A DNA stretch of 36,756 nt, taken from Asterionella formosa. Its lineage: Eukaryota. Shown in pieces: positions 1-36,756 of this stretch. The translations under genes and the position numbers were made by a program. Numbering within the stretch: the first letter of the stretch is position 1; every line of letters starts with the position of its first letter. Below the pieces are notes generated by a model that was not told the DNA's origin, made no database searches, and was given only the letters and a program-made list of their open reading frames with translations. The DNA is taken from contig NKIB01015287.1 of the NCBI GenBank assembly GCA_002256025.1, positions 1 to 36,756 of the forward strand, read 5' to 3'.

Positions 1-237
1 AACTCTTAGGAACGATTACAATCGATCACGGAGACATCGTTGTTCATATCTACAGCCTATTTGGTCCCTGACGTGTCCTTACAGGATACAAGAAAGCATA
101 GAGTGCTTCGGGACGCAATTTCAACAACCAGGGTATCAATAAACCGGTATATGTGAGAACATCGAGAGCTTTTCTTGTCGACATTGCCTATTCCTGCTCA
201 TTTGCTTGATTTTAGCTGAAAGGGACCAACCACAACT

Positions 238-1521
238 ATGTCTTGTAGTTTGATTGGGAATCTCACAAATGCTTGGCTGGCCTACGGATATTGCGCCTTT
301 CAATTCCCCGTCGTCATCGACCAACCTCGAAGCATAGTATCGTTGGGAACGACAGATTTGTTGGCCTTGGAACGAGGGACCACCTCAGTGGTTCTTGTAA
401 AGGATACCAACAACGATGGCATTCCAGATTCCAAGAAGACCCTCGTCACCGCCTCTAAGCTCAATCACGGTCTTGCGTTACAGAATGGGTTCATATATGC
501 TTCCTCAGATACTGATGTATGGCGCTGGCGTTTTAATGTTACTACAAAACAAGTTACTGGTGCAGCCAAGAAAGTAGTAACAAACATCAATGCCGACGGC
601 AATGGTGGTGCTCCCCTTGGACATAAAACGCGTACATTGGCATTTGATTCGATTGGTAGACTCTACGTTTCGGTCGGTTCAAACCAAAATGTCGATCGGA
701 ACTCTTATCGATCGAGAATCAGGCGATTCGATATTGGGAATGCTGCCACCTTTCCTTTGAATTTTATTGGTGGAGAAACCTTTGCAGATGGTCTGAGAAA
801 TGAAGTGGGCTTGGCTTTTGATAAATTCAATGTATTGTGGGGAGTCGAGAACTCTGCGGACAATTTGTTCCGCACAGATCTCGGTGGAGACATCCACAAT
901 GACAATCCTGCTGAAGAGTTGAATCGGTTTGTTTTGTCGGGAAAACATTATGGATATCCTTACTGTTGGAGTGAATTTGCCCTTTCATCGAGTAATAAGC
1001 CTGGAAAGGTTTGGGCCTGGCCAGGTTTTCCATTGACAGACGAACAATGCAGAAACAATTCATTTGTGGGTCCAGAAGTAGCCATGCAAGCTCATTCAGC
1101 GCCTCTTGGAATAACGTTCTATAGATTTCAAGACACTTTACCCACTGGGTGCAAAGGAGGTACATTTCCCCGAGAAATGGATGGATTCGCATTCATTGCA
1201 TTTCATGGATCTTGGAATCGTGTGGTGCCCACTGGCTACAAAGTGGTTTACATCAAGATGGACAGTCAAGGTCGAGCTATCGGTAGTGCTCTTGACCTTC
1301 TCACTCACGAACCTCCCAATGCAAAGTGGGAAGATGGATTCCGGCCTGTTGATGTTGAATTCGATGCGTGCGGTCGTCTACTAGTTTCCAGTGATGGGTC
1401 AAGTGGATCGGGTTCCAAGCTAGTAAGAATCGACTATATGCTGTCAACACCTTCTCCAACAAAGAAACCAACCGTCCTAACAAAACGACCGACAACAAAA
1501 TCCCCGACCAAAACGAAATAG
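238..1521 (+). CDS. PQQ-dependent glucose/sorbosone dehydrogenase-like beta-propeller (CAZy AA12-like) with a Pro/Thr/Lys-rich tail
   Basis: 427-aa intronless ORF with family motifs GHKTRT, YVSVGS, GLRNEVG, NPAEELN, YGYPYC, AHSAPLG, FHGSWNR..GYKV and RPVDV. The C-terminal tail is PTKKPT-like and low complexity. The true start is uncertain because the ORF has no signal peptide. Confidence 0.85.
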   Translation: MSCSLIGNLTNAWLAYGYCAFQFPVVIDQPRSIVSLGTTDLLALERGTTSVVLVKDTNNDGIPDSKKTLVTASKLNHGLALQNGFIYASSDTDVWRWRFNVTTKQVTGAAKKVVTNINADGNGGAPLGHKTRTLAFDSIGRLYVSVGSNQNVDRNSYRSRIRRFDIGNAATFPLNFIGGETFADGLRNEVGLAFDKFNVLWGVENSADNLFRTDLGGDIHNDNPAEELNRFVLSGKHYGYPYCWSEFALSSSNKPGKVWAWPGFPLTDEQCRNNSFVGPEVAMQAHSAPLGITFYRFQDTLPTGCKGGTFPREMDGFAFIAFHGSWNRVVPTGYKVVYIKMDSQGRAIGSALDLLTHEPPNAKWEDGFRPVDVEFDACGRLLVSSDGSSGSGSKLVRIDYMLSTPSPTKKPTVLTKRPTTKSPTKTK

Positions 1522-1529
1522 TGACAACA

Positions 1530-2250
1530 TCCTTATCTCATCATTGATTGTGTAACCAAGGTGATTTGAGCATGCCTCTGCCCATTCTAGCAACTATCCC
1601 ACGTTCTTCTCAACAATGAATTCATCTGGAACTTCATCTTTCATTCCTTCATCTTCCTTGATTTATTTCTGCTTAAATTGCCACTTTTTTCAATGGAATC
1701 CTTCCTGTTTTGAATACCAATGTTTCTCTGCTTCATTTGCCCTGCAAATGCACTCCATTGTTTTGGGGTGTCTACTTGATACGTATGGAGCTAAATTGGG
1801 GCTCTAACAATCATGGGAAAGGTTATCATGAAGAAAAATAAATAACAGGACATAATTGATATTGCTGCATGGATTGGTATCCTTCATGTAGGCATTCTTG
1901 AATCCTCTTGTCTTGGCTAGTGCCAGTGTCTTCATACTCCACTCATGCCAATTGGCGTCCTCGCCATTGAACTTCACAAGGCAAATGGTCTCACCTTTGT
2001 CTTCAGTCATGTTGCAAAACGAAGTTGATTTGCTTGCAAGCGTGTTAAATTCTTCTGCAGTCTGACTGCAATGCTAGCTCTTTCTAGACAAGCTCAGTGT
2101 ATTAAAACCTTCTGTTCTAATCCCACCTTATTGTGAGCTTATTTTATCTATCTTGTAATTGTTCACATTACCAATCATTAAGGTTCTCTTCCCAAATTTG
2201 TATATAGATATTCATTGTGTTGTTAGACATTCAATTCTCAACTGACAACT
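1530..2250 (-). mobile_element. Degenerate Ty1/copia LTR-retrotransposon relic (gag N-terminus fragment)
   Basis: ORF 1804..2010(-) reads ICLVKFNGEDANWHEWSMKTLALAKTRGFKNAY, matching the copia gag N-terminal pattern F-x-G-xxx-W-xx-W. The downstream sequence is broken by stops, and a TPQNNGV peptide near 1755-1775 weakly resembles the integrase TPQQNGV motif. Boundaries are approximate and no intact LTR was identified. Confidence 0.55.
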
Positions 2251-2843
2251 CAACTCCACTCACTTTGTAGAACAATCGTGAATATTCAATGCTATCTGCA
2301 TTGCATAAATACCTTTCCTTCATTGAAATATTGATTACTTAGAACATTCTCCATTCGAATATTTACCTTGGTTTGCTGATATACCGGTACTTGTTCTTGG
2401 CAATCAATGCTGTTCAAATTCTCACAGCATTTCAATACGGGATTTTGGCTGGAATATTACTCAAGATTGATTAGTTAGACTGAACTAACATGCACGCAGT
2501 ACTAAATCTTGACAGTACAGTGCCTGTACCTGGTACCTGGTAGTAGGATATGTGACTATTAAAATATATACTACCGGCAACGAAAGGGATGGGGTTTTTG
2601 TCTCCAAGTGGAGGATGAACAGAAAACAAAATATTTATACACAAATAATGACATGATTCAGATATATGCGACCGGTATGAACACCGGTATGCATGCAGTA
2701 CTGCTTGTTTTATTTACGCCATAGAGCTTTAAACATTCGAATGCTTGCAACTTTCTCATCAGTTTCGCATCGTTCTATCACCGGTAGACCCTTGATTATT
2801 GTAGCATCCAGCATATTTATCGATTAAATCCCTGAACATTAAC

Positions 2844-3949
2844 ATGAAGTCAGTAGCAGCAGCGACACTGCTGTTGATTAACGGTAGCTATGCCTTTTCA
2901 ATGACCAAATCAATAATTTGCAAAGATAGATCTCCTTTTATTGTGGTGCAACCTTCTTCACTTTTTCTGTCCATGCACAAGCATGATGAACCCTCTATGA
3001 TTTCGCGTATCTTCAACAGATTCGACACACTCGAAGCAGCTGGACTCAAGTCACCTGACCAACCTCCGGTTCTCTTGGCACGAGGAGGAGGCTTCAAGCG
3101 AACCGTGATACTTCTGCTCTTGGCATTTGCTTACAAATGGTACCGGGCGAGATTCATCAACAAGGTAATCTTGTGTGGGGGCTTTTATTAGCCACAACCT
3201 CCTCATCTATCACGGTGTCGCATCAATCGACTAACACTCGCCTCCTGCCCCAAATTTGCTAGATCCCAGTCTGGGACCGTCAACCGCAGTGGAACATGGT
3301 TATTACGTCCAAAGAACAAGAAAAGGACCTTCGCGCCTATACTTGCAAGAATTGTGGATCCACGCTCTTTATTGCAAAGAATCGCGAATGGTTCTTCGAA
3401 GGCGACACCGGGCTAGCTGGTCTGGGATGCTATGCATGTGGTGCCAAGGGAAAGGATAATTTTGTTATGGACCGAGAGCGCATTGTGGAAGACGTTGGAG
3501 CCATGGATGATTACTTCGATTATGAACGCCCCTTGGATTTCGTCACCGCAGCAGAACGTAGAGCCTTATTGAAGAAAGCACAGGGTAATGAAGCTTTGGC
3601 GAATGAAATGTTGGTGGCACAAGAAAAGGCTTCAAGTGGCGCCGCACCAGCGAGCCCTGTTTTGGACGCTGAAGTGGCTGGGGATCCACCTGCTATTGAT
3701 GATGTTCCTGATGTCGAAACTGACGTCGTGGACCAAAATCCTACCAACAATGATTCAGATGATGCTCCTGAGGTCGAAACTGAAGTCGAGATCATAAATC
3801 CTTTTGCGGAACAAATTGTTGAGCAAGTTGTTGATCCAGACGCGGCACGCACAGAAGCACCTACCTCACGAAAGACGGCTCCGTCTAAGCCGAAGAAAGT
3901 CAAGCCCAAACCAGAAGATTTGGATGCTCTTGGATTGGATGATTTTTAG
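2844..3949 (+). CDS. Plastid-targeted membrane protein with a rubredoxin-like CxxC...CxxC zinc/iron ribbon and an acidic tail (2 exons)
   Basis: Exons 2844..3164 and 3263..3949. The phase-0 intron runs AAG|GTAATC ... CTAAC branch ... CTAG|ATC and gives ...RFINK|IPVWDRQPQWNMV.... The N-terminus is a signal peptide + SYA-FSM cleavage motif. Also a TM segment VILLLLAFAY and the motif YTCKNCG...GCYACGA. Confidence 0.8.
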
Positions 3950-4424
3950 CCGAGATTGGCACGGATATAGATGACAGTTACATCATACTAGCTACCTGTG
4001 TTAGACAGGATACATTCATGTGTTTTCACTTGTTTAATGGTGTTGACTCCACTTACCAGCTCCATTCATCATTAGTCAAGATCCACTCCTTTTTCTTAAA
4101 CTTGGATGTTTCTGCCATTGACTATCATTGTTAGAGACGTTGAAATTGTCAATTTGTTCAGTGTTGCTAGAGGGAAAGGAATTTACATACGTATACCATG
4201 AGCATTTGTGGATGTGAATGAGCAAGAACAATAATTTGCACTTCAGCTCTTGATTAACCTTACCAAGACGTTCTATTGAGGAACTCAAAGTCGTATATCT
4301 TTAGCCCTTAATATAGCGTTATTCTCTAGAGTAGCATTGCTGGCTTGTGTTCTCCATTTTGAGTCTTTGGGTGAAGCAAGATCTGAATGATTCGTTTCTG
4401 CCCATACCCGACCAAATTGGCTTA

Positions 4425-4976
4425 TTACGGAGGTGGAATGCTGCACTTTTTCAAAAAGATATCATACACCAAAGTTGCCCCCGGCTGGACCAAGCACTCC
4501 CCGTCCTGAATACAGACACCCTTATCTCCATACGCCAACTGCGCAGGAACAATGGCTTGCACCTTTTGGCCAACACGCATGTTGGCAACCATGTCGTTCA
4601 AGCCCGGAATAACAGCTCCTGAATCAAGTTGGAAGAGCAATGCGTTGGATTTCCCCTGTGAATGCGTCGCATCGAAAATGCGTCCATCGGCGAGATACCC
4701 AGTGTATTCAATGGCAACAATGTCGTTTGCTTGAGGAAAGGCAGTCTTTTTTTCCACGTCTTTAGTCACTGCGTACTTGACTCCCTTGTCAGTCTTGAAA
4801 ATTTCGGGTGAGGCAACTGCGGGACTAGAGAAAGTGAGAGAAAATGCAGCAGAAGTGGCGGCAGCGGTTGCATCGCGGAAAAAGGTTCGACGAGAAGTAG
4901 AAGCTGAGAATGCTGACGCTTGTGGCGCCACTAACAATGAGAGCAAGAGGATGCTCGAACTGATAACGGAGCGCAT
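4425..4976 (-). CDS. FKBP-type peptidyl-prolyl isomerase, plastid/thylakoid-lumen targeted
   Basis: FKBP motifs YTGYLADGRIFD, VIPGL, VPAQLAYG and PGATLVYDI. The N-terminus has a signal peptide + ASA-FSA, a twin-arginine RRTFF, a hydrophobic stretch and an AVA cleavage site. Confidence 0.92.
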   Translation of the reverse strand: MRSVISSSILLLSLLVAPQASAFSASTSRRTFFRDATAAATSAAFSLTFSSPAVASPEIFKTDKGVKYAVTKDVEKKTAFPQANDIVAIEYTGYLADGRIFDATHSQGKSNALLFQLDSGAVIPGLNDMVANMRVGQKVQAIVPAQLAYGDKGVCIQDGECLVQPGATLVYDIFLKKCSIPPP

Positions 4977-5862
4977 GGAGTCGTTTCGCTGGCTTCAAGG
5001 AAAATTGCAACTTCTATGGGATCCTGTTAATAGATCGGTGTAGCGACCCATGCAATGAATGTAACAGCACAGAGCGAATAACACGCATGCATTATGTAGC
5101 ACTGTATGAGCCTACCAGGTACCGGTCCCCAGGGTACCAGGTAATGAAATTCGAGCTGAGCGATATGAGACGATGAGAACAGGCGGTGTCACCGCGTCAT
5201 TTTAATTCAGCATACGTAGCATGTCTGCTGGTACACCGTGGTATTTGCTGTGCGGATAAACTCTCGTAATATACCGGTGTATATATTTATTACTGGTATA
5301 CATGCATAGGACGAATGTTTGCTTCTACTTCATTTAATATACCGGGAATTCCGCGGAAACAGACCCGGTATTTTGTACGAGGTACCTGGTACCGGTAGCT
5401 ACATACCGTTGCGAATCTGCTGCACAAGCCGAGGACAGATGTCATGAAAGGCCAAGAACAATATCGATACAATTTACATACTGCTACGGAGGAGTATTAC
5501 CGGTGCCTGGTAGTCGCCGAAAAATAACATGATGATGCAGGAAAAGCGACGAGACGATATCTTATGTACTGCAATTATAAATATGAAGGTGGCTTACTTA
5601 TACATACATAAGGCACACCGTTTCTACATATTCCGCTGGTACATCCCTACCGATATATCCAATTTATCAATTGCACGAGTAATTTAATACCGGTTGTTTA
5701 CGCGGAACATAAATATATACAAGTATATTCATACCGGGATGTAATTGAACCACTCCTTTTTCATGCCAGCCAACATCACTGACGTGCACAGCTGTGAGAC
5801 TGGATGATATCTTGAGCTGCCATTGAAGGCGATGCTTTTAAGCTAGCCCCTGCATCTTGATC

Positions 5863-7597
5863 ATGCATCCTTCCAGCCACTTACGTCCGCGGAGCTCCCG
5901 TTATGCCCATGAGCATGGCGAGCACCCTAAAGCACAAGGCGATGAAGAATCGCAACGGTTGATTCATCTTAGACCTCCGACCCCTTCGGCACCTTATGGT
6001 TTGGTGTGGCCACTCGATGCAAAGGGTGAACGCTCCTCGACAGAAGTAAATAAAGCCGTTTTTGCTGCTGCCGTTGGCGCTGTCAGTCCTGAGAAGGAAG
6101 CTAATATTAAGGAGTGCAAAAACTGGCGTTTTGGGTACGTCAACCACATGGTTGGTATGGTGGAGGAGCAGTGTAAGTCGCCCAGTGCTGCACTTGCTGT
6201 TGCTCAAGCTGGTTTGGATAAGGCCTATGACCTATTTCAGTTTGTGTCTACTGATGGTTCTAGTGTCAGCTTGAAGGAGGTCATGTCAGACAAGAAATCC
6301 GAAAGGTTCTGTACAGGGTTCATTAAGGGTGAAGGTGCTGCGAGTGAGAAGGTGCTGGAGGTCCCGTACAAAGGTAGAACCCTTTCCGGGCAGACCTTGA
6401 AGGATCAGATCCAAAATTGGATAGACTATGGAACAATTGAGCAAAGCGCTGGAGAAGCGATACAGAAATGCGTTGATAGCCCCGGATGGCTGGACTTGAA
6501 TGATCGCTACTTTGTATTGTTGGGTGCAGGTTCCGCTATGGGACCCTTCCTCGTTCTGATGGCACTTGGTGCCAATATTATCGCCGTCGATCTGGACCGT
6601 TCTGGAATTTGGAAACGGTTAATTGAAATTGCCAAGAAATCGGCTGGTTCTATCACGTTCCCAATGAAGAAAGACCAGAAAGCTTGCAAGGACGATGAGG
6701 AGCTTTATGCCAATTCTGGGTCCAATCTCTTTACTGAAACTCCTATGATTCGAGATTGGCTCATGGAACTTTATCCAGGAAATTCTTTTACTGTAGGCAG
6801 TTATGCTTACCTTGATGGTGCCCTTCACGTACAACTGTCCCTTGCAATGGATGCAATTTGTAAAGATCTCAGTGAGCAACGAAACGCTAGTTTGGCTTAC
6901 CTTTGCACCCCAACCGACGTGCATTTGATTCCAAAGGAGGCACACGATGCTAGTGAGGAACATTATAGGGAGTATTCCAAGAAATTATACTGCGTTTTAC
7001 TCAATGTGTTCAGCAATTTTAAGTTCTTGCGCAAAAATGCCAGACCGCCTTTACCTGGAACAGGAGGCGACTTTTATTACGTGAACGGTATTAGTGTTGC
7101 CCAAGGTCCCAACTATGCATTGGCGAAGCGCATACAGCACTGGCGTGCTATTATCGCCAGAAACAACGGTTCCATTGTATCTTCAAATATTGCCCCAGCC
7201 ACCTCGACTGTCTCTGTAGTTCACAACAGAAACTTCGCATGGGCATATGAGGGCATGCCTTACTTCAAACCATATGAGATTTTCGCCCCCGAGACATCGA
7301 ATGCCGTCATGGCCGCTTTGTTACTTTTCGACCTGAATGACCCAAGTAGTGCTGGAAACCCCAAGACTGAACTCAACAACCCCAATCAGTTGTTTCAGTG
7401 GGGGTCGTTCCATGGAGGAAATTGGAGATGTGCGTATGAGGTTGACAGCATTGGCGAAGCCAGCGTTCTTGTCCATTTTGGACATCTTGCAACAGATGCC
7501 ATACAATCCTGTTGTCGTCGAAACTGTTGCTGCTGCTGTCACGGCGAACCTCGCCGATACCATGGAGGCCAAGGGCGACCACACTACTGCTAAATGA
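5863..7597 (+). CDS. Uncharacterised NAD(P)-binding Rossmann / divergent SDR-like oxidoreductase; C-terminus probably frameshifted
   Basis: Long intronless ORF with the first ATG at 5863. It contains the Gly-rich FVLLGAGSAMG, a second strand IIAVD and a YxxxK-like NYALAKR. The frame is ambiguous after about 7495. Confidence 0.7.
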
Positions 7598-8555
7598 ATT
7601 TCCAGAATAATTGCCTTTTTACTTTCTAACAGTCACATTATACAATGCTATCTTCGCATTCAGGGACTTCAGCCCGTCGCATTTGTTTATTTTTGGTGTA
7701 TTCCGTCGAAAAAGTAACGCGCGGAACATGTCGAAAATGTGTATCAGGGCAATTTTTTCTTTCTTCACTTCTGCATGAAGAATCAGCCGCATAGAAATGT
7801 ATTCGCGATGAGTCTACCTCTGTCATTCTGCCTATGACGATGGCCTTCATTTGAGGACGTGCTTGTTCAGCCAACTACTATAAATCATTGAGGAACATCG
7901 GCAAGCCCTGCCCTGTAAGCGACATCACTTTTCTTTAATTATAATCACTTTCTGTCAAAGCAAAGCTTTCAACGACTAAATCTTTGGGGTACACACGATG
8001 CGATCACAGGATAAACTAGCCTATGATCGCCTATACTTCCTATATGCTATAGACGTTATGATGCTCCTCTCGGAATGTACATAAAGCATTGACCTACATC
8101 AGATAGTCTTTAGTGTACGCGTGGGAGGGCTCAAGCTAGTAGATTAGGCTATGTAGACTCCAATGTATTATGCTGCATTCAGTAATGTTATACTACTCTG
8201 TCTCGATTTCAGTGAGGCTAAAACACGTACTGTACAGTCAGGGAGAACTGAGATGTCTTAGTTTCTGGCATTTCTTGGGTGTGTTTCGAGTTCGAATACG
8301 AGTCCGTGGTAATTTCATTTTGTTTTTTACTCCGTACATTATAGGCAGGCCAATTGATACTCCGGGGCGATTCCCCGAAGAAGGGCTGCATCTCTTAATA
8401 GTTCCCTGGTACCTGGTACGTGCTAATCCTTATACCGGTAGTACCAGGTACCTGGTTGGGAATTGATAAACCCGGCAGCATGTATATACGCACCCGTATA
8501 AAAACGGGAGACTACCGGTAGCAGCCAAGTGCTCCAAGTGAGTGTACCAACGGTA

Positions 8556-8653
8556 CCAGCAAGTTGCTGTGGTAATTTTGCTGAAACTAAGGATTTAGCA
8601 ACCTTTATCCTAGATTAAAATGTTTATTTAAGCAAAATACCACAACTTGCAGG
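8556..8653. mobile_element. ~98-bp MITE, family M1 copy 1
   Basis: Ends CCAGCAAGTTGCTGTGGTAATTTTGCT ... AGCAAAATACCACAACTTGCAGG are inverted repeats, with TA on both flanks. A near-identical copy lies at 36627..36724. Confidence 0.8.
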
Positions 8654-9012
8654 TACCCATGTACGGTGTATGTGCATTCCAATAACATATTTATTCAGGT
8701 ATATATGCAGGCTTCCGGTATGCTCGGAGTGCGTACCGGCATAAAATAGCGCTGGTATGCTAAAAATAAATACCGGTAACAAGAAGTGACAAAAACGCGA
8801 ACTCATATCATATCTTAGCTATTACGCCTATATTCATCAGCCATCATCGGAGTATTTCTTAAGCAAACAAAAAATACTAGTACACCGAAAGCGGCAGAAT
8901 GAGAATCCCATGAAAAAGCCTGACGAAGATTCAAGAATGTTTGTCTCACAATCATACATGACAATATATCATACACTACCAACATATCGCATTAAAAAGT
9001 GAGCAAGAAACA

Positions 9013-10704
9013 ATGAAAGTCGTCATCATCGGTGGAGTAGCAGGCGGGGCAAGTGCTGCCGCAAGACTGCGAAGATTAGACGAGAGTGCTGAGATTCTCC
9101 TCCTTCAGTCTGGACCAGACGTGTCGTTCGCCAGCTGCGGAATGCCCTACTTTATTGGTGGAGAAATTAAAGACAGAAGCTCCATGGCAGTGCAAACACC
9201 ACAGAGTTTGAATACCCGTCTCAACATTAACGTACAAGTCAATACTCGAGTAGAAGAAATCAACACTGAGAGCAAGACTATTGTTGCTAAAAACGAGCGC
9301 ACTGGAGTAACATTAACATCCACCTATGATCATTTGGTGCTCGCAGTAGGCGCCGAACCCTTCAAGCCGCCCATCCCTGGGATCAATCGCCCTGGATTGT
9401 TTGCCCTTCGTAACTTGGAAGACATGGATGCCATCGTAGCCTGGATCCACAAGAAGCAGCAAGATAATCCAACAGAATCCATGCATTGTGTTGTGGCTGG
9501 AGCTGGTTTCGTTGGAATCGAGATGGTTGAGCAGCTTTCACGCCGAAATATAAAAATAACAGTGGTGGAGATGATGCCGCAGATCATGGCGCCCTTTGAT
9601 ATTGAGATGGCAGCTATCCTTCATAAGGACTTGGAACGTCGAGGTGTCGCTGTGATAACTGGTGATGGTATCTCCGAATTCCATGCCTGTACAAATGGTG
9701 GTGATCCTGAATCAACGGTGGTGGTTCTCAAATCTGGAAGAGTTCTTCCTCCAGCACAAATGACTATTCTTGGGCTTGGACTTAAGCCTGACACCAAAAT
9801 CGCCGCAGATGCTGGCATTGAGTGTGCCAGAAGTGGTCATATCATAGTTGATGAACAACTTCGCACATCAGCACCGAATGTTTGGGCCGTTGGCGATGCC
9901 ATTATGGTCAATAATCCCATAATTCCCGATAGCACATGGGCGATTCCGTTAGCTGGTCCAGCAAATCGCCAGGGGCGAATGGCGGCGGACAATATCATGG
10001 GAAAAGAACGCACCTACAAAGGAACATATGCGGCCAGCGTTATTCGCGTCTTTGATATTGTGGCAGCATGTGTGGGAATGAATGAAAAGTTGGTGGTATC
10101 TAAGAATCTTCCTTTTGCCAGCATCCATGTCCATCCTGGAAGTCATGCCGGTTACTTTCCGGGGGCCAAGTCGATCAACTTCAAGCTGGTGTTCAACCCT
10201 GAGAATGGAGCCATCTATGGAGCGCAAGCAGTTGGAGAAGATGGTGTTGAGAAAAGAATTGATGTGATTTCAACTGCCATGCAAGGCAAGCTCACTGTTT
10301 CGGACCTTGCTGACTTGGAATTATGCTATGCCCCTCCAGTTGGATCTGCAAAGGATCCTGTGAACATGGCTGGTATGGCTGCTCAAAACATTGTGGAAGG
10401 GTTGGTGACGCAAGTTGACTGGAAAGAACTAGAAGCTATTTCAAAGAACCCCGACACGGTTGTCCTCGATGTTCGCAACCCAGGTGAAATTGCTTCCAAC
10501 GGTATCCTAGTTGAAAACGCTGTGAATATCCCGCTTGATAGCCTTCGGGGACGAATGCATGAGCTTCCGAAGGAAAAGCGTATTGTGGTGTCTTGTGCAT
10601 CTGGCCAGAGGGCATATTATGCATGTAGAGTGCTAACGCAAAGCGGTTTCCAGAATGTGGACAATCTCAGCGGTGCTTTCAAAACGTTTAGTTCAATGAA
10701 ATGA
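9013..10704 (+). CDS. CoA-disulfide reductase / NADH-dependent persulfide reductase with C-terminal rhodanese domain (CoADR-RHD/Npsr family)
   Basis: FAD motif IIGGVAGGASAAARLRR, redox-Cys motif SFASCGMPY, NADH motif GAGFVGIE, WAVGD, LAGPANRQGR, YAPP..SAKDPVN, and rhodanese DVR...CASGQRA. 563 aa, intronless. Confidence 0.93.
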   Translation: MKVVIIGGVAGGASAAARLRRLDESAEILLLQSGPDVSFASCGMPYFIGGEIKDRSSMAVQTPQSLNTRLNINVQVNTRVEEINTESKTIVAKNERTGVTLTSTYDHLVLAVGAEPFKPPIPGINRPGLFALRNLEDMDAIVAWIHKKQQDNPTESMHCVVAGAGFVGIEMVEQLSRRNIKITVVEMMPQIMAPFDIEMAAILHKDLERRGVAVITGDGISEFHACTNGGDPESTVVVLKSGRVLPPAQMTILGLGLKPDTKIAADAGIECARSGHIIVDEQLRTSAPNVWAVGDAIMVNNPIIPDSTWAIPLAGPANRQGRMAADNIMGKERTYKGTYAASVIRVFDIVAACVGMNEKLVVSKNLPFASIHVHPGSHAGYFPGAKSINFKLVFNPENGAIYGAQAVGEDGVEKRIDVISTAMQGKLTVSDLADLELCYAPPVGSAKDPVNMAGMAAQNIVEGLVTQVDWKELEAISKNPDTVVLDVRNPGEIASNGILVENAVNIPLDSLRGRMHELPKEKRIVVSCASGQRAYYACRVLTQSGFQNVDNLSGAFKTFSSMK

Positions 10705-10945
10705 ACATCGAATATTGCATCGATTACCCGGTATTGGCTATACATGACATCAAAATATAGATCTCTAACTACATACCGGTACTATCGGTTCTAAATTTCT
10801 ATTTAGAGCCACAGGACACGGATCTACTCTCACCCCTTCCAGAGTACCGGGGTACCCCTGGTACCGTGCGTTGCTTTTGGTACCAGGTACCTGGTACCAG
10901 GGTACCTGCTACGACTGCGAGTAGAAAATAGCCTCCGAGCATCCA

Positions 10946-11019
10946 CCAGAGCAAGTTTTAGCTCTTTTTATCCCAGAATTAATTGTTGTTCAAGCAAAAT
11001 GACCGCAACTTGCTACCGG
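10946..11019. mobile_element. Internally deleted MITE, family M1 copy 3
   Basis: Left end CCAGAGCAAGTT is joined directly to TTAGCTCTTTTTATCCCAG...AGCAAAATGACCGCAACTTGC, matching the right two-thirds of the other M1 copies. Confidence 0.7.
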
Positions 11020-11326
11020 TAAGAGATATCACGAGGAGGAGCAAGAATGAGTTCTGGCTGTGATCATGATGTATTGCTCTGAGGATAGCACCACAACAAA
11101 TCTTATTACTTCGTAATTCTCTACCTGATATACCTTCGTCAGCTTCATATATTATACTAGTCTACTGAAAGGACAAAAAGAGTTGGAGATCGAGCTAATA
11201 AATAGTCTACGACGCAGAGGGGCAGTTAGCAATCAGTAATAACACGTCACTCGCACAACTGGCTTTTGTGGAACGATAGTAGTTGTTGTTTACCTTGCTA
11301 CTATTCAACAAGTCACCTACTCTATC

Positions 11327-12862
11327 ATGACGATGTCATCTCTCGGGTCCTTGTCCTTCAGGCGACTGGTAAATGCGCTCAAGAAGACAAAAAAAACATG
11401 CACGATAGTGGAACAATGTTGCGGTGGGCTGATCAACGCTTCCCTCATGGCTCAACCAGGTGCTTCTTCGGTATTCCTTGGAGGGTCTGTTGCGTACAAC
11501 ACCAAAAAGGCCAAGAAGCTATTGTTGGATGACGACGAATTGTATGCTTCCCTCGTTGAACCTTTGACCGCATCGTCAGCATCAGCAACTGATCGGTACA
11601 TTGAGTCGAAGCTCGACTGGACTGCCAAAACGTCGGTGGCCTTTTGCAAAGCTCTCGATACAGATTATGCCATTGCAGAAGGTGGTGCTGCTGGTCCCAC
11701 ATTTAGACCAGAAGGAATGGAGACGGGATTTGCTGTACTAGCGGTAGCTGGACGAGGTACTGATGGAGTTGTCAAGCTGCTTCGACAAGTGGTGATTCGG
11801 TCCACCCATGCTGATCGTGAACGTAATATGAGGCTTTTTGCTGATTCTGCTGCAGATATGGCAACCGAAGTTGTGACTGGTTCCAAGATACAACAAGAAG
11901 CATTGTATGAACCAGCAAAAGCCTTATACTTAGATCGTGCAACGCATTTACGGACAAATGCAGAAGTTCTCGCGGCGCTAGAAGAAGGGGCAAATTATGT
12001 GATACTTAAAGGCACGCAAATTCTCGTTCGCTCCACGACGCAACTCGCACTTCTTGTTCACAAAGAATTGCTACCGATCGGTGGTACACAAAGAAAGACC
12101 TTTCTTGGCATGTTATCAGGGGAGGGAAAGCAGACGCCGGTCTTTGGGGTTGATCTATTGGAGGGAGTCGACGAGGCTGCGTTGCCTCCACATTCATCGT
12201 TTGTTGACACACGCACAACCGCCCCTCTTTTTCCTTCTATTGAGAATGAACTAGCTCTCCATGCTACAGCGTTGGCTCAATGGCAAAGGCGGACATCCTT
12301 TTGCACCCTTTGTGGAAGCCCCACTACCTTTGTCGATGGAGGAACGTGTTGTCGCTGTACAGGTTGTAAAAATCTAAGTTGGCCGCGACAAGATCCTAGT
12401 ATGATTGCAGTCATTTCTTCCCGAGACGGTCAACGAGTCCTTCTTGCACACTCCACGCGGCATCCACCAAAGTTCCACACTGTTCTTGCTGGTTTCGTTG
12501 AAGCAGGAGAGACTTTTGAGGCCGCGGTAGCGCGTGAAGCGTTTGAAGAAACTGGGATTCGGATTGATGAGGGATCTGTCAAGTATGTCGGATCCCAGCC
12601 ATGGCCATTTCCGCAAAGCTGTATGATTGGGTTTACTGCGACCTCTGACGATACCGTCCCACTTAATGTTGACACTAACGAACTCGTCAGTGCTCGCTGG
12701 TTTAAAAAGTCAGATGTTGCCTTGGCTGCAACTGTAGAAGGTGCCACAATGCAGCTGCCAGTGGCAGAGGCTGCCCTCAAAAATGATCCTACCCTTCCAC
12801 TTCTTATCCCACCCAAAGGCGTGATTGCAAGGAAATTAATCGATAAATGGCTCGTTGATTGA
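11327..12862 (+). CDS. Fusion of a CinA C-terminal/PncC-like domain with a NudC-type NADH pyrophosphatase
   Basis: N-terminal half: VEQCCGGLINASL..PGASSVFLGGSVAYN..K and GAAGP (CinA/PncC pattern). C-terminal half: zinc ribbon CTLCG...CTGC, WPRQDP, Nudix box GFVEAGETFEAAVAREAFEETG and the NudC signature SQPWPFPQS. Confidence 0.9.
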   Translation: MTMSSLGSLSFRRLVNALKKTKKTCTIVEQCCGGLINASLMAQPGASSVFLGGSVAYNTKKAKKLLLDDDELYASLVEPLTASSASATDRYIESKLDWTAKTSVAFCKALDTDYAIAEGGAAGPTFRPEGMETGFAVLAVAGRGTDGVVKLLRQVVIRSTHADRERNMRLFADSAADMATEVVTGSKIQQEALYEPAKALYLDRATHLRTNAEVLAALEEGANYVILKGTQILVRSTTQLALLVHKELLPIGGTQRKTFLGMLSGEGKQTPVFGVDLLEGVDEAALPPHSSFVDTRTTAPLFPSIENELALHATALAQWQRRTSFCTLCGSPTTFVDGGTCCRCTGCKNLSWPRQDPSMIAVISSRDGQRVLLAHSTRHPPKFHTVLAGFVEAGETFEAAVAREAFEETGIRIDEGSVKYVGSQPWPFPQSCMIGFTATSDDTVPLNVDTNELVSARWFKKSDVALAATVEGATMQLPVAEAALKNDPTLPLLIPPKGVIARKLIDKWLVD

Positions 12863-13166
12863 CAGTTGCAGCATTCAAGAGAATAGAAGTGATTCAACAA
12901 AAGAGCGCCAACATTCTGTCGTCGCCAATGTCAAATCTATTCGCGAATACTCCTTACTCGCTCTGCACTCTCAATAACTGATTTGATAATTCAAAAAAGA
13001 TACCATGGTTTGAACATTAAGCTGAACCTAGCTGATGTCAGAATGAAAATAGGGTGTAGAGTCTTTCAACTCCGTATGCATGTTCGATTACAAATGGCGA
13101 TTCACCGGCACTGTGAATTACGCAGTCGAAGAAAATAGTACACCGCGCTATCCGTAACTCCCCTTT

Positions 13167-15254
13167 CTATTTCTTTGCATTGGCTTCTTCCTCTTCTTGT
13201 TCGACTGTCTTCTCGGCTAAAATGCCCTCTGTATCGTAGGCTTGATTTAGAAATGACTTGCCAGTATTGAATTTGAACAGCTCTTCACGAGGGTCCTTTC
13301 CAGCGATCACTTTGTTTTGATTGATACTCGAGTTGGCCACGAATTGTTGCAAGGTCACCGCTGCACCAGATTGACTGCCGATTTTATACTTTCCACTTGC
13401 AGGAGCTTGAGGGGCTCGGCTTTTGTTAGTTTCCTCGTCGTCCTTTCTTTTTCTCTTGTGCCCTCCAGGTTGATACAGTGGAGTGATAATCTCGCCAGAT
13501 ATACCAGCAGAACCAGTTGGAGCTCGAGAGTTTAACAGCGCGGATAGACTATCTTGGGCTTTACCAGCCTTGGCAGAAGAGATCAATGCTCCTTTTTTGC
13601 TGAATTTCTCATCAAAATAAACAGCTGCGCTCCCATCTGAGCAGCAGAGAAAAATCTGGTTGATTTTGGGGTGCCATTGAACAAGTATAACTCCAGCGCT
13701 CATATCAAACTCCATGAAGGACGAAACTGGCTGGTTTGATTGAGCTTCCGGAAGTTTGTAGACTTTGAGAGATCCCTTCTCTCGTTTTGTCCCATTGTCG
13801 TCTTTGATATATTCCGATGTCCCGGCAATAAGAAAGTTACCATCTGGACTGAAATCACAGTTCGCTCGCTCGTGCTCATTTGGAAGCTCTTCGAGAGTGC
13901 AAATCGGTTTGCTGGATGGCTTTATTTTCTTGGCATTCCAAACTTTGACGATACTTGAATCCGAGCTCCGAGCTGCAAGTATTGATCCATCAAAATTGTA
14001 CACCAATGAAGTAATGGGGCCCATTTTATCATAGACGACCCGTTCAGGCCTTCCTCCTACTCGCGCTGTGCTCCAAATTTGAATAGATCCACATGCTGTC
14101 CCTAGCGCGAATTCACGACCACTTGGGTGGTATACTGCTGAAGTTACTCCCGTTCTCTGTCCTCGTTCATTCTTAGCCCGATAAACCTTGTCACAGACAA
14201 GCTTGTGAAATTGAGTCTTCCCATTAAGATTCCACAAACGTGCACTCCCGTCAGTGGAGCACGTGAGAACCATATCCCGTTCCAGTGGATTCCAACAAAC
14301 ACCTGTAACACTAGCAGTATGACCTGTAGTTCGTGCCATATCGGTTACATACATGTCGCCTCTTATAAATTCAACTATCAGCTCCCCATCTCTGCCTAGA
14401 ATTCTTGGTGCAACAGATCCTGTGCCGACAATCAGCCTATCGCCAGTGTTGCTGAAGGCGACATCGACGACATTGTAGCCTTCTTCTACATCCAATACTT
14501 TGAAAGGCGCTTGCCGGTGTTGATCCAGACTGGAGAAGTCAAAAAGGGATAAATGTTTTCCACCGAGGGCAAATCGTGCTCCTGACGGATCGACGGCCAG
14601 TGAAGTGTATGTCACCTTGTCGTTGTTTTGCTGCGGGATATCAAAACGATCTGTCAAAGGAAGCTTATATTTTTGAGCTATAGTGGTCTCAATATTTTTG
14701 GGAATAACTGGCGTTTCTATTGGGGCTTGATAAACCTGATACGTAGGCGTGTCGTCCAATGTAGCCATCATTTGCATTATTTCTGCCTCACGCTTGGCAC
14801 GCCCAGAGAGTCCAGCGAGAGGATCTGGTCGTTTTGGTGATTCTTTTGTTATATATTTAGCGGTATCATGCACCGGTTCAGACGGTGGTAGAAGTACTTT
14901 ATATTCCACCGTAAAAACGGAATCCTTGACTTGACCAAAAACAATAGTATCGCCGTCTTTCAATGGATGAGCCCCATTCACGCGTTCTCCGTTAACGTAT
15001 GTACCATGCTTTCCCCCCAGATCTTTTAAAATCAATTGATTTTTATCGTAATAAATAACTGTGTGTTTCCTGGAAATGCTCCCATGCTGAATGCGAATAT
15101 CAGCTGTGACTGCTTGTCGACCCACAATGAGATATTTTGTGGACGATTTCAACGACGTGTTTGGAGATATTTCAATTCTAGCTCCACTACTGGTTATCAA
15201 TATTGCACCTCCTGATAGACTGGCGCTTGGAGGAAGGTCAAAGTCGTTCGACAT
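13167..15254 (-). CDS. WDR70: FHA domain + WD40-repeat protein of the WDR70/GAD-1 family
   Basis: FHA motifs VGR, SISRKH and DLGGKHGTYVNG. WDR70 hallmarks RGDMYVTDMARTTGH and C-terminal DPREEL, plus several WD repeats. Intronless, 695 aa. Confidence 0.85.
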   Translation of the reverse strand: MSNDFDLPPSASLSGGAILITSSGARIEISPNTSLKSSTKYLIVGRQAVTADIRIQHGSISRKHTVIYYDKNQLILKDLGGKHGTYVNGERVNGAHPLKDGDTIVFGQVKDSVFTVEYKVLLPPSEPVHDTAKYITKESPKRPDPLAGLSGRAKREAEIMQMMATLDDTPTYQVYQAPIETPVIPKNIETTIAQKYKLPLTDRFDIPQQNNDKVTYTSLAVDPSGARFALGGKHLSLFDFSSLDQHRQAPFKVLDVEEGYNVVDVAFSNTGDRLIVGTGSVAPRILGRDGELIVEFIRGDMYVTDMARTTGHTASVTGVCWNPLERDMVLTCSTDGSARLWNLNGKTQFHKLVCDKVYRAKNERGQRTGVTSAVYHPSGREFALGTACGSIQIWSTARVGGRPERVVYDKMGPITSLVYNFDGSILAARSSDSSIVKVWNAKKIKPSSKPICTLEELPNEHERANCDFSPDGNFLIAGTSEYIKDDNGTKREKGSLKVYKLPEAQSNQPVSSFMEFDMSAGVILVQWHPKINQIFLCCSDGSAAVYFDEKFSKKGALISSAKAGKAQDSLSALLNSRAPTGSAGISGEIITPLYQPGGHKRKRKDDEETNKSRAPQAPASGKYKIGSQSGAAVTLQQFVANSSINQNKVIAGKDPREELFKFNTGKSFLNQAYDTEGILAEKTVEQEEEEANAKK

Positions 15255-15763
15255 GGCATTAGTAAGGCCTTAGACTTGCGGCGTCCTGGAGATGTAACCA
15301 ACATGACGTATGGACGTTGTAAGATGCAATGATTTGCGAGCGGCTGATGAAATAAATTCAAAATATTGAGCTATATATATGTTTATATGATGTATACAGG
15401 AGGAGTCTGGGCTGGCTCTACGTATAGAATATCCGGTACATCAACATTCCTCTAATAAATATATAGGCTAAATTCGTATCACATGCATTTCTATTACACG
15501 CTGCTTTATGAACGTGCACAATACCTGTAATCAATTTATGATTTAGTAAAAAACCAACCACGAAACGACAGCAGGAAACACACAATTTGTAGTAAATTTG
15601 CCCAGGACTATTTGGACACTGCGGATATTCACGTCTGGTTCTCCAATACTTAGATAAATATGCTGGCCAGCTCGGACAATGGTCCCCTTTTACTTGTGGC
15701 ATTACCCTTTAGCATACCAGTACTTTCCCCCTGTAACTAAATTTGCTTGGTTGGAACTATTAA

Positions 15764-17241
15764 GAGTGAAACTCATTCCCCCAATCCAGAAGAACCCCCC
15801 CCCCCGCCCTGCAAACCCCTTTTGAGGGGGGGGAGTGTGAGCGACTTCATAACCTCCACAATTGTTGAGTTCTTTAGCAATAACAAACAATAAGATTTAA
15901 ATCATATTGTACATGGATGTGATAAACTAGAACATATATGTAAGTGAATGCTACTGGAACATTTTTACCAGTATCTGTATGACAATGCATGATGATCCCC
16001 CGCCTATTGAAAACATTTAAATCATTAGTTATAATCAAATATGTTTAAGCTAATGATGTTGCAATCAACAAGGGCTATTCGATGATATATGATGGTTGTG
16101 TACAAACAATGCAGGTTTTGATCCTGCAATATACTATCATGGAGAAATTGTCAATGTGGTCGAGCACCATGTTGCTTGGAGTACCAGCAATTTGCGGTCA
16201 TTTTGCAGAAACTGAACCACTGCACAGCCAGGCTCTCAAATTCAAATCATACTACAGTAATATTACATTAACATTTAGAAATTTCTAACAGTATGGCATT
16301 GGTCCATTAATTTCAATTTCATTTAAAAAAAATTAAATGATGGTTTTCTGAAAAAACCAGTTTTGTGACCCTTGCTACTGTGATTGGTGGGTTTTGGATT
16401 CCTGGGGAGGGGAAGTGAATTGAGGTTTTTTCGATTGGGTTGTTTTGGATTTCAAAATGATACTCGACCACAGCAACAATATCTCCATCGTTTATTGCTG
16501 GATCGAAACCCGAATTGTGCCTACAGAACCGTCTTACATCAAGCAGCCATAACTACAACAACACTTTTAGCTAGCTGAAAATAACAATTGATGTATGTTT
16601 TATTGATTATCTGTTTACAATAGGTATGTCATATCATCATTGTCATGATCACGTTACTACATTACTACTACTGGTACGGGTAAACACTTTCCAAGTACCA
16701 CATGAATACATAGTACACATAATAATATTGTATCAGCCAGTTCACCAGTATACATCATAGTAAATGTCGATTCAGCAATATAGAGACTACATATATTCTA
16801 CTTCGATATATATATACTAGTAAAAAGATATTTCGTCCCTTCTTTTTGATAAACAACCACACTTAAACCCTATCGTCGCTAGCCTAGTACATAGCCTTCA
16901 TACATCACAAAACACAATGATGTGCGTGAGTTTGTGTAGCAGCCATCAAACCAGTGTCATCAAGCCAATTGAGATTCGTATGGTGAGAGTTTTTTATGGG
17001 CTTATATGAAGGCTATGTATGTAGGCTACGAAAGTAGGGTTTAAAGGGTTTACTAAAAAGAGGGGACGAAATATCGAAATCGTGGGTTTCTTTTTTCTTG
17101 TGTATATAAATATTCTTTATTGCATAACATGAGTACAACACTCATTGGCTGTTCGTAAAAAAATTTATCTGTACCTTTGAGTCAACCCCAACAGGATCTT
17201 ACTCTCTGAATTTTTTTTGATTGGGGAAATGAGTTTCACCT
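15764..17241. mobile_element. ~1.48-kb non-autonomous TIR element, possibly PIF/Harbinger-like
   Basis: Left end GAGTGAAACTCATTCCCCCAATC versus reverse-complemented right end AGGTGAAACTCATTTCCCCAATC (20/23). TAA (within TTAA) lies on both flanks. No long internal ORF. Confidence 0.7.
16827..17075. repeat. ~250-bp foldback/hairpin (MITE-like) nested in the TIR element
   Basis: Paired arms GATATTTCGTCCC / GGGACGAAATATC, TTAAACCCTA / TAGGGTTTAA, TAGCCTA / TAGGCTA and TACATAGCCTTCATA / TATGAAGGCTATGTA. Confidence 0.8.
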
Positions 17242-17382
17242 TAAAGTAGCTCGAGCCTAATCGAAATCAAGTAGAAAAGTATTCAAAATTACAGTGTAGA
17301 AGTGGTACTGGTTGCAATACATTGCGGTAAATATCCTTACGCACTACCAGCAGTTGGTTGCTTCGTCATGTACCACCAAGTA

Positions 17383-17456
17383 CTGAAAGGTCCGGTGGCA
17401 CACGTTTTATGCTAACCTTTTCAGATTCGACGCACTCCCAATGAGTGTTCTGCATG
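17383..17456 (+). mobile_element. Solo left-TIR fragment of element family T1
   Basis: GGTCCGGTGGCACACGTTTTATGCTAACCTTTTCAGATTCGACGCACTCCCAATGA matches the left TIRs at 25234 and 32498. Confidence 0.7.
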
Positions 17457-20289
17457 AACTCGTATTCAACAACAAGGAAGAGAGAACAGGTATGTGCTTG
17501 TTGATTGTTGTTGTCATGTTTGACTTCCCGCCATGGTTGTGCATGCTAACTTTTTTAGTACATAGTATCTCTTTCTCTTCAGAGCGTTAATGAAGGCACC
17601 TTTCATGTTACTCCTCCACTTCCTGACAGTGCCAATAAATGACCTTCCACTAGTCGAACCCTTGTCCAATGAGGTGAAGTATATTGCCAGTTGATTGTTA
17701 TTGTTTTTCACAAGGTATAAAATACACGCACTGACATTATTTGTTTCCGTTTCTTGCTTCCCAATGCTATCAAAACCACTTAATTCGAAACTCGCACAAA
17801 GATTGTAAAGTCTTCAGGATGCCAACAATTTCGGCATCATATCTTGCCAGCAGCAACAAAATATCACTCCATTGCTCCCTGTCATCCTACTCAAACTTGT
17901 CCTCCTAAAGTTACAAAGACACAAAAGCCCATATCAGCCATTAAATTTTGCCAAAGGTCCGATATTGCCCATCATTAAAAAATATTTTGTATATTTCATA
18001 TGTTCGCATTTTGGCAAGACAACAGACGCCAATTTCCCCTCGGTTTTCCAGCCCTGGGATTGACGAAATCGGCAAGGGGTCTACTTAAGGAAACCATTTT
18101 ATATACTATACAGATTCTAGTAATTTATATCTAGAATTCACCTCGTTTTTGTTCGTCTCCTGAAAATTGGACTCCGGCAATTCACCTTTCACCATGCCAA
18201 TCGTCGTACATCATGACCGGTTTGAAGCGAAATCAGTTCCGCGATGACGCCAGTAGCGATTCTTTGCCTAATGGATGTGGTTGATTGTTGCATCGCTTGT
18301 CTTCTCGAGGCATTCATGTAGTCGCATCGTCCATTTTTCGCGGACGAACGATGATATCGATACATCTGATGTTGGTGGCAAGTTTTTGCTCCGGTCATGT
18401 ATGTAAGCAATGATGCTAAACGGATATTCTACCAGTTACCTGCAGTCATCTAGTCTACATACTTACGTGGTACTGAAAACAACCATGCATGGTTTAAGCT
18501 ATGCTTTAATGCTTACTTTGAACACGTTATAATATTATCTCTGTAGACTCGGTATTATTTTTACGAGACCTGAAATGTTGAATTATATCGTTCACATACT
18601 ATTCATTGATTTTACGTACCAGGGTACCGTATGCCCGATTTCGTCCTCACAAATATAGTTCTCACTCTATCTTGCCTGCCTTTGCTCTATTCGGGCTTGC
18701 AATAGGCAACGTTCGTCTTTCTTTGATCCCATCGTCTGCTGCTTGTTATGCTAGTTGAAGCGGATCGGTAAGTACAACAGTGAAACACTGAATGTGGATT
18801 GTAGATCGTATTTATCGGGCCGACTTTCCGATTTGATTGCTTCCGTGGTTTGTGTTGATCGCTTCCATCGTTGTTTGTCGTTACGCACTGTCGTTTTGTT
18901 TCGATTGCACATATCTACATAAGAACCAATGCATTTATCAATGACTACTCATTGAAGATGTGGTAATGTGCCATTGTTGATCGTATTTGTTGATTTGTAT
19001 AGTCGTAATGATCTCTGAATTGCCACCAAGCAATGCTTTTCTTGTACTAACGCGCTCTGCTACAATTCTACTACGAGTTCGTATCAGAAGCTACATGAAT
19101 ACTCAGCTAGAGAGAGTCAATAGTGCTGGAGCAGCGTGGCGATCATGCTTGCTCAGAATGGAATGATCAGGGTTGCCTGTTTGGTGGTGGGCAGAGAGGA
19201 ATGACTGTGGCGGAAATACTGCTACTGGTGTCAGGTTGCTACAGCGATGCGCATGGTTGCAGCAACTAGACCATTTATGCTACATAACGATGCAGGTCTA
19301 CATTGGGTTCAGCTTTTTTTCTTCTTCTTTCGGTCTTCGATTGTATATGGTGATGGAAAGTCAATGTTGCTTGCCTGTGTAAGTACTACAATGATTCACA
19401 ATGCATACGTCTCCATTGGAACTCTTTTTTTTTGTTTCATTTCTAGCCCAAAACAATTTTTCTATTTCTCATTTGATGCTACTTGTTAAATCGCATTTCA
19501 TACTTTGGTTGCTCCAAACATCATGTTCAATTTTCATTGATGTTGCATTGTTTCATTCTTGTGTGTTTTACGCTTGTTGTACCATCTCTATGCATATTAC
19601 CGATATTCTGGTTGTCATGCTAAAATCGGCAATTTTATTGCTGAAAAATTCGATGTGCCCCATATTGCCCTTAAATAAAAATTACTTAAGAAATTACTTA
19701 AAGGCTTAAAATTACTTAGAAGTACCCGAATGGCAAGACGATAGCTGGAGCGGGAATTGCTGATAGAGTGGTACCAGGTACCCGTATGTATTTATAGTAG
19801 GCTGCTGCCTCTTGTTTTGGCGGCGCGCAGGCACATGGTTTGACACAGCAACAACACCTCCGTGAATCTTGGACTGGAGAATTCAAGGATACTCCCAAGA
19901 TAGGTTTTGTGAGCATTGTCCGTATAGAAATCTTTTGAAAATCTAGATTCGTGGCCTCCAGCAGAGTGCTTTTCAGCTCGCACGGAACAGATAAGCTTAC
20001 AACGGCAATGCCTGTGTCCTGTTGTCTCCTTGTCGTTCGCTTCAATCTTATAATCGGTACCAGGTACAGTGTATGCACTACCGGTGAATAGTGTTGAGCA
20101 TCGAAACACAAAGACAAACCAACTTGGCTGCACATCAATCAAACCGGCTCTCCCTCCATCTGCATCACCGAGCGAACCAATAAAACAAAATACAGGTATA
20201 GTCTGTATTGTCTTCCAGTATCATTGTCTGATTGAGTGCAGGTTAAGGGTTCGACTATAAATACCTGCAGTCTATACAGACATACTAAT

Positions 20290-23200
20290 ATGTCACCCAG
20301 CACGGACGAGTACGACCACGGCGAAGAAGCCGATGCTGAAGCTGGCATAGGAATTGTACAACCCGACTATGAAGTCCTGGCCAAGCGACTTCGTGATTTC
20401 GACGATCACGAAATTGAAGAAGAAGCGAAGCGACGTCGAAAGAGTACGCCTCCGCCAAAAAAGTTGAATAATGAGCAATGGGATTTGATGTTTGATCGGT
20501 TGGTCAAGTACAAGGAGGAGCACGGGGTACGTAGTGTGCCTGCAATGTCGATGGGACCTTAGAGGAGACTATACCGATACTCCATGTCTGTGTGTGCTGT
20601 GTGCATTGACTTAGTTTCGAGAAACCCTTGGTCTAACTCGACACTCGCCTTGACTGCTCTATTCTCTCCAGGATTGCCTCGTTCCCAAACGATATACGCA
20701 AGATCCGAAATTAGGAACATGGGTAGAAACACAGCGCGTGCAGTACAAGAAACTCAGTCGGGAAACAGAGGGGCTGACTTCCAACAATCGCCTCAACACA
20801 GAGCGTCTTCATAGATTGGAAGGCATTGGCTTCTGTTGGTCCGCCAAGAATTTGAGAAAGACCAAGGCTAGCACGACCCCTTTGGAGACTCTGCCAGGTA
20901 TGTATGAATGCAATTTGTTGCTTTTCACGATCACAGTTTTTAAAGCTCACTACTTTCATCATTGTAGTCTATAGCGAAGCAGCAGCATACATCAAGCAAG
21001 ATCCAGAACCCGCTAACCACGAAATTGATTTCCCAGACCCCTTGTCACCTCCACCGAAGCCCGCAGCCAAGCAAGCACGCCAACGACTCAACGACTTGCA
21101 ATGGAACGAAATGTATCAACGTCTAGAGGACTACAAAGAAAAGTACGGCGACACGTTGGTTCCCAAAAGATTCGAGTATGATACTAGATTGGCGACTTGG
21201 GTAGAGACACAGCGGATCTTGTACAGTCGAGAACAGAAGGACGAAGGATGGGACGCTGTCGCAACACCAGAAGATGCAGCTGAAGTGGCGGCCACCATGG
21301 GGGAAGCGAATATGGACGTAGTGGATCACTTGGTTGGGAATGCAGAGGAAGATGAATACGGTGATTCGGAGTTGGACGATGAGACCAAGCTTCCAATCAA
21401 GAGATTGACAGAGGACCGTAAACTTAGGTTGGATCAACTTGGCTTCGTGTGGTCCCTCAGGTCGAAACGTGTGGACGATCATTGGGATGACATGTATCGT
21501 CAACTGTGTGAGTACAAGGATACGTTTGGCGATTGCTTGGTGCCATCCAGGTACGAGGCGAATATGAAACTAGGCAAGTGGGTCGAGACTCAGAGGTATG
21601 AATACACAAAATTGCATCGGGCATCCATGGATCAAGTGCCCGATGATTCCAAGAAAGCGACAAACCCCAGATTGACGGATGAAAGAAGACGTCGCTTGCA
21701 AGATATTGGGTTCGAATGGAAAGTCAAGCACAAGATGAAGCGGTATTATGATCGTCAGTGGGAAGCTGTGTTTGACAAGCTAATGAAATTCAAGGAGGAT
21801 AATGGACACTGGTGAGTTTGTGTTTTTGCCGTGTCATCCTCGTATTGATTGCTGTTGTAACTTATTTTGACGTTTCTTCGGTTCAAAAGTCTCGTTCCCA
21901 AGCGTTACCCACCCGACCCCAAACTTGGCACGTGGGTGCACACTCAGCGAATTCAGTTTCGCAAACTAGTACAAGGATCTTCCAAGAAAGACGACGAGGA
22001 CGACAATCTCGTTGAAGAATCCAAAGACGATGAGAACAAAGACGACGAGCAATCTTATCGTCTCACAGAAGATCGTCGCCGGCGACTGGAAGAAGCCGGC
22101 TTTGTCTGGTCGGCCCGAGAAAACGAAAAGTTTGCTGTTGAGCCCAGTCGCATCACTCGTAACTCCTACGATGACCAGTGGGATTCCATGTTTGATCGCC
22201 TTGTTATGTACAAGGACAAACATGGTGACTGCTTGGTACCAAAGAGATGCAAGGAAGACCAAAAGTTGGGAACCTGGGTCGATACTCAGAGGGTGCAGTA
22301 TAAAAGGATGCGAAAACGTTTGGCGAAGGAAGGAATTCCATACTTGGGACCTCATTCAATAGATTGCGATGATGATCCCGCTTCTACGACTTCGCGTAAG
22401 CCTCTTATTGGGAGGTTGACTGATGATCGGGTTGGCCGTTTGGAATCGTTGGGTTTTATTTGGTCGCTTCGAGATGACTGGCAGAAACACTATTTACAAC
22501 TTACAGAATACAAAAAGGAGTATGGTCATTGGTGAGTCTTGCATCATTACATGTGTTTTACTGCTTAGTTATTTTCTCGCCCGCGCCCCATTGCTGCAGT
22601 ACTCATCAGTGTTGATTTTGGTTTGTTCCAGCAATGTTCCTGCTCGTTATGCAAAGAACCGTCGTCTTGGAATTTGGGTTTCGGCTCAGCGCCAACAGTA
22701 CAAAGCCACCATAGCGAATCAATTTTTAGAAGATGACGACAAGCGCAGAGGTGCAGTTCCACTAACGCAAGATCGAATCGACTTATTGAACGACCTAGGC
22801 TTTACATGGACTATCCGTTCCCGTGATAGCATGGGAGAATCCTGGAACCAACGTTTTGAAGAGCTCAAGCAGTTCAAGGAGGAGTTCGGCAATTGCCATG
22901 TTCCAACCCGCTACCTGCCAAACCCTGAACTTGGCATTTGGGTTGGCACTCAGCGGTATGTTATTTTCATTCGAAGCGCCGATTCGGTTTGTTTTCATTA
23001 TCTATATTGAACGCGAACACTAACTTCTTGTGTCTTCATGTGTCCAACAGAACTCAATACCGTCTCTTTCTTGAACAAAAAGGGATTGAGGGTGCCGGCA
23101 CTCGCGGCTTGCAAGTAACGTCGATGAATGATACACGTGTACGTCAGTTGGAAGAGCTGGGTTTTGCTTGGGCATTTCGCGCTGGACAAGATTCCAATTG

Positions 23201-23633
23201 GCGAAAACGCTTCCTTGAACTGCTTGACTTTCGCGATCTGCACCAACATACTCAAGTACCTCGGATGTACGCTGCTAATCCCCGACTCGGAGAGTGGGCA
23301 GCGTTTCAACGGGAGCAGTATCAAATGCGAGCCGAAGGCCAAGAGTCGTCACTTGATGACGACAAGCTCATCGAGTTGAGTGAAATTGGATTTTCTTGGG
23401 AGGAACCAAGTATAGAGATTTCCGCTGAGGTCGATCGTGTTGCTACCGAAGCCCAAGTTCACATTCCCATAGACTATGACGACGAAGAAGGAGCTCAGAT
23501 TGTGGCTGTTGATGATATTGAGCAATACGTTTCAATGGGTCATCATCAACCAATCGACTCTTTGGCGGCCAACCATGGTGATATTGAAAGTATGCCGGAG
23601 GCTTCGAATGTTCAAGATGGCCATGGAATCTAA
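20290..23633 (+). CDS. Helicase-associated (HA) domain tandem-repeat protein with 8 HA repeats and no helicase core (6 exons)
   Basis: Exons 20290..20526, 20672..20897, 20968..21811, 21890..22531, 22632..22955 and 23051..23633. All introns are GT-AG with consistent phases. Each repeat follows W..M(F/Y)..L..YK...G.CLVP..Y..D.KLG.WV.TQR...R...L..LGF.W. Confidence 0.9.
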
Positions 23634-23921
23634 GCCCAACGAGAAAGGAAGTGAGCTGCTTGAAAATCCTCATGTTTGTAATCAGCATCGAAGCTATTCT
23701 AGTGACTTTTCAGATGGATTTGTAACAACACAACGTCACTGGTAGCCGTTTGCTCTTCGTAAAATAGTCTAGGAAACTGATAATATTTGCCATTGGCTGA
23801 ACAAGTTCGCTCTATAAGGCTCCTTTTTGAGCTGGCGATAACGCGTTTCTGAACTCTATTTGCAAACGAGCCGAAGCCATTGTATATCATGGGTTACTAG
23901 TAAAGAACAACGTGTGATTCT

Positions 23922-24790
23922 TTAAGGTTCTTTCATCCAGTCATCATTGTCCCAAACAGGATGATTCAAAATTTCCTTGAGCAACGAAGTTCCTCGCAAT
24001 GCCGACGTTAGAGGCAAATGACCTTCCGGTGCCTTCTTGACGTCGTAAATAAACTCAGAAGCTCCAAACCAACGCTTCTTTCGTTCGACTTCACCGTCTG
24101 TTGCTGTCCATCCAACCTTGCTGCAAAACGCCTCAAAGTTCCCCTTGGCCTTTCTCCACTTGGTCTGAAATTCGAAAACGAAGGATCAATGTGAGAATCA
24201 AGTCATGCTAGTCATCCAGAGATTCAAAATCAACAGCATCATCACCATAAGCAACATACCTTTTGCACGGAGTATCCAAATTTGCCTTTGGAGAATTTGT
24301 TCCAAAGGCGTTCAATTGTAGCCAAGTCGGTCGAAGGAATGCGCTTGACTTCGGTAAAGTACACAAAGTTACGTCCAGCTTTTTTGCTGCCGGCCAAAAC
24401 AATCAATGCGTCACGAGTGAACTTTTCGTGTAGACAAGGGTGGAATTCAAAGTTGTCCGTGAGAATCAGACTATTTGACATTGTGAACATGTCGGGCTGT
24501 ATTGATGTAAACAATTAATTTCCTGCAGAGAAACTCACCTGGTCAGCCTCAGCCAGTTGTCCTGTTGCCAGCATGGTTGCTAAAGGAACATAGTCCATGC
24601 CGACCTCGGAGGGAAGGTTGGTGGGAATGATGACATCCTCGACGTCGGTCGCCTCTGAAGTCGGAGGAGGGACGCCACTGTCGGCCATTGTGGAAAATAT
24701 TGCCACATTGCTTGTTCGTCGTGAGGAAGAAGCAGCACTGAAGGCACTGACAGACGCAACAGTGAGGGAAAGGATCAACGAAAGACGCAT
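23922..24790 (-). CDS. GUN4: GUN4 porphyrin-binding Mg-chelatase activator, plastid-targeted (3 exons)
   Basis: Exons 24790..24539, 24421..24260 and 24164..23922, joined by phase-0 GT-AG introns. Motifs DYVPLATML..EADQ|FTRDAL, DLATIERLWNKFSKGKFGYSVQK and APEGHLPLT. Signal peptide + VSA-FSA. Confidence 0.93.
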
Positions 24791-25500
24791 GGTAGACTAT
24801 AATTCAAAAGAAGGGGTATCAAGGGCAACTGTGTCCCATTATTGCTTCCGCTCGTCGAGAAGAAAGGAGAATCAAAAGCAAAGCCTGGATGAATGAGAAA
24901 GCTTCATAAGCCTAACCAACTTATGGTATGCCCATCACCGTTGTAGATGGGATACTGAGCGATAAACGACACAAACCGCAGAGGAGTACTTCAACATGCT
25001 ACATCTGCATCGTACCGCTACCCCGTATGTAAGTATAGTAAAAGTTGGTATTGACTTGCCGTAGAGGCTCCATGTGGAACTATCGTTCATTTCTTTTATT
25101 ATAAAAAAATATGCTGGTACAGGTAAGCAATTTCGCACATGCATACCGGTATATCATGTGGTTTGCATATCTCCGGGTACTATGAATAACTGCATCTGAA
25201 ATACCTGGAAGGTCGGTCCGGTACCTGGTACCAGGTAGCACACATTTTATGCGAAACCTTTTCAATTTCGAATCACTCCCTATGATTTGTCTCATGCCTG
25301 CCTGCCATACAAGATAGGCCAGCTTTCGATGGAAATTATATTCCTTAAGTAATTTATGAAAATGTAACTCTTATTGACTGATGACGAGTTGCAGGATCAG
25401 TCTCTGAACACAACTTGGATTTGCTAACTGATGAACTTGCTTGTTCAGCAAACTGTCTTCTAGCATTGGAAGACAAATAGGAATCATCGCTTTCTACATT

Positions 25501-25589
25501 TAGAACTTGCTGACAATAACTATAATTTGCTGACTACGAATTGAATATGCTGACAATGATTAGAGCTTGCTGACAACGACTAGAACTTG
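25501..25589 (+). repeat. 20-bp tandem repeat (TTGCTGACAACGACTAGAAW), about 4 copies
   Basis: Period-20 array visible directly in the sequence, inside T1 copy A. Confidence 0.85.
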
Positions 25590-26400
25590 TGGATACAACA
25601 AGATTTTCTGAATGATCCTTATGCCTATGAAGTGGCATTACATGAACAGACACAACCACTACCCCTGATAGCCTTGCCAATACTATGAACATAAATAATG
25701 CTGTATCTACCAAATACCGGTACATGGTGACAGTCATTATCACACTTGATGCAACAGCCTACCAGGGTATCAGGTGTGTACCACCACTATATTTGCAATA
25801 TCACACATATCACATGCATATCACATATACTACTATGGCTACATAGGAAATATGATCAGGGTACCCAAGATAGCCCTTGTTGTAGATGCTAGTATTTAAT
25901 TATTTAGCTTAGATGTTGAGATTTGTTTCCATGTACAAGCAAAACGCTACAGTGTAGTTCTTGTGAGCGGCTCCTGGTGAATCCTGCATAATGCCATCTC
26001 CACCTTGACCATGATGAAAATAGCGAATTTCTCCACGAAAAATGAGAATGATTCTTAGGTATTGGGTACATATATCTAAAACGACATAGATAATACAATT
26101 GTAAAAAATAATTGTAGAAACACTACTATTGGCAACGAAAATTGAAGTTGCCGATGGTTCATTTCTTCATGGTGCTGTACTTGAGATGATGCATGCACAA
26201 TTCAAAACGACGAAGTTACAACGAGATTTAACACTTTCACAGTATGCAAAACTCTGCACTTCGGCAATCTGTAGCTAGATCGAACCAATTTTCGTTTGAT
26301 TCTCTATATAAACCATATCAATTAATAGTGCATTGACATTTTCAAAATTACACTTTGTTCATGATTACTGATCCACCACCAGTTGGTGACTATGATGTAC

Positions 26401-26497
26401 AACTAGAAATCTGCTGACAAAGATTAGAAATTGCTGAAAACGACTAGAATTTGCTGACTATGACTAGAAATTGCTGTCTACGACTAGAATTTACTGA
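26401..26497 (+). repeat. Second array of the same 20-bp repeat, about 5 copies
   Basis: CTGCTGACAAAGATTAGAAA / TTGCTGAAAACGACTAGAAT / TTGCTGACTATGACTAGAAA / TTGCTGTCTACGACTAGAAT. Confidence 0.85.
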
Positions 26498-27536
26498 TTG
26501 GTGAATTCCATTTGTAAACCGACTTCCAGTTGCTGAATACCATTACCAGTGGTAGTACTACCGGTAGGTGAACACAATTTCGATGATCAGAGCACGACTT
26601 GGATTTAATGATTGATAATTTAACATGACAAAAGTACACTTAAGATAGTTTGCAATGGAAAACCAGCCTATCTCGTCTTGTAGGCATGGGATGAGTCATT
26701 GGGAGTGAGTCGAAACTGAATAAATGCGCATAAAACCTGCGCTACCAGGCCTTCCTGGGGGCACACACTGAGTACCACTAAGGTAGTAGGGCAAAAGAGT
26801 AAGGACATCATTACCAGGGTACGGTTTACTGTACTAAGGAGTGACTGGAGTTGGACTCCAACTACCAGATAATATAGTGCTGTGTGTACACCTGGGAATG
26901 CCCAGAACTAGCTATCATACATTTCTTGTCCCAACATAACTGATGGGCAATGCCCACCACAAATAGCTTGGCTCTTCCTTTTATTGTTGCCCCATGTGTG
27001 ATGAAGTAACTCTTGAGTTCCTTAAGGTTGCTGCATTTGAACTCCTAGCTTGAACTAGGGTCAACAATATAATACTAACTAATCAAAACTTTACTTTTCA
27101 AGTAAAAAAGAAATATTCATATCGCTACTTCTTGGAGCTGTCACCATACTAGGACACTCTTTCCATATGCGTGGATACAGTCATTGGCCAAAGTATAGGG
27201 TAGGACAACTCTATACATTGTCAATATAGGATCTGGCAAGAAAGTGCAGAAGGGAATCTGGCTATTTCCAATGCTGAAAATACTTGTTGAATTTACTAGC
27301 CAGGCCAAATGGTATATTTGGCATAGTAAAAAACTGGGAAGTTCCTGTCTGCGCTCACCCGCCAAAAGTCTCTACATATAATAGTAAGTACGGAGTAACA
27401 AATACTCCAGTTCCACCTGTACGTAGATGACCATCAGGAAGCATTCATTCTACCAGGGTACTGGTACCTGGTACCTGGTCTTGCCTCATGATGGGAGCTA
27501 TGTGATTTGCTTCTGAGAAATGAGGATTGAGCTGCG

Positions 27537-28523
27537 ATGAGCAGCATCAAGGTCGTATTAGCAGCGTTCTCTCTGCTGCTTTCGAGTGCCCATTCCTTTG
27601 CAATATACAATCTACAGCAGAGATTCGCGGCTCAACCTCAGTCGGCACATTTCGCGACTGCTGATAACGCACAAGATTCAAAAATCGCTGTCCTGCTGTG
27701 TCCGGCCCAGTTTTGCGTTCCCGTAGACTATGCAGATCTGCTGGTGGCGCTGAAGGCAACCAATCCGAATATTGGCAGTTGCAAGGTTGCTCCATTGACG
27801 CGTAACAAATGGATCGAGGTTGCCAAGTCTCTACCCTCGAAAGCCTATTTGGATGGCGCCCTGCCAGTCTATTCGACGCTGAGCTGGTATTTCGACGCGA
27901 TAGAAACCGCGTTGTACGAAATTTACGCGGAGCGAGGGCCCAATGTGAATGTGTGCTTGATTGGACATTCTATTGGAGGATGGATTGCCCGTGCCTACCT
28001 TGGCGGCTTGAGTCGATCGTCGTCGGCGGTTTATAGATTGACACTTGAGCGCTGTACTTCTTTTGTTACCCTGGGAACACCACACAGTTCTCCAGCCACT
28101 GCATTAGTTGATCAGACTCGAGGATTGTTAAAGGAAGTGGAAGCCACATTTGCGTGCTCCTCCCAAGGCTTGATGGATCAGGGAATCCAAGTCACATGTG
28201 TTGGCTCCAGTGCACTGGAAGGAATCTTGATTAGCACAAACATCGAGGAGCTCGTTGCCGCCAGTTCCTACTTTCCCTTGACTGGTAAACTAGGCAAGGG
28301 CGATGGCATTGTTCCCATGTCTCTAGCGTTCATGGAGGAACCGGCGCGTCGCGTCGAAGTGGAATCTTGTGATGTTAGCGGTGCATTGGTACGACATGCG
28401 CATGTCTTGCCAACGCCATGGAAACTATTAGATGGATCATCGCCGTCCATTCCTCTGCCAGATGAGTTTGCCTGGTATGGAAGTGAAGGAGTCATAACTA
28501 AGTGGGCAAAATTCATTCAATGA
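27537..28523 (+). CDS. Alpha/beta-hydrolase (lipase/PGAP1-like), probably plastid-targeted
   Basis: Nucleophile elbow LIGHSIGG, plus VTLGTPH and GDGIVP. Signal peptide + AHS-FAI. Confidence 0.85.
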   Translation: MSSIKVVLAAFSLLLSSAHSFAIYNLQQRFAAQPQSAHFATADNAQDSKIAVLLCPAQFCVPVDYADLLVALKATNPNIGSCKVAPLTRNKWIEVAKSLPSKAYLDGALPVYSTLSWYFDAIETALYEIYAERGPNVNVCLIGHSIGGWIARAYLGGLSRSSSAVYRLTLERCTSFVTLGTPHSSPATALVDQTRGLLKEVEATFACSSQGLMDQGIQVTCVGSSALEGILISTNIEELVAASSYFPLTGKLGKGDGIVPMSLAFMEEPARRVEVESCDVSGALVRHAHVLPTPWKLLDGSSPSIPLPDEFAWYGSEGVITKWAKFIQ

Positions 28524-28799
28524 TACGATGCCAGTGAACAGGATGGTGAGCTCGTCAGCAGTTCTTAGGCAGGATATACAGCGGTCAACGCTTCATTAAT
28601 TGGCTAATGGGAAAGAATATCATATGTTTCAAGTAATACAAGAGGGGAAGCGAAACAAGCTTCTCGCCTCATCATGTCGCTCGAGACTTAGCTAGGATGA
28701 ATTAATCATATTCCCTCAACTAGTTGGTCTAGATACTGCGAATTGCCTTCAACATTCTTTACTTGTAACAAGAGAACAGCATCTCACCTACGTTAGTGA

Positions 28800-30575
28800 C
28801 TAGGTAAAAGCAATGCGATTTTCCTTCAACTTGGCCTCCAAGTAATCAATTCGTTTCTTCGCAGCATCCAGTTTCGCAGTAAGTTGTCCAACTGTCTGGA
28901 ATGACTTCTTCTTAGTAGATGTTCCGCCCCGCCTGGCTGGATCAAGAGACATCAAGGCCGGAGCCTTACTCGATCCATTCAACCACTCATCAGCGGAATG
29001 AGCAGGAACATTCCCAGGAGTATCAGGGAAAATGTCGTCTTGAAAGGCATCTGACTTGCGAGGGACAAAGAATCTCAAGGGTTGAACACCTTGATTGTTG
29101 GTCAATTTCAACACGCAAGCAGTTTCGTGCTTCATGACATCTAAGCCTCGCTTGGGGACCAAACATGCTCCCTTTGTCGGGTTCGTTGAACGGAAGCCAT
29201 CATTGAGCTTGAAAAAATAGGGTGCAGTGTCCTCGAACTCGTACACTCTCATAATGCCATCTCCCTTACCACACAAGTACACGACATTTGTGTCATTGTC
29301 ATATAGGGGAATCATGCCACCACTTGCCGTGTCAATAGTTTCTGTATGAACGGGCTTGGACAAATTCTTCAAATCCCAAATCTTAACTTCACGAGAGGAG
29401 ACCTTCGACGAACCAACGGATAGAAATTTGGCCGTCTCTCCCAAAAATTGCAACTTGACAGACTTGTTGCCTTCGTGCGCTTCAAACGAAGTTGCCACAG
29501 TCGAGAGTCGTCCATCCATAATCCGAACAATCTTGTCCTTGCATGACGTCGCATATTGATCACCACAATAATCCCAGACAATGTCTTGTGCCAAATCCGG
29601 CAGGTCATCATACGACGATACCGCTTCTGACTTTTCAATATCCCAAATCTTGACGGTTCCGTCAGCTGCTGTCGATGCCAAGATGTTCGCAGCCGAGGGA
29701 TGGTAACGAACCAACGTGACCTTCTTCTTGTGTCCGAGTAAATCGACGAGGCTTTCTGTAATGTCAGCACCTGGTTTGGCCATACCCGATTCATCTGTAG
29801 GTTCGAAGTCGTCTGGAATGGACCAAATTTTGATGGTTGTATCTTCCGAGGCTGATGCAAACATGCTGTCATCGAAGGGATTGAAGTCCATGTCCAAGAC
29901 AGAGCCAGTGTGTCCCTGCACCAGGGGGCCTTCCTCAAAGCGGCCAGGTCGGTCCAGGCGACCGACCATCATTGGCCCACCTCCTCCTGCCAATGCCACG
30001 ACGAAGTACTTGGCAGATGCTTTGATGTAAGATTGGTCGCCAGTGACGGTGGACAATCGCATTCCAGTGAAGCATTGCTGTGGGAGAGAGCGAGAGGGAC
30101 AAGTGAATAAGCAAGGAATGGCAAGGGTGGGGGAAATAATACAGCTCAAGAATGATCATGTTGCGACGATCAATCATTAGGCTCGGTTCCCCTGGACCAA
30201 TGAATTGCCAGAGATCGTCACCACGGGCCTTTGCCGTGCATCTTCAGTTCCTAGCTGCACAATAAAACAATTGCACAGACCTGTTCAGACAACACCACCT
30301 TCCGCAGTTTGGCAAGATCTCTGAAGCTTAGAAATTTCACGAGCCACTCCAGGGACAGAGAGGTATGGCATCGCAGGCACGTCAATAAGACGCTCGTCAA
30401 GGACACTGACTGACAGTGGCTATAGACAGAAATGGAGGATGCGATGCATTGCGCAGCATTGCTAAGTGGTCACTTTAGTTCCATTGCTTTCCGCACAGGT
30501 TCTCCTTACCTCTGGCTTGGGGGCATCGCAAAACACGTGACGAAACTTGGAGCTTCGAATTTTAAATCCGCTCAT
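28800..30575 (-). CDS. Coronin (actin-binding WD40 protein, 2 exons)
   Basis: Exon 1 30575..30510 encodes MSGFKIRSSKFRHVFCDAPKPE (coronin signature SKFRHV). The phase-0 intron 30509..30078 runs GTAAGG...CACAG. Exon 2 30077..28800 has GHTGSVLDMDFNPF, CGKGDG, VPRKSDAFQDDIFPDT and a C-terminal coiled coil. Confidence 0.95.
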
Positions 30576-31774
30576 GGTGGAGTACAGAACGGACCTTCAA
30601 TGCTGTCGATTGTAATGCTCAAGGGCCGATGGCTAATATTTTATAGTTCTCCAAATATACCGGTATAATTTACATGTTGGCAGAACGACCAATAAATAGG
30701 GACCACTCTCTTGCATGTATGTTTTGATATTTAAAAATATTAAGTATCAGAATATGTATATCATATATGTGCGCGCTGAATATAAAAATAAATCTATAAT
30801 ACCAGGTACCAGGTACCGGTAGTGCACCAAAGTCGCCTGTCGCCGTATGGACCGTAAACCTCTTTATATCTCCACGTACTTCTCGGGTTTTGTAGAGCAC
30901 TATTAGGGATGTAACTACCACCCACCGGTAATAAAAACGGTCGTGGAGATACCGGTGTATTGTGAAATTCTAACCCAGATACGCCAAATATAAGGGGTTA
31001 GGGCTACGTTTCGCGACATCATCCCACACCAAAATAGTATGTAACGGTATATCAACAGAAACCACCTTGGCTTTTACACAAATTTTGCTGCCGAATACAC
31101 CGCACATACAAACACGAATTAAATCACTTACCGGTACTCGAAGTACCAGTAGGTGATGTTTTGAAAGTGGTGAAAACTAGCAGAAATGCCCCATCTAGTG
31201 AATAAGTGAGGTTCATTTCCATAGGGCTGATTTTAAAACAATTCTGATAAAATTTCTGTTTTAGCAAGTTATGACGAAAGACTTCTTAACACAATTTTCT
31301 GTTGGTTCCCTTAGAAGGGCGCCTGTTTTTAGCATGAGTTTCTTGATAATCCATGAATGCATCAACACCACAGGTTTTTTAGTAATTTCCTGCATTTTAA
31401 TTGGATGTTGGTTTGTTGCTCCCAACAGTCCAACATTATTCTGTGATACGTGGCAGCAGCATCAAAATGCGTGATGTACATATCCATTGTTAAAAGCGTT
31501 CATTATTTCAAGAGACATTTTCCAATGGACAACTTCAACCAGCAATGAGACTCCTTGTATTATTGGCGGGACATGCTGGTCTTGTCACCATTACAGCTAA
31601 AAAAGCCTGTGAGTAAAAACCAGTATGATCTTATGTTTTATTTAGCAGATGCTCGAAAAGTTACTGACTAAGCTAAATTTTTGTTAGACCAACAAGAATA
31701 ATTATGATATACCAAAACCGCTTTCTATTTGAGGATTAACTTAATATTTGTCTCAGGATATGACTACCATATAA

Positions 31775-31845
31775 TTCATTGTCCTGGATCCTCCAATGTA
31801 CACTGCCATGACTGATTTTACTTAAGATGGGTCCAGGACAATGAA
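31775..31845. repeat. Short hairpin with 17-bp arms
   Basis: TTCATTGTCCTGGATCC ... GGGTCCAGGACAATGAA (1 mismatch), with a 37-nt spacer. Confidence 0.7.
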
Positions 31846-31996
31846 GAGAGTTCCTTTATACTGGACCAAAGTAAATTTCATTAGTTCTACAGTATAGCGC
31901 ACATTTTTCTAAGATATATTAATGAGAGAATTATTTCCGTGATTTGAAAAATGAGAGAGTTTTTCACCTCGCAAGAAAAACACGACTTCATGTTGT

Positions 31997-32358
31997 TATC
32001 GGCGATCTCAATTTTCGTTGTCATTATTAGTGTTGTTACTTTACTTCTATTACGATAGTATTTTCAATGTCGTTCTAAATACAGGTAGCAACTAGCAAAG
32101 CGTCGTTCTCTACTTTCGTTGAGATAATTCGTATTTTCGTCATGGTCAAGGTTACGACAACATGATGAAGGATTCTCCAGCTGCTCACAGCCACTCCCTG
32201 CCTTCTCTTGTGTTTTGTATGTACTAATGAATCGCAACATGATAGTTAAAAAATTATATACTACTAGTGCCTACTAGCACCGAAAGAATTATAGTAGCAC
32301 GTTACATTTTCTATGACAAGAATATTATTGTGTGTTTGGCTCCACCTCGAGAAAAATG
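31997..32358 (-). repeat. Inverted, diverged copy of the T1 internal module
   Basis: The reverse complement reads ...TAGTATATAATTTTTTAACTATCATGTTGCGATT...GGAGAATCCTTCATCATG...CCTTGACCATGACGAAAAT...AACACTAATAATGACAACGAAAATTGA, matching about 33200..33453 and about 25890..26155. Confidence 0.8.
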
Positions 32359-32360
32359 TA

Positions 32361-32482
32361 CAGGGGGGTCCAGCAACTATACTGTAGGGGCTTTTTAAAA
32401 TTTCGTTGCTGTAGTACTATAGTACTTTTTTCGTAGACTCACTCACCTGTTTACTATATACTTCAGTGTCCTAGACCCCCCC
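32361..32482. mobile_element. Probable ~120-bp MITE with TA flanks
   Basis: TA|CAGGGGGGTCCAG ... CTAGACCCCCCC|TA, with short imperfect inverted ends. Confidence 0.5.
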
Positions 32483-32497
32483 TATGGTGGTTGCTAT

Positions 32498-33656
32498 GGT
32501 AGCGCACGTTTTATGCGCACCTTTTCAGTTTCGAAGCACTCCCAATTGATCATTTCATGCCTGCCGGACGAGATAGGCCAGCTTTCGATGAAAATAATAT
32601 TCTTTATGTAATTTAGGAAAACGCTACTTGTAATGACCGATGACAATGCGCAGAGTGAGTCTCTGAAGATGACTCGGATTTGCTGACTGAATGAACATGT
32701 TCAGCAAACCGTCTTATAGTAGCTTCAGAATCCAAATAGGAATCCTACATTTCTACAATAATAGCTTGCTGACAATGACTGAAATTTGATGACTATGACT
32801 AGGATTTGCTGACAATTACTAAAATTTGCTGACTACCACTAAAACTTGCTAACAGCGACGACTCAATTTGCTGACAACGATTGGAACTTGCGAATAAGAA
32901 TAGATTTTCTGAATGACCCTTACTAGTATCACGCCTATGAAGTATATGCATGAACAAACACAACCACTACCCCTTGATTGCCTTGCCAATACTCCAAATA
33001 AGCATATGTAACATCATATCTATATACATGGTCACAGTCATTATCACGCCAGATGCAAGAGACTACCGGCCGGGGTACCGCGCTCTACTACTACCAGTAT
33101 TTGCAATATCAAACATATATCCCATATGACTAATATACTATGGCTACGTAGGATACTGGTATATATTTTCAGGGTACCTGAGGTAGCCCTTATACAAGCT
33201 AGTATAAAATTATTTAGCTTACATGTTGAGATTTCATTCTGTATATAAAACACTTGAGTGTAGTTCTTGTGCACGGATGGAGAATCCTGCATCATGCCAT
33301 CTCCGCCTTGACCATGACGAAAATAACGAATTTCTCCATGAAAAATGAAAACGACACTATGATATCTGGTAAATATATCCAACACAACATAGATAATACA
33401 ATTGTAAAAAAATTGTAATAACACTAATATTGATAACGAAAATTGAAGTCGCCTTACCAATGTAGGTGAACACAGTTTCGATGATCAGAACACAACTTGG
33501 ATTTCATGAATGATAATTTAATATTGAAGAAAGATACTTAAGAAACTTTGGAATGAAAAGCCAGTCTATTTTGTCTGGCAGGCATGAGACAATCCATTGG
33601 GAGTGCGTTGATACTGTAAACATGCCCATAAAACGTGTGATACCAGACCTCCCTGG
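32498..33656. mobile_element. Family T1 copy B, lacking about 400 bp present in copy A
   Basis: Same TIRs (GGTAGCGCACGTTTTATGCG... / ...CATAAAACGTGTGATACCAGACCTCCCTGG) and a colinear interior. It lacks the segment corresponding to about 26155..26540 of copy A. Confidence 0.85.
32761..32891 (+). repeat. 20-bp tandem repeat array in T1 copy B, about 6 copies
   Basis: TTGCTGACAATGACTGAAAT / TTGATGACTATGACTAGGAT / TTGCTGACAATTACTAAAAT / TTGCTGACTACCACTAAAAC ... Confidence 0.85.
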
Positions 33657-34396
33657 ACCGCAAGGAACATTTTTTTCGAGGAAGTACCAACACCCAATAA
33701 TTTTCTAGTCATGGACAAATTAACGTGCGTTAATTCTGTTGGCCCTTTTGGGCATGGGAATATGATTATTTGGCTGAAAAATGCGATTCTTTTTTATAGG
33801 TAATTGAAACACTAGTACAGTAGACCCTACCACTACTAGTGGTTGTGAGCAGGGATTTGACGGAAACTCCAAATCACAAATAGTTACGTAAAAAAATTGT
33901 TTTATTCAAAATTGACCTTGCATCACTTTTTTCAAAAAGACCGCAGAAAAACATCACATATCCAGGTTTTCCGTTCTTTTGCAGTCTTTCGCGAACTTCA
34001 TGTTCCTTTGCAGTCTTTTAAGGTGTTTTCGTTTGAACTCTCTCAGTGTGATACTGCTAGTCATGTTCAGCTAGTTGATTCAGCAAATTGCTGTCAGTTA
34101 GTTGATAAGAATAATGGCTTTTCTAAATTCACTTGAGCAAGTTTGAGATTGAAAGCCAACTTATCCCAACTAGCAGACATGGCACGAACAATTGGGAATG
34201 AGTCAACATTGAAAAGGTTTTGCATAGACCATGTGTTACTGAACCTTCCAGGATACTGTCCCAAGTGGAGTTAGCCAACATGATGATCATGTAACATATG
34301 TAAATACGCAAAGACCTCTAATAACTGGGTACAATATGGAAAGGTTCTGGTATTGTCTAATTAATATATTCACAATTTTCGATAATGTAGTCATTA

Positions 34397-36319
34397 TTAT
34401 GGGCATCCGCACTTTGCTTGATTTTCAGGTAGGTGAACAGCAATGCATTGCATACTATCCGGTGGGACAAAAACAGCATATATGTAGATGTCTCCACAAA
34501 GAAAGCCATCTCCGGCATCTGAGATGAAGACAGAAAAGTTACTAGGACGCCCTCCATTAAGGCACACTATACACCCTGAGGAGGAAGTGCCGACAGTTTG
34601 GTTAGTCGGAGAAGAAGTTTTGATTTGCACTGGAGCATGAGTAACTGGTGAACGAGTATGCGGTTGATGAGTGACTGGGGCTTGAGTCACTGGAGCCCGC
34701 GTAACTGGGGCGCGAGTAACTGGGGCTTTAGTAACTGGAGCTTCAGTAACCGGAGCCCGTGTCACTGGGGCTTTAGTCACAGGAGCTCGAGTAATTGGAG
34801 CTGGAGTAACTGGTGCTGGAGTTACTGGAGCGGGAGTAACTGGAGCAGGAGTCACTGGAGCAGGAGTAACTGGAGCAGGAGTAACTGGAGCAGGAGTAAC
34901 TGGTGCAGGAGTAACTGGTGCAGGAGTAACTGGTGCAGGAGTAACTGGTGCAGGAGTACCTGGTGCAGGAGTACCTGGTGCAGGAGTAACTGGAGCTGGA
35001 ATAACTGGAGCTGGAGTAATTGGAGCTGGAATAACTGGAGCTGGAGTAACTGGAGCAGGAGTAATTGGAGCAAGAATAACTGGAGCAGGAGTAATTGGAG
35101 CGGGAATAACTGGAGCGGGTGCAACTTGAACAATTGGAGCGGGAGTAACTTGAATAGGAGTAATTGGTGGTGAAGGACGTGGTGGGTACGGGTCAGGTTC
35201 GCCATCACAGCAGACGCCCCTGTACTCCCCTTGGTAAAAGGTACATTGTTTTGCACCAGAATTCGCCTGTGCCGTTGCAAAGTATTCAATGAATCCACAG
35301 CTGTGTCCAAACGACGGAACATAGATGTTAGGGTCTGACAGAGAATTCCCTGCTCCACAGATATGGCAATAATCAGTCGTAGCAGGGTTGCATCCACAGT
35401 CTCGGCCAGCAATGGCTTGGGCAGCCGGGCAATCCAATTGCGCAATGTTATCCAAAGCAAACTGGTCCAAGGCGCACGTTCCATCAACTTTGGTAAAGTT
35501 AGATGATCTGCTCAAGTCAAAATAGCCCCCGTCTTCACATAACGTACAGTCTGGAGCAGCGCTTGGGCAGCCACATGCCCACTGGTCGTAACTATTTGTA
35601 TTGTTGTCGCAGGAGGCAATTGGCCAGAAAGCAGCCACGCTGTCGGCATTTAGACAATAGTCGGTTATGTCCGGAACACGGGTTTCACCACGGGCAGCAC
35701 CACCGTTACATATCGAGCACTGCTCTCCCGTGCTGATACCAGGGCACTCGCACAGGGATGGAAGGCCACTGTCTTGTTTCCCGGCACATTCAGCGCTGTC
35801 GATAGCAAATGTGCGAAGGAAGGTATCATAGCCTCCACATGTATTATAGACACCAATTGCTTTCGAAGGGTTTCCAACCGAATTGCCGTCAGGACAAATG
35901 GAACAAGGTACTGTAGTGCCGGGGCATCCACAGACTGATTGAATGTCCACGTGACTGGCAAAATCTGCCAAATTGGCTGTGCATTCTTGCTCTGTGGTCG
36001 AGAAAAGGGCAGCGAATTCAATATTATTGCAAGTAGCAATGTTGGCATCACCGTACGGATTCGGCGGCGATCCATCGGAGCAAACATTGCATTTATACGA
36101 AGTTTCCTCCGCAAAGCACCCACAGAGCGTCGGATAGGTCCCTTGCTGGAACTGGGTGCAACCATCGGCACTCATCGACGGAAGCAACGCAATGACTTGT
36201 TGGCAAGTGCTTGCGAGGACTGCGTCTGCCGGGAGAGGAGGAGTACTTCCATCAGGGCACAAAGTACATTGCGAAGTGACAGAGGCCACGAGAGCTAGAT
36301 AAGAGAGGATGCGGAACAT
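34397..36319 (-). CDS. Secreted Cys-rich modular protein (7 CxxCxxG...CGC modules) with a long (T/I)PAPV pentapeptide stalk; probable cell-wall or extracellular glycoprotein
   Basis: ATG at 36319 gives the signal peptide MFRILSYLALVASVTS. Modules begin CTLCPDG, CNVCSDG, CSICPDG, CSICNGG, CTLCEDG, CHICGAG and, after the stalk, CIVCLNG. No TM segment or GPI-like tail. Confidence 0.85.
   Translation of the reverse strand: MFRILSYLALVASVTSQCTLCPDGSTPPLPADAVLASTCQQVIALLPSMSADGCTQFQQGTYPTLCGCFAEETSYKCNVCSDGSPPNPYGDANIATCNNIEFAALFSTTEQECTANLADFASHVDIQSVCGCPGTTVPCSICPDGNSVGNPSKAIGVYNTCGGYDTFLRTFAIDSAECAGKQDSGLPSLCECPGISTGEQCSICNGGAARGETRVPDITDYCLNADSVAAFWPIASCDNNTNSYDQWACGCPSAAPDCTLCEDGGYFDLSRSSNFTKVDGTCALDQFALDNIAQLDCPAAQAIAGRDCGCNPATTDYCHICGAGNSLSDPNIYVPSFGHSCGFIEYFATAQANSGAKQCTFYQGEYRGVCCDGEPDPYPPRPSPPITPIQVTPAPIVQVAPAPVIPAPITPAPVILAPITPAPVTPAPVIPAPITPAPVIPAPVTPAPGTPAPGTPAPVTPAPVTPAPVTPAPVTPAPVTPAPVTPAPVTPAPVTPAPVTPAPVTPAPITRAPVTKAPVTRAPVTEAPVTKAPVTRAPVTRAPVTQAPVTHQPHTRSPVTHAPVQIKTSSPTNQTVGTSSSGCIVCLNGGRPSNFSVFISDAGDGFLCGDIYIYAVFVPPDSMQCIAVHLPENQAKCGCP
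34628..35165 (-). repeat. Coding 15-bp tandem repeat (about 35 units) encoding TPAPV/TRAPV
   Basis: GGAGTAACTGG(A/T)GCA units on the + strand. Confidence 0.95.
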
Positions 36320-36626
36320 CAGTCCTGTTTGCTTTCGAAACAAAAGTCAACCCGAATGCCGATAACAAAGCAATTGGAAGATTGAAATGCTGGCAGCGAT
36401 GTGAGAATATATGTCATTGAATGCTAACGATTGCAGCCGTGGTGTGCAACTCCCACCACCAATCTTGAAACAAGCCATCCGTCAATACTGTGCAGGTAAG
36501 TGCTCGAAATTATCGCCAAAAATGATCTCGCCAACTACAAAAAATGAAGAATTTCAAATGGAATCCAACTTTTATTGTAATTCCATTCTTGCGAGTATCC
36601 TTACATAAATGATTAGACTCAAAGGA

Positions 36627-36724
36627 CCAGCACCAAGTTGCGGTAATTTTGCTGAAACTAAAATTTTAGCTTTCTTTATCATAGATTAAATGTTAGTTAA
36701 AGCAAAATGACCGCAACTTGCAGG
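36627..36724. mobile_element. ~98-bp MITE, family M1 copy 2
   Basis: CCAGCACCAAGTTGCGGTAATTTTGCTGAAACTAA...AGCAAAATGACCGCAACTTGCAGG, colinear with 8556..8653. The flanks here are GA/TC rather than TA. Confidence 0.8.
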
Positions 36725-36756
36725 TCCGGAGGATGTACCGGTATACATTAAGCTAA

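Follow-up and report, generated by a model that had tools for sequence, protein, structure and literature searches.

Results

The window and its motifs

The window analysed in this study is the whole of contig NKIB01015287.1 (C15287 of G000, the Asterionella formosa assembly GCA_002256025.1), 36,756 bases read on the forward strand. It is compact eukaryotic DNA with diatom-type genes, and the named relatives of one transposase resident in this genome are diatom proteins. A multi-exon gene at 20287-23633 contains repeated W-rich modules that are helicase-associated-like by eye, and a Cys-rich frame on the minus strand (34569-35198), which probably encodes a surface protein, contains a 15-base coding tandem repeat of P-A-P-V-T units. 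A copy of a dispersed 1.6-2 kb repeat, with a GCAATTCCCGC end at 19760, occupies 18200-19761; there are at least 40 copies, 98-100% identical over the part searched.

Short units bounded by TA and often chained through shared TAs are scattered over the non-coding DNA. Two chains lie at 10845..10906, TA-CCGGGG-TA-CCCCTGG-TA-CC and, after a 15-base spacer, TA-CCAGG-TA-CCTGG-TA-CCAGGG-TA-CC; they are probably scars of the transposon family designated Q below, and they are found in independent contigs too. Other chains are TA-CCTGG-TA-CCTGG-TA (2527..2542, from the motif count), TA-CCTGG-TA-CCGG-TA (5383..5397), TA-CCAGGG-TA-CTGG-TA-CCTGG-TA-CCTGG (27451..27479) and TA-CCAGG-TA-CCAGG-TA-CCGG-TA (30800..30821). 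CCTGG, CCGG and CCAGG units are clustered at 8405..8456, and GG-TA-CCAGG-TA-CC and GG-TA-CCAGG-TA are located at 19770..19782 and 20056..20066, respectively. All the example positions listed in a preliminary description of this DNA were present, off by a base or two at most.

Copies of mobile elements and one element end are also present. M2, a 90-base NuwaI/Harbinger-like MITE with CAAGTTGC termini, lies within a TACCAGGTA at 8560..8649, with CAG duplicated at 8557-8559 and 8650-8652, and the right half of another M2 copy, itself decayed (10953..11010), adjoins a TACCGGTA at 11014. M1, which is non-autonomous, 1.55 kb long and bounded by GAAGGTCC termini, is located at 25208..26754. Arrays of a 20-base tandem unit, whose number varies among copies, were seen within M1 copies at 25468-25611, 26392-26515 and 32747-32870. 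A decayed end of a Passer-like (P2) element stands behind a TA on the plus strand at 31766..31810, the sole trace of a candidate motif maker detected in the window.

By pattern count, TACC-N(0-3)-GGTA occurs 41 times in the window, and the four forms named earlier account for 14+9+7+5 = 35 copies, so the statement that there are more than 20 intergenic occurrences is correct. None of the 41 copies falls in the coding intervals (17,198 bases, set by hand from the ORF list), as had been said of coding exons; all are within the 19,558 non-coding bases. Under an order-2 Markov model, 0.35 copies of TACCGGTA were expected in the non-coding DNA of the window and 14 were seen, and for the other three forms 9, 7 and 5 copies were seen against 0.15, 0.13 and 0.03 expected.

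TA-CC(N0-3)GG-TA is enriched 40-60-fold elsewhere in the genome as well. In 380 kb from five other contigs, counted outside long frames, we found TACCGGTA 178 times (2.9 expected), TACCWGGTA 117 times (2.7 expected), TACCAGTA/TACTGGTA 86 times (11 expected) and TACCAGGGTA 17 times (0.5 expected), which bears out the excess in non-coding DNA that the preliminary description had proposed to look for. A larger, non-random sample of 817 kb, composed of the window and parts of ten long contigs from earlier hit lists, contained 373 TACCGGTA, 9 of them in long frames (37% of the sample), and 296 TACCWGGTA, 3 of them in such frames. Extrapolation to the genome gives roughly 31,000 and 25,000 scars, about a hundredfold more than the few hundred surviving element ends described below. 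Nevertheless, the motif units make up just 5,927 of the 816,756 sampled bases (0.7%) and have therefore added little non-coding DNA, contrary to the suggestion that they build it. In the same sample there were 34 TACCAGGGTA, 4 TACCTGGGTA and 8 TACCAGGGGTA, the extra G run being solely on the side opposite the A.

The two motif classes differ in their neighbours. In the 817-kb sample, TACCGGTA was mostly solitary, with neither GG before it nor CC after it in 608 of 746 strand counts, whereas TACCAGGTA lacked both neighbours in just 50 of 296 cases. Pairs of the CCGG-CCGG type numbered 3, against 66 of the CCWGG-CCWGG type. Neighbouring units carried identical W letters in 35 pairs and opposite ones in 31 (p 0.71). 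Such a balance is expected if the events were independent and randomly oriented; pure slippage or pure fold-back would not produce it. The idea that each new TA is targeted again finds no support in these counts: re-targeting builds chains, yet TACCGGTA rarely pairs with itself. We attribute the chaining to the preference of family Q for GG-TA-CC.

Units as insertions

Polarised insertions were collected from 19 copies of M3 and 21 copies of M1 (40 copies after removal of three duplicates). M3 is a 1.4-kb element with M2 termini (L146:1970-3363, on contig C458) that has at least 46 matches in the genome; it is packed with inserted units and should be good material for dating the scars. Among the 119 insertions, six of the 12 six-base ones were exactly TA -> TACCGGTA, at six different sites, and none of these six was a tandem copy of its neighbour. 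CCAGG and CCTGG insertions were found once each. The remaining insertions were mostly 3-4 bases long, many of them tandem copies. The 75 polarised insertions in 36 copies of a third repeat included an exact and a near-exact CCGG, besides single CGG, CCAGGG and CCAGCAGG units. Of 18 M3 copies compared at a GGTACCGGTA site, several had acquired CCWGG units there; at plain TAs the gain was CCGG. In the window, the M1 copy has two units (CCTGG and CCAGG) at an internal TA of its terminal repeat (25222..25237); comparison of M1 copies showed that these are missing from most of the others, and that in L024 the same TA also holds two units of this kind. The motifs originate as non-tandem insertions at plain TA, and the short insert is surrounded by a duplicated TA, as expected of an excision footprint.

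The units also vary between populations. A single-copy contig of run X2 (5,930 bases), which comes from another population, differed from the window by 18 substitutions and 16 gap letters. The latter correspond to three indels of 8, 7 and 1 bases, two of which are whole units: CCAGGG-TA gained at 2571 and CCAGG-TA lost at 5133. The gain is at the left TA of a decayed unit, TA-CCGG-CA (2572..2579). The loss affects the last 7-base unit of TA-CCAGG-TA-CCGG ... CCAGGG-TA-CCAGG-TA (5113..5143), which is present in run X6. The chains at 10845-10906 were unchanged in the contigs of X6 (record 23, covering 10266-10907, and record 24, covering 10879-11393). The contigs of other public runs therefore carry the motifs, in agreement with the preliminary expectation that an independent source should do so; this check rests on assembled contigs of four other runs, not on raw reads, with the platform off record. 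Run X17 was left out of the comparison because it covers too little of the window.

Families P and Q

The preliminary description had proposed a search for a DD(E/D) transposase with CC...GG termini, and two such families, P (CCG...CGG, DD35D) and Q (CCA...TGG, DD37D), were located. In a profile search, PF03184 (DDE_1) had 93 matches in the genome. P1, with CCGTAAAACC ends (131 exact 13-mers), is represented by a full copy of 2,460 bases at L106:3178-5637, with TA on both sides and an open frame of 421 residues; P1 copies are 99-100% identical at nine different flanks. P2 and P4 likewise start with CCGTA, and the family duplicates TA (42 of 47 junctions). The P transposase matches PF03184 with an E-value of 3e-20, and D338 and D374 in L147 are separated by 35 residues. 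A BrkDBD match (E 0.005) was below the curated cut-off, and a search for HTH domains gave no match. The 26-base repeat match, the element length and the frames of 421-433 residues from stop to stop agree with the sizes given for Passer elements (terminal repeats shorter than 30 bp, a length of 1.6-4 kb and a transposase of 400-500 residues). However, P1 has a second frame of 145 residues with a Cys/His-rich start (L106:3348-3782, on contig C2689), convergent with the transposase, which has no match in Pfam; since Passer elements have a single ORF, we call family P Passer-like.

Family Q was recognized by a boundary scan as elements with symmetric CCAC...GTGG ends between TAs. They are 3.1-3.8 kb long, encode a transposase of 723 residues, and form two subfamilies with 176 and 227 exact terminal 15-mers in the genome. 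The Q protein P0001 (723 residues) had 70 matches in the genome, the best of which were 97-99% identical. Its triad D241, D390 and D428, with a spacing of 37, is kept in 87, 88 and 87 of 88 relatives, respectively. P0001 had no match in Pfam or among PDB sequences and no likeness to the P transposase by BLAST, and its nearest neighbours in a protein language model are DDE_1 clusters (0.95). TA was found at 50 of 58 Q junctions in the genome, and paralogous empty sites carry a single TA. The conserved DDD triad and the terminal inverted repeats with TA duplication are as expected of pogo elements, and Q is referred to as pogo-like. An intact Q copy of 3,773 bases with a 723-residue frame (L383) comes from a metagenome and has units on both sides. 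Q relatives in metagenomes have CCAG or CCAC ends; of 40 candidate ends, 37 adjoin a TA, which is preceded by G in 27 and by GG in 11. In another metagenome contig (L384:3999-4020), two Q ends stand back to back with one TA-CCAGG-TA between them, an arrangement that may be real or an assembly loop.

The flanks link each motif class to one family. Junctions were taken from pattern searches that made no use of flanks, and those of P2 and P4 from all collected loci. GG preceded TA at 32 of 50 Q junctions and at 4 of 42 P junctions (Fisher p 5e-8), and in 60% of TACCWGGTA, 10% of TACCGGTA and 7% of all TA; P thus accepts nearly any TA. Over five bases, Q junctions have the profile C56 C54 W64 G72 G80, close to the C46 C55 W66 G67 G80 of TACCWGGTA, so that the scars share the target preference of the element. 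Agreement between P junctions and TACCGGTA flanks is less good at the -1 base than at the -3 base. A full unit directly adjoined 21 of 50 Q junctions and 1 of 42 P junctions. Among the 29 other Q junctions GG was still found in 11, and the preference of Q is therefore independent of earlier scars. The inserts themselves correspond to the terminal 2-4 bases of these resident TA-duplicating elements: CCGG can be derived from CCG...CGG, and CCWGG from CCA...TGG minus one base. CCAGGG contains one letter that neither Q end supplies.

At one repeat site a Q end and a unit were found at the same TA in different copies. TA-CCAGGG-TA at 18617..18626, within the dispersed repeat, was recognized by comparison of repeat copies: 28 of the 30 closest copies have a plain TA, and the unit is present in the window and one twin. 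L275/L351 has a Q end, a single one, at the homologous TA. The Q-occupied L351 is 95% identical to the window flank, against 96-99% for empty copies, and is thus not the closest relative; it represents a separate insertion at the same TA, i.e. a shared hot site and not the descent of the window scar. A search of the collected loci for allele pairs with element and scar gave just paralogous cases.

MITEs that duplicate CWG

M1 had been described as having CCWG ends. This is incorrect: M1 at 25208-26754 sits between direct copies of CTG, the CWG is a target duplication, and TA was found at merely 4 of 13 junctions. M2 has 621 exact ends with TACCWG in the genome. Of 49 M-element pairs listed, many of them retrieved with an M2 query, 26 were decayed at one end, and in all 23 intact pairs the W formed a direct repeat that was independent of element orientation. 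Copies without TA retain CWG on both sides. A TA-flanked MITE with asymmetric CCA/AGG ends, considered for M2, was ruled out by this direct repeat. M1, M2, M3 and M4 therefore show the CWG target duplication that defines NuwaI elements, although a 1-base duplication of W with G as the first element base would be indistinguishable. Unselected M2 ends were within TACCWG in 13 of 25 CWG cases, against an availability of about 5%, which indicates that these MITEs land in the motif and that M2 is its user, not its maker.

PF13359 (DDE_Tnp_4) had 150 matches in the genome, but none of 45 loci examined had M1/M2 termini around a transposase, as an autonomous NuwaI partner with its DDE transposase and Myb/SANT gene would. 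The young family among these matches, of Harbinger type (L195-L210, L186), shows AGGG ends (AGGGTCGTTC) and duplicates 3 bases that bear no relation to the motif; it has about 35 identical transposase matches with different flanks and has probably been active recently. On contig C12442, a segment of 1,872 bases (17737-19608) is bounded by M2 termini and contains broken frames, Harbinger-like by eye; it is a possible decayed autonomous partner of M2. PF13358 had no match in the genome; PF01359 and PF07592 also had none, but they had none in control genomes either, which is hence no evidence of absence.

Promoter bias and decay

With frames of at least 250 residues as gene proxies, the 18 divergent gaps held 3.77 motifs per kb, the 32 tandem gaps 1.64 and the 31 convergent gaps 0.62 (p 1e-12), in line with the earlier remark that many motifs lie near gene 5' ends. 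The peak, 4.2 per kb, lay 200-400 bases upstream; downstream of genes the density was 0.44, about nine times lower. In a cruder test by nearest gene, the 5-prime to 3-prime ratio was 60:14 for TACCGGTA, 48:18 for TACCWGGTA and 53:43 for control TA words. The corresponding ratios for P and Q ends were 9:9 and 6:8, small numbers, since most junctions had no gene in reach; these ends showed no such bias, and the bias of the scars is thus not explained by the positions where elements survive. Lone units change at CpG, TACTGGTA being found 116 times against 30 expected, whereas other substitutions were seen 11-37 times against 10-28 expected. This excess suggests that lone units may be methylated. 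Part of the CpG-changed class may be derived from Q.

Discussion

In this study, TA-bounded motifs of A. formosa were found to arise as insertions at TA and to share their flanks with two transposon families. It is likely, judging from these sequence comparisons, that the motifs are excision scars of two TA-duplicating cut-and-paste families, P and Q, and that those of Q act as a ratchet. Excision of Tc1/mariner elements cuts a few bases within the element, and the resulting 3-prime overhangs are end-joined to footprints of 2-4 terminal bases, for example TACAGTA/TACTGTA of Sleeping Beauty (PMC6943129, in part); the Tc1 footprint is taCATGta, as cited in a part of PMC3520976. If excision of P and Q leaves 3-base overhangs, a length assumed from other Tc1/mariner elements, two CCG overhangs of P would pair via CG to give TA-CCGG-TA, single and scattered. 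Two CCA overhangs of Q could not pair, and loss of one terminal A would give TA-CCAGG-TA or TA-CCTGG-TA with equal odds; CCAGGG would be a rarer Q product. It speaks against this scheme that the untrimmed form TACCATGGTA is rare, with 3 copies in 817 kb, and that CCAGGG has a letter absent from both ends. The proposal of the preliminary description that elements with CC...GG ends repeatedly insert and excise thus stands as to the insertions at TA and the TA-duplicating DDD families with such ends, but M1 is not their source.

In a Q scar one TA would be followed by CC and the other preceded by GG, and this is the context that Q prefers as its target. Q could then return, and chains with random W would grow. 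The ratchet would be confined to Q, and a P scar could seed a chain. CWG-duplicating MITEs (M1, M2, M3 and M4) would subsequently land in the middle of CCWGG units. The pile-up of scars in promoters probably arises because insertions there are frequent and are tolerated solely after the element has departed; selection could also act on the retention of units after scar formation. The excess of scars over surviving elements, about a hundredfold, requires a long turnover or families that have been lost. A CAG-ended Tigger-like family is also present in the genome, represented by a pogo element at L062:299-2626 and in L061 that duplicates TA and has CAGT ends, yet its expected scar, TACAGTA, is only 1.3-fold enriched.

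The promoter bias raises the alternative that the motifs serve as transcription-factor sites and owe their abundance to selection in promoters, the likeness to transposon ends being secondary. The contrast between divergent and convergent gaps, the peak at 200-400 bases upstream and the absence of a 5-prime bias in intact element ends agree with it, as does the report, in a part of PMC10031896, that ATACCGGTAT/GTACCGGTA lie upstream of co-expressed oomycete genes. Yet the units arise as whole non-templated insertions within non-coding repeats, are gained and lost between populations, decay at CpG, and have flanks that mirror the site preferences of two transposon families; promoter selection is therefore unlikely to be what set their abundance. 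The MITEs are abundant and land in the motif more often than its availability predicts, and one TA-CCAG-CAG-G-TA insertion (L351) could be their scar, so that chains made on excision of M1, M2 and their kin, as first supposed for M1, had to be considered. This is very improbable, because the direct, orientation-independent W in 23 of 23 intact pairs means that CCW is not their end, new units arise at sites without CWG, and the doubled form TACCWGCWGGTA was found just once in 817 kb.

CCWGG chains might also have grown with no transposon, the palindrome GGTACC prompting slippage or fold-back repair after a first unit. This would fit the finding that 83% of TACCAGGTA have a GG or CC neighbour and that the M3 GGTACCGGTA site gained units in several copies; one 7-base gain (L170) is readable as a tandem copy, and the insertions seen most often in these repeats are tandem duplications of 3-4 bases. 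Slippage would give identical and fold-back mirrored neighbours, whereas both kinds occur almost equally (35 to 31). The central W is untemplated in new half-site units (L175 and positions 25222, 5135 and 2572 of the window), and a transposon with matching target and ends, Q, exists; such growth seems improbable in view of these results. The genome is fragmented (15,436 contigs), and artefacts of assembly or sequencing might be suspected, but the motifs, found again in contigs from four further public runs, are scarce in coding DNA and have decayed by mutation, which leaves this explanation hardly credible.

Excision scars by P and Q remain the preferred reading, and this has several implications. 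Footprints are usually regarded as rare by-products, whereas the scars are here the most over-represented words of the non-coding genome. Because the scar classes are linked to transposon families by their flanks, the genome contains a countable record of past transposition. Family Q would provide a concrete positive feedback between scar and target choice. Given the strong promoter bias, motif searches in stramenopiles can take scars for transcription-factor sites, or else scars have turned into such sites.

With respect to the elements themselves, Passer is a member of the pogo superfamily that is marked by DD35D and short repeats and was reported from nine stramenopile species in the relevant part of PMC7386202; its excision footprints are 0-4 bp according to a part of PMC9976928. 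As far as these accounts go, P shares with Passer the DD35D, the DDE_1 match, short terminal repeats, TA duplication and a length of 2.5 kb, and differs in the second frame of P1. Q has in common with the unclassified stramenopile lineages of the pogo superfamily the DDD triad, TA duplication, short terminal repeats and the language-model likeness to DDE_1, and differs in the DD37D spacing, the length of 720-960 residues, the absence of matches in Pfam and PDB sequence searches, the conserved CCA(C/G) ends and the GC-rich extended target. The supplements of pogo and PHIS papers may list family Q or stramenopile NuwaI elements. Sleeping Beauty, by contrast with Q, is reported to prefer AT repeats (PMC3016246, in part).

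The NuwaI group of PHIS elements, reported mainly from animals, is defined by its duplication of CWG (PMC4482050, in part), and Harbinger3_DR targets a CCWGG palindrome, AAACACCWGGTCTTT (PMC3016246, same part). M1-M4 share with them, as described there, a CWG duplicated inside a palindromic target; unlike theirs, the target of M1-M4, (GG)TAC-CWG-GTA(CC), was itself likely made by another transposon.

In oomycetes, ATACCGGTAT and GTACCGGTA are also promoter motifs in a part of PMC3520976, where the likeness of TACATGTA to a footprint was noted and a footprint origin set aside, and TACATGTA, a Tc1-type footprint word, is bound by PsMyb37 (PMC11134190, in part). These motifs and ours are TA-bounded 8-base palindromes that are abundant upstream of genes in stramenopiles, and TACCGGTA is the same word in both. 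In the portions of those papers that describe them, the oomycete motifs are read as transcription-factor sites, whereas here an insertion origin was shown. Since TACCGGTA has been published there as an oomycete promoter motif, the scar origin or co-option of those motifs can be tested directly. It is conceivable, though rather doubtful, that a pogo-like transposon whose scar regenerates its preferred target wrote the genome-wide, promoter-biased motif, that a second transposon superfamily lands there, and that the host may read it as a cis-element; the oomycete TACCGGTA/TACATGTA would then be scars co-opted by transcription factors.

In the literature searched, which left most subscription journals outside, we found no account of these diatom motifs or of a footprint that regenerates its own target. 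The nearest case is the repeated insertion and excision of Stowaway at one intron site of Triticeae beta-amylase (PMC1925063). In the part of that account concerned, re-insertion at TA beside an existing footprint was deduced from comparative sequence, as it is here; it concerns one site and showed no sequence-specific feedback, whereas in our case the effect extends over the genome and goes with a measured preference for GG-TA-CC. With Tc1/mariner footprints the motifs share the duplicated TA around the first or last few bases of an element and, as we infer here, end-joined 3-prime overhangs. Such footprints are assay products or rare events, whereas tens of thousands appear to be fixed in this genome, in two classes tied to two families by their flanks, one of which would leave a scar that recreates its own target. 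In conclusion, the motifs most likely represent an accumulation of excision scars; such events are known, here at unusual density, with two makers identified and a probable feedback between scar and target in the case of Q.
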